From the NCBI GenBank assembly GCA_963740355.1, contig CAVUDW010000002.1:1792001-1856000 (forward strand): DNA of 64,000 bases. Direction: 5' to 3'. Each line of letters opens with the position of its first letter. Positions within the stretch are counted from its first letter, which is position 1. The notes beneath the pieces were generated by a model. The model saw nothing but the letters and a program-made list of their open reading frames with translations, was not told where the DNA came from and did no database searches. Shown here in pieces: positions 1 to 64,000 of the stretch. The DNA comes from an uncultured Gemmatimonadaceae bacterium (GTDB lineage: Bacteria > Gemmatimonadota > Gemmatimonadetes > Gemmatimonadales > Gemmatimonadaceae). Position numbers and translations under genes: made by a program.

Positions 1-440
1 ACACTGGTGACCGCTGCCTTCGCCATCAGCGAATCGGCGTTGACCGTCGCCACCACGTTGCCGTAGGAACGTCGTGATTGCTCACCGGTCGCTGTCGTGA
101 CGACGGCATCGAGCAGCTTGACGGCCTGCTCGAGTGCAAAGTCGGCGGTGGTCTCACCGTCCGTCGCGCGCACTACGCGGGTGATGGGCTGGTAGCCCAG
201 GCGCAGCACACGAATCGTGAGAGTGCCGGCCGTGATACCGCGCACGGTGAAGCGGCCATCGGCATCGCTCAACGCGCGCAGGCGCGTGCCTTCGATGATG
301 ATCTGTGCCGAGGGGAGTGGTGTATTCGTCGCACGTTCCGTCACACGACCCCGCACGACCCCCGACTGCGCACGCGCAATCGCTGGTGGTGACAGGAGGG
401 TCGCGCACAGGACGCCGATCATCCAACGAGTAGTTCGCAT
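1..440 (-). CDS. SusC/RagA-type TonB-dependent outer membrane receptor, N-terminal part (runs off the left window edge)
   Basis: Not in the ORF track (no stop in window). Manual translation from ATG 440: MRTTRWMIGVLCATLLSPPAIARAQSGVVRGRVTERATNTPLPSAQIIIEGT...GYQP...LLDAVVTTATGEQSRRSYGNVVATV, i.e. signal peptide, carboxypeptidase-regulatory-like domain and TonB-box/plug start. Confidence 0.85.
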   Translation of the reverse strand, partial: MRTTRWMIGVLCATLLSPPAIARAQSGVVRGRVTERATNTPLPSAQIIIEGTRLRALSDADGRFTVRGITAGTLTIRVLRLGYQPITRVVRATDGETTADFALEQAVKLLDAVVTTATGEQSRRSYGNVVATVNADSLMAKAAVTS

Positions 441-1191
441 GTCCGCTTCCTCAGGTGTATTGGGGCGGTCCCGGCGTTCCGGTCGCCCATGTGTTGCTTG
501 GGATCCGCGCATGTCGCGGATCGCGGCGGCACTGCGGTGATTTGCTCAAGGATGACACGCGCGTTTTCGCCCTTGCTGCATGCGAACTCGACGTCGTCCA
601 GTGCACCTCTGGTGTCATGTGTGAGGGGAGACGCGCGACGGCGCGCGGGGCAGGGAGGGATCGATGCGGGGCGAAAACAGAAGCCCGCGAGACTGGTGTC
701 TCGCGGGCGGCGTTGTGCTGGTGTCGGGCCAGCCAATCGGCGAACGCGCGAGACTACATGCGCTCTCGATTGGAGCGCATCGACGCGCAACAGTTCTTGT
801 TGCGCGGGGTATTGGCGTTGGCACGTTTCACGAGCGCCAGTCTCGTGCAATCGATATCGATGTGTCAAGTGCGATGCGCAGCACACTGCATCGCGAGGCG
901 TCGACGCTCACACCACTCTGCATCGCGCCCGATTCGACCTCGCGCAGCCACTCGGCTCGGCTGCACAGAGGGAAGTCACACAAAAGACAGTCCTGTCGTT
1001 TTGTGGTGCGGAATCAAACTCTACGCGAAGATTTGCAGCGGCGTTGAAGGGTCTGATATATCTTCGCCGTCGCACCGCATAAATTCGTCCGCGCACTGAT
1101 CTGATGTTTCAGCCGGTTGACGCATCCCGGGCGTGGAGCGAAACCCATCGAACGTACGGCATACTCATCTGCCGCGTTCGACGGCTTTTGC

Positions 1192-2631
1192 TCAGGCCGC
1201 TACGCTGACACCGCTGAGCAGGTACGTCACGACCTCTGCTGCTGTGTAGTGTGTGCGGCCATCGAGAAAAGTCGCCAGGTGCAGCACGTCGTCACCGCTG
1301 GTCACGATGGCGGGCTCCGCTGTACCGTCGGCGCGCACCTGCGCCTCGCCAATGCCGGCACACAACGCGTTGCAGAGACACTGCCGATCGATGGTGTCCT
1401 CGATCGCACCGCCCTTCGCGACATACTGATCGACGGGTTCCGCGGCGCAGCGGTACATCACACGGCCGTCACTGTTCTTCACGGCTTCGCGCAAATAGCC
1501 GAGATCACAGAGACGATCGCGCGGTGCAATGCCGGTGCCGAAGCCATCCGTCGTCGTCACCACGATCTTGAACGGATACCCCGTCGGCGATGCACGTACA
1601 TCTGTGCGCACACGCAAGTGATTCCCCAGCGCGGCGTCGATCACCTCACGCTTGATCTCTGACGTGAAGCCTGACTCATCAGAGAACGCGAACAACGTAC
1701 CGACCTGGATGCCCGCTGCCCCTTCTGCGATGGCGTGTTCCAGCGCTTGCGGCGAACCCGCACCACCCGCGAGCCAGAACGGCAATCCGATCTCTCGCAG
1801 GGTTGCCAGGTCCACCACGTCACGCTCGCCGTAGATCGGCTCGCCCCGCTCATCGACCTTCAGCGCGCCACGCGGCGGCGCATTGTGCCCGCCGGCTGTC
1901 GGCCCTTCGATGATGAATCCATCCACCCGTCCGTTCGACTTGCGGGCCAGTGTCTGCGCCAGCGATCCAGCCGAAACGATGGGAAAGAACAACGGACGAT
2001 GCAGCGGTGTGTCCGCTTCAGGATTGATGGCGCGCGGATCGAAGGCCAACAACTCCGTCTGGCCACTCTCCAGCCCTGCAACATCGAAACGCAGCGAGAA
2101 AGCCTCATGCTTCGACAACGCATCGAGTGCGCCGGGAATTTCGCGGGGAATGCCTGCACCCATCAGCACCGCATCCACGTTGGCGAGCATCGCACCGTAC
2201 AACAACGGTAGCGTGGGCATCTGGATCTTCGTCAGCAGGTTGATGCCGACCATGCCATCGTGTCCCTCCTTCGCCAGCCACACCTCGACGAAAGCCGCCA
2301 GCACCGTGATCTGCTGCCGGGTCTCGGAGACGCGCTGGCGATAGACGGGGAGCAATCGATACGGCTCCGACGCACCGCGGCCGCCAGGCACGAAGAACTT
2401 CTCCATCACGTCCTCGACCACGGCGCGAATCGGGAAGTGCAGCATTGCACGCCGGACATGGCCACCTGGATCACCATCCTGAAGGCGCCGGACCATCACC
2501 GTGTCGATCGCGGTGCCGGAAACGACGCCGAGCTGGCCAAGGCGCGAGACGGCGCGCGCCAGGGTCCAGTTGGAGACGGCGATTCCCATTCCGCCCTGGA
2601 TGATGCGCGGAAGACGAGTTGATCCAGACAT
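1192..2631 (-). CDS. Nitronate monooxygenase / FabK-like FMN-dependent oxidoreductase with Cys-rich C-terminus
   Basis: IIQGGMG, EGPTAGGH, WLAGG, GIQVGTLF motifs; C-terminal CDLGYL...CAAEP...CLCNAL. Confidence 0.85.
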   Translation of the reverse strand: MSGSTRLPRIIQGGMGIAVSNWTLARAVSRLGQLGVVSGTAIDTVMVRRLQDGDPGGHVRRAMLHFPIRAVVEDVMEKFFVPGGRGASEPYRLLPVYRQRVSETRQQITVLAAFVEVWLAKEGHDGMVGINLLTKIQMPTLPLLYGAMLANVDAVLMGAGIPREIPGALDALSKHEAFSLRFDVAGLESGQTELLAFDPRAINPEADTPLHRPLFFPIVSAGSLAQTLARKSNGRVDGFIIEGPTAGGHNAPPRGALKVDERGEPIYGERDVVDLATLREIGLPFWLAGGAGSPQALEHAIAEGAAGIQVGTLFAFSDESGFTSEIKREVIDAALGNHLRVRTDVRASPTGYPFKIVVTTTDGFGTGIAPRDRLCDLGYLREAVKNSDGRVMYRCAAEPVDQYVAKGGAIEDTIDRQCLCNALCAGIGEAQVRADGTAEPAIVTSGDDVLHLATFLDGRTHYTAAEVVTYLLSGVSVAA

Positions 2632-2755
2632 GGCTGCTCTCAGAAAGTCGGCGTCGCCACCATGGCGACCGCGTGATTCCCGGAGTGTAGGCCGACAGGG
2701 CAGGCGCGGGCATCCGACGATGCCTCACATCGTGTCAGGCAAACCCGCCCAGACG

Positions 2756-3076
2756 TCAAAGGGGGCAGGGTTTCGATCGCATCTCGTCAGCAGCCTTTTT
2801 CGCCGCCAGTGTCGCTTTCCGTTCAGGTGTGTAGGTCCACCATGGTGTGGCCGGCGCCCCTTCCATGAAGCGCACTGCGGCGATGAACACATCGATGCAG
2901 CAGGGATCGTGTCGCTGATTGGTGACGGCGCACAAGCGATCGTACAACGCGTACGGATCCTGGCCGATGATGGCGGCTGGCGACTCGAAACCGAGCACCT
3001 TGAAGTCGCCGGCCGTCGCCTTGCCGACATTCGGAATCTGCTCAAACCGGGTGTATTCGCTTCGATCTTCTGCCAT
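2756..3076 (-). CDS. Small helix-hairpin-helix protein (Cdd1 / 'mitomycin resistance protein' family)
   Basis: IPNVGKATAGD HhH motif, DPYALYDRLC...HDPCCIDVF...PWW; start taken at ATG 3076. Confidence 0.8.
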   Translation of the reverse strand: MAEDRSEYTRFEQIPNVGKATAGDFKVLGFESPAAIIGQDPYALYDRLCAVTNQRHDPCCIDVFIAAVRFMEGAPATPWWTYTPERKATLAAKKAADEMRSKPCPL

Positions 3077-3292
3077 CGATCCCTCGGCCGTGGGACTGTG
3101 CCGTCGCGCTCGGCCAGTCGGGTGACGCCACATCTGCGTCCGGCAAGGAACACACGATCACCGCTCCGGTCCACCCAGCCTGGCCGGTGATCCGAGTGTG
3201 CACAACGGTGGAGGGCTTCGTACCTTCGAGCCGATCCGCGGCCGGTGCCGCCGCCCCTCCGGCCGTTCAAACATCCCTTCGCCTCGCCCGCC

Positions 3293-6200
3293 ATGCGCCG
3301 CCCGATACTGCTCGTCTCTCTGGTGAGTTCCCTGGCCGCTGCGACGGCCGCAGCTCCCCTCGGGGCGCAGGCCGCCCGCGCCACGCTGATCGAGCCCTCC
3401 CTGTCGCCCGATGCGAAGGAGATCGTGTTTTCCTCCGGCGGCGACCTCTGGACCGTGCCCGCCGCCGGGGGCGATGCCCGCCTGCTGGTGTCGCATCCCG
3501 CCACGGAATCACGGCCGCTCTGGTCGCCTGACGGTACGCGCCTCGCCTTCATCAGCACGCGTAGCGGGAATGGCGACATCTACGTCCTGACGCTGGCCAC
3601 CGGAGCGCTGCAGCGCATCACCTTCGACGATGGTCTCGATCAACTCAGCGCCTGGTCGCGGGATGGGCAGTGGCTCTGGTTCAGCTCCTCGAGCCGCGAC
3701 ATCGCCGGCATGAGCGACGTGTATCGCGTGCCGAGCAGCGGCGGCACGCCGATGATCGTCGCGGGCGACCGATATGCAAGTGAGTATTGGCCCGCGCCAT
3801 CGCGTGACGGCCGTCGCATTGCCATCACTGCCCGCGGCACCACCTCTGCGCAATGGTGGCGGCGCGGACATTCGCACCTCGACGAAAGCGAACTGTGGGT
3901 CGTGTCGCTGGCCGGCGAGACCCCGACGTACACCGCCGTCAGTCGCGGCGGTGATGGGAAGGACCAGTGGCCGATGTGGAGCGCGGATGAGAGCTCGCTG
4001 TTTTATGTCCGTGACACCGCCGGCGTCGAGAATCTCTGGAGTCGGCCGGTGGCAGGCGGAGCCCCGCGTCGCATGACACAGTTCAGCAATGGGCGTGTGC
4101 TCTGGCCATCGATGTCGGCGGATGGCAGCGCGATCGTCTTCGAGCGCGATTTCGGGATCTGGCACTACGATGTCGCCACCAGCCAGGCCCGCGCCGTGAG
4201 CATCACGTTGCGCGGCACGCCGGCGGTGTCGGACGCGGATCGTCTTTCCATCACGACTGGGGCCAGTGCCCTCGTGATCTCGCCGGACGGTCGCAAGGTG
4301 GCGTTCACGGCGCGTGGTGATGTCTGGGTCACCGGCGCCAAGGACGGTGGCGAGGCGGTGCGCATCTCGACCAATGCCGGCCCAGACGTCGAGCCGATCT
4401 GGCTCGCCGACAGTCGTCGGATCGTCTACAGCAGCAAGCGCGGTGACAACTGGCGGCTGGTGAGAGCGGATGTCGTCTCGCGAGAGGAAACATTGCTCAC
4501 CGCCGGTGGCATCGATGGTGGTGCGACACTCTCGCGTGATGGGCGCCGCATCGCGTATCAGCATGACGGCAACAGCATTCGTGTGATCGACGTCGACGGC
4601 TCCAATGACCGTCAGGTGGCCACGGGGCATTTTGGTGTACCGCCGTTCTTTGCGGGCCGCGAAATTGCCTGGTCACCGGATAATGCCTGGATCGCTTTTC
4701 TCAGCACCGAGGACAAGGGCTTCACGAACGTGTACGTCGTACCGAGTGCCGGTGGTGAGAAGCGTCCGGTCAGCTTCCTTGGCAACTCGTTCGCGAGCTC
4801 GGTGATCTGGAGCAACGACGGGCAATTCCTGCTCTACGACACCAGCCAGCGCACCGAACAATCGTCACTGGTGCGTATCGACCTCGTGCCGCGTACGCCG
4901 CGCTTTCGCGAAGATCAGTTCCGCGACCTGTTCGCGGCACCGCCCGCGCGCGATACCGCTCGCCCTGCGGCGCCACGCGATAGCAGTGTTCGCGATTCGG
5001 CACGCGCGCGCCCGTCAGCGGCCCGGAAGACGGATATCACCTGGGAGGGTATTCGGCAGCGCGCAAGTGTCGTGCTGACCGGCTTCTCACTTGCCGACCT
5101 GTCGTCTGACGGCAAGACGCTGCTGTTGCAGGCGCAGTTCGCGGGGCTGCCGAGTCTCTATACCTACTCGATCGATCCGCTGGCCACCGAACCTGCCGTG
5201 CCGAAGCAGGTCACGACGTCGCCCGGCTTCAAGTCGAGCGTGCAATACTCGCCTGACGGCAAGGAACTCTGGTTCACCGAGGCCGGTCGGATTTCCGTGG
5301 TCACGGTGGACAATCGCGCGGTGCGCACGGTCGCATTCCGCGGGGATCGCGATCTCGATCCGGCGGCGGAGCGTGTCGCGGCCTTCGAGGAAGGGTGGGC
5401 CTATCAGCGCGACGCGTTCTACGATCCGAAGATGCATGGCGCCGATTGGAGTGGTGTGCGTGCACGATTCGCCCCGCAAGTCAGCGGCGCGCGGACGGCC
5501 GACGAATTCCGTCGCCTGATGAACCTGATGGTCGGCGAACTGAACGCATCTCATTCGGGCGCCAGTGGTCCGGCCGCACAGGCGCCATTCACTGGTCGCA
5601 TCGGTGCACGATTCAATCGCGCCGCGTACGATGCCACCGGCCGATACGTGTTGAGCGAGATCATCGCGCAGTCTCCATTGGCATCGGCCACTGACGTGAA
5701 GGTCGGTGAGGCGATCGTCGCCATCAACGGTGTGCGCCTCACGCGCACCGCAAACCTCGACTCGCTCCTCGCATATACCACCGACAAGCGCGTCTCACTC
5801 CGCGTTGCAAGCAGTGCGAACGTCGAACGCGACGTGTCGCTGCGCCCAGTGAACACGGCGACCGAGAAGGGGTTGCTCTACCGCCAGTGGGTGGAGGAGC
5901 GGCGCGCCTACGTGGCCAAGGCGAGTAACGGCCGACTCGGCTACGTGCACCTCTTCGACATGGGGCAGGGGTCGCTCGATCAGCTGTTCCTCGACCTCGA
6001 TGCCGAGAATCAGGGTCGCGAGGGGATTGTGGTCGACGTTCGCAACAACAACGGCGGCTTCGTGAACGCCTACGCGCTCGATGTGTTCGCACGTCGGCCG
6101 TACATGACCATGACGACGCGTGGCCAACCGAGTGCGCCAGCGCGCCTGCAGCTCGGCCAACGCTCGTTCGACCGGCCAGCAGTGCTGGTCACCAACCAGC

Positions 6201-6493
6201 ACTCACTTTCCGACGCCGAGGATTTCACCGAGGGCTGGCGTGCGCTGAAGCTGGGTCCAGTGATTGGTGAACCCACGGCCGGATGGATCATCTACACCTC
6301 CGGCGCGCAGCTAGTGGATGGGACGGCCTTGCGCATGCCGTTCATCCGGATCCAGGGCGCTGATGGCAAGGACATGGAGCTCGTGCCGCGCCCGGTCGAC
6401 AAGCTGGTGGTTCGACCGGTCGGCGAGGCGTACGGCGGCAAGGATTCGCAGCTCGACGCGGCGGTGTCCGACCTGCTCAGTCGCTTGCGCTGA
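3293..6493 (+). CDS. Tricorn-like S41 family peptidase with TolB/PD40 beta-propeller repeats, exported
   Basis: Signal peptide, repeated P-x-WSPDG motifs, GELNASH, PDZ-like region, DVRNNNGG, SLSDAEDF, GEPTAG. Confidence 0.92.
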   Translation: MRRPILLVSLVSSLAAATAAAPLGAQAARATLIEPSLSPDAKEIVFSSGGDLWTVPAAGGDARLLVSHPATESRPLWSPDGTRLAFISTRSGNGDIYVLTLATGALQRITFDDGLDQLSAWSRDGQWLWFSSSSRDIAGMSDVYRVPSSGGTPMIVAGDRYASEYWPAPSRDGRRIAITARGTTSAQWWRRGHSHLDESELWVVSLAGETPTYTAVSRGGDGKDQWPMWSADESSLFYVRDTAGVENLWSRPVAGGAPRRMTQFSNGRVLWPSMSADGSAIVFERDFGIWHYDVATSQARAVSITLRGTPAVSDADRLSITTGASALVISPDGRKVAFTARGDVWVTGAKDGGEAVRISTNAGPDVEPIWLADSRRIVYSSKRGDNWRLVRADVVSREETLLTAGGIDGGATLSRDGRRIAYQHDGNSIRVIDVDGSNDRQVATGHFGVPPFFAGREIAWSPDNAWIAFLSTEDKGFTNVYVVPSAGGEKRPVSFLGNSFASSVIWSNDGQFLLYDTSQRTEQSSLVRIDLVPRTPRFREDQFRDLFAAPPARDTARPAAPRDSSVRDSARARPSAARKTDITWEGIRQRASVVLTGFSLADLSSDGKTLLLQAQFAGLPSLYTYSIDPLATEPAVPKQVTTSPGFKSSVQYSPDGKELWFTEAGRISVVTVDNRAVRTVAFRGDRDLDPAAERVAAFEEGWAYQRDAFYDPKMHGADWSGVRARFAPQVSGARTADEFRRLMNLMVGELNASHSGASGPAAQAPFTGRIGARFNRAAYDATGRYVLSEIIAQSPLASATDVKVGEAIVAINGVRLTRTANLDSLLAYTTDKRVSLRVASSANVERDVSLRPVNTATEKGLLYRQWVEERRAYVAKASNGRLGYVHLFDMGQGSLDQLFLDLDAENQGREGIVVDVRNNNGGFVNAYALDVFARRPYMTMTTRGQPSAPARLQLGQRSFDRPAVLVTNQHSLSDAEDFTEGWRALKLGPVIGEPTAGWIIYTSGAQLVDGTALRMPFIRIQGADGKDMELVPRPVDKLVVRPVGEAYGGKDSQLDAAVSDLLSRLR

Positions 6494-6523
6494 CCGGCGG
6501 ATCGGGCCATCCGGCGCGGCGCG

Positions 6524-7699
6524 TTACGGCTTGACCGTGCGCGCCGCGCTCGATGTCAGGCGTCGGATGAGCGACGTCTCGGTGGTGTCGTACGGCGTGC
6601 CGTTGGTCTGGAAGACATCGTGGAACCACACCGGAGGCGGAGCGGTGTATTCGCGCTGCCAGGTATCCCACGGGTAGATCGTCTGCGATCGCCCGTTCAC
6701 GAAGCCCCAGTTGATCGCGCCGACTTTCTGCTCGGCGAACCAGGGCAAGTGTGTCGCGAAGGTGCTGCCCGTTGGACGCGCCATGTATTCCGAGGCGATG
6801 ATCGGCTTGCCGTAGTGGCGAAGCGCCGCCACCAGCTGCTGCGTGCGGGGCAGGGCATCGTAGCTGTGGAACGTGATCACATCCGATTGTTCGAACATCA
6901 TCTTCGAGATGGGCAGGATGCGTGCGGCGTCGTCGTAGTCACCCTTCCACGGCGCTGCCGTGAGCGGCTGTGTGGCGTCGGCCTCGCGCGCCCACTGAAA
7001 GGTCCGCAGCACGAGCTTGTGCGCGAACACTTCCTTGTTGCGCGGTTCGAACATGAAGTACGCCGGCCGATTGATGTTGTCCGGCTCGTTGAAGATGTCC
7101 CATGCGAGGACTCGCCGGTCACGCGCGAATCGCCGCACCACGCCCTGCACGTAGGGCCGCAGCGCGTCGTGGTGCAGGGTATCGGTGAGGGCCTTCACGC
7201 CGGGGCTCTGCACCCACACCGAGTTGTGCACGAAGGGATACGGTTCGCGCTGCGGACCGGTGTGGGGGAATGGATCCCAGACGCCGTCGAACAGCACGAA
7301 CATCGGCCGGATGTGATGCTTCGAAGCGATCGCGAGGAAGCTGTCCATCCGCTTCAGGAAGCCCGTCGAATCCTGCGTCCACAACAGGTCGTGCAGGAAC
7401 ACGCGCATCGTGTTCATCCCGATCGACTCGGCCCACCCCAGTTCGCGATCGATGGTGACCGGGTCCCACGTTTTGGCCTGCCACATCTCCAGCTGGTTGC
7501 TCGCAGTGCTCGGTACGTAGTTCGCGCCAACAAGCCAGCCGGCGCTATCGGCCCATGCCGTCGCGCGGGCCGGCGACCAGATCGCGCGGCTGGCGGCTGT
7601 TGCACGCTGGGCTGACGCACTGGCGCTGGCGATGCCGACGAGCATCACGGCGGAAAGAGACTGACGCGCAATGGCGCGCGTCCGGGTTACGAAGCGCAT
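6524..7699 (-). CDS. Exported glycoside hydrolase (GH5/clan-A like; often annotated 1,4-beta-xylanase)
   Basis: GANYVPS, MNTMRVFLH, WDIFNEP (acid/base), ITFHSY, SEYMAR (nucleophile); signal peptide ending ASA-Q. Confidence 0.85.
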   Translation of the reverse strand: MRFVTRTRAIARQSLSAVMLVGIASASASAQRATAASRAIWSPARATAWADSAGWLVGANYVPSTASNQLEMWQAKTWDPVTIDRELGWAESIGMNTMRVFLHDLLWTQDSTGFLKRMDSFLAIASKHHIRPMFVLFDGVWDPFPHTGPQREPYPFVHNSVWVQSPGVKALTDTLHHDALRPYVQGVVRRFARDRRVLAWDIFNEPDNINRPAYFMFEPRNKEVFAHKLVLRTFQWAREADATQPLTAAPWKGDYDDAARILPISKMMFEQSDVITFHSYDALPRTQQLVAALRHYGKPIIASEYMARPTGSTFATHLPWFAEQKVGAINWGFVNGRSQTIYPWDTWQREYTAPPPVWFHDVFQTNGTPYDTTETSLIRRLTSSAARTVKP

Positions 7700-7830
7700 G
7701 TTCGCACAGGTCCGGGAGTATGGGAAAAGCGACTCGCGGAAACTGCGGGGTGGACCACGCTGCGTGGAGTGCGGCACCGGAACGGGCATCTGACATTTTC
7801 ACCAGACTGCGGCGCCGTGGGGCGTCGGCA

Positions 7831-9645
7831 CTACGGCTTTCGCGGCTGTGCCTGGATTGTGCCCGGATGCGGGGTGTACCCGGTGCCGGGCCGGAGACTG
7901 AATTCGCCTGTCTCACGTGCCGAGAGGCCCTGCGTCGTGTCGCTCACGGCGAGCTCGATCGTGAACCGCGCGCCGCCCCTCGGCGCATCGTCCACGGCGA
8001 TGGTGCCGTCATGCATCACGATCAGGTTCCGCACCACCGCCAGGCCGATGCCGCTGCCACCAGTCGTGCCCTGATCACCGAGGCGCACGAAGGGCTGCCA
8101 CATGCGATTGCGATCGCCGTGCTTGATGCCGGGTCCTTCGTCGGTCACCACGATGCGCGCCACGGAGCCGATCCGTTCGAGGTCGATGCGAACCGTCTGA
8201 CCGGCGGGGCCGTACTTGAGCGCATTGTCGAGCAGGTTGACCACCACCTGCCGCATCGCGCGCGGGTCCACGAGGCTGAAGATTCGCGACGGGGCGTCTA
8301 CCACGATGTGCATCCGCTGCTGCACGGCGAGCGGCACGTACCCTTCCGCGATCTCCTCGATCAGTTCACCAAGATCCGTGCGCTCGCGCTCGAGCTTCGT
8401 GCGATCGGCATCGATGTGCGAGAAGAGCAGGATGTTCTCCACCAGGTCGCCGAGGCGTCGCGCTTCGCGCCCGATGATGTTGAGCCAGCGCGTACGCTCC
8501 TCCTCATCCTGCTCGCGGCGCAGCAGGAGCGTTTCGGTGAACATGCGAATCTGGGCCAGAGGCGTGCGCAGCTCGTGCGACACACTGGCGACGAAATCAC
8601 GCCGCGCGCGTGTCAGGCGTTGTTCACGCCACAGTCCGAAGCCGGCCAGCATCGCCAGCAGGAGTGCCACAGTGGGAAGCATCGCCTCGAGGGGAATTCG
8701 CACGGTGTGGATCGTGCCGCCCATTTCATAGGTGATGAAAGGGGCATCGCGCGTGGCCTGCAGCGAGTGACGAATCGACGCCAGCAGCGCCGGATGCAGC
8801 GTCTCGATGGCGCTGAATGCGCCGGTACCGGTGTTGAACGTGAACTTGCCCTCGACGCTGCCGGGGAACGGCGGCCTCGAGTCGTAGATCACGCGGCCAT
8901 TCACGTCGACGAGCCGGATGGCCACCAACGAGTCGGAATGGGACGCATCCAGCCCGAAGCGATACTGCGGATCGATGAAGGTTCCTGGCAGCAGCGGCAA
9001 CTCGCGCATCACGGCATCACCAACCGACTTCCATCCACGGCGCCGCGAATAGACGAAGCCGTAGTGTGCGACTTCATTGCCCGCGGCATCGTGCAGGGTG
9101 GCCAGGCCGAGCGTGAGCGGCTCCGGCTCATTCACCATCATCCACGCCATCGGCTCGATGCGGCTGTCGCTCGGAACTGGCCGCGTCAGGATCAGCTCCC
9201 GGATCCGGTTCCGGATGCGCTCCGACGCCGCAGCACCCGTCCCTTCGATTGCTCGCGACTTCGCGTCGAGCCGGAAGAAGCCTCGATTGGGATCGTCGAT
9301 CGCGAAGCCGATCTGGTCCATCGTCTCGCGTGCGTGTGCAGCAAAATTCTCGAGCGAAGGCGGCCGCTGCCCAGGGAGCACACGCGTGCCGTAGATCGAC
9401 GAGAGAATGCGCATGCGCGCACTCTCGAACAGGTAATACCCACGATCACCGAAGAGCCGCGCCCCGAGGCTCGCGTATTCACGAATCGCATCATCCGCGA
9501 CACGACGACGCTGACCGGTCAGGCGAAGGAAGGCGCTCGTGCTGAGTAGCGTGAGCGCCAGCATCAGGAGCAGCAGGGCACCAAACCCGAGTGTCGTGAA
9601 GCTTGGCAGGTGCCAGCGTCGACGCAGGCGGTCGAGTGACCTCAT
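7831..9645 (-). CDS. Membrane sensor histidine kinase
   Basis: Two TM helices around a large periplasmic region; SHELRTPL, NLLDNALKY, DEGPGI, GSGIGL boxes; start overlaps the response-regulator stop. Confidence 0.93.
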   Translation of the reverse strand: MRSLDRLRRRWHLPSFTTLGFGALLLLMLALTLLSTSAFLRLTGQRRRVADDAIREYASLGARLFGDRGYYLFESARMRILSSIYGTRVLPGQRPPSLENFAAHARETMDQIGFAIDDPNRGFFRLDAKSRAIEGTGAAASERIRNRIRELILTRPVPSDSRIEPMAWMMVNEPEPLTLGLATLHDAAGNEVAHYGFVYSRRRGWKSVGDAVMRELPLLPGTFIDPQYRFGLDASHSDSLVAIRLVDVNGRVIYDSRPPFPGSVEGKFTFNTGTGAFSAIETLHPALLASIRHSLQATRDAPFITYEMGGTIHTVRIPLEAMLPTVALLLAMLAGFGLWREQRLTRARRDFVASVSHELRTPLAQIRMFTETLLLRREQDEEERTRWLNIIGREARRLGDLVENILLFSHIDADRTKLERERTDLGELIEEIAEGYVPLAVQQRMHIVVDAPSRIFSLVDPRAMRQVVVNLLDNALKYGPAGQTVRIDLERIGSVARIVVTDEGPGIKHGDRNRMWQPFVRLGDQGTTGGSGIGLAVVRNLIVMHDGTIAVDDAPRGGARFTIELAVSDTTQGLSARETGEFSLRPGTGYTPHPGTIQAQPRKP

Positions 9646-10250
9646 GCCTGACCGCGCAGGATCGCCCCCACCCGTGCCCGCGTCGACGCACCCAGCTTGA
9701 ACAACACCTGCTCGGTGTGATTCCTGGCGGTGTACGTGCTCAGGCCCAGCGCCTCCGCGATCTCGGCGTTCGACATGCCCTGCGCCAGCAGGCGCGAGAC
9801 CTCGACCTGGCGATCGGTGAGACCAAAACGCGACTGCAGTTCCTCGTCCCGCAGGCCGCTCACCGTGGCCGTGGCGGTCGCTTCACCGGTGCCGCGCCGA
9901 AGATGGGCTCCGATGCGAGCCATCAACTCCACTACGCCAAACGGCTTGGTGACGTAGTCGTCGGCGCCGAGGCGGAAACCTTTCACCTTGTCGGACTCGA
10001 GGCCACGCGCGCTGAGGATCAACACCGGCGAGTGCACGCCACGGTTGCGCATCTCTTCGAGGACGAAGTAGCCATCACGATCCGGCAGCCCCAGGTCGAG
10101 CAGGACCAGGTCTGGCGTTTCCTGCGCGGTCGATTCGAGGGCCGCCTTGGCACACGCGGCCACCGCGACGCGGTGCCCCTCGTGCTCGAGGTTCCGCTTC
10201 AGCCCACTCGCCAGGTCCACGTTGTCTTCGACGATCAGGATGCGCTTCAT
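9642..10250 (-). CDS. Response regulator (receiver + LuxR-type HTH)
   Basis: ILIVEDN...LLDLGLP...GADDYVTKPF; C-terminal LTDRQVEVSRLLAQGMSNAEIAEALGLS..TARNH. Confidence 0.9.
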   Translation of the reverse strand: MKRILIVEDNVDLASGLKRNLEHEGHRVAVAACAKAALESTAQETPDLVLLDLGLPDRDGYFVLEEMRNRGVHSPVLILSARGLESDKVKGFRLGADDYVTKPFGVVELMARIGAHLRRGTGEATATATVSGLRDEELQSRFGLTDRQVEVSRLLAQGMSNAEIAEALGLSTYTARNHTEQVLFKLGASTRARVGAILRGQA

Positions 10251-10397
10251 GGTCAGCTCGGAATCTGGCATCGGGAAGGGGAGCGTGCGACTGAACGTGC
10301 ACCCGGCGGGGGAGGCGGGCGTGGGTGGTTTGACCCATGCCCGCCTCCCCGTGTGTATCGAGCGGCTACCCGGCCATATGGGGAGCCCCGGCTGGAC

Positions 10398-11303
10398 TTA
10401 CTGGCGAGCCGTCAGGCCTTCGAGCGTGATCCGGTATTCCTTGGCCTGGGCGTCGTACTTCACCGAGTACGCGGTGGGGTAGGTGCCGGGTTTCGCGACC
10501 TTGGTGGCCACGCCGACGGGCATCGTGACGCCGTTCGGCATCGTCTTCACCGACTCGATGAACGCCTTGGTGATCATCGGCTCGGCGAAGATGAACTTCC
10601 CGTCATAGGTGCCGTAGAGGAACGTGGTCGTGAACATGTGCCCTGCCGGCGGCGGCTGCAGTTCGGGCGACGAGACATCCAGCCAGTGCACACCCATGAA
10701 CGGAACCGCGGCGGCCGCTGCCGGGATGTTGGCCACGACCGAGGCCGCAGCGTAGCCCGCCGGCACATACTCAGCACTTGGGAAGATCGCCGACTTGGCC
10801 GCGAACTGTGGATTCGATGGCACGATCGACTCGCGTTCGGCCGACGTGATCTGGTAGAAGTGGAAGTCGAAGTGCGGGTGCGTGTACACCTGATCCGGCT
10901 CATGCCCCATCGGATTCCAATCGAGCATCACGTGATCGAATCCCGTTGCGCCGGAGTTGGCCGGCAGGTCCAGCACCAGCATCGCCGCCGACGGCATGCC
11001 GGGCATCGGCGTCATCGGCAGGCCCTGCATCGCCGCTTCCGTCATGGCGATGCCCAGCGCCACGGGCTTGCCGGAATCATCGCGCGTGAGGAAGGTGCGC
11101 GCGGTACCTTGGCCAAGGGCTTGTGCCGTGCCGAACGTGGTGCGTGCGCTGGCCGGTGACGTCGTGTCATTGGAGCAGGCCGTGGCGCTGCTGGCGATCA
11201 TCGCGGCCGACAGCACCGCGGTCATGCGACGCGGCACTTGATGCGTCAGAACAGTCGAACCATTGAACAACTTGTCGATGGCAGTGGAAAAGATGCGAGA
11301 CAT
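10398..11303 (-). CDS. Putative lipoprotein, DUF5602/TTHB210-like, His-rich
   Basis: SATAC lipobox-like site; LDWNPMGHEP..YTHPHFDFHFY, PFMGVHW, YGTYDGKFIFAEPMIT motifs. Start uncertain (11303 or 11225). Confidence 0.7.
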   Translation of the reverse strand: MSRIFSTAIDKLFNGSTVLTHQVPRRMTAVLSAAMIASSATACSNDTTSPASARTTFGTAQALGQGTARTFLTRDDSGKPVALGIAMTEAAMQGLPMTPMPGMPSAAMLVLDLPANSGATGFDHVMLDWNPMGHEPDQVYTHPHFDFHFYQITSAERESIVPSNPQFAAKSAIFPSAEYVPAGYAAASVVANIPAAAAAVPFMGVHWLDVSSPELQPPPAGHMFTTTFLYGTYDGKFIFAEPMITKAFIESVKTMPNGVTMPVGVATKVAKPGTYPTAYSVKYDAQAKEYRITLEGLTARQ

Positions 11304-11386
11304 GGTCGGAATCCTGTGGGCAGATGGGAGTGATGCGTGCGGTACTCGCTCGCAGGAGTACGATGCCGCGTCCCCCAGAGGCGCGA

Positions 11387-12415
11387 ATGGGTGAAGTGAC
11401 CCAACTTTTTGCGCCGATGGATGCGCCGGCTTACGCGCCGCTGCGGATCGGCATCCTCGGCAGTGCGCGCATCGCACGGAATTTCGCAGCAGGCGTTTCC
11501 GCGTCGTCGCGCGTGGTTGTCGCCGCGATTGCCAGTCGTGACAGCGCGCGTGCGCAGCAGTTCGCGACGGACAACGGCATCGCACTGTCGTTCGGATCGT
11601 ACCAGTCGATGCTCGACTCGGATGCAATCGACGTGGTCTACAATCCGCTGCCGAACAGCCTGCACGCGGAATGGTCGATTCGTGCGATGGAAGCGGGCAA
11701 GCATGTGCTCTGCGAGAAGCCGCTTGCCGCATCAGCCCATGAGGCGCGCGCGATGTACGATGCCGCACGACGACACGGCGTTCATCTCGTGGAGGCGTAT
11801 CCGTATCGGTCGCAGCCGCAGACACTGATCCTGCAACAGATGATCGCCGCCGGCGAGATCGGCCGCGTCCGCACGATTCACGCGGCGTTCGGATTCACAC
11901 TCACCGATCGCAGCAACATTCGATTCGACGCCGCGCTGGCCGGCGGCGCGCTGATGGATTTGGGCAGCTATCCGCTGAGCTTTATCCGGATGCTCGCTGG
12001 AGCCGCTCCTACCGCGATGTCTGCCCTCGGCACGTGGGACGAAGCGGGCGTCGACACGGCAGCCGTGGTCTCATTGCGCTTTGCAGACGGAATGCTGGCG
12101 CAAGCGGCCTGCAGTTTCGACACGGTGGTTCATCGGCAGGCGTTGATCGCCGGCGACGCGGGCGTCATCGAGACGACCTTCGCCAATCACACCACCGACG
12201 TCCCGCCGGTGTTGCGAATCCGGCGCGGTTCCGACCGTCTCGCGCCATGGGAGGTGCTGCCGGTGCCTGGACTGAACGGCTTTCTCGCGGAAGCCGAGGC
12301 CTTCGCCGATCTCATCGCAGGAAAGCCGTGGACCGGCATCAGTGAAGCCGAGTCGCTGGATGTGGCCGTGATGCTCGACGCGTTGCGTGCGCAGGTGGCG
12401 TCGAGCGCTCCGTAG
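11387..12415 (+). CDS. Gfo/Idh/MocA family NAD(P)-dependent oxidoreductase
   Basis: IGILGSARIA, YNPLPNSLH, GKHVLCEKP, GGALMDLGSY. Start uncertain (11387 or 11417). Confidence 0.9.
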   Translation: MGEVTQLFAPMDAPAYAPLRIGILGSARIARNFAAGVSASSRVVVAAIASRDSARAQQFATDNGIALSFGSYQSMLDSDAIDVVYNPLPNSLHAEWSIRAMEAGKHVLCEKPLAASAHEARAMYDAARRHGVHLVEAYPYRSQPQTLILQQMIAAGEIGRVRTIHAAFGFTLTDRSNIRFDAALAGGALMDLGSYPLSFIRMLAGAAPTAMSALGTWDEAGVDTAAVVSLRFADGMLAQAACSFDTVVHRQALIAGDAGVIETTFANHTTDVPPVLRIRRGSDRLAPWEVLPVPGLNGFLAEAEAFADLIAGKPWTGISEAESLDVAVMLDALRAQVASSAP

Positions 12416-12507
12416 TGCCACGGCGTTCGTCAGCGGTGCAATGCAGCGACGACGTGCAGGTCGACTGCATTGCTCCCCTCAGCCGTCGTTGCGCGCCTGC
12501 TTCGTGA

Positions 12508-13518
12508 CTACGGCCGAATCGTGCGTGTCGTGTACGCGACGCCATCGGGCGTCTGGCCGGCGTCGATCTCACGAATGACCGTGCGGGTGGCGACATCGAT
12601 CACCGCCACCTTGCCTGTCGCGCTGAACGAAAGGAAAACGTGACGACCGTCAGGCGTGTACGTGATGCCCTGCGGTGCCTTGCCTGGCAGTGACAGTCGT
12701 TGCACTTCGGCGCGTGTCCTCCGCGTCACGAATCGCAGCTCTTCTCCCTTCAGGTCTGGGAGCAGGACCAGCGCCGTATCCGGCGAGAAAAGCACGCGGT
12801 AGGGCCAGCCGAAGCCCGTTGCCGCCGTCGTGACCGCACCGGTTGCAGCGTCAATCACGCTCACGTTGCCGGTGGCGTTACTGCCGACCCAGACCTCACT
12901 GCCGTCGGGCGTGACGTTGATCGCCTCCGGTTGCGCAGGGACGGAGATCGTCCGCAGTGCTGCGCCGCTGGTGAGATCGAGCTCGGTGACACTGTTGCTG
13001 CCGATGTTGCCGGTCCATGCACGTCGACCATCGCCCGTGACGCCGACCATGTGCGACCCGTTCTGGCCGGTCGGGATCGCGCGCACGATCTGCCCCGACA
13101 CCAGGTGCACGATCAGCAGGGTCTTGTTCGTCTCGGACGTCACCGCCGCCAGCGAGTCCCCAGGCAACAACACGATGCCATGTGGACGACGGTATTCACC
13201 AAGGGTGATCGTGCGTGCGACGCGCATGGCGGGGATGTCGATCACCGTCAGCGAACTGCCGGGCACCTGCGCGCCATAGTCGGTTATGACCGCGATGCGG
13301 CCATCGCGTGACGTCACCACTTCGTGCGGCCCCTGCCCGGTGGGGAGTGTGGCGATCACGCGACCGCTGGCGACGTCGAGGATCGTTGCCGTGGCGGGGC
13401 TCTTGTTGGTGATGACGAGTGTGCCGGATTGCGCAGACAGCGCGCCAGTCGCGAATACACTGGCCAGCAGCAGCCTGGCTGCTGCCGTCAACGTCTGGCG
13501 TCGGGAAGCGTCGATCAT
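12508..13518 (-). CDS. Exported YVTN/YncE-type beta-propeller protein
   Basis: Signal peptide; repeated GxxPH/PEA/PQG/PDG blade motifs, SPDG-like turns. Confidence 0.85.
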   Translation of the reverse strand: MIDASRRQTLTAAARLLLASVFATGALSAQSGTLVITNKSPATATILDVASGRVIATLPTGQGPHEVVTSRDGRIAVITDYGAQVPGSSLTVIDIPAMRVARTITLGEYRRPHGIVLLPGDSLAAVTSETNKTLLIVHLVSGQIVRAIPTGQNGSHMVGVTGDGRRAWTGNIGSNSVTELDLTSGAALRTISVPAQPEAINVTPDGSEVWVGSNATGNVSVIDAATGAVTTAATGFGWPYRVLFSPDTALVLLPDLKGEELRFVTRRTRAEVQRLSLPGKAPQGITYTPDGRHVFLSFSATGKVAVIDVATRTVIREIDAGQTPDGVAYTTRTIRP

Positions 13519-13597
13519 GGCGTGGCCCTGAAACGGAAGTTTTCGTCGGCGGATACAGCTTCGTACGCAGCGGCGTGGTGGAACGCTACGCGGCGCC

Positions 13598-13915
13598 TCA
13601 CCGCGACTTGAACGACCAGCCCCGAAGCTTGAGGGCATCGCCCAGGATGCGAACCGCCTTCGGGCCCATCCCGTGTTTCGCCAGAAGCTCCCGCTCGGTG
13701 ACCGTCGTGAGATGCTCGAGGCGGGTCAGCCCAGCCGCAAGCAGCGCCCGCAATGCGGGTTCAGCCACGCCGCGCGGAAACTGCTCGCGAATGGTCGCAG
13801 TGCTGGCGTTCGCCTCAGCGCGCTTCGCCGGATCCTCGGTCAGCGGACAGGATGATCCACTGACCGCTGATGGTTTTGCGGTGCTGCGCAGCATCGGCCT
13901 CGCGTTCGCCTTCAT
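13598..13915 (-). CDS. Small HhH / RNA polymerase alpha-CTD-like DNA-binding protein
   Basis: PALRALLAAGLTRLEHL..TERELLAKHGMGPKAVRIL; starts immediately after the SRPBCC stop. Confidence 0.7.
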   Translation of the reverse strand: MKANARPMLRSTAKPSAVSGSSCPLTEDPAKRAEANASTATIREQFPRGVAEPALRALLAAGLTRLEHLTTVTERELLAKHGMGPKAVRILGDALKLRGWSFKSR

Positions 13916-13916
13916 G

Positions 13917-14429
13917 TCACTGTCGCGACTTGATGAACGCCACCAGCTGGTCGAGCGCCGTCCCCCAACCCGTGTGGAATCCCATCGCTTCATGTTGTGC
14001 CCGACCTTCAGGATCGGCGTGCGTCGCAATGGCCGTGTACTTCGTGCCGCTGCCGACCGATTCGAGCTCGATCGAGGCCGTCATCTGCATCTGGCTCCCG
14101 GTCGAGTGTGCGCGCAGCGTGGGCCGAAAGCCCGGGCCGAGCGCGTCGGTCCAGACCACGCGCGTTTCTGGCACCACCTCCAGATAGCAGCCCGCGTTCG
14201 GATATTCCTCGCCTTCGGGCGACACCATCGTGGTGAAGAACTCTCCACCCGGGCGCAGGTCGATACGGCAGGCGTTCACGCTCCACGGCTTGGGGCAGAA
14301 CCATGGCATCAGCAATTCCGGCGTCGTCCACGCGGCCCACACGAGGCTCTTGGGGACATCGATCACGCGCTCCAGCACCAGGTCGAGCGCTGGGTTCACG
14401 ACGATGGGCGAGCGAGCAGTCATTTCCAT
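13917..14429 (-). CDS. SRPBCC (AHA1/YndB-like) family protein
   Basis: [45 protein letters not shown]. Confidence 0.9.
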
Positions 14430-14538
14430 TCCTCAGGGCGAATAGGCACAGTGGCGATTCTAGGCCTGGGCATCGCTTAGGGCAACACCTTAGTGATGCA
14501 TCGCAAGATGGCGCGCGGGTGATCGATTGTGACCTGCG

Positions 14539-15345
14539 GTGTCGCGCCGCGGCGCACCGAGCGAGCTTTCGCGCGTGACCACTGCCTCGTCGGGCTCGCT
14601 GACACACTTTGCGCTGGAAACCCTGGCGTACTTCGTCGCGGCTCGCTGGTACTGGCGCGCTGCTCGGGTGGGACCACAGCCGCCGCCGCGCGACCGCTTC
14701 CTTCTCCTCGCGTGCGCCGTGTTCGGGGCAGCACTCGGCAGCAAGCTGCTGCATGTGTTCGAGCACCTGCCGGCGCTGCTCGAGCGGCGCGACATGGCGC
14801 TCTGGCTCGGTGGAAAGTCAGTGCTTGGCGGTTTCCTTGGCGGCACCGTCGGCGTCGAGATCGGCAAGCGGAGCATCGGTTGGCGTCAGGCCACCGGCGA
14901 CACCTGGGTAGTGCCGATCACCCTCGGGCTGCTGATCGGTCGCCTCGGCTGTCAGCTCTCCGGACTCTGGGATCAGACCTACGGCAATCCGACCACGCTG
15001 CCGTGGGGCTGGAATTACGGCGATGGCATTCCGCGGCACCCGGTCGCCGCATACGAAATGTTCGGTGTGATGCTCCTGTATCTCGCAATACGACATCGTT
15101 TCGACCCGTTTCCGGGGGCGCGATTCGCCGCGCTGCTGCTCGGGTACTCGGCGTTGCGCCTCGCCCTCGAGTGCCTCAAGCCTCCGTTTGGTCCACTGGC
15201 GCCCGGCACATTGCCGGTGGCACTCTACGCGGGCCTGACCGCCATTCAGTGGGCCGCGCTCTTCGGTATCGTGTGGTATGGCGTGCTTTTGCGTCGTCGC
15301 CTGACGGTGGTCGAGTCGCCCGCCGCGACACGCGCCGCGTACTGA
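14539..15345 (+). CDS. Prolipoprotein diacylglyceryl transferase (Lgt)-like membrane protein, divergent paralogue
   Basis: About 7 TM helices; IGRLGC..SG, TYG.PT.LPWG, RHPVAAYE, LRLALE motifs. The HGG motif appears as GKSVLGG. Start GTG 14539 or 14575. Confidence 0.8.
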   Translation: MSRRGAPSELSRVTTASSGSLTHFALETLAYFVAARWYWRAARVGPQPPPRDRFLLLACAVFGAALGSKLLHVFEHLPALLERRDMALWLGGKSVLGGFLGGTVGVEIGKRSIGWRQATGDTWVVPITLGLLIGRLGCQLSGLWDQTYGNPTTLPWGWNYGDGIPRHPVAAYEMFGVMLLYLAIRHRFDPFPGARFAALLLGYSALRLALECLKPPFGPLAPGTLPVALYAGLTAIQWAALFGIVWYGVLLRRRLTVVESPAATRAAY

Positions 15346-15365
15346 CTCCTGCTGCCCACCACTGA

Positions 15366-16800
15366 ATGCCGAAGACGCGTCCCTACCTCTACTACGATCA
15401 CGTCGTCAGCCTGTGCGACGAGTGCCTGCGTCGCATCGAGGGGAAGCTCGTCATTCGCGACAACATGGTGTGGATGTACAAGTGGTGTCCGTCGCATGGG
15501 CAGACGAAGGTGCTCGTCGCCTCGGATGCGGCCTTCTGGCGCATGGGGCGCGAGGTCTACATCAAGCCCCCCGAAATGCCGGAGCGGTTCAACACCGAGA
15601 TGGCATGGGGCTGCCCATATGATTGCGGACTCTGTCCGGATCACATGCAGCACTCCTGCCTCACGATTCTCGAGGTCACGGATCACTGCAATCTCTCGTG
15701 CCCGGTGTGTTACGCCGCGAGCGGGCCACATCGCACCGAGCGGCGTGACCTGGCCACGATCGAGAAGATGCTGGATGCCATCGTGGCGAATGAAGGTGAG
15801 CCGGATGTGGTGCAGATCTCCGGTGGTGAGCCGACGACACATCCCGACTTTTTCGCCATTCTCGATGCGGCGAAGCGTCGGCCGATCCGGCACCTGATGC
15901 TGAATACGAATGGGATTCGGATCGCGCAGGAGCCTGGGTTTGCGGAACGCCTGGCTGCGTACGCACCGGGCTTCGAGATCTACCTGCAATTCGATTCATT
16001 GCAGCGTGATGCACTTCATGACCCTGCGCGGTGCGGACCTGCGCAGGATCCGTGAAGAGGCGGTGGCGGCGCTCGATCGCGTCGGTCTGTCCACCACGCT
16101 CGTGATGACGGTCGCGCAGGGCGTGAACGACCAGGAGATCGGCGATGTGATCGAGTGGGCGACGAAACACTCGTGCATCCGCGGCGTGACGCTGCAGCCG
16201 ATCCAGTTCGCTGGACGAATCGATGGGGTGCCGCAACAGACGGCACGCCTCACGCTCACCGAGGTGCGGCAGCGGCTGCTCGACCAATGCCCGATCTTCC
16301 AGCCGGATGATGTGATTCCGGTGCCGTGCAATCCCGATGCGCTGGCGATGGGTTATGCGCTCCGGACACCCGCCGGCATCATGCCGCTGACGCGTTTCAT
16401 TCCTCCCGACGTCCTGCTGGCTGGTGAGCGCAACACCATCGTGTTCGAGCAGGATCCGAATCTCAAGGACCAGGTCTTCCGGCTCTTCGCGACCAATCAC
16501 TCGCCGGAGTCGCAGGCAAAACATCTCGCTTCGCTGCTCTGCTGCCTGCCGAGCATCGACGCGCCGCCGAGTGTGGGCTATGACAGCGTGTTCCGCGTGC
16601 TGATCATGGCGTTCATGGATGCCACGGCGTTCGATGTTCGCGCAATGAAGAAGAGCTGCGTGCACATCGTGCAACCCGATGGCCGGATCATCCCATTCGA
16701 GTCGTACAACCTGTTGTATCGAGACGACCGTCGCGCGATCCTCGACGAACGACGTGCCGAAGTGGATCAACTCTTCCAGCTGCAGCGGAGCCCCGTATGA
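15366..16800 (+). CDS. Radical SAM enzyme, MJ0619/Tes (tetraether synthase)-like; +1 frameshift at about 16014-16017
   Basis: SLCDEC...CPSHG, GCPYDCGLCPDH, CNLSCPVC, SGGEPT, LNTNG, YLQFD in the first frame. Continues as MTLRGADL...LLCCLP...SCVHIVQPDGRIIPF in the next frame (GAT GCA CTT C ATG). Confidence 0.85.
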
Positions 16801-16813
16801 ACGGTCTACCGGC

Positions 16814-17041
16814 ATGAAACGCGTCGTGGTTGGGATCTTGCTGCTGGTTGGCGGCCTGCTTGGCCTGTTCATGTCGGCATGCGGCGCCTTCATCAGCGTG
16901 GCGATGCTCGCGGACCGTGCGAGTCGGCAATACGCGGGTATGCTGATTCTGTCCGTGCCGTGTGCGCTGGTTGGCGTGCTGCTGCTCTGGTTTGTTTGGC
17001 GCCGCTTCAAGAAGTTTCGCGCACCAATCACGAATGGCTGA
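16814..17041 (+). CDS. 75-aa two-helix membrane peptide with lipobox-like Cys
   Basis: MKRVVVGILLLVGGLLGLFMSACGAFISVAML...MLILSVPCALVGVLLLWFVWRRFKK; starts 13 bp after the radical SAM stop; basic N- and C-termini. Confidence 0.65.
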   Translation: MKRVVVGILLLVGGLLGLFMSACGAFISVAMLADRASRQYAGMLILSVPCALVGVLLLWFVWRRFKKFRAPITNG

Positions 17042-17250
17042 TCGAGTTGGGCAAGACCGGGGGGCGCCTGTCAGCGTTTCGTGTGGAGGATCACGGCTTC
17101 GCGCGTCCGTCGAGCTGGACTGATGAGTACAGTCGCATCGTCACTCTGTTCGAGCGGACGATTGGTCCCAACGCATAGAAGGTCAGTGCAAGGAGTCGTT
17201 AAGGACGTGAGTCTACAGCGGATGCACCTGGAGTGTGTGTCGTGAATGCG

Positions 17251-18223
17251 ATGCGCGACCGCGGCGGTCGGCAGTCGCCACTGGCGGGACTGCTGCACGC
17301 CCGAGGGCTGGTGGTGGTTGACGGTGCGCTCGCCACGGAGCTCGAGCGACGGGGAGCGGACCTGCACGACCCACTCTGGTCGGCGCGTGTGCTGCTCGAG
17401 CAGCCGGCGCTCATCCGAGCGGTGCACGATGCCTACTTCGCCGCCGGCGCCGACATCGCGATTTCGGCGACCTATCAGGCCTCGTTCGAGGGGTTCGCGC
17501 GTCGAGGAATGGATGCGAGACGCCGCCGCCGCCTTGATGCGCGAAGCAGTCGCGATCGCCCGGGCCTCCCGCGACGCCTGGTGGGCGGCGCAGTCCCAGA
17601 TCGATGCGCGTCTGCGCCCGCTGGTCGCGGCCAGCGTCGGACCCTACGGCGCCTTCCTCGCCGATGGATCGGAGTACCGAGGCCAGTATGCGCTCACCGA
17701 GGAGCAGCTCGTCGCGTGGCATCGCGCGCGATTCGCGGTACTTGCAAGCAGCGGCGCTGAACTGCTGGCTTGCGAGACCATCCCCTGCGGCGACGAAGCA
17801 CGGGCGCTGGTGCGTTTGCTCGATGAACATCCGGGAGTGAAGGCTTGGATCAGCTTCTCTGCGCGCGATGGCGACGCGGTGGCGAACGGCGAGAGCTTTG
17901 CGGCGCTGGCCGCAGAAATCGGCGCGCATCCCCAGGTCGTTGCGATTGGCATCAACTGCACCGCACCACAGCATGTTGCCTCGCTGGTGCGCTCAGCGCG
18001 TGCCGTGACGTCGACGCCGATTGTCGTCTATCCCAACTCTGGCGAGACGTATGTCGCCGGAGACAAGCGTTGGGAGCCCGGCGCAGTCTGCGCGCCGTTC
18101 GTCGAGTCCGCGAAGCTGTGGGCCGCCGCCGGGGCCACGATCATCGGGGGCTGCTGTCGCACGACGCCAGAGGATGTCGCGGCGTTGCGTGTCTGGGTGG
18201 ACGCTGGCGCGGGCGCGGGGTGA
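17251..18223 (+). CDS. mmuM: Homocysteine S-methyltransferase; +1 frameshift at about 17514-17520
   Basis: VVDGALATELE..G.DLHDPLWSA, AYFAAGAD, TYQAS in the first frame; AASVGPYGAFLADGSEYRG, LACETIP, GINC, VYPNSGE, IGGCC in the next frame. Confidence 0.88.
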
Positions 18224-18287
18224 AAGCTCCGCAGATCGATCGCGAAGGCGGCGTCGATCAAGCGGGCGGCGGCATCAAGAGGGCAGG

Positions 18288-18419
18288 GATCAAGGGGTCA
18301 GAGATCTTGATAGATCAAGGGGTCAGAGATCTTGATCGCCGGTCGCGCGTACGTAAGTGCTGACCCACGAACGACTTACGTCGCCAGGAGTGCCGATCAA
18401 GATCTCCGACCCCTTGATC
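18288..18419. repeat. Palindromic REP-like element: 24-bp unit gatcaaggggtcagagatcttgat, two tandem copies plus one inverted copy
   Basis: Copies at 18288-18311 and 18313-18336; inverted copy 18396-18419 (1 mismatch); inner inverted pair acgtaagt/acttacgt. Confidence 0.8.
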
Positions 18420-18808
18420 GGGACTCAAGTGCATGCGGCCCAAGCACTTACGCCAGAAATTTCCCTGACAGAGCTGCCGACCAGCGCACCGCCGTGCTCG
18501 CAGGCCGTGGATGACGGCCGCATGGGTGGATCGCGATCGTCGCGCACCGTACGCCCCGATGCGGGTGCTCCGCGCGTCGGACGCCGGAGGCAGGGCTCGC
18601 TGAAACTGGGAGGATCGGCGCCTCGTAGTGATTCCTGTAGCGAAAAGTAGATATGACAGGTTCCATGATGTATCGCCTGTGTATCCTCCTCGAAGATTGG
18701 AGAAAACTGTGTTGCATTTCCCAACCTGCCTCGTTTATGTATTGCAGGTAGGGGTCGAATGACCACGTAGTTGTTATGACAGATTCACTTTTCCCAAGGA
18801 GTCGTGTT

Positions 18809-19216
18809 ATGCGTTCACGCTCAGCCATCACCACCCTCGCGTCCGCCCTCACGCTCACCATCGCGGCCGCCAACCCCCTCGCAGCACAGCGCACCAGCGC
18901 CATGCCTGCCGGTGCAGCCCGCGTCGTTGCGGCCTACGATTTCCGCAACAGCCCGACGGACCTCGCCTTCCCGCGCTCGGTCACCGTCTCTGATTCGGCC
19001 GGCACCCTGCTCGCCCGTGTCGACGTCGCTGGTGAGAATCGCTCGATCCCGATGACCGTCACTGTCATCGAGTCCACCCTCGTCCTCCAGGGCGAAACCA
19101 AGGAAGGCGTGTTGACGCTCGTGCTCGATCGCCAGAACGAAGGCGGCGTGACCAAGCTCTCCAGCGGCACGTGGACGCTCGGCAAGTATCAGGGTGAACT
19201 CCGCGCGGCGAAGTAA
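18809..19216 (+). CDS. Hypothetical exported beta-rich protein
   Basis: AAGGAG RBS, signal peptide ending LAA-Q, host-like codon usage. Confidence 0.8.
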   Translation: MRSRSAITTLASALTLTIAAANPLAAQRTSAMPAGAARVVAAYDFRNSPTDLAFPRSVTVSDSAGTLLARVDVAGENRSIPMTVTVIESTLVLQGETKEGVLTLVLDRQNEGGVTKLSSGTWTLGKYQGELRAAK

Positions 19217-19341
19217 GCCAGTGTCGCACGCGGGCTTCTGGTGAAGTCCGGGATGCGCCAGTCGGAGACGACAGTCGCTGACGGCATCCCGGCCTTTGCC
19301 CTGGCCCCGCTAGATTCAGCGGGACACTCTCACCGGTTCGT

Positions 19342-20460
19342 TTGATTTCAGTGTCTCGCGCGCGTACCGCAGGAAGCAAGCATCAGGAAGTCTTCGCCAC
19401 GCTCCTCCGTGAGATCCAGAGCGGGCGATGGAAGGAAGGAGAGAAGCTGCCCAGCGAGGCGGCACTCACAGAGCGATTCGCGCTCTCGCGGATCACCGTC
19501 GGTCGTGCACTGCGCGACCTCCAGGCCGCGGGCTACATCACCCGCCGCGCCGGCTCGGGAAGCTTCGTCACCCCGACCAACAACACGTCTGGCCGAACGT
19601 TCGGCATGTTGATCGCCGACATCAGCGAAACCGACGTGTACGAGTCCATCCTGCGCGGCATGATGGCCGCTCCCCTGGCGCGCGAACACGCCGTCGTCTC
19701 CGCCAGCGCGCCCTCCGATGCCGAGCCGGGGGATGTCGAAAAGCGCGCCGAGCGGGCATGGCAGCTCTGCAAGCAATACATCGATCGCCACGTGGATGGC
19801 GTCTTTTTCGCGCCAGTCGGCATGTCGCCCGTCGCGGGTGACGTGAACCACCGAATCGTGAAGGCGCTCGACGACGCACGCATTCCCGTCGTCCTGCTCG
19901 ATCGGCCGGTCACGCCGTATCCCGACCCGGGACGCCACGACCTCGTCGGCATCGACAATCGACTGGCCGGATACGTGATGACGGAGCACCTGCTGCAGCG
20001 CGGTGCGCGCCGCGTCATCTTCGTGCGGCAGCCGACCAGTGCGCCAACCGTCGATGCCCGGGAGTCTGGCTACAAGCGTGCGATGCGCGAGAAGTACGAC
20101 GCCGTGGATGGTGTGCGCCTCGATCCCGCCAACGCCACCGCCGTGCGGGCGATGCTGCGCACCCACGCGCCGGATGGCATCGTCTGTGCCAATGACCGCG
20201 TCGCGGGACGTCTGATGCACACGCTGTTGCGTGTCGGTGTGCGGATCCCCAGCGACCTGCGGCTGGTGGGAATCGACGACGTGGCCTACGCCTCGCTCCT
20301 GCCCGTGCCGCTCACGACCTACCGCCAGCCGACACTGCAGATCGGTGAGGTGGCGCTCTCGATGATGCTCACGCGCGTGGCGCGCCCGGAACTGCCGGCG
20401 CACGACATCCGCCTGCGGTGCGAGCTGATCGTGCGCGAATCGTGCGGTCGCGCGTCATGA
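19342..20460 (+). CDS. GntR-family regulator with LacI-type sugar-binding domain (AraR-like)
   Basis: GEKLPSEAAL..RFALSRITVGRAL..L wHTH; VLLDR, GIDN, CANDRVA, PLTTYRQP. Start uncertain (19342 or 19351). Confidence 0.9.
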   Translation: MISVSRARTAGSKHQEVFATLLREIQSGRWKEGEKLPSEAALTERFALSRITVGRALRDLQAAGYITRRAGSGSFVTPTNNTSGRTFGMLIADISETDVYESILRGMMAAPLAREHAVVSASAPSDAEPGDVEKRAERAWQLCKQYIDRHVDGVFFAPVGMSPVAGDVNHRIVKALDDARIPVVLLDRPVTPYPDPGRHDLVGIDNRLAGYVMTEHLLQRGARRVIFVRQPTSAPTVDARESGYKRAMREKYDAVDGVRLDPANATAVRAMLRTHAPDGIVCANDRVAGRLMHTLLRVGVRIPSDLRLVGIDDVAYASLLPVPLTTYRQPTLQIGEVALSMMLTRVARPELPAHDIRLRCELIVRESCGRAS

Positions 20461-20585
20461 GCGTCGTGGCGAGTCCAACCGTGAAGCGCATGGTGCATCG
20501 CATGGTGAATCGCCACGACGCACTGCTCGTGAACCGGCGTACGTCCGCGTCCAGCGTGACGCAGCCCGATGGGCGCCCACTCGCG

Positions 20586-21896
20586 TCACCGCATCGCTGA
20601 GTACACCAGCACCTTGAATTGCTCACCGAGCCCGATGGTGGAGCCAAGGACGTTGGTGTAGATCAGCGCGACCAGCTGTTCTTTCGGGTCAGCCCAGTAG
20701 GTCGTGGTGAACGCGCCGCCCCACTCGAACGACCCGACCGTCAGCACCGAGCGGAAGTCGTTGTCCGGCGTTTCCAGCGCGAAGCCAAGGCCGAACGCCG
20801 GCTGCAGCCGCGGAATCTGGTTGGTCAGCATCAACTCGACGGTCTTGCGACTCACCAGTCGCACGCCATCCAGTTCGCCGCCGTTGAGGAAGAGTTGAAG
20901 GAAGCGCGCGTAGTCGGCGGTGGTGCCGGAGAGTCCGGCGCCGCCAGAGAAATACGACACCGGGCGCGCCGGGTAGTCGGGACGCATGGCGCTCTGCGAA
21001 CGCTCCATGACCTCCACCTTGCCGTCGGTCTCGGTGTGCAGCGTGACCAGTCGGCTGCGACGATCGGCGGGAAGCTCGAACCAGGTGTCCGTCATGCGCA
21101 GCGGCTCGAAGATGCGCGTGCGGAAGAACTGGTTCAGCGGCATGCCAGACCACACTTCCACGAGGCGACCGAGCACGTCGATGCTCAGGCCATAGTTGAA
21201 TCGTTCGCCAGGCTCGAACGCGAGCGGCAACTTGCCGAGGATCCGGATCTTGTCGGCAAGCACGTCACCTTCCGTGCCCAACGCGGTCAAGCCAGCCTTG
21301 GCGTAGATCGCCTTGAACTCATCACTGCCGATGTCGGCGTAGTCGAGCCCTGAGCTGTGCGTGAAGAGTTGCCGGATCGTCGTGCGGCGCTGCGCGGGCC
21401 TCGACGTGTAGCTGGAGTCGGACGGATTGAACTTCACCATCACCGTCTGCTTCTCGAACTCGGGGAGATACTTCGCGACCGGTTCGTCGAGCGAAAACCT
21501 CCCTTCCTCCCAGAGCATCATCGCCGCCAGCGAGGTGATGGCCTTGGTCTGGGATGCGATGCGGAAGATGTCGTCGGTACGGAGGGGGGCCTTGGTGCCG
21601 ACGTCGCGGTAGCCGAAGGCCTTGTGGTATTCCACCCGCCCATCGCGCACCAGCATCACGACCGCGCCAGGAAGCTTCCGTTCGGCGATCAAGCGTTCGA
21701 GCCAGGCATCGATGCGAGCCAACTGTGGCGCATTGAATGCGCTGCCACTGGCGCGGCGCGCTGGTGCGGAGGCTGCCGGCGACGGCTGTGCGCCAAGTGG
21801 CGATGACAGCGCCCATGCAAGCGGCAGGAGCGTCGCCGTTGCCGCGACGCGAGAAACCGGACCACGCAGTAGCGCAGTACGAAACAGGGAACGCAT
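20586..21896 (-). CDS. Exported serine hydrolase, beta-lactamase family
   Basis: FRIASQTK (SxxK), LFTHSSG, PGERFNYG, WGGA, WADP. Confidence 0.9.
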   Translation of the reverse strand: MRSLFRTALLRGPVSRVAATATLLPLAWALSSPLGAQPSPAASAPARRASGSAFNAPQLARIDAWLERLIAERKLPGAVVMLVRDGRVEYHKAFGYRDVGTKAPLRTDDIFRIASQTKAITSLAAMMLWEEGRFSLDEPVAKYLPEFEKQTVMVKFNPSDSSYTSRPAQRRTTIRQLFTHSSGLDYADIGSDEFKAIYAKAGLTALGTEGDVLADKIRILGKLPLAFEPGERFNYGLSIDVLGRLVEVWSGMPLNQFFRTRIFEPLRMTDTWFELPADRRSRLVTLHTETDGKVEVMERSQSAMRPDYPARPVSYFSGGAGLSGTTADYARFLQLFLNGGELDGVRLVSRKTVELMLTNQIPRLQPAFGLGFALETPDNDFRSVLTVGSFEWGGAFTTTYWADPKEQLVALIYTNVLGSTIGLGEQFKVLVYSAMR

Positions 21897-22073
21897 GTCG
21901 ATTTGACCGAAGGGGGCAGGGGCGCGCCAGACGCTGGATTCGCCGAGGCGAAATAGGCGTCTGGGGCCGCTGGAGGTCAAATCCGGCTCAGCGTGTCAGA
22001 CGAAGTCATACGCACGCGTGACCTTCGCCGAGCCGTTTCGAATCGCCCTCGCGAGTGTGATCGCCGCCGACAG

Positions 22074-23543
22074 TCAGGGGCGTGCGCCCGCATCTGCGGC
22101 CGGTCGCGGCGTGGCGCCGGCGTCCAACCCATAGACATCCTGATAAAACGCGACCGAGCCATCGGCGCTTGCGGCGGCCGTGGCGTAGATGATGTGTACG
22201 GGAATTGCACGCTGCAGCTCGACGCGTGTCGGCATGCGCGAGTTCATGGCGGCGCTGATCGCAGCGGCATCCCATCCACCCTGCGCCTGCAGCAACAGGG
22301 CCGCCAACGCGGCCGGATCCGCCACACGCACACACCCGTGGCTGCGATCCCGACGATCGAGCAGGAAGTCAGGCTTCGTTGGCGTGTCGTGCAGGTAGAC
22401 ATCGTACTTGTTCGGGAACATGAACTTCACCTTGCCGAGGGCATTCGTGCCGCCGGGCAGCTGGCGGATACGGGCCTTGCCCTTGGTCACCAGCGAGACG
22501 CTGGCCGCGGTGGCTGGCAGCACCTGACCGCGAAGATTCAGGATCTGGTACCCGTTCATCGTCAGCACGTACGGGTCGCGCCGCGCAATCGGCAGCAGCT
22601 CCGATTTCACGAGACTCATCGGCACGTTCCAGTACGGGGCGAACTCGATGTAGCGCATCGAGTCACTGAAGATCGGCGTCTGGTGGTTGCGCGACTCACC
22701 GACCACCACGTCCATCGTCGTCACGCTGGCGACGGTGTCGTGCGCTGACGTGAGGACGTAGAGCTCGAAGGCCGGCACGTTGACGATGACCGAGAGGCCA
22801 TCGCTCTCGTGTGGGAGCGAACGCCAGCTATCCAGCGCCCGTTCGATCTGGGCCACGCGACCGACGATGGCCGGATTGACGGTGGCCAGCGACCGATAGC
22901 GCGGTAGCGACTGGCGAAGCTGTGCGTACTGCAGGTACTTCGGTTCGACGCCATCGAGCACTGCGGCGGGCGAGGCGCCAGAGGCGAGGTCGCGAAAGGC
23001 CGCGTACACCGCATCCGAGTCCGGTCGCGCTGACGAATCGGCGAACGCCCGACCCCACCGCAGCGCCCGCAGGACGCGCATCGAGGCGACGCTCAGACGA
23101 TTGTCGAATTCGAGGCGTTGGTCGTCACTGCTGAAGGGCGCGTCGGCCAGCGCGTGCAGCCCCGTGACATCGAAGTCGGCGGGCGCCAGGCCACGGTCGC
23201 CGATGTCGTCGAGCGCGGCGAGCAGCGCTCGCGCGGTCGCCGTTGCCGACACGCCGCGAGTCCAGAGCAGCGTGCGATCACCCGAGCCGTAGGCGCGCTT
23301 CAAGTCCTCGATGCGACTGGATGACTTGGCACTGGCGCTGTCGGCAGCGGTGTCGCGAACGACGGCCGCATATTGCAATCCTTCAGCGGCCCTGGCTGTG
23401 CGTTGTGCTACAGTCGCACGCTGTACGGTAGACGTGCGTGGTGCTGATGTCGTGCGTTGTGCGTGCGCCTGCGATGCCAGCGAAAGGCACAGCGTCGCGA
23501 AAAGCGTACACCGGAAAAAGCGTGCAATCGTGTCCTGCAGCAT
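22074..23543 (-). CDS. L,D-transpeptidase (YcbB/LdtD-like)
   Basis: VNVPAFEL, PYWNVP, NALGKVKFMFPN, YLHDT, SHGCVRV catalytic motif. Confidence 0.9.
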   Translation of the reverse strand: MLQDTIARFFRCTLFATLCLSLASQAHAQRTTSAPRTSTVQRATVAQRTARAAEGLQYAAVVRDTAADSASAKSSSRIEDLKRAYGSGDRTLLWTRGVSATATARALLAALDDIGDRGLAPADFDVTGLHALADAPFSSDDQRLEFDNRLSVASMRVLRALRWGRAFADSSARPDSDAVYAAFRDLASGASPAAVLDGVEPKYLQYAQLRQSLPRYRSLATVNPAIVGRVAQIERALDSWRSLPHESDGLSVIVNVPAFELYVLTSAHDTVASVTTMDVVVGESRNHQTPIFSDSMRYIEFAPYWNVPMSLVKSELLPIARRDPYVLTMNGYQILNLRGQVLPATAASVSLVTKGKARIRQLPGGTNALGKVKFMFPNKYDVYLHDTPTKPDFLLDRRDRSHGCVRVADPAALAALLLQAQGGWDAAAISAAMNSRMPTRVELQRAIPVHIIYATAAASADGSVAFYQDVYGLDAGATPRPAADAGARP

Positions 23544-23944
23544 GGCGCTATGGGATGAAACGTGCGGCGTGGAGCACTAAGCCGACGCGTGAATATCCGC
23601 AGTCCGACGGCAAGGTCGGAGAGACCGATCCAGCAGCGTCGCCGGACGGAATTCGCACCGCTGGGCGTATGTCTGCATGCCCGAGCGATACCGCGCAGCT
23701 CATCCGCACCATCGCGACCACGCTCTGTGTGGCTACACCACTGCCATCACAAGGGTCAGCGACCTGCTTACGAGATCGATGCTGCTCTGTATGTGTAGCG
23801 ACTTCTGGCGCCCATCGCTACAGCAGGACGCCGACAATACATCTGATTGCGTGAAATGTCAGACATTGCCTCCATTCCGCCCCGCGAGCGCCATCGGTCG
23901 GCGGCGCAAAAGGGCCGTGTTGCCGACTCCCGGACGAGCCTGCG

Positions 23945-24385
23945 CTAGCGCTGGGGGCCGTCTTCCCATGCGGCCGCGACGATGCCGCTGGTGGCGAGCA
24001 CGGCGCGGATACCGAGTTCGAGGCGTTTCGGCACCGCCACGTCGACCCGTCGGGGAATCACGCCGAACAACCGCTTGCGGCGGTATGCCTGTACCCAGAG
24101 GCCCCAATCGCTCGATCCGGGGCGCCCGCCTTCATCGTGATCGTTGAGGTTGTAGATCGCGATCTCGAAGTCGACATCGTCCGCCTGCCCGGTGACGAGC
24201 CAACCCCAGTCCTCATCGAGGAACGTGGAATCGAACTTCCGGGCGGTCAGCCCCTCGCTGAGGAACGCTGCCACATCACGACCGTAAAATCGATTGCCCG
24301 CGTTGTACGCCTTCGGCAAGTCGCTCTGATGATCGAACTGGTCGGCCGTGAAGCGAAGCGAGAGAGACGGCGATGAGTCTGTCAC
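23945..24385 (-). CDS. Hypothetical protein
   Basis: NAGNRFYGRDVA.FL...EDWGW motif-like content; last gene of a co-oriented three-gene run; start GTG 24385 inferred. Confidence 0.65.
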   Translation of the reverse strand: MTDSSPSLSLRFTADQFDHQSDLPKAYNAGNRFYGRDVAAFLSEGLTARKFDSTFLDEDWGWLVTGQADDVDFEIAIYNLNDHDEGGRPGSSDWGLWVQAYRRKRLFGVIPRRVDVAVPKRLELGIRAVLATSGIVAAAWEDGPQR

Positions 24386-24454
24386 GAAGACGCTCCGGTG
24401 GTGGGACAGCCTCAGGCGCTGATCGAAGCGCACGCAGCGAAGATCAACGCCCGT

Positions 24455-24844
24455 TCAGCCAGCGTCAAATGCTGCGACCAGCTTGCGTGGCGCCGTCCGA
24501 CGCCAGGCGTCGCTGATCATCTCGAACAACACCGCCGAGCGAATCGCAGCCAGGCGAACCAGCACCGCCGGATAGTCGCGATAGTGATCGGTGATGAAGA
24601 AGGCGGCGGTGTCTGCGTCGAGCAGGTAGTCGCGCTCGAGCATGGTGCCGACCCCGATCACCACCACACCGTCCTCGCGGAGGCGGACAAAGCCCTTCTT
24701 GCCGACCTTCAGTGCCGGCGTGCCATACGACGTCGCCAGCTCCACGCTCGGCAAGGTGAGCCCGAAATGAACCAGTTCGTCCCACGTCACACCGGTTCGT
24801 TGCGTTCGTCGTGTGGCGACCTTGCGTGCGGCCTTCTTCACCAT
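24455..24844 (-). CDS. MmcQ/YjbR family protein
   Basis: SYGTPALKV.KK.F, FFITDHYRDYPAVLVRL, AWRRTAP. Confidence 0.85.
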   Translation of the reverse strand: MVKKAARKVATRRTQRTGVTWDELVHFGLTLPSVELATSYGTPALKVGKKGFVRLREDGVVVIGVGTMLERDYLLDADTAAFFITDHYRDYPAVLVRLAAIRSAVLFEMISDAWRRTAPRKLVAAFDAG

Positions 24845-24861
24845 TCCTCACACCTCTGAAG

Positions 24862-25680
24862 TCACCGCGTAGCTGTGACCAGCTGTCCCTGAATCGATCC
24901 TTCGATCGGTCCCACGCCAAATCTGGCAGCGAGGGCGCTCGCAGTGGCAGCGGTCACGCGATCGAGAAGGTCTGCGCCGCGCGACAGGATCTCGTTCCGC
25001 ATCGGCGTGCCTTGACAGTACGCAACAGCTGCGTGTTTCGCAGAGGCGGAGTGACTGCGATGCGTGATGGTCTCGAAAGCCGCCGGCGCCGAGAATCCAG
25101 CGGCCTCGAGATGCTGCTGGATCACTGCCGGGTCGTGGTAGCCGTGCGGAGTGCGCGCCATGAATTGCGGGGGATCGTCGGCGAAGAACGCCGCCAACGC
25201 CGAGTTGACGGAGTCTGCAAACTCGTTGTTCTCGAGCCCGTTCCAGACGCTGAACAGGAATCGCCCACCGGGCACCAGCACGCGTCGTGCCTCTGCGAAC
25301 GCCATCACCTTCTCGGGGAAGAACATGGCACCGAACTGGCACACCACCACGTCGAAGCTTTCGTCAGCGAAGGGCAGCGCCTGCGCATCGGCCTGCCGCC
25401 AGCTGACGGGTCGCCGCGTCCCGACGGCTTCCGCCTGCGCCATCATTGACGGATTGAGATCGGTGGCGACCAGCATCGTGGCATCAGGCAGCAGGGCAGA
25501 GATGGCGCGTGTGACGACGCCGGTTCCCGCTGCCACTTCGAGCACACGACCCGGCGCCAGCGTCGCCACGCGTCGAGCCACATCCTGTGCATACGGCTCG
25601 AAGATCATCGGCACCATCAATTCGTCGTACAGTGCGGGAATCGATCCGGTGAACGCTCGATCGGTATCAGCTGTGGTCAT
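24862..25680 (-). CDS. Class I SAM-dependent methyltransferase (UbiE-like)
   Basis: VLEVAAGTG, DAQALPF.DESFDVVVCQFG, RVLVPGG. Confidence 0.9.
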   Translation of the reverse strand: MTTADTDRAFTGSIPALYDELMVPMIFEPYAQDVARRVATLAPGRVLEVAAGTGVVTRAISALLPDATMLVATDLNPSMMAQAEAVGTRRPVSWRQADAQALPFADESFDVVVCQFGAMFFPEKVMAFAEARRVLVPGGRFLFSVWNGLENNEFADSVNSALAAFFADDPPQFMARTPHGYHDPAVIQQHLEAAGFSAPAAFETITHRSHSASAKHAAVAYCQGTPMRNEILSRGADLLDRVTAATASALAARFGVGPIEGSIQGQLVTATR

Positions 25681-25856
25681 GTGAGATCCGTACCTGAAAT
25701 CGGTTGATGTGCGCGAGGCGGGAGATCGTCAGGCCAGCAGCTTTGCCATGCGACGGACACATCGGGGCAACGTGTCCACTCCCTCGAATGTCTCCTGCGT
25801 CGTTCACGACGAAATCGTGCCATCAGCCTGGAATCGTTCCGACGGCGAACGGTCGA

Positions 25857-28199
25857 TCAAAGCGTGATTCGGCGTCTGACGACGGTGATGTCGCCCATCT
25901 GCACTGGAATCGTCCCCGCCGGTCGCGCTGGAATCAGGACGTTTGCGAGCGTCGGGAGTCCTGACGACATGCTCTCCAGTTCCAGTGCCATCGGCTTCGT
26001 TCCCTTGGCCAGCGTAAAGTCGATCACGAATCCTGAATCCGGCGGCGCGTTGAACTCGAAATTCCATTGCGCCTGACTGCGACGGAAGCGCGCGGTGTCG
26101 ATCACTCGACCATCCACCGCTGCCTTCGATACCTGCGAGCCGATCACCTGCACCCTCGTCCCGAGGACGGCGTGCGGCGACAGGATCCGCACCCGCACGA
26201 CTCGACCCTCGGCCCGGACCGCGTCACTGAGGATCTGTGCCGTTGGCCCAGGAGCAGCGACACGAGCGACGCGCCGCGCTGCGAGTCGGGACTGTGCCCC
26301 GAACGTGCTGCCGAGCCACTCCGGCAAACGGCCGGCTGCGGTCGAGTCTCCAGCGCGACCGATCAACGGATCAGCGCCGAGCGCCATCGCGCCCCAGCTT
26401 CCGGCGGAAGCGACCGACGCTGGTGTCACCAGCCAGGCGTCGTGGTCCGCGCTGTCGGCGTCGATCGCGTACGCCAGCAGCGACGATGCCGGATGGTCGA
26501 TCGTGCTGCGCACGGTGATGGCGCCGAACACGCAGAGCGCGACCGCAGGAACCAGAAGCATCATCGCGGCACGGGCGCGACGTTCACCCGCGATGGCCTC
26601 GAATTGAGGCGCGAGCAGCGCGGCCAGCAAGCTGACCAGCACCGCTGTCGCAATGCCACCGGTGCCGATCATTCCAAGGACAACCGGTCCGAAGAGCGCA
26701 ATGATGGGCACCATCACAGCCAGCGCGACCAGTGTCGCGAACCAACCACCGATGTCACGAGCCGCAGCGTTCGTGAACGCGACCGTGGCCAGCAGCGCGG
26801 CCAGCAATGGCCACACGAACAGGAAGCTCGCCCCCGCCTGCGTGAAGGAGAGATAGACGCTGAGTGCGGTCCACAGGGCCAGCACGCCGCCATACGCACC
26901 GTCGGCATTGGCCCATCGTCTCGCGAGTGCCCAGCATCCGTAGGTGACGGCCATCGCGAGCAGCACGAACGCCGTGCCGTACACGCCGCTGAAGGAGGGA
27001 TTGCCGCCGATCGGCACGTGGATGCGCGCGATGAGCGTACCCACGCCAAAGACCGCGCCGGCTGACGCCACCACGCCGACAGCGGTGAGCGGCGCGCCCA
27101 GCAACACACCTCGAAGCCAGCGTGGGTCGCGACGGCGGATCTGCCAGAGCGCGATCAGCAGCAGCACCAGCAGGACGATCGCGAGCGGACGCGCGACCGA
27201 CTCGGGATAGTAGATCACGCCAACGAGCGGGAGATCGCTGAAGACGGCATCGCCGGTGACGGGGCGGGGGAGTGGTCCGTTCGCGAGCGCGCGAGTTAGC
27301 ACCAACGCCTGCGCCCCTTCCTGCTGCAGGCTGCCCGGGTTCTGGTGGGCGAGATCATCCTGCGTGGTGTGGTACCGATCCACGCGGTCCACGAACGCAT
27401 AGTTCAGCGCGGGCTTGCCGAGCAGCGACACCTCCGACAAGTCGGTGTCGTTCGGCAACAGCCGATAGATCGTGACGGTGAGCGACGACGCGCTCACATC
27501 AGGCGCCGTGCGCAGCAGTCGCACGAGGTCGAGGTTTCCCGGGCCCGTCTCGAACATCGCCGAGCGCCCGCTGGTGCCACGCGCCTCGAAGTTGATCGTG
27601 ACCGCCACATCCTTCGCCCATGGATGTTCACGCACGAAGGCGGCCGCGCCGAGCAGGCCGGCTTCCTCGCCATCTGTAAAAAGGACAATCAGGTCGTGTG
27701 TAAGCGGCGGGCCGGCCCGTAGCGCGCGCAACGTCTCGAGGATCACCGAGACGCCGGATGCGGCATCCGACGCCGCCGGCCCCGCTGGAACTCCGTCGTA
27801 GTGAGACATCAGCATCACGGCCGGGCCGCCGGGCGTGGTGCCTGGCAGGCGCGCCACGATGTTGCGCACATGGCCGAGTGCCTGATAGCGGGTGCCGACT
27901 GCGGTGGCGTCCTGTGAGTCAGGCGCGATGCCAAGCCCTTTCAACGCACCGAGCAAGTAGGTGCGAACACGCTCGGCGTCTGCGCTGCCAATCGGATGGG
28001 GGCGCTGCGCGATCTCGCGCACATGCTGCTGCGCACGGATTGCGGAGAATTCGGTCGCCGCAGCGGTGGCAGGTACGGGCGATGGTGGTCGGTTGGCGCG
28101 CACCACCAGCGCAGCGCAGAGGCCGACCAGCGCCGCGGCGCGGAACAGTCGAGCGAGACCCGATGGTGATCGGTGCGTCGCGTCGTGCGGCTGCGGCAT
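25857..28199 (-). CDS. Membrane-integral M28 family metallopeptidase (ERMP1-like)
   Basis: SHYD, ASDAASG, DGEEAGL.GA, NFEARG, NDTD, YHT followed by about 8 TM helices. Start moved from 28286 to 28199 (inferred) because 28286 abuts the riboswitch. Confidence 0.88.
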   Translation of the reverse strand: MPQPHDATHRSPSGLARLFRAAALVGLCAALVVRANRPPSPVPATAAATEFSAIRAQQHVREIAQRPHPIGSADAERVRTYLLGALKGLGIAPDSQDATAVGTRYQALGHVRNIVARLPGTTPGGPAVMLMSHYDGVPAGPAASDAASGVSVILETLRALRAGPPLTHDLIVLFTDGEEAGLLGAAAFVREHPWAKDVAVTINFEARGTSGRSAMFETGPGNLDLVRLLRTAPDVSASSLTVTIYRLLPNDTDLSEVSLLGKPALNYAFVDRVDRYHTTQDDLAHQNPGSLQQEGAQALVLTRALANGPLPRPVTGDAVFSDLPLVGVIYYPESVARPLAIVLLVLLLIALWQIRRRDPRWLRGVLLGAPLTAVGVVASAGAVFGVGTLIARIHVPIGGNPSFSGVYGTAFVLLAMAVTYGCWALARRWANADGAYGGVLALWTALSVYLSFTQAGASFLFVWPLLAALLATVAFTNAAARDIGGWFATLVALAVMVPIIALFGPVVLGMIGTGGIATAVLVSLLAALLAPQFEAIAGERRARAAMMLLVPAVALCVFGAITVRSTIDHPASSLLAYAIDADSADHDAWLVTPASVASAGSWGAMALGADPLIGRAGDSTAAGRLPEWLGSTFGAQSRLAARRVARVAAPGPTAQILSDAVRAEGRVVRVRILSPHAVLGTRVQVIGSQVSKAAVDGRVIDTARFRRSQAQWNFEFNAPPDSGFVIDFTLAKGTKPMALELESMSSGLPTLANVLIPARPAGTIPVQMGDITVVRRRITL

Positions 28200-28287
28200 G
28201 TCGCTGTTCTGCAAGGTTCCGTTCCGTGGCTGGGGAGGGCGCGCGTCTGGCCTCGAATTTACCGGTGTGCTACCTTCCGTGGACATA

Positions 28288-28372
28288 GACCGGGGTGCCC
28301 CGTGCCGCTTCTGGCGCGACGGCTGAGAGAGTCCCGCAGAACCTGATCCGGATCATACCGGCGTAGGGAGTC
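28288..28372 (+). ncRNA. TPP (thiamine pyrophosphate) riboswitch
   Basis: GACCGGGGUGC...GCUGAGAGA.UCCC..GAACCUGAUCCGGAUCAUACCGGCGUAGGGAGUC matches the THI-box consensus; ends 4 nt before the ATG. Confidence 0.95.
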
Positions 28373-28376
28373 ACGC

Positions 28377-30452
28377 ATGAATCGTCACGCCGCCGCGGCG
28401 TTTGTCGCGCTCGTGTTCGCCGTCGGCACCGCCGACGCACAACAAGCAACCGATAGCACCCGTCGCGATAGCATCGCACGAGCCGGTTCACTGGAAGGGG
28501 TCATCGTTCGTGCGGTGCGCGCGAACGGCACCGCCCCGATCGCCCAGACCACCATCCCAACTCGCACCATCCAGCGCCGCAGCTACGCGCAGGATGTGCC
28601 CATGATGCTGCTCGGTACGACACCCTCGCTCACGGCACACTCGGAGTCAGGCACGAACTGGGGCTATTCGTACCTGCGCCTGCGCGGCATCGATCAGTCG
28701 CGCATCAACCTCTCGATCGACGGCATTCCACTCAACGATCCCGAAGATCAGGTCTTCTACTTCGCGAACTTTGCCGATCTCGCGTCGAGCATGCAGTCGG
28801 TGCAGGTCCAGCGCGGCGTCGGGACGAGCGGCGCCGGCACTGCATCGTTCGCGGGCTCGGTGAACTTCGAGACCAAGAATGTGCTCGGTGTGCCGCGACA
28901 GGGTGCGGCCGAGATTCAACTCGGCTCTTTCGGCGCACAGCGCCTGATGGTGGAAGGCAACACCGGCCTGATGGCTGGCGGCTTCGCGTCCTCCGTACGG
29001 TTGTCTGCCTTGCGCACGAACAGCTTTCGGCGACACGCCGGCGTGGAAGGACTGTCGGGGCTCGGTCAGGTGGCCTGGCTGGGGAAAAAGGACGTGGTGA
29101 AGCTGATGGTGCTGGCCGGCAGACTGCGCGACACACTCTCGTACCTGGCTGTGCCGGTGAACGAGCTGCGTATCGATCGCCGCATCAATCCACTCACGCC
29201 AGAGGAGCAGGATCGGTTCAGCCAGAACCTGGTCTCATTGTCGCACACGCGGCAACTCGGTGCCGGCGTGCAGTACGCATCAACGCTCTATCGCGTCGGC
29301 GCCACCGGCAACTACGACGTGCGGTTCGACAGCACCACCATCGGCAACTACGCGCTGGACTTCAGCTGGTATGGACTGACCAGCGCGGTGAACGTCGAGC
29401 GCGGCGCCGTGCGATTCAGCGCCGGCCTCAATGCCAACACCTACGCGCGAGATCACATCGCGTACGTACGACCGGACCTGCAGAACTCCACGTACCTGAA
29501 CACGGGCCACAAGCAGGATGGTAGCCTGTTCACGAAGGTGGCCGTGGTGCAGGGACCGGTGACTTGGTTCGGCGACCTGCAGCTTCGGCGCGCGACCTTC
29601 CGCTACACGCCGGACAGGAACGCGGGATTCAGCGGAGACGAGCCATCGATTTCGTGGACATTCCTCAACCCCAAGCTGGGTGTCACGTACGCAGTCAAGC
29701 CAACCGTTGACCTCTTTGCCTCAGTCGGCCGCACGACGCGCGAACCGACACGCAGCGACATCTTCGGTGGCAACGACGACATCTCGCAGTCGGTGCTGGC
29801 CGATCTGGGTGGGCTGAAGCGCGTGCGTCCTGAGCGTGTGACCGATACAGAAGCCGGGGTGCGCTTGCGCGGCGCTGACCTGCAACTCGAAGTGAACCTG
29901 TTCCGGATGGATTTCAGCAACGAGATCGCACGCATCGGTGCGCTCTCGCCGCTTGGCGCCGAGCTGCGGAGCAATGTCGGCGCCAGTGTACGCCAAGGTG
30001 TCGAGTTCGACCTGCGTGCGCGGCCGACTGCATCCCTGGTGCTGACCACGGTCGGTGCGGTGAGCCACAATCGCATTCGGCAATTCGTGGACTCGACGGG
30101 TGACTCACCGGTCGTGCGCCGCGACGTACCGCCGCTGCTCACGCCGGCCGTGAGTGGAGCACAGCGGGCTGATTGGCGCCTGTCGCGCTGGCTCGACCTT
30201 GGTGTCGAGGCGCGCTACCACGGGGAGAGCTACCTCCGCAACGACGGTGACAAGGCCCTCACCCTGCCGCAGTACTGGATGTTCGACGCCATGCTGCGCG
30301 TGCCGTTCGGTGCCAATGATCTCACCGTGCGCGGTACAAATCTCGGAAACTCGCAGCGATTCGGCAGCGGGTATGCGTCGGACGGTGTGCCGAACTACTT
30401 CATCCTGACGCCGCGATCGGTGTTCGTGACGCTGCGGATCGCGACGAGGTGA
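28377..30452 (+). CDS. TonB-dependent receptor, probable thiamine uptake
   Basis: Signal peptide, plug motif YSYLRLRG..Q.RIN..IDGIPLND, VQRGVG, NPKLG, PERV; TPP riboswitch in the leader. Confidence 0.9.
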   Translation: MNRHAAAAFVALVFAVGTADAQQATDSTRRDSIARAGSLEGVIVRAVRANGTAPIAQTTIPTRTIQRRSYAQDVPMMLLGTTPSLTAHSESGTNWGYSYLRLRGIDQSRINLSIDGIPLNDPEDQVFYFANFADLASSMQSVQVQRGVGTSGAGTASFAGSVNFETKNVLGVPRQGAAEIQLGSFGAQRLMVEGNTGLMAGGFASSVRLSALRTNSFRRHAGVEGLSGLGQVAWLGKKDVVKLMVLAGRLRDTLSYLAVPVNELRIDRRINPLTPEEQDRFSQNLVSLSHTRQLGAGVQYASTLYRVGATGNYDVRFDSTTIGNYALDFSWYGLTSAVNVERGAVRFSAGLNANTYARDHIAYVRPDLQNSTYLNTGHKQDGSLFTKVAVVQGPVTWFGDLQLRRATFRYTPDRNAGFSGDEPSISWTFLNPKLGVTYAVKPTVDLFASVGRTTREPTRSDIFGGNDDISQSVLADLGGLKRVRPERVTDTEAGVRLRGADLQLEVNLFRMDFSNEIARIGALSPLGAELRSNVGASVRQGVEFDLRARPTASLVLTTVGAVSHNRIRQFVDSTGDSPVVRRDVPPLLTPAVSGAQRADWRLSRWLDLGVEARYHGESYLRNDGDKALTLPQYWMFDAMLRVPFGANDLTVRGTNLGNSQRFGSGYASDGVPNYFILTPRSVFVTLRIATR

Positions 30453-30458
30453 TGGTCG

Positions 30459-32126
30459 CTACGGCCTCGCCAGCGGTGGAGTCGTCGCTGGCGGGCGCCG
30501 CAGTTTGGTGGCCTGTTCGAACGCGAAGCCATACCCCAACAGCTGTGCCTCGCTGAATGGCCGCCCGAGGAATTCGAGGCCGACCGGGAGCGTATCACTG
30601 GTGAAGCCTGCCGGCACCGTCAGCGCCGGGAAGCCGATGTTGGGGCTCAGGCCACGATTGTCACCGCGGCCGTAGGCATCGAGTGGCTTCGGATTCGTGA
30701 GCACGTCGAGTGCGATCGGCGTCGGTGGGGCGTCGTAGGTGGCGTACACCAGCGCGTCGAGGCGCTTGTCGGCCATCAACTTCAGGATCGCAACGCGCAT
30801 CGCCTCACGGCTCTTCATCACCGTCAGGTAGCCTGGATCGTCGGTCGTCTTGCCGATGTAGCCGATCATCGCGCGCGCCCGCCACGGATTGACGGTGCCG
30901 GCGAGCAGAATTTCGGCCAGCGTCTTCACGGGCGCATTCGGATGCTGCGCGAAGTAGGCGTTGGTGGCCTCTTCGGTCTCGAAATCGTTGCCCACGCGGC
31001 GCCCAGGTACCGTCGGGACCAGCAGCGAATCCACGACCTCCGCTCCCTGCGCGCGCAATGACGCGATGGCGCGTTCGAAGACCACGCGCACCTTGTCGAA
31101 CTCTGCCCGAATGGCTTTCGCCGTCGAATCGCGACGTGCGGCAGAGTCGGCGGAGATCGAGGTGTCGCGGGGCGCCGTCGGCGCCTTCGTCGTGTCGCGC
31201 GGACTGCGGGTGGTATCACGCGACACGGCAGTGTCGCGCGGGAACCGAAGCACGCCGATGCGCGCACCGCGCAGCGCGTTCGGCAGGAGCGCGGTGGTGT
31301 AGGTCATCGGCACATGGCCAACGGCGTAGGCCGTGATGGGATCATTGGCGTCGTAGCCCGCGATCACGTCCAGCACTCGCGCCGCATCGGCCACGGTGCG
31401 CGTCATCGGGCCCATCGTGTCCTGCGTCGGGTTGGCCGGCAGCATGCCGAACCGACTCACCAGTTGCAGCGTGGGTCGAAGACCGACCAGGCTGCTGACG
31501 GCAGCCGGCCCTCGAATCGATCCACCGGTGTCTTCGCCGATGCCCACCAGCCCGAAGTTTGCGGTCACGCTGGACGCCGAGCCGCTCGATGACCCACTCG
31601 GATTCCTCGTTGGGTCGTAGGCGTTGCGCACGATGCCGGCGGCCGATCCGACGTAGCGACCGGCGAACTCACCCATCGTCGTCTTGGCGATGATGATGGC
31701 GCCAGCGCCTTCGAGACGCTGCACGACGGTCGCGTCACGCTTCGGCGTGAAATCCTTGTAGATCGCCGAGCCGTAGGTGGTGGGCATGTCACGCGTCTCG
31801 ATCTGATCCTTGAGCAACACCGGGACACAGTGCAGGGGACCACGCTTGGTGCGTGACTGTTGCACCGCATCGAGTGAGTCGGCTTCGAGGAGTGCACGGG
31901 CGTTGATGTGCTGAATCGAGTTCAGCGTCGGCCCGCGTTGATCGTAGGCGGCGATCCGGTCGAGGTACGCCTGCACCAACGCGTGGCAGGTCAACTTCCG
32001 GGCATCGAGCGCAGCATGCACTCCCGGAATCGTCGCCTCCATCACGTCGAACTGTTGCGCGGTTGCGCTGGTTGCGAGCACCAGCGAGACTGCCGCGAGA
32101 GGCGTGACCTTGGAGAGACCGATCAT
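30459..32126 (-). CDS. Exported amidase-signature family enzyme
   Basis: GPLHCVPVLLKD, GSSSGS, DTGGSIRGP; signal peptide. Confidence 0.92.
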   Translation of the reverse strand: MIGLSKVTPLAAVSLVLATSATAQQFDVMEATIPGVHAALDARKLTCHALVQAYLDRIAAYDQRGPTLNSIQHINARALLEADSLDAVQQSRTKRGPLHCVPVLLKDQIETRDMPTTYGSAIYKDFTPKRDATVVQRLEGAGAIIIAKTTMGEFAGRYVGSAAGIVRNAYDPTRNPSGSSSGSASSVTANFGLVGIGEDTGGSIRGPAAVSSLVGLRPTLQLVSRFGMLPANPTQDTMGPMTRTVADAARVLDVIAGYDANDPITAYAVGHVPMTYTTALLPNALRGARIGVLRFPRDTAVSRDTTRSPRDTTKAPTAPRDTSISADSAARRDSTAKAIRAEFDKVRVVFERAIASLRAQGAEVVDSLLVPTVPGRRVGNDFETEEATNAYFAQHPNAPVKTLAEILLAGTVNPWRARAMIGYIGKTTDDPGYLTVMKSREAMRVAILKLMADKRLDALVYATYDAPPTPIALDVLTNPKPLDAYGRGDNRGLSPNIGFPALTVPAGFTSDTLPVGLEFLGRPFSEAQLLGYGFAFEQATKLRRPPATTPPLARP

Positions 32127-32255
32127 CGATGCGCCGGGGTGGTGGGGAGCTGCGTTGGCCGCGTGCCATCCAACATCGCCGATCCACGGCGGTCCCGGCA
32201 GGTGGTGCCAGTGCGCGGGCGCTTCGGCCGGCCCGGTGCTCCGCAGCGTTTCCCG

Positions 32256-33668
32256 TCAGTTCGGCGGCGTGTCGGCGGGGAGCCGGATCGTGATCGTGGT
32301 GCCGGCGCCCAGCGTACTGGCTGCGCCAATCGTTCCGCCCATGCCCTCGACCATCCGCTTCGTCAGGGCGAGGCCCAACCCCATGCCGCCCGTCGTACGG
32401 TCGCGGGATGGGTCAACGCGGTAGAAGCGCTCCCAGATGAACGGCAGCTGCTCGTCGGGGATGCCACGCCCGGTATCAGCGATCTCGATCACGACCGCGT
32501 CACCATCCGTGCGAAGGGACAACGTGATCCGGCCATCGCCTGGCGTATGTGTGATCGCGTTCTGCAACAGGTTGCGCAGGACCTGCGCGAGGCGGCGGCG
32601 ATCAGCCTGCACGACGATCTGCATATCGGGCAGCAGGAGGTGGATCGGCGGCGCTGTGCTCGTGAAGGCTGCGGCCGCACGCCGCAGTTCGACGGATGCA
32701 TCCAACGGAGCCATCTCGAAGGTCAGCGCACCGGCATCCGCGAGCGCAAGCTCCTGCAGTTCGTCGATCAACTGCTTGAGGAGCATGGCTTCTTCCTGCG
32801 TCGAACGCAGCGTATCCGCGTCGGGCTTCCGCAGGCCGTCCCGCATCGACTCCAGCAGCCCGATGACATTCGTGAGTGGCGTGCGCAACTCGTGCGCGAG
32901 GTCGGAAATCAGCTGGCGCTTCGCAACCTCGGTGCGTTCGAGCGATTCGGCCATGTCGTTGAAGGACTGTTCGAGCGCTCCCAGCTCGTCGCGCGAACTC
33001 ACACGCACTCGCGTCGAAAGTGCCTTCGCTCGCACGCCACTCGCGGCGGCCGTGAGGCGCTGCACCTGCGCGACGACAGGATACGCTAGCACCCACGTTC
33101 CGACCGCAGCCAGCAGGCACGCCAGGAGCACGGCCAGCCAGAGGGAACGTTGAATACCTGACACCATCATCTGCGCACCAGATGGTCGCGGCATCGTTGC
33201 TGGGAAACGATAGAGATAGCCGAGCCGCGTGTCATCGCGAGCCGTCAGCGACATGCCGCTGATCAGCAGACGTTGCAGCTGTCGCTCGTTGCCATGCGTG
33301 ATCGTCCGCGACAGATCGATGTCGCCGCGCGGCGTCATGGTCACATTGCCCTGCACGATCGATGGATCGGATGACGCCACGAGTCCACCAGTCGTATCGA
33401 GTACCAGCAGTTGTGCTGAGTCACCGGTCTGCGTAGCAAGCCGCTGCAGTACTGCACTGCCACCGGCTGTGCGAAGCGTCGGCCAGGCGACCGCAACGGA
33501 ATCCGGCAGGCGTACCGGACCGTCGTCCGCCTGCAGGGTGCGCGTCCGCGACTCGAACTGTGCCAGCTCGACGCGGGCCGATCGACTTGAGAGGGCCCCG
33601 ACGACGAGGATCGCTGCGACGAACAGCGGCCAGACGGTGAGAAAGAGGCGTGCGCGAAGACTGCGCAT
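32256..33668 (-). CDS. HAMP sensor histidine kinase (BaeS-like)
   Basis: 2 TM + HAMP (DELGALEQSFNDM), AHELRTPL, NLLQNAITH, DTGRGI, ERFYRVDPSR.R.TGG.GLGL. Confidence 0.93.
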   Translation of the reverse strand: MRSLRARLFLTVWPLFVAAILVVGALSSRSARVELAQFESRTRTLQADDGPVRLPDSVAVAWPTLRTAGGSAVLQRLATQTGDSAQLLVLDTTGGLVASSDPSIVQGNVTMTPRGDIDLSRTITHGNERQLQRLLISGMSLTARDDTRLGYLYRFPATMPRPSGAQMMVSGIQRSLWLAVLLACLLAAVGTWVLAYPVVAQVQRLTAAASGVRAKALSTRVRVSSRDELGALEQSFNDMAESLERTEVAKRQLISDLAHELRTPLTNVIGLLESMRDGLRKPDADTLRSTQEEAMLLKQLIDELQELALADAGALTFEMAPLDASVELRRAAAAFTSTAPPIHLLLPDMQIVVQADRRRLAQVLRNLLQNAITHTPGDGRITLSLRTDGDAVVIEIADTGRGIPDEQLPFIWERFYRVDPSRDRTTGGMGLGLALTKRMVEGMGGTIGAASTLGAGTTITIRLPADTPPN

Positions 33669-34390
33669 CAGCGACGTTCCACCGACGCGCGCTCCGGCAT
33701 GCGGTAGCCAGCGCCGAACACGGTCTCGATGTATCCGGCGCCCAGCGCGCCGTGGCCCAGCTTCCGTCGAATGTTGCTGACATGGACATCCACGGTGCGA
33801 TCGAGCTGTTGACCAGCCTCGTTCGGCAGGCGATCCAGCAACTCGGCGCGCGAAAACACGATGCCGGGACGCGCGAGCAGTGTCGCCAGCACTGCAAATT
33901 CGCTTGGCGTGAGTTCGACCAGCGCGTCCGCGACGCGCACCTCACGACGTGCATGGTCGAGTGTCAGGTCAGCGTATCGGAGAGGCGGTGTCTCCGACGG
34001 CGGCGTGCGACGCAGCACCGCTTCGACCCGTGCGACCAACTCACGGGGACTGAACGGCTTGGTCACGTAATCGTCAGCGCCGGATGAAAACCCTTCCAGT
34101 CGATCTTCCTCGATCGTGCGCGCCGTGAGGAAGATGATCGGGGTTGCCGCCGTCTCGCGAACCTGTCTTGCGATCTGGAGACCGCTCGCACCAGGCAGCA
34201 TGATGTCGAGCAGGAGCAGGTCGAATCGCTCCGACGTCAGGCGCTCGAGCGCGCGGCCGCCAGATCGCTCCGTCGACACGCGGTGCCCGGCGTGACTGAG
34301 GTAGAGCGCGACCAGTTCGGCCGTCTTGGCATCGTCCTCCACCACGAGGACGCTGGCCCGGCGGGCCTCGGACGCGGCAGGTGACGTCAT
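33668..34390 (-). CDS. OmpR-family response regulator (BaeR-like)
   Basis: VLVVEDD, LLDIMLP, GADDYVTKPFSPREL, LTPSEF, RTVDVHV.N.R.KL, IETVFGAGYR. Confidence 0.93.
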   Translation of the reverse strand: MTSPAASEARRASVLVVEDDAKTAELVALYLSHAGHRVSTERSGGRALERLTSERFDLLLLDIMLPGASGLQIARQVRETAATPIIFLTARTIEEDRLEGFSSGADDYVTKPFSPRELVARVEAVLRRTPPSETPPLRYADLTLDHARREVRVADALVELTPSEFAVLATLLARPGIVFSRAELLDRLPNEAGQQLDRTVDVHVSNIRRKLGHGALGAGYIETVFGAGYRMPERASVERR

Positions 34391-34423
34391 GCATTATCCA
34401 TAGCGATATCATGTTAACGCCGT

Positions 34424-34461
34424 GTGAAGACCGGGGCCGGACACCTTCACATCGTCTTCAC
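34424..34461. promoter_or_regulatory. Candidate OmpR-type binding site (CTTCAC direct repeat, 11-bp period, plus inverted GTGAAG)
   Basis: CTTCAC at 34445-34450 and 34456-34461, GTGAAG at 34424-34429, in the divergent intergenic region between the RR and the serine hydrolase. Confidence 0.5.
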
Positions 34462-34520
34462 GCCGGAGGGCTTTCTTGCGCGAGGGCCAGGTCGTTCACC
34501 ACTCGCGCCGGACAGTGATC

Positions 34521-36045
34521 ATGCCACGACAGAATCAGAAGACTCAGTGTCAGTCCGCTCCGCACACCGCGCTGCGGACTTTCGCCGCTGGATGTGCGTT
34601 GCTTCCCTCCGTCTTGCTGGCGCAGGGCGGGCCGCCTCCGGGCGGCGCACCACGCGAGTCCGGACCGCCGCCGATGGCGCAGGCAGAGCTGGTGCAAAAG
34701 GTTCGCACACTCGCAGAAGCACTTACCCGCCAGGATCGGTTTTCCGGTGTGATCCTGCTTGCGCAGAACGGCAGCAAGGTTTTCGAGCAGGCCTACGGCG
34801 TTGCCGATCGTGAATCGAAGAAGCCGATGACGGTCGGCACCATCTTCAACGTCAGTTCGGTCGGCAAGCTCTTCACGCAGATCGCGATCGGGCAATTGGC
34901 GGCCGCGGGCAAGCTGTCGCTCGATAGCACCATTGCCACCTACTGGCCGGACTACCCGGATCCTGTGGCTGCGCGCAAGGTCACCATCCGGCAGCTGCTG
35001 TCGCATCGATCGGGGATCAACGGCAACATCTTCGTCACGCCGCTCACGATACGGAGCAATCACGACAACGTCCCCGCCGCCACGCGCGAGCCCCTCGCGT
35101 TCGAGCCCGGCACACGACAGCAGTATTCGAACGCGGGCTATGTGGTGCTGGGCGAAATCGTGGAACGACTCTCGCACGAGGTTTATCACGAGTACGTCCG
35201 CAAACATGTCTTCGCGGCTGCGGGCATGACTGCCAGCGATTTCCCGGCGCTCGACTCGTTGCCAGGGAATGCTGCACTCGGATACACATGGGGCCTCGAT
35301 GAAGATGCGCCGCCACCAGCCGTTCTGCCGCCGCTGACGCGTAGCGCACCACTGCAGCCGCGGCGGGGCAGTGCCGCGGGCGGTGCGTATTCGAACGTGA
35401 ATGACCTGTTTCGATTCGTGATGGCGCGCCGGAATGGAACGCTCGGCGTACCGGCACGCCGCAGTCAGGAGATGGCGGCCGGTGGCAGTCCTGGTTCCAA
35501 TGCGATGGTCGCAGAAGGGTTGCCGGGCGGCTACGACGTGATCGTGCTCTCGAACTTCGATCCGCCAACCGCTGGCGCCATTGCAGACTCGGTCGAGCAA
35601 TGGCTGGGTGGAGGCCGCCGCGGGCCCGGCGATGTCCGCGTCGGTGGACCGCGCATCGTCTTGCGTGCGCCGGGAGCAGGGCGATGAGCCGCCACCGGCC
35701 GGACCGCAGGGGCCGCTGCAAAAGTCCTTTCCCGACTCGCCGCAGGGCCGCGTTGCCGCCGCCTACCTGAAGGCGTTCTCGTCGGGTGATGCGGCTACCA
35801 TGCGCACCTTCATCGAAGCGCAGATGACGCCGGGTGAGCGGAGCCTCGATGATCGGGTCCGCAGATATCAGGAAATCTTCGCTGACAACGGAGTCCTTAC
35901 CTTGCTCGGCGTGCGTGTCGCTCCGGACTCGTCATTGGCGATCCAGGTGAACTCGGCGCAGAATGGCGAAATGACGCTGCTGATGTCGTTCGAACCCGCT
36001 GCGCCGTTCCGGATCACCGGGCTACAATTCCGCCTCGAGCGCTGA
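34521..36045 (+). CDS. Exported beta-lactamase-family serine hydrolase with C-terminal extra domain; probable +1 frameshift at about 35678-35682
   Basis: SSVGK, LLSHRSG, YSN motifs; GCA GGG C GAT GAG would join the ORF ending at 35687 to the frame ending at 36045 (FPDSPQGRVAAAYLKAFSSGD...PFRITGL). Confidence 0.8.
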
Positions 36046-36083
36046 CCGCGCCACCGACATCACCCCGGCCCACTCTCGGCGAC

Positions 36084-36626
36084 ATGACCGCGAAGCACTA
36101 TCGCATTCCCATCGCGCGCAATGTCGCCGAGTATGCCGCAATCATCGCCTGGTGGGGCATCCTGATGGCTGCCCATTCCACCGGCCTGCTGAGCAACGGT
36201 GCCATCAGTAGCATCGTGGTGCTCGGTTGCTGGGTGAAGTCCGGACTGTTTGGCGCCGAGAACATGCGGCAGCTGTTCGATGCGGCGAAGCAGAACCTGG
36301 CGCACCATCGATTCCTGATCTTGATGGGTGTCAACATGTCGCAGATGATCCTTGCCTTCATGTTCGACTTCCAGCTGCTCCAGCTGATCGACGCCAATAG
36401 TTTTTCTGGTGTGGCGGCAAATGCCGGCCTGGGGGAGTCGCTGTTCGACTTCTTCTATCTCAGCACGCTGAATTTTTCTTTCTTCGGCTACAGCGACATC
36501 CTGCCGCAGACCGTGCCAGCGCGGATCGTCAACCTGACGGAAATCGTGTTGGCATTCGTGACGGTGATCTTTCTGCTCTCTGACTTCATCAGCCTGAAGG
36601 ACTCGCTGAGACGCAATCGCGACTGA
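36084..36626 (+). CDS. Potassium-channel-family (Ion_trans_2-like) membrane protein with atypical filter
   Basis: DFFYLSTLNFSFFGYSDILP..VPARIV...E pore-helix pattern; about 4 TM helices. Confidence 0.75.
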   Translation: MTAKHYRIPIARNVAEYAAIIAWWGILMAAHSTGLLSNGAISSIVVLGCWVKSGLFGAENMRQLFDAAKQNLAHHRFLILMGVNMSQMILAFMFDFQLLQLIDANSFSGVAANAGLGESLFDFFYLSTLNFSFFGYSDILPQTVPARIVNLTEIVLAFVTVIFLLSDFISLKDSLRRNRD

Positions 36627-36652
36627 CGGAGTCGTCCGCGGCGCAGGTTGAC

Positions 36653-37282
36653 CTAGTGCGCCACGGCTCGCATGCGCGCCGGCCCGGCAGACGGCCAGGC
36701 GCACATCGTCGTCTGCACCACCGCGGCGAGTTCCTCGGCGGACGCGCCGTTCCGGGCGTGTACGCTGAGGCCGGCCATCACCGTCCCGAAATAGCGGGCG
36801 AGGGCATCGACGTCGGTCTCGCGGGGGATCTCGCCTTCGTCCCGCGCGCGCGCGAGCCGACACCGGAGCGTGGCCTGGCTACTCGCCATTGCAGTCGCGA
36901 GCGCATCACGGATTGCGTCTGAGTGTGCAGCGATCGAGCCACCTGCCGCCTCCGCCACGACCACACAGCCAGAGTGCTCGCGGCAGCGCGTGTAGGTCGC
37001 CACGACGTCCATCAGCATCGCCGCGACTGCCCGTCGCCCGTCCGGTTCCGAGTCCAGCAGTTCAGTACGGCGCTCGGCTGTGAGCCGGGCGTAGCGCTCC
37101 ACGGCTGCAATGAAGAGGCCCTCCTTGTTGCCGTAGGCCGCGTACAGGCTCGGCTTGCAGATGCCCATCGAGTCTGCGAGGGTCTGTACCGATGCCGACT
37201 CGAAGCCGTCACGGTTGAACACGTTGAGGGCGTGTTCAAGCGCGGCGTCGGGGTCGAACTCGCGGGGACGGCCTCGGGACAT
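36653..37282 (-). CDS. TetR family regulator (NemR/ComR-like)
   Basis: RGRPREFD..AL..A..VF..GFE, SLYAAYGNKEGLF, GCVVV; divergent from an alkene reductase. Confidence 0.92.
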   Translation of the reverse strand: MSRGRPREFDPDAALEHALNVFNRDGFESASVQTLADSMGICKPSLYAAYGNKEGLFIAAVERYARLTAERRTELLDSEPDGRRAVAAMLMDVVATYTRCREHSGCVVVAEAAGGSIAAHSDAIRDALATAMASSQATLRCRLARARDEGEIPRETDVDALARYFGTVMAGLSVHARNGASAEELAAVVQTTMCAWPSAGPARMRAVAH

Positions 37283-37307
37283 GGGAGCGGGCTGGAGGGG
37301 TAAGCGA

Positions 37308-37350
37308 TTGACAAATCTATACTGTGCGGTATCTATACCGCTAGGTACAG
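37308..37350. promoter_or_regulatory. Divergent promoter with TTGACA -35 and TetR-type palindromic operator(s)
   Basis: TTGACA 37308-37313; perfect inverted repeat GCGGTAT-CT-ATACCGC 37326-37341; overlapping TATACC-N4-GGTACA. Confidence 0.6.
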
Positions 37351-37412
37351 AACGCCGTCGATGGCATCGGGGAATCGACGGCAGACCCCGTCACCCCGAG
37401 GGAGCACGACAC

Positions 37413-38489
37413 ATGCTGTTCGATTCCTTTCCGCTGGGCAAGATCACGCTGCGCAACCGGCTCGTCATGGCCCCCATGACCCGCAACCGGGCGAATGCCG
37501 AGCACGTCCCGACCCCGATGATGGCCACCTACTACGCGCAGCGCGCCAGCATCGGCCTGCTGATCACGGAAGGCGTCGCGCCGTCAGCGGATGGGGCGGG
37601 GTACACGCGCATTCCCGGGCTGTACAACGCCGAGCAGGTCGAGGCCTGGAAGCCGGTCACGGCTGCAGTGCACGCTGCCGGCGGAGCGATCTTCGCACAG
37701 TTGATGCACACCGGCCGCGCGTCGCATCTCGACAACATGCCCGCTGGCAGTCGCGTCGTCAGTTCCGCAGCCGTGCCGCTGCCGGAGCCGATCTACACCG
37801 ACACGGCAGGCAACCAGCCGGCGACGGTTCCACATGCGCTGACCGAGGCGGAGATCGCAGGCGTGGTGCAGGAATATGTGGCGAGCGCGCGCCATGCGAT
37901 CGAGGCCGGTTTCGACGGTATCGAGTTGCATAGCGCCAATGGTTACCTGATGGAGCAGTTCCTCAACGCCAACCTGAACACGCGCACCGATGGCTACGGT
38001 GGCAGCGCCACCAATCGTAACCGCTTCACGCTCGAAGTCGCCAAGGCGACGGCTGATGCGATCGGCGCCGACAAGGTTGGTATCCGCATTTCGCCGCATG
38101 GCGCCTTCAACGGCATGGGCTCGTTCATCGGTGTCGACGAGCAGTTCGTCGAGTTGGCGACGGCGCTCGGCAAGCTGGGGCTGGTGTACCTGCACCTCGT
38201 GAACCACGAGTCGATGGGCGCGCCGGCGATGCCCGCAGACTTGCCGGGCAAGTTGAAGGCCGCCTTCGGTGGCACCTTCATCGCCTCGGGCGGTCTCGAT
38301 CGCGAGAAGGCCGAGTCGTTGCTGGAGAGCGGTGCGGCTGATCTGGTGGCCTTCGGTCGCCCAGCGCTCGCGACGCCCGACCTGGTCGAGCGCTTGCAGA
38401 CGAATGCACCATTGAATGCACCGGACTTCGCGACGTTCTACACGCCGGGCGAGAAGGGGTACACTGACTATCCGGTGCTCGCGGCGTAG
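37413..38489 (+). CDS. nemA: Old Yellow Enzyme family alkene reductase (NemA-like)
   Basis: NRLVMAPMTR, YYAQRAS, QLMHTGR, GFDGIELHSANGYL, NTRTDGYGGS, FGRP, TFYT. Confidence 0.9.
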   Translation: MLFDSFPLGKITLRNRLVMAPMTRNRANAEHVPTPMMATYYAQRASIGLLITEGVAPSADGAGYTRIPGLYNAEQVEAWKPVTAAVHAAGGAIFAQLMHTGRASHLDNMPAGSRVVSSAAVPLPEPIYTDTAGNQPATVPHALTEAEIAGVVQEYVASARHAIEAGFDGIELHSANGYLMEQFLNANLNTRTDGYGGSATNRNRFTLEVAKATADAIGADKVGIRISPHGAFNGMGSFIGVDEQFVELATALGKLGLVYLHLVNHESMGAPAMPADLPGKLKAAFGGTFIASGGLDREKAESLLESGAADLVAFGRPALATPDLVERLQTNAPLNAPDFATFYTPGEKGYTDYPVLAA

Positions 38490-38696
38490 GCTGAAGCGAG
38501 GCGGGTTGAATTGCACGGAGGGCGCGCTACCGCAGGTCGGTGGCGCGCCCTTCGCGTAGCCGCTCCTCGCAGAACGGGCGCGCCTTCCTCTGATCTTGCG
38601 GTTGCCGAGACCTTCCCCCGCCAGCACACTACATGGATTGATGCGCACTCTCCGTCGCACGCGATTCAATCACTTGCCCTGCTTCCGCGCCCACTC

Positions 38697-39767
38697 ATGT
38701 CGCTTCGTCTCACGCTCTCTCGGCTCGCACTCAATGTGCTGGCGGTGTCGTCTCTATCCGCCGTCGCTCGACTCGACGCGCAGGCGACAATGGCGCCGGT
38801 GAACGATCCGCCGAACCCGTATCGCACGGTTGAGGGTTGGGCGAAGATGCCGGAAGGGCGCACCTGGGGCTCCACCAGTGCGGTGGACATCGACCGCGAC
38901 GGACGCAGCGTCTGGGTGGCTGAGCGATGCGGTGCCAACAACTGCGTCAACTCCGCGCTGCCGTCGATCCTCAAGTTCGATCCCAACGGCAACCTGGTGA
39001 AGTCATTCGGCTCGGGCCTGCTGATTTCGCCGCATGGCATGCATGTCGATGCGGACGGCAACATCTGGGTGACCGACTGCGCCTGCACCGCGCCACAGCC
39101 TGCGGCAGGCTCGGCGCCAGCGCCGAAGAAGGGGCACCAGGTCTACAAGTTCAGTCCAGACGGCACGCTCCTGCTGACGCTCGGCGCACCAGGCGGTGGT
39201 CGCGACTCCAGTTACTTCTGGATGCCGAACAACGTGATCACGGCGCGAAACGGGGATGTCTACGTCGCGGAAGGACACTCGTCACGACCTGGCTCCAACG
39301 CCCGGATTCTCAAGTTCGATCGCACGGGCAAGCTGCTGCGGACGTGGGGATCGTTCGGCAAGGGGCCGGTCGAACTCGATCAGCCGCACGCACTGGCCTT
39401 CGACTCACGCGGCCGGCTGTTCGTGGCGGACCGCAGCAACAATCGCATCCTGATCCTCGATCAGGACTTCAAGCTGCTCGACACCTGGTATCAGTTCAGT
39501 CGCCCGAGCGGATTGTACATCGACAGGAACGATGTGTTGTACGTCGCCGATTCCGAGTCGGGCTCGATCTCTCCGCCGCATGTCGCGTGGACGCGCGGCA
39601 TCCGCATCGGCAGCGCGCGCGACGGCAAGGTGATCGCCTTCATTCCCGACCCTGAGAAGAACACCACCAACACCAGCTCTGCCGAAGGCATCGCCGTTGA
39701 TGCGGCGGGCAACATCTACGGTGCCGAGGTCGGTCAGCGGGCGTTGAAGCGGTACGAAAGGAAGTAG
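38697..39767 (+). CDS. Exported NHL-repeat protein (peptidyl-alpha-hydroxyglycine lyase-like beta-propeller)
   Basis: PHGMHVDADGNIWVTD, QPHALAFDSRGRLFVADRSNNRI, RPSGLYID. Confidence 0.85.
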   Translation: MSLRLTLSRLALNVLAVSSLSAVARLDAQATMAPVNDPPNPYRTVEGWAKMPEGRTWGSTSAVDIDRDGRSVWVAERCGANNCVNSALPSILKFDPNGNLVKSFGSGLLISPHGMHVDADGNIWVTDCACTAPQPAAGSAPAPKKGHQVYKFSPDGTLLLTLGAPGGGRDSSYFWMPNNVITARNGDVYVAEGHSSRPGSNARILKFDRTGKLLRTWGSFGKGPVELDQPHALAFDSRGRLFVADRSNNRILILDQDFKLLDTWYQFSRPSGLYIDRNDVLYVADSESGSISPPHVAWTRGIRIGSARDGKVIAFIPDPEKNTTNTSSAEGIAVDAAGNIYGAEVGQRALKRYERK

Positions 39768-39836
39768 GCGAGCGACGAGAACATCGAGACCAATCGCCAG
39801 CGCTGCAGCGGCGCACGACCGATTGGTGCGACTGAC

Positions 39837-39884
39837 AAAGATGGGGCACGCAAGTCAGCGACTGACTCTGCGTGCCCCATCTTT
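39837..39884. terminator. Long hairpin between convergent genes, probable bidirectional terminator
   Basis: aaagatggggcacgca-agtcag/ctgact-c-tgcgtgccccatcttt. Confidence 0.7.
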
Positions 39885-39903
39885 CTTCGTCGTGCCAGTT
39901 CGG

Positions 39904-42156
39904 CTACTTCCGGGGCAACACCAGCGCCGTCAAGGCGGTGCTCTCTTCCGCACCCGACGCGAAGACGATGTACTGTCGCCCTTTGTGCATGAACGTCATC
40001 GGCACGGCCGTGGTGCGCGATTCGATCGCCACGGCACCCACCTGTCGACCGGTTGCCTTGTCCACCGCGAACAGGCGCGGCGTATCGCCCGGGATGCCAC
40101 CGCCTCGCCCGGTGCCGTAGATCACCAGCGTCTTGGTCGTGATGGCCTGTGATTGCCCGCGTGCACCCTGCTCGGGCAATGTGACGCCGGCGAAGAGTGG
40201 ATCGCGGCTGGTGACTTTCATCATGCCACCGTTCGGAATCCACCACGACTTGTCGCCACTGTTCATGTTGTAGGCCGTGAGCCCGCCGTAGCGCTTTGGC
40301 TTGACGATCGATACACCACCGATCATCGACCCCGCGGAGCGTGCAGCAAAATCGCCGCCGCGATCACCGCTGGTTGGCTTCACATAACCAGGTGGTGCGG
40401 GCAGCGCACCATCGAGGCCGCAGCTATCGCGTGGTGAGCTGTAGTCGAATTCGGAGCAGGGATCCTTCTGCACCTGCGCCGTGCTCATGCCGGTCTGCGA
40501 TCCGACGTACAACATCCCCGTCTCGATATCGAGCGCCGCGCCGCCATCGATGTTCACGCCACCGCTGGCGCCGGGAGCGTACCACGAGCACTTGAAGCCT
40601 GTCGACCCCTTGCCGTCGGCCGCGGCTGGCGGAATGAAGTACGGGCCCATGCGGCACCGGCGCGCGAGCTTGAGCGCCGAGTCCTTGATCGCCGGGGTGT
40701 AGTCGATCAGGTCGGCTTCGACGAGCCCCTGCTGCGAATACGCTTCGGGCTTCGATGGAATCGGTTGCGTCGGCGACGAGATCTCGGTCGGCACGTCACT
40801 CTGCATCACCGGTGTCTCCGGGATCGGCCAGATGGGTTCTCCGGTGACACGATCGAGGGTGTAGATCCAGCCCTGCTTGGTGGTCTGCGCAATCGCCTTG
40901 CGACGACGACCATCGACCATGATGTCGAGCAGGTTCGGCGCCATCGGTGCGTCATAGTCCCAGATGTCGTGATGCACCATCTGGTAGTGCCACTTGCGCA
41001 CGCCGGTTCGCGCATCGAGCGCCACGATGCTATTGCCGAACAGGTTGTTGCCCGGTCGGGCGCCGCCGAATTCGTCCATCAGCGGCATGCCGACCGGGAT
41101 GTAGACAAGGCCCAGATCGGGGTCGGCGGAATACGGAGCCCAGGCGTCGTTCTTGCCAACGCCGCGTGTTCCAGGCTTGCTGCCATTCTTCCACGTATCC
41201 GCGCCAAACTCGCCCGGCTGTGGAATGAGGTTGAACTTCCACAACTGCCGACCAGTGCGAATGTCGAAACCGCGAATGGTGCCGCCGATGTTGTGCGCCC
41301 GGATCGGGTAGTAGCCATGGATCGACGAGTTACCGACGATCAACACGTTCCCGACCACGATCGGCGGTGAGCTGGAGGCGATCTGGCCGGCCTCGGGATC
41401 GATGCCGATCGTACCGTCGGCGCCGATCTTCTTCACCGGATCCCATGTTTCACCGGGCCGCGCCTTTCGCATCGGTGCGGCGTCGCTGATGATCAGCGGA
41501 CCGGAGTCATTCACGGCCAGCTTCACCAACGGATAGCCGAGTCCTTCCATCAGGTCGACGACACCGTTGCGCCCGAAGGCGGGATCGGGGCGGCCGGTCT
41601 TTGCATCGAGCGAGACGAGGTGGTAGCCGGGCGTGATCGTCAGCACGCGCTCCGCCTGCCCATCCGTCCAGTACGACAGTCCTCGTCCGGCGAACTGCCG
41701 CGGTGCCTTCTGCCACCGGATCCCCTCATCCAGTCGATACATCCAGAGCGATTCGCCGCTTGCCGGATCGATCGCGACGGTGACACGTCGCGTGCTCGCC
41801 ACCGTGAAGAGGCGTCCGTTGGCGTAGATCGGTGTGACGCGGTAGTACTCATCCTTGCCGAAGGCGCCGCCTTCCCACTTCCAGGCCACCGCCAGCGAGT
41901 CGAAGTTCGATGCATTCACCTGGTCGAGTGGGGAATAGCGCGAGCTCCAGGCGTCGCCGCCCCAGTATCGCCACTCGCCGTTGACGTTGCCGCGCACGGC
42001 CGGCGTCGCAATCCGTTGTGCGATGGACGGAGGCGCCGAAATCATCAGGGCGCTGGCGATCACCGTCGCGGTGTGAACCAAGTTGCTGAACACAGAGCCG
42101 ACCTGTGTCCTGCCAGATGTTGAACCTGTTGCGTCGTGCGTCATCATCTCTCCCAT
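39904..42156 (-). CDS. PQQ-dependent dehydrogenase (glucose/quinate dehydrogenase-like quinoprotein), exported
   Basis: WRYWGGD..SRYSPL.Q.N, RGLSYW, GTIRGFDIRTG, HHDIWDYD, TTKQGW; start uncertain (42156 or 42147). Confidence 0.88.
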   Translation of the reverse strand: MGEMMTHDATGSTSGRTQVGSVFSNLVHTATVIASALMISAPPSIAQRIATPAVRGNVNGEWRYWGGDAWSSRYSPLDQVNASNFDSLAVAWKWEGGAFGKDEYYRVTPIYANGRLFTVASTRRVTVAIDPASGESLWMYRLDEGIRWQKAPRQFAGRGLSYWTDGQAERVLTITPGYHLVSLDAKTGRPDPAFGRNGVVDLMEGLGYPLVKLAVNDSGPLIISDAAPMRKARPGETWDPVKKIGADGTIGIDPEAGQIASSSPPIVVGNVLIVGNSSIHGYYPIRAHNIGGTIRGFDIRTGRQLWKFNLIPQPGEFGADTWKNGSKPGTRGVGKNDAWAPYSADPDLGLVYIPVGMPLMDEFGGARPGNNLFGNSIVALDARTGVRKWHYQMVHHDIWDYDAPMAPNLLDIMVDGRRRKAIAQTTKQGWIYTLDRVTGEPIWPIPETPVMQSDVPTEISSPTQPIPSKPEAYSQQGLVEADLIDYTPAIKDSALKLARRCRMGPYFIPPAAADGKGSTGFKCSWYAPGASGGVNIDGGAALDIETGMLYVGSQTGMSTAQVQKDPCSEFDYSSPRDSCGLDGALPAPPGYVKPTSGDRGGDFAARSAGSMIGGVSIVKPKRYGGLTAYNMNSGDKSWWIPNGGMMKVTSRDPLFAGVTLPEQGARGQSQAITTKTLVIYGTGRGGGIPGDTPRLFAVDKATGRQVGAVAIESRTTAVPMTFMHKGRQYIVFASGAEESTALTALVLPRK

Positions 42157-42178
42157 CGACGTGCGGGAATTCGCGGTA

Positions 42179-44062
42179 TCACCGGATACGCGCGCCCTGC
42201 GGCCCCTCACCCTGCGAACGCCCTGCGGCGCTGACCTGCGTGGAGTCGATCCGAATCCGCTTCAGCAGTTCCGGGTCGGCGGACAGCTCCCGGGTGCTTG
42301 GTGGCATCCCGTTCAATTTGAGCACGTACGCAGTGACCCACACGTATTCGTCCTCACTCAGAGTGCCTGGTGCCGACTTCGGCATGAGATGACTGACGTA
42401 GTCGTAGAATGCACTCAGTGGACGTGTCATCCAGCGCGTGGCAAACGCGGCTCCGCTGTGTGACGCCACGGTGTGGCATCCGGTGCACGCGCCCATGAAG
42501 ACATTCCGCCCTTTCACGGCCTGCTCAGCGGTGTACACACCGGACATCGTGGAGACCACTGGAGCCTGCGCACGCAGTGACGCAGGGGCAGCGCCAAGGG
42601 CCGCAAGGCCTGCAAGACCAGCACAGAGGGCGACCAGCGGTGCAGAACCTCGCACGGTGGACGCCGACAGGCGCGTCATCATGCCGGACATCGCCCACAC
42701 CGCCGCACCGGCGACCAGCGCCACGATCGCGCCGCGCAACGCACCGATGGCGAACGCCGCGTCAAACGCGGGCCAGGAGACGCTGTACTTCGAGAGCAGG
42801 TCGAATCGCTCGGTCATCCAGTGCCACGCAGAATGGGCGATCAGCACCGACGCGACCAGTGTCCCGGCGCTCTCCCCGACGGCATGCGTGAACAGCCATG
42901 CCAGTACTGGGATCGCGACTGCGATGGCGACCAGTTGCGCCATCTCGATGCCGAGATTGAACGCGGCCAGCGCCGTGACGAGATGGCCGCCGGCGAACTG
43001 CAGCGAGTCGCTCAGCGCGTATGAAAAGGCAAAGCCGTGCACGAGCCCAAAGCCGAAGGCGACCATCCACCGCCGGTCCAGCTTCGGTCCGATCATGTTC
43101 TCGATTGCCATCACCACGATCGACACCGCGATCAGCATCTCGACCAGCGGCGGAAACCAGAGGGCCGTCGGCGCATACCCAAGTGCTGCGGCGGCCAGGG
43201 TGATGGAGTGCGCGACGGTGAAGGCCGTCACGATGCCGATCACTGGCCGGATGCGACGCACGGGGATGATCAGGCAGAGCAGGAAGAGCAGGTGATCGAG
43301 CCCGCCGAAGAGGTGCGTCATGCCCATCAGGGCGAATCGGGACGCGGCATACCACCACCCCGGCTCCAGCGGGATCAGGCCCTGATCGCCGTCGTAGAGA
43401 AACGCGCGATCATCACCGTCGCTGTTCACGACGTGGAGGACGGTCGAGGTCTTCACGCCGAGATGCGCGAATCGTGCGCTCATCGCGAGGTGCGCCGCTG
43501 GTGATGCGACCGGATAGGTGAGCATCACATCGAGCATCGCCTGGCCCACCGGAATGTCGGTGGTGGAGTCGAGGGGCGCACGCGCGAACGATCCACGCGC
43601 GGAGATGAAGCTTTCGAAGGCACGATCGGACGGCAACGAAGCACGGGCCACCACCACGGTGCCGGTCGGCAGTGTGACGCCATCCGCAACGAGTGTGATG
43701 GCATCGGCGACCCAGAGTCGCGCCGCGTCGCGAAAGGCCTCATCGGCGCGCGCCAGATCGAGATAGCCCGCACCTCGGATCGGGAACTCCACGTCGCGCA
43801 TCGCTTCCATCGGCACCCGCACCAACACTCGCACCACACCGCTGTCGTGCTTGACGAAGGCCTGCACGGCGACGCGCGCTGGCACCTCGTGCGCCAGGCT
43901 GACGGCCGGCGAACCAAGCAGCGCACCAAACAAAAGCAGTGCGCGCTGCAGACCGCGACGACAGCTGGCCGTAGCGCGTGCGCCAAACGCCGCTCGCAGG
44001 TTCTGGCGAGCTGGCGCGATTCGCTGGACAGACAATGGTGCGCGCGTTACTTCACTTGCCAC
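42179..44062 (-). CDS. HupE/UreJ-family membrane protein with in-frame C-terminal c-type cytochrome
   Basis: Signal ending SLA-HEVP, GMTHLFGGLDHLLF, TAFTVAHSITL, FGLVHGF, AFNLGIE; C-terminal GVYTAEQA..G..F...CTGCH...MP..APG.L. Start uncertain. Confidence 0.8.
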   Translation of the reverse strand: MASEVTRAPLSVQRIAPARQNLRAAFGARATASCRRGLQRALLLFGALLGSPAVSLAHEVPARVAVQAFVKHDSGVVRVLVRVPMEAMRDVEFPIRGAGYLDLARADEAFRDAARLWVADAITLVADGVTLPTGTVVVARASLPSDRAFESFISARGSFARAPLDSTTDIPVGQAMLDVMLTYPVASPAAHLAMSARFAHLGVKTSTVLHVVNSDGDDRAFLYDGDQGLIPLEPGWWYAASRFALMGMTHLFGGLDHLLFLLCLIIPVRRIRPVIGIVTAFTVAHSITLAAAALGYAPTALWFPPLVEMLIAVSIVVMAIENMIGPKLDRRWMVAFGFGLVHGFAFSYALSDSLQFAGGHLVTALAAFNLGIEMAQLVAIAVAIPVLAWLFTHAVGESAGTLVASVLIAHSAWHWMTERFDLLSKYSVSWPAFDAAFAIGALRGAIVALVAGAAVWAMSGMMTRLSASTVRGSAPLVALCAGLAGLAALGAAPASLRAQAPVVSTMSGVYTAEQAVKGRNVFMGACTGCHTVASHSGAAFATRWMTRPLSAFYDYVSHLMPKSAPGTLSEDEYVWVTAYVLKLNGMPPSTRELSADPELLKRIRIDSTQVSAAGRSQGEGPQGARIR

Positions 44063-44169
44063 GGGCGGCCGGGAGTATGGGGAACGCTCGATTGCGGGTC
44101 GAACATACCACCACGTCGCAGTGTGCACAGGGGTTGGCGGGTTCCCCGGTGCCGCGCACAGGAGATAGG

Positions 44170-45360
44170 ATGACGCACTCGAGGCGGGCAGTCGTCTGGG
44201 TGGGACTCGTGGGTGCCGTCGTGGCACTTGGCGTGGCCCAGAAGACCCTCAGCGCGGCCGACGGGCTGGTGGTCGAGGCGCCGCGATTCGAGGTGGACCC
44301 GCTCTGGCCCAAGCCACTGCCCAATCACTGGATTCTGGGCTCCGTGGTGGGCGTCGGCGTGGACAGCCGCGATCATGTGTTCATCATCCATCGCGGCGAC
44401 TCGACGCTCAACCAGCGTACCGAGGCCGGTATGAAGGCCAATCCGCCGATCGGCGACTGCTGCCAGTCGGCGCCCCCGATCCTCGAGTTCGCCCCGGATG
44501 GCACCCTGATCAAGGCCTGGGGCGGTCCGAGCGACAAGTACCAGTGGCCGGCATCGAACCACGGCATCTCGATCGACGACCGCGACAACGTCTGGATCGG
44601 CGGCAACGGCAACGGTGACTCGCACATCCTGAAGTTCACGCACGATGGCGCATTCCTGGTACAGCTGGGCACGCCCGGCCAGGCGCCGAGCAGCAACGAC
44701 AGCTCGCATTTCGGTCGTGTCGCCAAGATCTCGTTCGACAGCAAGGCGCAGGAGGCCTACGTCGCCGACGGCTACGGCAACAAGCGTGTGGCGGTGCTCG
44801 ACATGGCGACTGGTGCGCTGAAGCGGTACTGGGGCGCCTATGGCAACAAGCCGGATGACACGAATCTTGGCCCCTACAATCCGTCAGCGCCGCTGGCGCA
44901 GCAGTTCCGGAATCCGGTGCATTGCGCCGATCCGTCCAACGATGGCCTCGTCTACGTGTGTGATCGTCCCAACGATCGCATCCAGGTCTTCAAGAAGAAC
45001 GGCGAATTCGTCAAGGAAGTACGGATCGCACCAGCCACACGCGGCGACGGGTCGGTGTGGGACATCGCATTCTCACGCGACGCGGCGCAGAAGTATCTGT
45101 TCCTCGCCGACGGCAAGAACGAACGGATCTATGTCATGGATCGTCAGACACTCACGACGCTGACGACCTTCGGCGATGGTGGCCGGCAGCCGGGGCAGTT
45201 CTTCGCGGTGCACAGCATCGCGACCGACTCGAAGGGCAATCTCTACACCACCGAAACCTACGAAGGGAAGCGGCTGCAGAAGTTCTCGTATCGCGGCGTT
45301 GGTCCGGTGACACGCGCCGATCAGGGCACGGTGTGGCCATCGCGGACAGCGAAGCCCTGA
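44170..45360 (+). CDS. Exported NHL-repeat protein
   Basis: AGGAG RBS; FEVDPLWPKPLPNHW.LG, YVADGYGN.RV, PVHC, YVCDR.NDRIQVF, HSIATDSKGNLY. Confidence 0.85.
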   Translation: MTHSRRAVVWVGLVGAVVALGVAQKTLSAADGLVVEAPRFEVDPLWPKPLPNHWILGSVVGVGVDSRDHVFIIHRGDSTLNQRTEAGMKANPPIGDCCQSAPPILEFAPDGTLIKAWGGPSDKYQWPASNHGISIDDRDNVWIGGNGNGDSHILKFTHDGAFLVQLGTPGQAPSSNDSSHFGRVAKISFDSKAQEAYVADGYGNKRVAVLDMATGALKRYWGAYGNKPDDTNLGPYNPSAPLAQQFRNPVHCADPSNDGLVYVCDRPNDRIQVFKKNGEFVKEVRIAPATRGDGSVWDIAFSRDAAQKYLFLADGKNERIYVMDRQTLTTLTTFGDGGRQPGQFFAVHSIATDSKGNLYTTETYEGKRLQKFSYRGVGPVTRADQGTVWPSRTAKP

Positions 45361-45383
45361 TCGACACGAATTCCCGACTGCAA

Positions 45384-46823
45384 CTACTCCGGGTCTTTCA
45401 CCACTGGCAGCGTGTACGCCTGCTTCAGCGATGACTGGTACTCGGAGTAGAGCACCTTCAGCCCTTCGAATTCCTTCTTGACGGCGGCGCGGAAGTCGGC
45501 CTTCGACGCAAAGTCGTAGAGCACAGCCGTCATCGCCTGTGCATCGACAAGGAAGCCCGCGTGGCCAACCGGGCCGAGGGCGTCGTCACGCATCTCGTAG
45601 GTGTGGAAGCCGCCGTTCGAGGTCCAGGCGCTGACGCCAACGCCGGGCACAGCACTCGAGACGCTGCCGGTCTCCTCCCACCCCTGCGGCTTGCCCGGCT
45701 CGGCCTGCACCTTGCCGCCGCCGTAGCGCTTGACGTGCGCAAAGGCGACTTCATTCAAGGTGCCGAGCGAGATGCCGTCGCGCATCGAACCGTAGGTCTC
45801 GATCTTGACCTTGGTGCCGGTGGCGAGGGCTGCGGCGCGCGCGGCATCATCGATCATCTGGCGCATCTGGCCGAGATAGACTTCGTCCGGGTACCGAATG
45901 TAGAAGTCCGCCACGGCGCGATCGGGCACGACGTTCGGCGCCTTGCCACCCTCGGGGATGATGCCTTGCACGCGCGCTTCGGGACGGAAGGTGCCGCGAA
46001 GGGCGTCGATGTTGTCGAACAGATGCCGCACGGCAGTGAGTGCGTTGCGACCATCCCAAGGCGTCATCTGGTGCGCAGGTGCTCCTGAGAATGTGAAACG
46101 AACGCCATCGATGTTCAGGCAGCAACTGCCGAATCCAGCGGCGGCACGCTGCGAGGCCATGCTCGAGTGTGTACGAATCACGATGTCGAGGCCATTGAAC
46201 ACGCCTTTCTCGTGCATGACGGTCTTGGCCGGTGGCGGCATCATTTCTTCGGCCGGCGTCCCGATCACGATCACGCTGCCGGGTGTCTTCGACGCGATCA
46301 GCCACTCTGAGATGGCCTGCGCCACGGCGAGGCCGATAGGGCCTTGCGTGGAGTGCTGGTCGCCATGGAAATCGCCGTTCGTTCCACGCAATGCGTCGTA
46401 CTCGACGACGATGCCCAGTTGCGGTCCGCCGCTGAGCTTCTTGTGACGCGCCGTGAAGGCCGTGGCAAATCCGCCGGAGCCCATGGTGACGTCGAAATCG
46501 TGCGCAGTGAGCCAGTCGGTGAGGATCTTGACCGAGCGTTCTTCCTTGAAGCCGATCTCAGGGTGATTGGTGATGTCATCTGCCATCGCCATCAACTCCC
46601 CTTCCATCAACGCCTTTGCGCGTGCGGTGATCCGATCGCGCACGGCATCCGGGGCGCCGAGCCGCGTCGCCCAGCCGTTCACATCGACCGTGCGCTGCAG
46701 TGTCGCAAGTTTCTGCATGACCTCACGCGCGGCAACTCGTTCGGTCTGGGTATCCTGCGCAAACAGTGGCCGCGCGGAACTGGCAAGCAGCGCGGCGAGT
46801 GCGATCGTACGATGGAGGCGCAT
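45384..46823 (-). CDS. Exported M20 family amidohydrolase (ACY1L2/AbgB-like)
   Basis: HPEIGFKE, EYDAL, GTPAEE, F.G..AH..PW.GRNAL, GGKAPNVVPD; signal peptide. Confidence 0.85.
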   Translation of the reverse strand: MRLHRTIALAALLASSARPLFAQDTQTERVAAREVMQKLATLQRTVDVNGWATRLGAPDAVRDRITARAKALMEGELMAMADDITNHPEIGFKEERSVKILTDWLTAHDFDVTMGSGGFATAFTARHKKLSGGPQLGIVVEYDALRGTNGDFHGDQHSTQGPIGLAVAQAISEWLIASKTPGSVIVIGTPAEEMMPPPAKTVMHEKGVFNGLDIVIRTHSSMASQRAAAGFGSCCLNIDGVRFTFSGAPAHQMTPWDGRNALTAVRHLFDNIDALRGTFRPEARVQGIIPEGGKAPNVVPDRAVADFYIRYPDEVYLGQMRQMIDDAARAAALATGTKVKIETYGSMRDGISLGTLNEVAFAHVKRYGGGKVQAEPGKPQGWEETGSVSSAVPGVGVSAWTSNGGFHTYEMRDDALGPVGHAGFLVDAQAMTAVLYDFASKADFRAAVKKEFEGLKVLYSEYQSSLKQAYTLPVVKDPE

Positions 46824-46905
46824 GTCTGGGCGGTGTGGGGGAGGGGAGTGACGGCGAACGGTGCCTCCGCGTCCCCCGCGACGCAACCCAGACGCGCATC
46901 CCTTC

Positions 46906-47237
46906 GACGCCTGCGGCGGCTGTGGTCCACACGGTCAAATCCGCGGAGCCGGGGGGAGATCTTGGACGCCTGTGGCGGCTGTGGTCCACACTGTCAAACC
47001 CGCGGAGCCGCGGGGGACGCGGAGTCGCGGAGGAGATCTCGGACGCCTTTGGCGGCGGGGTGTTCATCACGCGTCAACTGCAACAGCTTTTTGGGGGGCG
47101 CTCACCTGACATCCTGCGCCACGCGATCATTGCAATGTGTGCATGCAAGCGCAGTTCCCCTTGCAGTTCCTCCGCGGCTCCGCGTTCCCCGCGGCTCCGC
47201 GTGAGGGAGTGTGGACCACAGCCGCGAAGGCGTCCAA
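46906..47237. repeat. MITE/REPIN-like element with about 70-bp imperfect terminal inverted repeats and an extra tandem left-end copy
   Basis: 46962-47032 is the inverted counterpart of 47170-47237 (47001-47032 vs 47170-47201 is 30/32 identical); direct copy of the left arm at 46906-46956. Confidence 0.8.
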
Positions 47238-47244
47238 AGGCGCG

Positions 47245-47633
47245 CTAGGACGGAGCGCCGACGAAGACTTCGGAGGCGATGAACCAGCCAAGGGATGTGA
47301 AGATCCATTGAGCGAGGTAGGTGCCGCGCATCGCTTCTCTCGCGCGACCGTGCTGCCAGTGGCCGACCCAATGGCCCATTTCGGTGGCCGAGGTGGGCGG
47401 AACGGAGAGCGTGACCGTGTCGGGCGTGCGAACGTATCCCCGGAAGGATGGGTCGGCGAATTGCTCGGCGAACGCAGCGCGGTTGGCGGCACGGCCCGCC
47501 AATGTCGGCCCACCGGCGACGGCCACCGAGACATCGGGCTGCAACAGCGACACCACGCCGTCGAGGTCACGGGCGGCGATGGCGCGTTGGACTGTGCGCG
47601 GCGGGCGCGGATCGAGGCGACGTGATCGGTCAT
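47245..47633 (-). CDS. NTF2-like (DUF4440/SnoaL) protein; -1 frameshift near 47585
   Basis: MTDHVASIRARRAQSNA joins AIAARDLDGVVSLLQPDV...GRAANRAAF...YVRTPD...E.G.W.G.W...G.YLAQW...W.I.SEVFV if one base is restored in AAC GC GCC. Confidence 0.75.
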
Positions 47634-47741
47634 GCCCAAATATGACGGAGTCTCCGGGCCGGACGCCCCACCGATTCGGGCCGCTGTCGGCGGCCTCGAT
47701 GGGGCCTGTTCCTTTGACCGCAGCGCGACGATGTTCCGCCC

Positions 47742-48557
47742 ATGGACCGCAGACAATTCCTTGCTACCTCGGCACTCGGCACTGCCTCCCTCGGCGCCGC
47801 CCAGTTGCCATTTGCCACCCTCAGCTCGCGCGACATGCCAGACGAGTCACTCGCTGCACCGACGCACGCCTCGAATCGAAAGATCCTGATCGCCGGCGGT
47901 GGCTTCAACAAGGCGTTCATTCGCTACATGGCCGTGCTGTCGGGGAAGAAGCGGCCGCGCATCTGTTACCTGCCCACCGCGTCGGCCGACAACGAAGCTG
48001 GCATCGTCTACTTCTACAGCCAGTGCGCGGAGCTGGATGTCGAACCGCATGTGCAGCGCAGCTTCATCGAGAGCCTGAGCCAGACGCGCGGCTGGGATGA
48101 AGTGCTGTTGTCGATGGACGGCATCGTCGTTTCCGGTGGGAACACGCTCAACCAGCAGGCCATCTGGAAGGCGCAGGGTATCGATGTCGTGCTGAAGCAG
48201 GCGTGGGACAAGGGTGTGGTGCTGGGCGGTGCGAGCGCAGGCTCGCTCTGCTGGTTCGAGGAAGGCACGACTGACTCGCGGCCCAAGGCGCTCTCGATCG
48301 TGAAGTGCCTCGGATTCCTGCCTGGCAGTCACTCGCCGCACTACGATCGCGAGGCTGGACGGCGCCCGCTGTATCATCAGTTGATCGGTTCAGGGGCCAT
48401 GAAGCCCGGATACGCCTGCGACAACGACGCCGGCATCTACTTCGAAGACACGACGGTGAAACGCGTCGTCTCAACGAGGCCCGAAGCCAAGGTGTACTAC
48501 GTGAGTGTGGTGAACGGCGCCGTGGTCGAGAAGACACTCGAGCCTGAGCCGATCTAG
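47742..48557 (+). CDS. Peptidase E / S51 family with Tat signal
   Basis: MDRRQFL twin-arginine leader; YLPTASAD, VSGGNT, GASAG, SPHYD. Confidence 0.88.
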   Translation: MDRRQFLATSALGTASLGAAQLPFATLSSRDMPDESLAAPTHASNRKILIAGGGFNKAFIRYMAVLSGKKRPRICYLPTASADNEAGIVYFYSQCAELDVEPHVQRSFIESLSQTRGWDEVLLSMDGIVVSGGNTLNQQAIWKAQGIDVVLKQAWDKGVVLGGASAGSLCWFEEGTTDSRPKALSIVKCLGFLPGSHSPHYDREAGRRPLYHQLIGSGAMKPGYACDNDAGIYFEDTTVKRVVSTRPEAKVYYVSVVNGAVVEKTLEPEPI

Positions 48558-48606
48558 CAACGACCGCTGCAGCGACTGCTGCGGCTCCATCAACTGAGGC
48601 TCATCC

Positions 48607-49215
48607 ATGCCGCTCGATCCCAATACCACCGCCGTGCTCCTCATCGAGTACCAGAATGAGTTCACCAGTGAGGGAGGTGTGCTGCACCCCGCCGTTGCCG
48701 GGGTGATGGCCAGCACCAACATGCTGGAAAACACCAAGACGCTCGTCGCCGCCGCCCGCACCGCTGGCGTCACCGTCATGCACGCTCCAATCACCTTTGC
48801 ACCTGGCTACGGCGAATTGACGCGGCATCCGTACGGCATCCTGAAAGGCGTGGTGGATGGAAACTGTTTCGTGAAGGGCACCTGGGGCGCGGAAATCATC
48901 GACGACCTGGCGCCGGTGGAGGGCGACATCGTCATCGAGGGCAAGCGAGGACTCGACACCTTCGCCAGCACCAACGTCGACTTCATCCTCCGCAGCAAGG
49001 GCATCAAGACCGTCATCATCGGTGGATTCCTCACCAACTGCTGCGTCGAGTCCACCATGCGGACGGCCTACGAGCACGGCTTCGACGTCATCACGCTCAA
49101 GGATTGCACCGCGGCCACGTCGGCCGAGGGTCACGAGAACGCGATTACTTACGACTTCCCGATGTTCTCCACACCGATGAACTCAGCGGATGTGATCGGA
49201 ATGATGAAGGCGTAG
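48607..49215 (+). CDS. Isochorismatase-family cysteine hydrolase
   Basis: TAVLLIEYQNEF, GKRGLD.F, GFLTNCCVESTMRTAYE.GF. Confidence 0.9.
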   Translation: MPLDPNTTAVLLIEYQNEFTSEGGVLHPAVAGVMASTNMLENTKTLVAAARTAGVTVMHAPITFAPGYGELTRHPYGILKGVVDGNCFVKGTWGAEIIDDLAPVEGDIVIEGKRGLDTFASTNVDFILRSKGIKTVIIGGFLTNCCVESTMRTAYEHGFDVITLKDCTAATSAEGHENAITYDFPMFSTPMNSADVIGMMKA

Positions 49216-49245
49216 TTGCGGCTCTGAAGGACGCGCTCACAATAG

Positions 49246-49283
49246 ACGGGGCACCCCGCACGGTCGCGGGGCGCCCCGTTTTT
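49246..49283 (+). terminator. Rho-independent terminator
   Basis: acggggcaccccgc-loop-gcggggcgccccgt followed by a T run. Confidence 0.8.
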
Positions 49284-49436
49284 GGTGTCTTTCGGCTGTG
49301 TCCGGATCCCGCGTGGCACGATCATCGCCTTCGACCGATGATTTCGGCCGACCGTCGCGGTCAAAGGCCCATGAACGCCGTGGGGGAGGGAACTCGCCGA
49401 CGCGCATACCATCGTCGCTTGACCCGAGGAGCCGCA

Positions 49437-49817
49437 GTGAATCGCAAGAATGTGCTGTACTGGACCGTCACCGTGCTGTTCAGCGCGCTGATGATTTTCT
49501 CCGCCATCCCTGGCATAATGCGGTCGCCTGACGCGGTGGCGATGTTCGAGACGCACCTCGGCTATCCGTCATACTTCACTGTGTATCTCAGCGTGGCCAA
49601 GCTGGTCGGAGCACTGGTGCTGCTCGTGCCGCGATTCCCGCGTGTGAAGGAATGGGCGTTCGCGGGGTTCGCGTTCGACCTCGTCTCCGCGATGTATTCG
49701 TTCGCCTCGGTCGGTGATCCTGTCGCGTCGTGGGCACCTCTGTTCATCGGGCTTGCCCTGTTGGGCGTGACGTACCTGCTGCATCACCGCCGGCTTGCTG
49801 AACACGCGGTGCCCTGA
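49437..49817 (+). CDS. DoxX-like membrane protein
   Basis: GAGGAG RBS before GTG; YWTVT.L, HLGYP.YF, AKL.G, KEWAFAGF.FDL.SA. Confidence 0.85.
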   Translation: MNRKNVLYWTVTVLFSALMIFSAIPGIMRSPDAVAMFETHLGYPSYFTVYLSVAKLVGALVLLVPRFPRVKEWAFAGFAFDLVSAMYSFASVGDPVASWAPLFIGLALLGVTYLLHHRRLAEHAVP

Positions 49818-49889
49818 TGTCATGCCCTGCTGCATCAGCCGGAGTCGGCCCGGCAAGTTGGCGATGATTGGCGTGTGAAGGCACGACGC

Positions 49890-49929
49890 AAAACGGGGAG
49901 GCCTGCGCAATCGCAAGCCTCCCCGTTTT
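49890..49929. terminator. Bidirectional Rho-independent terminator
   Basis: aaaacggggaggc...gcctccccgtttt between convergent genes. Confidence 0.8.
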
Positions 49930-49951
49930 CACTGCATCGTGCGGTGAGCGA

Positions 49952-51970
49952 CTACAACACCGCTGCCTGCAGGTCTTCGACTGCCTTCTTCAGCATCTTG
50001 GCCTTCGCATCGTCACACCCGGCGCGCGTGTCGGCTTCCAGCGAGCCGGCCAGCGTGCGGAGCAGCGTCGAGCGTTCTGCACCAGCGGCACGTTCGGCCG
50101 CCGTCAGGCCGGCGCGGATCTGCGCGATGCGCGGAGCTGCCACACAGCCCTTGCGCTCCAGCTGGTCCGTGAACGAGCGGGCCAGCGCATAGCTGGGCGG
50201 CCACTCGAGCTTCGGCTGTCCCTGGGCGTTCAGGTACGAGAACACCACCGTCTTCGCCGCATCGATCTCATTCTGCGAGATGTACTGGCTCGGAATCAGT
50301 TCGGTCAGGTCCATACCGCGTGCAATTTCCGAGCTGATCATGTGACCGTTGTACCAGTACACCGACCACGAACCACCGACCACGACACGCGTCGAGTCGA
50401 CCGGCCCGCGGTCGAACGAGGCGATTTCCTGCGGGTGTGCTGCATCGGTCCAATCGAAGACCGAGATGCCACCTTGGTACCACGACTGCACCATCACGTC
50501 GCGGCCCGGGATCGGGATCAACGAGCCGTTGTGTGCGACGCAGTTCTCGGCTCCCGTCTGCACGGTCGGGATCTTGTAGTAGCTCTGGAACTTCAGCTTC
50601 CGATTTTCGATCGTGAAGATCGCGTTGGCGCCCCATTCCGGCTTGTCGCCGGCGCGGCACTTCGGCGAGGTACCGCCGCCCCATTCGTCGGAGAACAGGA
50701 GCTTGGTGCCATCGTTGTTGAACGTCGCTGAATGCCAGTAGGCGAAGTTCGAGTCGGCAGCGGCATCGAGGCGGTACGGATTGACCGGATCGCTGATGTC
50801 GAGCAGGATGCCATGGCCTTCACATGCACCGCCCGCCAGGCCGAGGGCCGGGTAGACCGTGATGTCGTGGCACTGCGAGCGCTCGGAGACCGCGCCACCC
50901 GGCGCAGCTGCGGTGCCGAAGGCGTTGTTGATGATCGTCTGAATCCCACCACGGAGCGCGGTCGAGTCGGCGGCCGTCGGCGCACCACTGCCGCCACGGG
51001 CCTTCACGATGCTGTCGAGCAGCGGCCGAATCATCTGGTTCGGAACGACCAGCTCGGCGCCCGACTGCGGGTTCTTCGCAATGAATCCACCGGCCGCGCG
51101 TGCAGCGGCGACGACCTTGTTGGTGGCTTCCTTGTCGGCGTCGGACGGGCCATGCCCCGAAATCGAGTTCAGGCCGGCGAAGATGTTCGCCCGGCTCACG
51201 ACGGCGGCCTTGGTCGGATCCGCGAGCGGAACCTTGATGATCTCGATGCGCAGGCGCGACGAGTTCGGGTCGGTGCTGCTCACGTTGCCAGCGCAGCCGG
51301 CCAGTTCGTTCGGCGAGCGGATGCCGGCAGAACCCGAGACGTAGATGTAGATGTTCGCCTTGTCCTTCGGATCCTCGAGCACCGTGTGCGTGTGCGAACC
51401 ACGGCACGTCTGCACGTTGGCGATCAGCTTCGGCGCCTTGATGTCGGTGATGTCGAAGATGCGCACGCCGCGCATGCGCTGGGCGCTGACCGTGTCCTGC
51501 ACACCACCAGGCGAGCAATCCACCTTGCCGTTGTTCGCCTCGACCGACATGAACATCAGGTTCCGGTAAACCGACACGTCATTCTGCGAGGCCGGGCACG
51601 AATACGACGTCACCAGCACCGGCTTGGTCGGGTCCGACATGTCCCAGATGATCGGGCCATTGAAGTTGCCCTGGATTGCGTACTTGCCGGTGAACGTGAT
51701 GTCGGAGTTCCATGCGCCATTGGCGCTGGCCGGCGTCTGCGCAAAGCCGGTCACCTTCATGTTCGACACGGCCTGCTGCGCGTCATACAAACCGCCGCGG
51801 AGACCGACACGCGCATCCTTGGACCAATCGGCCGTGGAGCCGCTCGACGGCTTCGCATTCGGCGATGGCTTGGCTGCAGCGCAGGCGGTCAGGCCGGCGA
51901 TGGCAACGAGTGTCGTGAGCTGACCAACTCGCGTGCGGGCACGGAGTTGGTGCTGACGGGACAGGGACAT
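49952..51970 (-). CDS. LVIVD-repeat lipoprotein
   Basis: LTAC lipobox; NSDITF, CP..QNDVSVY, TCRGSHTHT, CHDITV, WHSATF, DEWGGG, CVAHNG, WYQGG. Confidence 0.85.
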   Translation of the reverse strand: MSLSRQHQLRARTRVGQLTTLVAIAGLTACAAAKPSPNAKPSSGSTADWSKDARVGLRGGLYDAQQAVSNMKVTGFAQTPASANGAWNSDITFTGKYAIQGNFNGPIIWDMSDPTKPVLVTSYSCPASQNDVSVYRNLMFMSVEANNGKVDCSPGGVQDTVSAQRMRGVRIFDITDIKAPKLIANVQTCRGSHTHTVLEDPKDKANIYIYVSGSAGIRSPNELAGCAGNVSSTDPNSSRLRIEIIKVPLADPTKAAVVSRANIFAGLNSISGHGPSDADKEATNKVVAAARAAGGFIAKNPQSGAELVVPNQMIRPLLDSIVKARGGSGAPTAADSTALRGGIQTIINNAFGTAAAPGGAVSERSQCHDITVYPALGLAGGACEGHGILLDISDPVNPYRLDAAADSNFAYWHSATFNNDGTKLLFSDEWGGGTSPKCRAGDKPEWGANAIFTIENRKLKFQSYYKIPTVQTGAENCVAHNGSLIPIPGRDVMVQSWYQGGISVFDWTDAAHPQEIASFDRGPVDSTRVVVGGSWSVYWYNGHMISSEIARGMDLTELIPSQYISQNEIDAAKTVVFSYLNAQGQPKLEWPPSYALARSFTDQLERKGCVAAPRIAQIRAGLTAAERAAGAERSTLLRTLAGSLEADTRAGCDDAKAKMLKKAVEDLQAAVL

Positions 51971-52019
51971 CGGGATACCTCGGGGTTGATGTACGTCGTA
52001 TCTCATGAAACCTCCAACT

Positions 52020-52748
52020 TCAGTCCTGCGGTGGCGCAAATCCCATCTCGAGCAACATCGACAACATCCGCTTGATCTCCGTGGATTGATCCACCTCGAC
52101 ATCGGCGGCGAACTTGAAGACCGTCTCGTCCTGTCCCGCGCCCTGGTTGCTGAACAGTGTGCGCACCATCGACACGGCGCCGCGGTGATGCTGCATCATG
52201 TAGACGAGAAAGAGATGATCGAACTCGGTGCCGCGCGCGGCATCCAGCTCCTTCAGCTGGGCCTCGGTGAGCATGCCGGGCATCGTGCTCATACCGGCCA
52301 TGCCTGCCATCGACGACATGTCATGCCCCGCGTGCGCGCCTGCCGCCGCGGCCGCCGGCTTGGCTGCGGTGACATTGCCAAGCGTGTCCACCTGCATCGG
52401 ATCCTGGTTTCGATCCTGCAGCCAATGCTGCATCATGGTGATCTCATCCGACTGCGCATTGATGATGCGCGAGGTGAGGCGCAGCACCGCCGGTGACGCA
52501 CCATGGGTCGGCGCCCAGCGCGAGATGTAGATCGCCTGCGCGTGATGATGGATCATCCCGCTCATGAAGTCGATGTCAGCCTGTGTGTACGGCAGGCGCG
52601 CCGAGTCGGCCTTGGCGCGGGCCGTGGCACCAGCCTGTCCCATCACGAAGCCACTGGACGCATTCGATTGGGCGGCGCAGGCGGCGAGGAGCGCAACAGC
52701 GCCCGAAACGAGCAGGGAAGCACGCACGGAAATTCGAAAGTCGGTCAT
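52020..52748 (-). CDS. DUF305 (ferritin-like, CopM-like) lipoprotein
   Basis: LAAC lipobox; ADIDFMSGMIHHHAQA, I.AQ..EI..M, MPGM, F...M.QHHRGAV.M, Q..EI.RM. Confidence 0.88.
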   Translation of the reverse strand: MTDFRISVRASLLVSGAVALLAACAAQSNASSGFVMGQAGATARAKADSARLPYTQADIDFMSGMIHHHAQAIYISRWAPTHGASPAVLRLTSRIINAQSDEITMMQHWLQDRNQDPMQVDTLGNVTAAKPAAAAAGAHAGHDMSSMAGMAGMSTMPGMLTEAQLKELDAARGTEFDHLFLVYMMQHHRGAVSMVRTLFSNQGAGQDETVFKFAADVEVDQSTEIKRMLSMLLEMGFAPPQD

Positions 52749-53118
52749 GCGTTCGATACGCGGCAAAGAGGGAAGCATCGGGCGCCATGATGACGGTCCA
52801 TCAGACGGCCAGACATGCAAGATACCGTACGCACAGCACTGGAATCGCGCTGACGAGCTCGGCAGCAGGCTTCAAGGGGCAATCAGACCTGCGCGCCCGT
52901 GGATCGCCGGGCTCCGCGACGATATCCGAGCAGACTGGAATTGACATGACGGCGAAAATGCGCTCTCAGATTCACCGCGGTCCTTCACCGCGGTTCCGGA
53001 CCCGCACCGTCTGAGACACCCTCCATGGCCCCTTCGGTTGCAGGCTGCAGCCAATGGCGCGGTGGTGCGCCGGTAGCGACCTTCGGGCTTCCTTCCCCCC
53101 GACGTCAGGTTTCGATCC

Positions 53119-54039
53119 ATGCGATTGCCCTCACTGCTGCTCATCGTCCTCGCCATAACGGCCCCGCGCGCCGTGATTGGCCAGCCAGCGCAGCGTGCCG
53201 ACAGGCGCACCGCCGTGACTGCCGCCGCCGATTCCCTGGTCGTGAGTACCGACTGGGTTGCTGCTCATCTTGCCGATCCGGCGGTGGTGGTGGTGGAGGT
53301 GGTCAATGAGCCGGGATCACGCGGGCCGCACATCCCTGGGTCGCGGGCCCTCTTCTACCGGCTGATGACCGTGAGCCGGGACGGCCTGAGCACAGAATTG
53401 CCCCCGGCTGATTCGCTCAAGGCATTGTTCGAGGGCCTCGGCATCTCGAGCAACACGCGCGTTGTCGTCTACGCGCACGAAGCACCGATGGCAACGCGAA
53501 TGCTGATGACGCTCGACTACCTCGGTCACAAGCGATTCTCGTACCTCGACGGCGGCCTGCCGAAGTGGATGGCTGAGAAACACCCGCTCACCGGAGAGGA
53601 AATCGTGGCGACGAGGGGTTCGATGGCGATCGCGCCGCGCACCGACCTGATCGCCACGGCTGATTGGCTGGCACCGCGCGTCGGCAAGCCAGGATTGTCA
53701 CTCATCGATACCCGGACCACCGGTGAATACAATGGCACCGGTAATCGCAGCGGGATGCCGAGTGCCGGCCACCTCGATGGTGCTCGTCAGCTCGAGTGGG
53801 AAAACCTGTTCACGGAAGGCAATGGGTTGCTGCTCAAGGATCGCGCTGAATTGCAGAAGCTGTTCGCTGATCGCATCAGCGGTGACGCGACCGTGGTCAC
53901 ATATTGCTGGGTGGGCTATCGCGCCAGCGCGACCTTTTTCGCGGCGCGGTTACTCGGCCTGAACGCAAAGTTCTACGACGGGTCGTACCAGGACTGGCAG
54001 GTGCGCAAGCTGCCTACGAAGGCGGGCGGCACGCCGTAA
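53119..54039 (+). CDS. Two-domain rhodanese / sulfurtransferase with signal peptide
   Basis: LVVSTDW, HIPGS, LDGG..W, IDTR..EY.G, GH..GA, YCWVGYRAS, YDGS..DW. Confidence 0.9.
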   Translation: MRLPSLLLIVLAITAPRAVIGQPAQRADRRTAVTAAADSLVVSTDWVAAHLADPAVVVVEVVNEPGSRGPHIPGSRALFYRLMTVSRDGLSTELPPADSLKALFEGLGISSNTRVVVYAHEAPMATRMLMTLDYLGHKRFSYLDGGLPKWMAEKHPLTGEEIVATRGSMAIAPRTDLIATADWLAPRVGKPGLSLIDTRTTGEYNGTGNRSGMPSAGHLDGARQLEWENLFTEGNGLLLKDRAELQKLFADRISGDATVVTYCWVGYRASATFFAARLLGLNAKFYDGSYQDWQVRKLPTKAGGTP

Positions 54040-54119
54040 CGAGCGGGCCGACGACGCCGGAAGCGCGGGCGACAAGTGCGCAGGCTTCAGGCGTGACGCC
54101 CCGCGTGCAAATTGGTGGC

Positions 54120-54986
54120 ATGACTGCCTTCTCCTTTGCGGGATCCGCCAGCTCCCTTCGCCGCGCGCTCGTCGTCGCCGCGCTTTTCCTCTCCCCGGCG
54201 CGCCTGCTCGCGCAGCCTGCGCCGGCGTGGGAGGTGTTTGCCATTCGATACGGCGCCTTGCCGGCGTTCCGCGTCTCCGGGCTGATCGCTGGCGCCGACA
54301 CGTCACGACGACTGGACGCGACCTTGGCAGTCTGGCTGCTGAAGGGCCCGAACGGGCGCAATGTCCTCGTCGATGCAGGGTTCCAGCGCGCCGAGCTGAT
54401 CGCCCGATGGAAGCCGATCGACTATCAACGCCCCGACTCCGCCGTCGCTCGCGCGGGTGTCGCAGCCAGCGCCGTCACCGATATCATCGTCTCGCACATT
54501 CACTGGGATCACTTCGACGGCGCGGACCTCTTTCCGAACGCGCGCATCTGGATTCAGCGCGAGGAAGTGGAACATCACATCGATTCAGTTGGCACGGTGC
54601 TCGATCGCGCCATCAATGCGCCCGATGCGCTGATGCTCGCCCAGCTGCGGAAGGCGGGACGTGTACAACTGGTCGATGGGGATGCGCGTGAGATCATCCT
54701 TGGCATCACGGTCTACACCGGCGGCAAGCACACCTTCCAGTCGCAGTACGCCGGCGTCAAGACGGCCGACGGCACCGTCGTGATCGCCTCCGACAACATG
54801 TACCTCTACGAAAATCTCGAGAAACACCTGCCCATCGCACAGACGCTCGATGCCGCGTCCAATCTTGCGGCGCAGCAGCGGATGACGACCATCGCGCCGA
54901 GCCCGCGCCTGATTGTGCCAGGCCATGATCCTGCCGTCTTCACGAAATTCTCGAGTGTTGCGCCGGGCGTGGTGCGAATCCGGTAG
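54120..54986 (+). CDS. Metallo-beta-lactamase-fold hydrolase, AHL-lactonase-like, with signal peptide
   Basis: VLVDAG, SHIHWDH, GGKHT..SQ, ASD..Y, IVPGHDP. Confidence 0.85.
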   Translation: MTAFSFAGSASSLRRALVVAALFLSPARLLAQPAPAWEVFAIRYGALPAFRVSGLIAGADTSRRLDATLAVWLLKGPNGRNVLVDAGFQRAELIARWKPIDYQRPDSAVARAGVAASAVTDIIVSHIHWDHFDGADLFPNARIWIQREEVEHHIDSVGTVLDRAINAPDALMLAQLRKAGRVQLVDGDAREIILGITVYTGGKHTFQSQYAGVKTADGTVVIASDNMYLYENLEKHLPIAQTLDAASNLAAQQRMTTIAPSPRLIVPGHDPAVFTKFSSVAPGVVRIR

Positions 54987-55106
54987 CCTGTCGGGACGGG
55001 TCGAGACGCAGCGCTGCCACGGCCGAGCATGGAGGCCTGCTGGAATGGACCGCAGTGCGGCCTGCTCGCAGATGACGGGCGTAGCCGGAATCGCTATCCT
55101 TCCTGC

Positions 55107-56630
55107 ATGGCGACCATCAAAGAATCCGACTTCATCCAGTCCATCGCGGACGCGCTCCAGCACATCTCGTACTTCCATCCGCTGGACTACATCCATGCGC
55201 TGGCGGACGCCTACGAGAAGGAGCAGAGTCCCGCGGCCAAGGATGCGATCGCGCAGATCCTGACCAACTCGCGCATGTGTGCCGAGGGGCATCGACCGAT
55301 CTGCCAGGACACGGGCATCGTGGTGGTGTTCCTGAAGGTCGGCATGAACGTGCGATGGGACGCGACGATGTCGGTGCAGGAGATGGTGAACGAAGGTGTG
55401 CGCCGCGCATACATGCTGCCGGAAAACGTCCTGCGTGCATCGATCGTGGCCGACCCGGCGTTCTCGCGCAAGAACACCCGCGACAACACGCCAGCCGTCG
55501 TGCACTATGAAATCGTCCCGGGCGACACGGTCGAAGTGAAGCTGGCCGCAAAGGGTGGCGGTTCCGAGAACAAGTCGAAGTTCGCGATGCTCAATCCGAA
55601 TGACTCGATCGTCGATTGGGTGATGAAGACGGTGCCGCTGATGGGTGCCGGATGGTGCCCACCGGGCATGCTCGGCATCGGCATCGGCGGGACCGCCGAG
55701 AAGGCGATGTTGATGGCGAAGGAATCGCTGATGGAACACATCGACATGGCGCAGCTCAAGCAGCGCGGGCCACAGAACAAGATCGAGGAGCTGCGCATCG
55801 AGCTCTGTGACAAGGTGAATGCCCTCGGTATTGGCGCACAGGGGCTGGGTGGGTTGTCGACGGTGCTGGACGTGAAGATCTTCGACTTCCCGACGCATGC
55901 TGCCTCGAAGCCGATCGCGATGATCCCGAACTGCGCGGCCACCCGTCACGCCCACTTCACGCTCGATGGCAGCGGCGTTGCCTCCTTGCCGATCCCGAAG
56001 CTCTCGGATTGGCCGCAGGTGACGTGGAAGCCGGACGTGAATGCGAAGCGCGTCGACCTGAACACGCTGACGCCGGAAATCGTCGGTAGCTGGAAGGCAG
56101 GCGACCGCCTGTTACTGCACGGCAAGCTGCTCACCGGACGAGATGCGGCGCACAAGCGCATCGCAGATCTGTACGCGAGCGGAGAAGGGCTGCCCGACGG
56201 CGTCGATTTCACCAATCGTGTGATCTACTACGTCGGGCCGGTCGATCCGGTGCGCGATGAAGCGGTGGGCCCGGCGGGACCGACGACGGCGACACGCATG
56301 GACAAGTTCACCGAGATGATGCTGGAGAAGACCGGCCTGATCGCGATGATCGGCAAGGCCGAACGTGGCCCGGCGGGGATCGAGGCGATCCGCAAGCACA
56401 AGGCGGCCTACCTGATGGCCGTCGGCGGCGCGGCCTACCTCGTCTCGAAGGCAATCCGCTCGTCACGCGTTATCGCATTCGCAGACCTCGGCATGGAAGC
56501 GATCTACGAATTCGACGTCGAAGACATGCCGGTCACCGTGGCGGTCGATGCCGAGGGGAGCAACGTGCACGAGACGGGTCCTCGTGAATGGGCCGAAAAG
56601 ATCCGGCAGTTGCCAGTGCTCGCCGGCTGA
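55107..56630 (+). CDS. fumA: Class I (Fe-S) fumarate hydratase
   Basis: RPICQDTG, AKGGGSEN, GAGWCPPG, PTHAAS, GRDAAH, GPTTATRMD, GMEAIYEF. Confidence 0.93.
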   Translation: MATIKESDFIQSIADALQHISYFHPLDYIHALADAYEKEQSPAAKDAIAQILTNSRMCAEGHRPICQDTGIVVVFLKVGMNVRWDATMSVQEMVNEGVRRAYMLPENVLRASIVADPAFSRKNTRDNTPAVVHYEIVPGDTVEVKLAAKGGGSENKSKFAMLNPNDSIVDWVMKTVPLMGAGWCPPGMLGIGIGGTAEKAMLMAKESLMEHIDMAQLKQRGPQNKIEELRIELCDKVNALGIGAQGLGGLSTVLDVKIFDFPTHAASKPIAMIPNCAATRHAHFTLDGSGVASLPIPKLSDWPQVTWKPDVNAKRVDLNTLTPEIVGSWKAGDRLLLHGKLLTGRDAAHKRIADLYASGEGLPDGVDFTNRVIYYVGPVDPVRDEAVGPAGPTTATRMDKFTEMMLEKTGLIAMIGKAERGPAGIEAIRKHKAAYLMAVGGAAYLVSKAIRSSRVIAFADLGMEAIYEFDVEDMPVTVAVDAEGSNVHETGPREWAEKIRQLPVLAG

Positions 56631-56834
56631 GTGAGCTGACGTACTCAGCCATGCAGTGCAGGCACCCCGACCGATAGATCCATCGGTCGGGCGCGGTCGT
56701 AGGTGAGGTGAAGGCCATGCACTTCACCATTTGTCCAGGCACGTTCCCGAGACTTCGCGACCCGCCGCTGATTGCGGCGTGCAAGGTATCGGCGGCTGCT
56801 GGGCATCCCTGCGTTCCGCTGACCGAGCCGCGCC

Positions 56835-57854
56835 ATGCACGCTTCTCCGCTCGCCAAGTGTCCGTCGTGCGGCAGGTCCGTCGCCCGCGCGCAGGTGTGT
56901 GATCATTGCGCGGCGATCGAGGAGGAGTGGGCGCGACGCCCACTCCGGCCGATCATCCTGCCTGATGGCCCCGGACTCAGCGCTCGCGATACGCTGCCGA
57001 CACGACGGGACGGGCGCTGGCTGATGTTGTTTGGGCTCGGCGCCGTGATGGCCGCGGTGTTCTTCGTGTATCACCTGATCCCATCGCAGGAACCTTCGAC
57101 GGTGGCGGTGTCGCCTCCGCAAGCGGCCGTGAATACATCGACGCCGATCATCGAGATCCCGCGTGCCGTGGCGGCCACGATCGGCGACGCCGGGATCGCT
57201 CCGGAACTGCGCGCGGACAGCTCCGCTGCGTTCAGTGGTGCACGACCGGAAACTGATCTCCGTCCAAGCGCGGCGCGTACGCCCGATTTGGCGGTGAACA
57301 CGACCGCTGCGCAGCGGACCGCAGTTGCGGCTCGTGTGAATGGTGCGCCGGATGTCGTCGAAGCGGGCGACACATTGGCCGCGCCTGCGCCACCACCTCC
57401 TACGATCGAGCCGGCAGCGGTCGCAGCGCCGCGAGTCGTCAGGGGCGCAGCTGCGACTTTCACGACGAGTGTCGTGACGGGTGTCGTGACGGGTGTCGTT
57501 GTGAAGGCCGTCCCGGATGTCACGCCGCCAGCCACAACTCTCATCGAAGAAAGTGACGTGCGCAGCGCTGTGGCGCATTTCGTGGCCGGTATCCGAGCTC
57601 GTAGCGCTACCAACTTCGACCTGCTCGGATTTTACGGCGATGGTGCAGAGCATCGGGTGTCGCTGCGCGCCGCACCGCCTGCGATCGACGCAGCGTCTGC
57701 CACGACGCGTGTGGCATTCGAGCTGTCGCTCTCGAAGCGTGACGCCGTGGGACGCCGGTTCTCGCGGGTACTTCCGGTCACGATGACGATCACGAAGCGT
57801 GCAGGTGCCGTGGAGCTATCGGCTGTGGCCTTCGGTGCGCTGCGGAAGCCATGA
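56835..57854 (+). CDS. Hypothetical bitopic membrane protein with N-terminal zinc-ribbon and Pro/Ala-rich linker
   Basis: CPSC-x8-CDHC, one TM (WLMLFGLGAVMAAVFFVY), low-complexity linker, beta-rich C-terminus. Confidence 0.65.
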   Translation: MHASPLAKCPSCGRSVARAQVCDHCAAIEEEWARRPLRPIILPDGPGLSARDTLPTRRDGRWLMLFGLGAVMAAVFFVYHLIPSQEPSTVAVSPPQAAVNTSTPIIEIPRAVAATIGDAGIAPELRADSSAAFSGARPETDLRPSAARTPDLAVNTTAAQRTAVAARVNGAPDVVEAGDTLAAPAPPPPTIEPAAVAAPRVVRGAAATFTTSVVTGVVTGVVVKAVPDVTPPATTLIEESDVRSAVAHFVAGIRARSATNFDLLGFYGDGAEHRVSLRAAPPAIDAASATTRVAFELSLSKRDAVGRRFSRVLPVTMTITKRAGAVELSAVAFGALRKP

Positions 57855-57857
57855 GCC

Positions 57858-58514
57858 ATGGATTGTTCCTCACTCGATTCAATCTCTCGCCGGAGTTCGA
57901 TCAACATGCCGCAGCCCCGCTGTAAAAGGAGGTCGGCGCACCGCCTCGGTCTCGGAACCTGTGTCGCGTCGGCTCTCGCGATGCTGGTGGCTCGCCAAGG
58001 GTACGCGCAATCCGCACAACCGTATTCGTTGCAGGTGGCGGCACTGGCAACAACCCTCAGCCCAGCGGGCAGCCGGCTGACTGGCTTCGGGATCGAGCCA
58101 CAACTCCGGTTCAATCGCGTCTATTCGACGGAAAACCGCGGCGCGATTTCCGTCGGCGTTGGTGCGCAGTATTCGTTGCACTCTGGCGCGAACCAGCGCC
58201 ATCAACTGGTCGGCGTCTTCGTCGAGCCGCGTTGGGCGTTGCCGTTCAGCGCAGGCTGCGCGTATCCGTATTTGTCTGCCAGGGCAAGCGCGCTGCGCGT
58301 GCTGGCCGACTTCGAAGCTGGCGGCAGTGGTGCCTCGAACGGCTACGCGGTAGGGGCTGGACCTGGCGTCATGTTTCGCATGACACCATCGGCCAACCTC
58401 GACGTCGGCGTGCAATACCTGCGACAGGAGCTTGGCGCGATTCGCACCGTTCCGTTCAGTCCCACATCGTCGTTCGCTGCGCGCGTCGGCGTCACACTCG
58501 GCCTGCCGCGCTGA
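57858..58514 (+). CDS. Outer-membrane beta-barrel protein (8-strand type)
   Basis: Signal-like region, alternating beta strands, VFVEPRW, PYL, G.G.G, NLDVG, ARVGVTLG C-terminus. Start uncertain. Confidence 0.7.
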   Translation: MDCSSLDSISRRSSINMPQPRCKRRSAHRLGLGTCVASALAMLVARQGYAQSAQPYSLQVAALATTLSPAGSRLTGFGIEPQLRFNRVYSTENRGAISVGVGAQYSLHSGANQRHQLVGVFVEPRWALPFSAGCAYPYLSARASALRVLADFEAGGSGASNGYAVGAGPGVMFRMTPSANLDVGVQYLRQELGAIRTVPFSPTSSFAARVGVTLGLPR

Positions 58515-58571
58515 GCACTCGAATCACGCGCGGACGACAGGAGTCGACGCCGCGCGTGCCCAGGAGATGTT

Positions 58572-59504
58572 TCAGGCCGTGATCGTGAGGACTTGCGTGA
58601 TGTCCTCGCCTGGAAACGTCGTCGCCAGCAGCCGTTGCAGCTGGGCACTGGTGGCGGCATCGATCGTGGCACCGGGGTGCCGCACACGATTGCTCGCAAT
58701 GACGCCACGAAGGCGCAAAATCTCCTTGCGAATCGCCAACCCCGGCTGCTGCTCGAACACCAGCAACGGCAGGAAGCGGGTGAAGATGGCCGACGCTGCC
58801 GCGCTGTTGCCGGCGTTGTGCTCGCGCAGGATCGCCATCAACACCTCGGGAAAGGCGAAGCCAGTATTGAAGCCTTCCGAGCCGCGCTCGAGGTCGAACA
58901 GCCCGTAGAGCGCACCGAGCCCGGTGAGCACGGGAACCTTGCGGCCATTCGCCATGCCGGCGACGAGCGCCGCAATGCGTTGCGGGCTCGGAAGGGCCTC
59001 GCCCTTGATCCCTTCGATACGCGGAATATCACGCACCATGCGCAGGATCAGGTCAACCGACATGTGGACCTGACTGATCGCCGGATGATCCTGGAGGATG
59101 ATTGGCAGGGTAATGGCGGCTGCGACACGGTCGAAGTAGTCGAACACCGACTTGTCGCTCGGTGTGGGCTGCGCCGACGCCGTGATCATGACGGCCTGTG
59201 CGCCGAGGTCTGCGGCCTGGCGACTGAGCGCGATCGTGGCGAGAGTGCCGGTGTGGCTGGTACCAACGATCACCGGCATGCCCGCCGCGGCCTCGATGCC
59301 TGCGGCAACGATGCGGGAGCGGTCGTCGTCGGTGAGCCGGTTCGATTCGCCAAGGAGGCCAAGCAGCGTCACCCCGTCCACGCCAGCCGCCTTGTTGAAC
59401 TGAATCATGCGACGCAGCGAGTCGAGATCCAGCGACTCGTCATCGTGAAACGGCGTCGCCAGGATCGGAAAGACGCCGGTGAAACGGAAGGCCGATGTGG
59501 TCAT
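58572..59504 (-). CDS. Dihydrodipicolinate synthase / NAL family aldolase
   Basis: GVFPILATPF, LG..GE..L, VIVG, LQD.P, GIK Schiff-base lysine. Confidence 0.88.
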   Translation of the reverse strand: MTTSAFRFTGVFPILATPFHDDESLDLDSLRRMIQFNKAAGVDGVTLLGLLGESNRLTDDDRSRIVAAGIEAAAGMPVIVGTSHTGTLATIALSRQAADLGAQAVMITASAQPTPSDKSVFDYFDRVAAAITLPIILQDHPAISQVHMSVDLILRMVRDIPRIEGIKGEALPSPQRIAALVAGMANGRKVPVLTGLGALYGLFDLERGSEGFNTGFAFPEVLMAILREHNAGNSAAASAIFTRFLPLLVFEQQPGLAIRKEILRLRGVIASNRVRHPGATIDAATSAQLQRLLATTFPGEDITQVLTITA

Positions 59505-59517
59505 GAGGTGTGCCGAC

Positions 59518-60306
59518 TCAGTACGACTTCACCATGCCACCATCCACCAGCATGGTCTGGCCGGTGATGTAGGTATTGGCTGGTGAACCAAGGAAAACCG
59601 CGAGCTTCGCCATCTCGTCGGGCACACCGTAGCGGCCGACGGGGATCGTGCGGGATGTCTCGGCACGGATCTCGTCGGTGGACTTGCCGGCCTTGGTGGC
59701 GCGCATGGTGTCGAGCTGCGTAATGCGATCGGTCTGGATGCGGCCTGGGCCAAGCACATTCGCGAGGATGCCGTCCTTGCCTACTTCCCCAGCGAGGGTC
59801 TTGGTCATGCCCAGCACGCCCATCCGGAAGGTGTTCGACAGGATCAGGTTTTCGATCGGCGACTTCACGGACGACGAGGTGAAGTTCACGATCCGACCGC
59901 CGCCGCCCTTTCGCATGTGCGGCAACGCGGCGCGAATGCTGCGGATGAAGCTCAGGAGCGTGAGGTCGAAGGCTGACAGCCACGCGGCATCATCGAACGT
60001 GTCGAACGTGCCGGCCGGCGGGCCACCTCCGTTGTTGACCAGCGTGTAGAGGCCACCAAATGCCGACACGGTCGCGTCGACCACCATCGCGATCTGCTCC
60101 GCCTGGGTCAGGTCGGCCACCGTGTAGCGCGCATCGCGTCCGGTGGTGGCCTTGATCTCCGCCACCACCGACTGGAGCTCGGCTTCACGCCGACCGCAGA
60201 CCATCACATTGGCGCCCTCGCGCGCAAACTCCAGCGCGGCGGCCTTGCCGAGGCCAGCGCTCGACGCGCAGACGAGGACGGGGACATCGGTCAGGTGCAA
60301 ATCCAT
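59518..60306 (-). CDS. SDR family oxidoreductase
   Basis: ASSAGLG, VNNGGGPP, SSSVK, LSN..R, PGRI.TDR, DGG; start ATG 60306. Confidence 0.9.
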   Translation of the reverse strand: MDLHLTDVPVLVCASSAGLGKAAALEFAREGANVMVCGRREAELQSVVAEIKATTGRDARYTVADLTQAEQIAMVVDATVSAFGGLYTLVNNGGGPPAGTFDTFDDAAWLSAFDLTLLSFIRSIRAALPHMRKGGGGRIVNFTSSSVKSPIENLILSNTFRMGVLGMTKTLAGEVGKDGILANVLGPGRIQTDRITQLDTMRATKAGKSTDEIRAETSRTIPVGRYGVPDEMAKLAVFLGSPANTYITGQTMLVDGGMVKSY

Positions 60307-60444
60307 GAGTGCGGCCGCAGTACAGGGTGAAGGGGCGCTGGGGGCTGTCGGGAAACATATCGTGCCGACGCTGGCGTTCGTACGGCTTTGCTGCGATTCT
60401 GCCTCTGTCCCAGTCGTTGTGACAGCCCCCTCTGGAGCCCGACC

Positions 60445-62295
60445 TTGCCGACGCCCGAAGAATTGCTCGACCAGCTGCACCGTGATCTCGAAGTGCACGA
60501 TCATGACGAGGAGGCTACCGGCATCGATCGACGCCAGTTCATGTTCTATTCGCTGGTGACGGCGGCGGCGACGACGTTCGGGGCGAGTGCCGCGCAGGCG
60601 CAGCGGGCGCTGGCGGCCGGCGGGGCAACGCGCTTCGCATCCGCCAGCGGCCGGTCGCTGATCGATCAGGCGCAACAGGCAGTCGCCACGCTGGGCAATG
60701 GCGAGGCACCCGCGCTGCAATTCATGCCGTATCCCGGCGGTACCGGTGCGCTGATGGAAAAGTTGGCCCGCGAACGCGGACGCACGGCCTTCGACCGCGC
60801 CGTGTTCACGGTGCCGAAGTTCACCGGGGCCGTGCCGACGAACCCGGACGATATCGCCTTCCTCCCGGCGCATCGTCTTGCGTCGATGATTCGCGAGCGG
60901 AAGATCACGTCGGTGGCGCTGACGGAGATCTACCTCGCGCGTCTCAAGCGGCTCAATCCCACGTTGCTGTGTGCGGTCACGGTGATGGAGGAGTCTGCGC
61001 GTCGAGAAGCGGCGCAGGCCGACGCCGAGCTCAAGGCCGGCAAGTATCGTGGGCCGCTGCACGGCTTGCCGTACGGCGTGAAGGATCTCTTCAACACCAA
61101 GGGCATTCCGACGACATGGGGTGCGGCGGATTTTCAGGACCGCATCATCGACGAGGACGCGGAAGTGGTCGTGCGCCTGCGCAATGCGGGCGCCGTATTG
61201 ATCGCGAAACTGTCGACCGGACTGTTCGCGCAGAACGATCAGTGGTTCCGCGGCCGCACCAACAATCCCTGGAACCTGGTGCAGGGGTCGAGTGGATCGT
61301 CCGCTGGCCCGGCGTCGGCCACGGCGGCTGGCTGTGTCGCCTTCAGCATCGGCACCGAGACGCAGGGATCGATCGTGTCGCCGGCGGTCCGCTGTGGCGT
61401 GAGCGCGTTGCGGCCGACGTTCGGGCGCGTGAGCCGACAGGGCGGCATGGTGCTGGCCTGGTCACAGGATCGCGTGGGCCCGATTTGTCGGACAGTCGAA
61501 GACTGCGCGATGGTGTTCAACGTGATCCATGGTGTCGATGAAAAGGACCCCTCCACAATCACCACGCCGTTCCAGTTCGACCGCAACATCGCGCTGCCGT
61601 CGCTCCGCATTGGCGTCGATCCGAACGCACCGAAGGAGTTCGTCGACAAGCTGAAGGAACTCGGCATGGTGCCCAAGGTCATTGGTGCACGCCCGACAGT
61701 GGCCGGCATGGCTGGCGGTGGCCTGAATGTCGAATACGCGGCCGCCTTCGACTCGTACGTCCAGCGGAAGGCAAAGGAGATCGGTCTCGACCTGAACGCC
61801 TTGCCGGAGCCGCCACGCCCCGGCACTACACCGACGCCCGCGCCGGCACCCGTGACGACGCCGCAGCCGCCCACCAATCCGATGGCGCCGGCCGATTGGA
61901 ATCCGCGTTTTGTGCAGGGACGCACCGTGCGCGCGTTCGAGTTCCTGCAGAATCAGCGTCGCCGCTACATGCTGGTGTCGGCGTGGGGCGAGTTCATGAA
62001 GGATCTGGACATGTTCATCGGCAATCCCTTTGCGGATGTCGCACCGAATGCACAGACAGGCCACCCATGCGTGGTGGTGCCATACAAGATGGATGTGCCG
62101 GTGGTGCAGGGAGGCGGCGGTGGCGCCGCGGCTGCACGACCAGCGGGGGCACCAGCCACTCCACCGGTCGAGCTCAAGCCGCAGCCGATCTGTGGCGTGA
62201 TCGTCGGTGCGCTCTACAACGACGACAAGATCCTGTCGGTGGCACACCAGTTCCAGACGCATACCGACGTGCACACCAAGCGGCCGTCGATGTAA
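60445..62295 (+). CDS. Amidase-signature family enzyme with Tat-like leader
   Basis: DRRQFMF; GPLHGLPYGVKD, GSSGSSAG, GTETQGSIVSP; TTG start with upstream GGAG inferred. Confidence 0.9.
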   Translation: MPTPEELLDQLHRDLEVHDHDEEATGIDRRQFMFYSLVTAAATTFGASAAQAQRALAAGGATRFASASGRSLIDQAQQAVATLGNGEAPALQFMPYPGGTGALMEKLARERGRTAFDRAVFTVPKFTGAVPTNPDDIAFLPAHRLASMIRERKITSVALTEIYLARLKRLNPTLLCAVTVMEESARREAAQADAELKAGKYRGPLHGLPYGVKDLFNTKGIPTTWGAADFQDRIIDEDAEVVVRLRNAGAVLIAKLSTGLFAQNDQWFRGRTNNPWNLVQGSSGSSAGPASATAAGCVAFSIGTETQGSIVSPAVRCGVSALRPTFGRVSRQGGMVLAWSQDRVGPICRTVEDCAMVFNVIHGVDEKDPSTITTPFQFDRNIALPSLRIGVDPNAPKEFVDKLKELGMVPKVIGARPTVAGMAGGGLNVEYAAAFDSYVQRKAKEIGLDLNALPEPPRPGTTPTPAPAPVTTPQPPTNPMAPADWNPRFVQGRTVRAFEFLQNQRRRYMLVSAWGEFMKDLDMFIGNPFADVAPNAQTGHPCVVVPYKMDVPVVQGGGGGAAAARPAGAPATPPVELKPQPICGVIVGALYNDDKILSVAHQFQTHTDVHTKRPSM

Positions 62296-62336
62296 CAGTC
62301 CTCGCTGTCAGCACCTTCCACGCCTGACGAGGCACG

Positions 62337-62861
62337 ATGCCCTCCCACGCTGACCACCAGATCGCTGTTCGGCCGGCCACGCTCGATGACGTGATCCCGG
62401 TCACAGCGATCTACAATCATTTCGTCGATCACACGGTGGTCACGTTCGAAGAGGAGCGGGTCACGCCAGTGGAGTTCGGCAAACGAATGCACGCGGTCTG
62501 GTCGGCGTCGTTGCCGTTCCTGGTTGCGGAGCAGGGAGGAGCAGTCGTTGGGTACGCCTACGCCTCGAAGTGGAAGGAACGATCGGGATATCGATTCTCG
62601 GTCGAGGCGTCGGTGTATCTCGCGCCCGACGCTGGGGGGCGCGGCATCGGCTCGTCGCTGTACGGCACGCTCTTTCCGATGCTCGAAGCGAAGGGGGTGC
62701 ACGCCGTGATGGGCGGGATCGCGCTGCCGAACGACGCCAGTGTCGCGCTGCACGAAAAGTTCGGCATGCGGAAGGTGGCGCACTTCGAGGAGACGGGATT
62801 CAAGTTCGACCGCTGGATCGATGTCGGCTACTGGGAAAGGATCTTCCCACAGAAGACATGA
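62337..62861 (+). CDS. GNAT N-acetyltransferase (Pat/YncA/ArsN-like)
   Basis: IYNH.V..T.VTFEE, GYAYA..W..R.GY, SVY, GRGIGS, N.AS..LH.K.G, GFKF.RW.D. Confidence 0.9.
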   Translation: MPSHADHQIAVRPATLDDVIPVTAIYNHFVDHTVVTFEEERVTPVEFGKRMHAVWSASLPFLVAEQGGAVVGYAYASKWKERSGYRFSVEASVYLAPDAGGRGIGSSLYGTLFPMLEAKGVHAVMGGIALPNDASVALHEKFGMRKVAHFEETGFKFDRWIDVGYWERIFPQKT

Positions 62862-63019
62862 CATTCATGGCACGGCGCACCGCTCGGCATTCGCACTGAC
62901 GCGCGCGAGGTGCAGCACATCGCGCGCATGATCGTCGGGCCCACCATGCAGAACGCAGGGTGGGCCCGATGTCATTCCATCACACTGCCGCCTGCAGAAT
63001 GCCGCAGAACACTGCGGAA

Positions 63020-64000
63020 CTACTTGTTCGCCCAGAGCTGGCAGAAGGATGAGTTGTCGGTGCCCTCGATTTCGCTCCGACCCGTGACGTACACGGCGTT
63101 CATGAGCGCCTTTGGTGCGTACTTGATGTCGGTGATCTGGATGCCATGGTGCCGTCCTTCTTGGTCACGAACACCTTGCCGAAGTGGCCAAGGCCAAGCG
63201 AATGGCCCGTCTCGTGGGTGATGATCGTGTAGTTGTCGACAACATTGGCTGCCTGCGAGTTGCCCCAGGCAAAACGAGTGTTGTAGTAGATCTCGGCCAA
63301 CCCGATATCCGCGCGCCCATTGCGGTCGATGTCGGTAGGCTCGCCGGTGTCATCCACGAAATAGAACGTGAAGGTGACGCCGATGATGTTGTTGCCAGAG
63401 GGGCCGGCGAAGGCGGTGAAGAATGACGGCGCTTGCCACCCGGCTTGCACGATGTCAGAGACCTGCGCGTAGGGCCGGCCGCCGTCGCTGCCGAGGAAGA
63501 GGTTGTCGAGCAGGTCTGGGTCAAGGCCCGCCGGCACCGCAGTGCGCGTGATCGGTGCGGTGGAGCAGGTGCGGCCACGCCAGGCGGCCATCGTCTCCTC
63601 GAGAATGGGATCGAGTTCGGCGGACGGCACCTGTCGCAGTCCGGAGCCATCGGGATTCCGCGTGAATGGCTCGCGGCCCTGGCGCGGATCGAAGGCATAC
63701 GTGACGCCGATGCGGCCATCACGCCGCGGGTCGCCCGCAACCCACTCCGCCCCGATCCCGCGTGCCCGGTCGTTCGCGATCAGCGTCTGGGATGCACCGG
63801 TCCAGTTGGACGTGTCGACAATGAACTCCGCCTTGGCGACGCGGAAATGCGAACCGGAAACGGCCAACTGGGAATCGAGGTCGTTGAGGAAGGCGCTCAC
63901 CACCGGCGGATCGGCCGGCGCTGCCGCCTTCACGGCGCCCGCTGCAGATGTGGCGTCCGTGACCTGTTGATCCCCACTGCATCCAACGACGGCAACCGCT
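63020..64000 (-). CDS. Zinc metalloprotease lipoprotein (metzincin/matrixin-like), 5' end outside window; -1 frameshift near 63148
   Basis: VVGC lipobox at the window edge; HETGHSLGLGH; the shifted frame gives ...GIQITDIKYAPKALMNAVY...SSFCQLWANK* (Met-turn ALM). Confidence 0.8.

Follow-up and report, generated by a model that had tools for sequence, protein, structure and literature searches.

Results

A Three-Gene Membrane Cassette Co-inherited Across Bacterial Phyla

An altered paralogue of the lipid transferase Lgt (here LgtL), a radical SAM enzyme related to the archaeal enzyme Tes, and one or more small cysteine-containing membrane proteins are co-inherited across bacterial phyla. They make up a widespread, uncharacterised three-component membrane system, one copy of which lies in the window, i.e., the 64,000-nucleotide stretch of an uncultured Gemmatimonadaceae bacterium analysed here (GCA_963740355.1, contig CAVUDW010000002.1, positions 1,792,001 to 1,856,000). 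A search of the literature found no published description of a cassette combining LgtL, a Tes-like enzyme, and a cysteine microprotein.

In the window, the three genes are co-oriented on the plus strand at 14539-17041. The Lgt-family paralogue LgtL (14539-15345, GTG start) is separated by 20 nt (15346-15365) from the Tes-like radical SAM gene, which is one gene in two frames and was listed as the ORFs 15366-16055 and 15910-16800; a further 13 nt (16801-16813) separate the latter from a small membrane ORF (16814-17041, starting at ATG 16814). Upstream of LgtL, and divergent from it, is an SRPBCC-type gene on the minus strand (13917-14429; Pfam AHSA1, 108.7 bits). The ORF coordinates and the AHSA1 match thus confirm the arrangement described in an earlier note on this DNA, namely, a co-oriented trio with gaps of 20 and 13 nt that diverges from an SRPBCC gene. 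No terminator-like site was found at the locus. Two promoter-like sites were predicted, the first within the radical SAM gene and the second on the minus strand, and neither was counted as evidence. The next gene after the cassette, encoding a homocysteine S-methyltransferase and frameshifted in the window, was rejected as a cassette member, being a neighbour only in the genus and in 1 of the 80 wider loci.

To assess co-occurrence more widely, we analysed 80 related loci, drawn from six or more phyla, the carriers belonging to Gemmatimonadota, Pseudomonadota, Acidobacteriota, Bacteroidota, Planctomycetota, Myxococcota, and others. LgtL was found within 5 kb of the radical SAM gene in 72 of these loci when called by tblastn (greedy ORF clustering, in which antisense ORFs had won, gave 46 loci): it was directly upstream in 52, upstream over a gap of 60-1500 nt in 19, and downstream in 1. 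Within the genus, LgtL was beside the radical SAM gene in 8/9 loci, the ninth lying on a 2.9-kb contig that breaks off within the gene, and both distant paralogue loci (35% identical) also pair the two genes. Among five well-flanked loci without LgtL, two are from genomes that carry it elsewhere and three from genomes that lack it. The identities of LgtL and of the radical SAM protein co-vary (Spearman rho 0.62, n = 72), although the loci are related and a P value is therefore not meaningful.

Small ORFs with a cysteine motif were then defined by a basic residue, a hydrophobic span, and a cysteine, encoded on the same strand, so that the basic-then-hydrophobic layout is built into the result. 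They occurred in 64/80 loci (84 matches), with none by this criterion in the other 16; an earlier, stricter screen gave 35/80 loci and missed obvious cases. Their density was 0.79 per kb, compared to 0.019 on the opposite strand and 0.029 elsewhere, an enrichment of ~30-fold; with these counts and those for LgtL, the arrangement goes well beyond what chance would give. Of the 72 LgtL-bearing loci, 63 contained such ORFs, as did 1 of the 8 lacking LgtL. Their placement varies: 34 loci have them downstream of the radical SAM gene, 15 have them between LgtL and the radical SAM gene, and in 15 they precede LgtL, with up to four in tandem. No further gene family was common to more than 8 loci: an MFS-acyltransferase fusion is upstream in 8 and an AMP-binding enzyme downstream in 2, and no conserved protease or exporter was found near the cassette. 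Cultured carriers include Oleiagrimonas soli, Paracidobacterium acidisoli, Aquimarina spp., Pelomonas/Roseateles spp., Uliginosibacterium paludis, and Parachitinimonas caeni. The earlier note had called for a neighbourhood analysis and had held that a lack of synteny in other genomes would speak against the cassette; the trio proved instead to be co-conserved across phyla, in respect of both LgtL and the small cysteine ORF.

LgtL Is an Altered Member of the Lgt Family

In bacteria, Lgt moves a diacylglyceryl group from phosphatidylglycerol onto a lipobox cysteine. LgtL comprises 268 aa when read from GTG 14539, or 256 aa from GTG 14575, which is the start used by its orthologues. It matched Pfam LGT (PF01790) at 73.1 bits (72.7 bits in the genome search) against a gathering score of 24.9, and fell under every NCBIfam Lgt cut-off (for TIGR00544, 22.7 bits vs. 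118.9 needed). A canonical Lgt, scoring 226 bits on PF01790, is encoded elsewhere in the same genome, and hhalign related it to LgtL with a probability of 98.7%; unlike E. coli Lgt, LgtL is thus a second copy, and one tied to a radical SAM gene. A PDB search with the single LgtL sequence returned no match and a profile was needed, which retrieved E. coli Lgt (5AZB) with an E-value of 1.1e-13. When the AF2 model of LgtL (pLDDT 91.4) was compared to known structures using Foldseek, 5AZB was the only match at E ≤ 0.001 (E 1.2e-5, probability 1.00, TM 0.53). Together, the model and the profile match indicate that LgtL has the predicted seven-helix Lgt fold.

We then compared LgtL residue by residue with E. 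coli Lgt (5AZB/5AZC). Alongside G142/G145 and the RHPxQLYE stretch, LgtL keeps R143 (its invariant R135) and, from the buried hydrogen-bond network, Y235 and R239 (Y203 and R207, both invariant) as well as E243 (E211, for which the family consensus has Asp or Glu). In contrast, N146 is replaced by a cysteine (C138) in 46/46 LgtL sequences, creating a G-R-x-G-C motif with R135 and C138 invariant across the family, and E151 has no conserved counterpart in register, so that LgtL departs from the Lgt signature motif G142-R-L-G-N-F-I-N-G-E-L-W-G154 as defined in PMC4728403. H103 of the H103-G-G-L motif is a hydrophobic residue in LgtL (L96), Y30 is Glu, and Y26 is a nearly invariant His (H23), an assignment for which the TM1 register is of low identity but on which two methods concur. 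Mutants of E. coli Lgt at Y26, H103, and E151 are inactive (PMC4728403). Since residues that are essential in E. coli Lgt are missing, LgtL may use another donor or acceptor, or other chemistry. The description of this gene product as an Lgt-like transferase therefore holds for family and fold, but this is not an ordinary Lgt, given the replacement of Y26, H103, N146, and E151.

A Radical SAM Protein Related to Tes

The product of the second gene is homologous over its full length to GDGT-MAS/Tes (M. jannaschii MJ0619, 7TOL/7TOM), with an E-value of 2.6e-81 against 7TOL. The N-terminal part matched Pfam Zn_ribbon_HMPTM (60.8 bits) and Radical_SAM (63.7 bits), as well as NCBIfam TrsS (204.5 bits) and Tes (155.7 bits), both under their cut-offs; the C-terminal part gave 102.8 bits for TrsS and 93.9 bits for Tes. 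An intact orthologue scored 255.1 bits on the Tes model (NF045702) vs. a cut-off of 450, and its best NCBIfam model was TrsS (NF045646), a radical SAM (seleno)protein listed in a review table (PMC13188914), with 317.5 bits over positions 3-435 of 441; this too is under the cut-off, here 490 bits. As a yardstick for Tes, 61 archaeal genomes were sampled, with 32 above the NF045702 cut-off.

In the alignment, three of the four Tes metal sites are in register, the ligands of GDGT-MAS being taken from PMC9433317. These are a rubredoxin-like site in the N-terminal part (C17, C20, C41, and H44; C-X2-C-X20-C-X2-H), an N-terminal [4Fe-4S] site (C83, C87, and C90, CX3CX2C, with H93/H96), and the radical SAM CX3CX2C (C108, C112, and C115), and their ligands are conserved without exception across 79 family sequences and shared by 12-13 of 13 Tes sequences. 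The C-terminal end differs: at three cysteines that are invariant in 13/13 archaeal Tes, the family has, column by column, Ala (variable), Ser, and Asp/Glu, one of the three cysteines being displaced by one position. The family also has invariant cysteines of its own (C321, C392, C393, and C431 in the numbering of the intact orthologue), with equivalents in the C-terminal part in the window. A counterpart of Tes Met439 is present in the intact orthologue and in 16/26 family members, and Tyr459 is replaced by Ile in the intact orthologue. With the C-terminal cysteines out of register, Tes-type coupling on a C-terminal cluster is not assured. The AF2 model of the orthologue, built from 11 sequences (pLDDT 61.8), is too poor for cluster geometry and was left out of the fold comparison.

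In a quick tree, the 26 family rows and the 13 archaeal Tes rows each grouped together on one side of a branch; support was 98 and 99, the branches were 1.77 and 3.17 long, and the family stood apart on a long branch. The family is thus a relative of Tes in a separate clade rather than a Tes member, and it differs further from Tes in being bacterial and mostly accompanied by LgtL. The earlier label of Tes-like radical SAM enzyme survives insofar as the protein is a Tes homologue, but has to accommodate scores below the Tes cut-off, rewired C-terminal cysteines, and a clade of its own. Two longer, fused forms of the protein were found, one of them joined to an AMP-binding domain and neither to Lgt, and there were no fusions of ~730 aa among the 120 relatives listed.

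A One-Base Frame Break in This Genome

In the window, the radical SAM gene is read from ATG 15366 to 16016 (N-terminal part) and then, in the +1 frame, from 16018 to 16800 (C-terminal part), both on the plus strand. DNA alignment with the same-genus orthologues placed one extra base within 16014-16017, absent from 8/8 of them, the exact base being ambiguous. The two window ORFs abut in TrsS HMM coordinates (3-202, then 203-436), and the halves are contiguous in the same-genus orthologues, seven of which have open frames of 478-515 aa; identity to the intact ones is 90-95% for the N-terminal part and 85-90% for the C-terminal part. Programmed frameshifting was rejected, as the extra base is absent from all eight orthologues, and so was selenocysteine read-through, since, unlike what a TrsS-type selenoprotein would suggest, the break is a frame change without an in-frame TGA. 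Both rpoB and rpoC of this genome are single open frames, which makes an indel-riddled assembly unlikely. Among public sequencing runs, the best word shares were 0.20, 0.15, and 0.13, with no RNA run listed, and the contigs spanned neither the frameshift site nor the small ORF. Given the one-base insertion, the cassette in this genome would be either inactive or mis-assembled at the radical SAM gene.

A Small Membrane Protein with a Conserved Cysteine

The third gene encodes a microprotein of 75 aa with two hydrophobic spans, in which Cys23 (codon 16880-16882) follows an N-terminal Lys-Arg and a hydrophobic stretch of 19 residues. Homologues occupy the same position in the same-genus loci. A Pfam/NCBIfam search with the window microprotein gave no family above cut-off, and in a protein atlas it falls only in unnamed clusters. 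In an alignment of 14 microproteins, the only invariant residues were G14, L18, C23, and G24. An HMM iterated from the acidobacterial microproteins reached 14 loci but not the window ORF, and common ancestry of all of them is not demonstrated. Judged by these comparisons, the cysteine is the single conserved feature of otherwise very divergent microproteins.

We also examined whether this cysteine lies in a lipobox, i.e., [LVI][ASTVI][GAS]C preceded by a basic n-region and then a hydrophobic h-region, following the definition in PMC12462473. A canonical lipobox was present in only 8 of the 84 cysteine motifs across loci, and the window motif, M-S-A-C, departs from it at position -3. The residue before the cysteine was Leu in 36/84 motifs and Gly, Ala, or Ser in 24/84, and the presumed acceptor motif is mostly G-L-C-G, which is no lipobox and sets the cassette apart from E. 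coli Lgt. What the earlier note took for a small lipobox-Cys membrane peptide is thus a membrane ORF with a conserved cysteine, but mostly without a lipobox. As with acceptors of E. coli Lgt, the cysteine is placed at the outer end of a span after basic residues; if LgtL shares the topology of the E. coli enzyme, the conserved cysteine, one span past the basic stretch, would lie on the face of the Lgt active site. A complex prediction for LgtL and the small protein, run without controls, scored 0.00 and is neutral on binding.

Discussion

The interpretation that we tentatively prefer, at a little under an even chance, is that the microprotein cysteine receives a lipid from LgtL and that lipid tails are remodelled by the radical SAM enzyme. 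LgtL, with its Lgt fold and an active site that would face the periplasm given the topology of E. coli Lgt, would put a glyceride-type lipid on the conserved cysteine of a dedicated microprotein. This cysteine would sit where a transmembrane span reaches the outer face, and the microprotein is probably left uncleaved, since the residue before the cysteine is usually bulky. The cytoplasmic Tes-like enzyme would perform radical chemistry at the lipid tail ends, either on the donor before transfer or on the attached lipid afterward, and what results would be a microprotein with a tail-linked lipid attached, either macrocyclic or membrane-spanning. In favour of this reading are the co-inheritance of the three components, the Lgt residues and fold kept by LgtL beside a canonical Lgt, the homology of the radical SAM protein to GDGT-MAS, and the lipid-related neighbours in some lineages (the MFS-acyltransferase fusion, the AMP-binding enzyme, and the AMP-binding fusion). 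The topology is awkward for such a mechanism, with the cysteine and the LgtL site periplasmic and the radical SAM enzyme cytoplasmic. Also against it are the Lgt residues that LgtL has lost, the scarcity of canonical lipoboxes, the C-terminal cysteines out of register with Tes, the 16 loci with no microprotein by our criterion, the three genomes with the radical SAM gene but without LgtL, and the frameshift in the window. The fuller version, in which a new kind of protein lipidation attaches a tail-linked lipid made by the radical SAM enzyme to the internal cysteine of an uncleaved microprotein, seems rather doubtful at present.

A different product is conceivable, and we regard it as unlikely though deserving of weight: the Tes-like enzyme may couple fatty-acyl or alkyl tails of ordinary phospholipids in a bulk membrane-lipid pathway, yielding iso-diabolic acid or membrane-spanning lipids of the brGDGT type, with LgtL re-heading or transferring the product and the microproteins acting as accessory or anchoring subunits, not as substrates. 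Homology of the radical SAM protein to GDGT-MAS is in keeping with this, as are the presence of the cassette in Acidobacteriota (including the Bryobacterales loci L081, L083, and L089-L091) and the acyltransferase and AMP-binding genes that adjoin it in some lineages. However, many carriers are Burkholderiales, Xanthomonadales, and Flavobacteriia, for which we know of no membrane-spanning lipids, and the pathway leaves unexplained why a single cysteine, placed where an Lgt site acts, is all that the microproteins conserve. Published work bears on both sides. A part in brGDGT synthesis has been proposed for bacterial homologues of Tes (PMC8941075, PMC10087280), but PMC13159169 reports Tes homologues in only 3/14 acidobacteria that make iso-diabolic acid. 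The same source and PMC13274423 describe Mss of Thermotoga and Thermoanaerobacter as a bacterial membrane-spanning lipid synthase, by description likewise a bacterial radical SAM enzyme that joins lipid tails, and in the organisms with Mss the authors of PMC13159169 detected no homologue of Tes.

Peptide-maturation systems typically pair a radical SAM enzyme with small ORFs, and the one to four tandem small ORFs, hypervariable save for a short motif, resemble precursor peptides. The cassette might accordingly fit a RiPP-like maturation in which the radical SAM enzyme modifies the cysteine of the small protein or its neighbours and LgtL lipidates it or serves as a scaffold at the membrane. We consider this improbable: the enzyme is Tes-like, with no peptide maturase above cut-off among its 25 best-listed NCBIfam matches, there is no conserved protease or exporter nearby, and the cysteine of an integral-membrane microprotein would, from the basic-then-hydrophobic layout, be on the opposite side from a cytoplasmic enzyme. 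Far less probable still is that nothing special is encoded here, LgtL being a redundant housekeeping isozyme, the small ORF a product of chance, the adjacency an accident, and the region in decay. Such a reading could draw on the frameshifts in both the radical SAM and homocysteine S-methyltransferase genes of the window and on LgtL being split in two frames in two other genomes (G002, locus L033, and G045). At the level of the family it is already contradicted by the synteny (72/80 and 64/80 loci) and the ~30-fold enrichment, by LgtL and radical SAM identities that rise together among related loci, by invariant residues that are LgtL's own, including C138, and by the canonical Lgt elsewhere in the genome.

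If the fuller version, with a tail-linked lipid made by the radical SAM enzyme, were true, the outcome would be a protein joined covalently to a lipid spanning or bridging the bilayer, and the many bacterial "Tes homologues" of this clade would not be brGDGT synthases. Bacterial Tes homologues are treated as candidate brGDGT makers and serve to assign producers in genomic and metagenomic data (PMC8941075, PMC10087280). The brGDGTs, in turn, underlie widely used palaeotemperature and pH proxies. A large clade of bacterial Tes homologues so tightly linked with an altered Lgt and with cysteine microproteins offers a concrete, testable alternative to a role in brGDGT synthesis and cautions against taking every Tes homologue as a brGDGT marker, and the cultured carriers put bench tests within reach. 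Should the proposed lipidation prove true, the cassette would represent a second, substrate-dedicated branch of bacterial protein lipidation.

Organization of the cassette and its broken frame

The cassette begins with an intact Lgt-family paralogue, LgtL (14539-15345, +), followed by a radical SAM gene whose reading frame is split (15366-16055 and 15910-16800, +) and an intact small ORF of 75 aa (16814-17041, +). The intergenic gaps are 20 and 13 nt, and the upstream AHSA1/SRPBCC protein gene assigned by Pfam (13917-14429) lies on the opposite strand; ORF list and sequence thus agree with the earlier note, which had described a co-oriented trio divergent from an SRPBCC gene. Pfam placed the first gene in LGT (73.1 bits) and the second in Zn_ribbon_HMPTM plus Radical_SAM. 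None of the NCBIfam Lgt equivalog models accepted LgtL, and the top NCBIfam models for the radical SAM ORFs, TrsS and Tes, both scored under their cut-offs. The source genome comprises 5.45 Mb in 5 contigs, and near protein relatives of the window carry the Gemmatimonadaceae label.

The two radical SAM ORFs meet on the TrsS model at positions 202/203. In seven orthologues from the same genus the gene is one open frame (478-515 aa) with both halves contiguous, and DNA alignment placed one surplus base in the window within 16014-16017, outside any homopolymer, which is lacking in 8/8 orthologues. Contigs from public data did not extend across this position. The adjacent homocysteine S-methyltransferase gene (17233-18223, +) is also split over two frames, breaking near 17504-17523: ORF 17233-17760 matches positions 1-70 of Pfam S-methyl_trans and ORF 17246-18223 positions 63-280, and the orthologue in a compared genome (G005) occupies one frame. 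Since rpoB and rpoC are uninterrupted in the source genome, the assembly is not full of indels in general. The radical SAM copy of the source genome is either broken by local decay or mis-assembled through a local error. Nor are broken cassette genes peculiar to the window, as LgtL itself is matched as two fragments both in G002 (L033:1907-2643), where their frames differ, and in G045 (G045:C35:161374-162104), where they are separate matches. Elsewhere in the window, Pfam Beta-lactamase is matched only at positions 4-252 of 329 (34476-36042, +, followed by an overlapping ORF), Amidase at 2-247 of 445 (60388-62292, +) and NMO at 133-246 of 331 (1195-2631, -); such partial matches could reflect additional frame breaks or merely divergent ends.

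The cassette parts travel together

Within the genus, a close orthologue of the radical SAM gene was found in 9/19 other genomes and a 35%-identical paralogue in two; 21 genomes of the same family or order but of different genera yielded nothing beyond a generic radical SAM match. LgtL lay directly upstream in 8/9 same-genus orthologue loci, the ninth being a short contig that ends within the radical SAM gene, and it was upstream at both paralogue loci too. A one-genome-per-species scan confirmed at least 589 relatives among 600 pattern matches. We analyzed the best 80 (57-97% identity), which came from Gemmatimonadota, Pseudomonadota, Acidobacteriota, Bacteroidota, Planctomycetota, Myxococcota, Eisenbacteria and one archaeal MAG. 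The earlier note had proposed a gene-neighbourhood check for co-conservation of the Lgt-like gene, and tblastn found LgtL in 72/80 loci (best 80 of at least 589 relatives): 52 have it immediately ahead of the radical SAM gene, 19 have it upstream but separated by 60-1500 nt, and a single locus has it downstream. Of the eight loci without LgtL, three have <320 nt of flank on the upstream side; the other five gave no match in a profile search, and LgtL occurs elsewhere in two of those five genomes (275 and 244 bits) and is absent from the other three. ORF clustering of the best 80 loci gave no third family common to more than eight. Identity to the reference rose in parallel for LgtL and the radical SAM protein (Spearman rho 0.62, n=72), a value that is descriptive only, since the loci are related.

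Similarity searches with the window's small ORF returned close relatives only. In about half of the best 80 loci, the radical SAM gene is nevertheless followed directly by a small membrane ORF, frequently with a 4-nt overlap; Acidobacteriota carry one to four small ORFs in tandem, placed after LgtL and before the radical SAM gene, and Comamonadaceae and others have them upstream of LgtL. We scored same-strand ORFs of 45-170 aa in which 13 uncharged residues (mean hydropathy at least 1.6) lead up to a Cys and a Lys or Arg stands 14-28 residues ahead of that Cys. Such microproteins occurred 84 times in the cassette zone, in 64/80 loci (best 80 of at least 589), or 0.79 per kb, against 0.019 per kb on the opposite strand of the same zone and 0.029 per kb in the rest of the loci. 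The predicted co-conservation of a small Cys-containing membrane ORF was thus upheld. Microproteins accompanied 63/72 LgtL loci vs 1/8 loci without LgtL, that one having a shortened flank. Together, these counts establish that the three cassette parts travel together.

The "lipobox" assigned to this Cys fared less well. Gly occupied position -2 in 41/84 motifs and position +1 in 40/84, and across the 84, position -1 had Leu 36 times, Ala 16 times and Ile 8 times; a small residue stood there in only 24/84, and the canonical lipobox fitted only 8/84. Across the window's own 14-sequence group, invariance is limited to G14, L18, C23 and G24. The microproteins are not covered by any Pfam or NCBIfam family, and a protein atlas places them only in unnamed clusters. 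Iterating an HMM failed to unite every group, and single ancestry of all microproteins is therefore not established; what they share is layout and the cysteine.

An altered Lgt and an altered Tes

A profile of 46 LgtL sequences matched E. coli Lgt (5AZB) at E 1.1e-13 and the source genome's own canonical Lgt with 98.7% probability. 5AZB was the sole Foldseek match at E <= 0.001 of the confident AF2 model (pLDDT 91.4), whose helix layout and Arg/Lys-rich loop placement would fit the Lgt topology, N-out and C-in. The canonical enzyme is encoded on another contig (G000:C3:1345044-1345790; locus L119:1474-2310; 278 aa, PF01790 226 bits) with intact H-G, G-R-I-G-N-F-I-N and Y/R/E motifs. Like E. 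coli Lgt, the LgtL family keeps R143, G142 and G145, Y235, R239, E243 (as Asp or Glu) and the RHPxQLYE stretch. In contrast, Y26 is replaced by His, Y30 by Glu, H103 by a hydrophobic residue and N146 by Cys (46/46 sequences), and E151 has no conserved in-register partner. According to PMC4728403, mutation of R143, Y26, H103 or E151 inactivates E. coli Lgt; of these residues, E151 is the one that binds the head group of phosphatidylglycerol and Y26 the one in contact with the sn-2 ester, and the HGGL region is a proposed peptide binder. The comparison suggests that LgtL retains the core of the site, the changed residues being those for donor head-group reading and acceptor binding. G-R-x-G-C also occurs in LgtL of a distant paralogue cassette.

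The intact radical SAM orthologue matched GDGT-MAS (7TOL) at E 7.5e-60, and the profile of its bacterial family did so at E 2.6e-81 over nearly the full length. Across 79 family sequences, the rubredoxin-type site (C17, C20, C41, H44), the N-terminal cluster (C83, C87, C90, H93/H96) and the radical SAM cluster (C108, C112, C115; numbering of the intact orthologue) are invariant and correspond to ligands named for GDGT-MAS in PMC9433317. The C-terminal part differs. Thirteen archaeal Tes above the NCBIfam cut-off have three invariant C-terminal Cys plus Met439 and His columns, whereas 26 aligned family members have a variable residue, Ser and Asp/Glu in the Cys columns, an invariant Cys one column after the Ser, and C321, C392, C393 and C431 as invariant Cys of their own; the Met is kept in 16/26. 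Tes stores its substrate radical as a C-S bond at the C-terminal cluster site. With its Cys out of register, this site appears rewired in the family and could still hold a cluster with other ligands; the AF2 model of the orthologue is poor. The intact orthologue scored 255 bits on the Tes model (cut-off 450) and 317 on TrsS (cut-off 490), and a quick tree put the family and Tes on opposite sides of a long branch (support 98-99). "Lgt-like" and "Tes-like" therefore hold as homology to both superfamilies, but not as membership of Lgt, Tes or TrsS.

Distribution and neighbours

In the quick tree, Gemmatimonadaceae sequences fell among Burkholderiales and other proteobacterial ones, and in a 151-genome phylum sample the close family occurred only in the source genome and one other, there too with LgtL alongside. 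Tree position and rarity point to probable acquisition by transfer. In an archaeal MAG labelled Halobacteriales (G185), LgtL and the radical SAM gene are adjacent on a 92.8-kb contig (L104); true Tes exceeded the cut-off in 32/61 genomes sampled from its phylum, and G185's best match reached only 225 bits.

The second, distant cassette (G003 and G014, same genus; L037:4821-7644, -, and L038) encodes a 529-aa radical SAM protein (~35% identity), an LgtL (~36%) and a membrane ORF of 80 aa that overlaps the stop codon of the radical SAM gene. By alignment, its radical SAM protein keeps the Tes-type C-terminal Cys columns and lacks the N-terminal cluster Cys. A different Tes-like clade occurs in other Gemmatimonadota families (12/13, 3/3 and 3/3 sampled genomes; for example G061:C464:1768-2700 and G046:C18:43924-44853), with ~200-228 bits over profile positions 11-322 only and ORFs of 540-640 aa; no strong same-contig LgtL was among the matches listed.

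Some neighbours are lineage-specific. In Comamonadaceae-type loci, a 724-aa MFS transporter-acyltransferase fusion precedes the radical SAM gene by ~1 kb (eight loci: L074:1830-4001, L053, L060, L061, L063, L085, L088, L112), recalling lysophospholipid transporter and re-acylation systems. In Thermoanaerobaculia, an AMP-binding (acyl-activating) enzyme is directly downstream (L084:6455-8266; L098:6410-8239), and in Thermoleophilia one 923-aa protein (P0122) combines Tes-like radical SAM and AMP-binding domains in a single chain. These neighbours lend the cassette a faint lipid flavour.

Possible function

Our tentative reading, to which we would give slightly less than an even chance, is that LgtL lipidates the microprotein Cys and the Tes-like enzyme remodels lipid tails. 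LgtL would act at the outer membrane face. The lipobox position -1 governs cutting by signal peptidase II and, because Leu or Ile usually precedes the Cys, such a cut of the microprotein would be improbable. The cytoplasmic Tes-like enzyme would remodel the ends of the tails. Its target would be either the donor lipid ahead of transfer, which would also account for LgtL's altered donor-reading residues, or the lipid once attached. Of the earlier proposal, lipidation followed by radical tail cross-linking, the co-conserved trio and the conserved Cys stand, but not the lipobox, a plain Lgt or Tes membership.

Alternatively, the trio could serve bulk lipid synthesis, in which the microproteins would be subunits. 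PMC8941075 and PMC10087280 report Tes homologues from bacteria and propose a role for them in brGDGT synthesis, and PMC13159169 gives a poor correlation between Tes homologues and iso-diabolic acid producers (3/14); we consider this pathway rather unlikely. Direct modification of the microprotein by radical chemistry seems less likely still, and chance or decay, with broken frames on one side and recurrence across phyla on the other, very improbable.

Open-access papers and bioRxiv yielded none that brings a diacylglyceryl transferase together with both tetraethers and radical SAM, or Lgt together with a tetraether synthase, and a term search found neither "Lgt" nor "lipoprotein" in a review from 2026 on radical SAM enzymes that modify lipids (PMC13459092). 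As far as this literature was searched, the cassette is undescribed. It is real and widespread, and its predicted parts are of known superfamilies, yet lie outside Lgt, Tes and TrsS membership.
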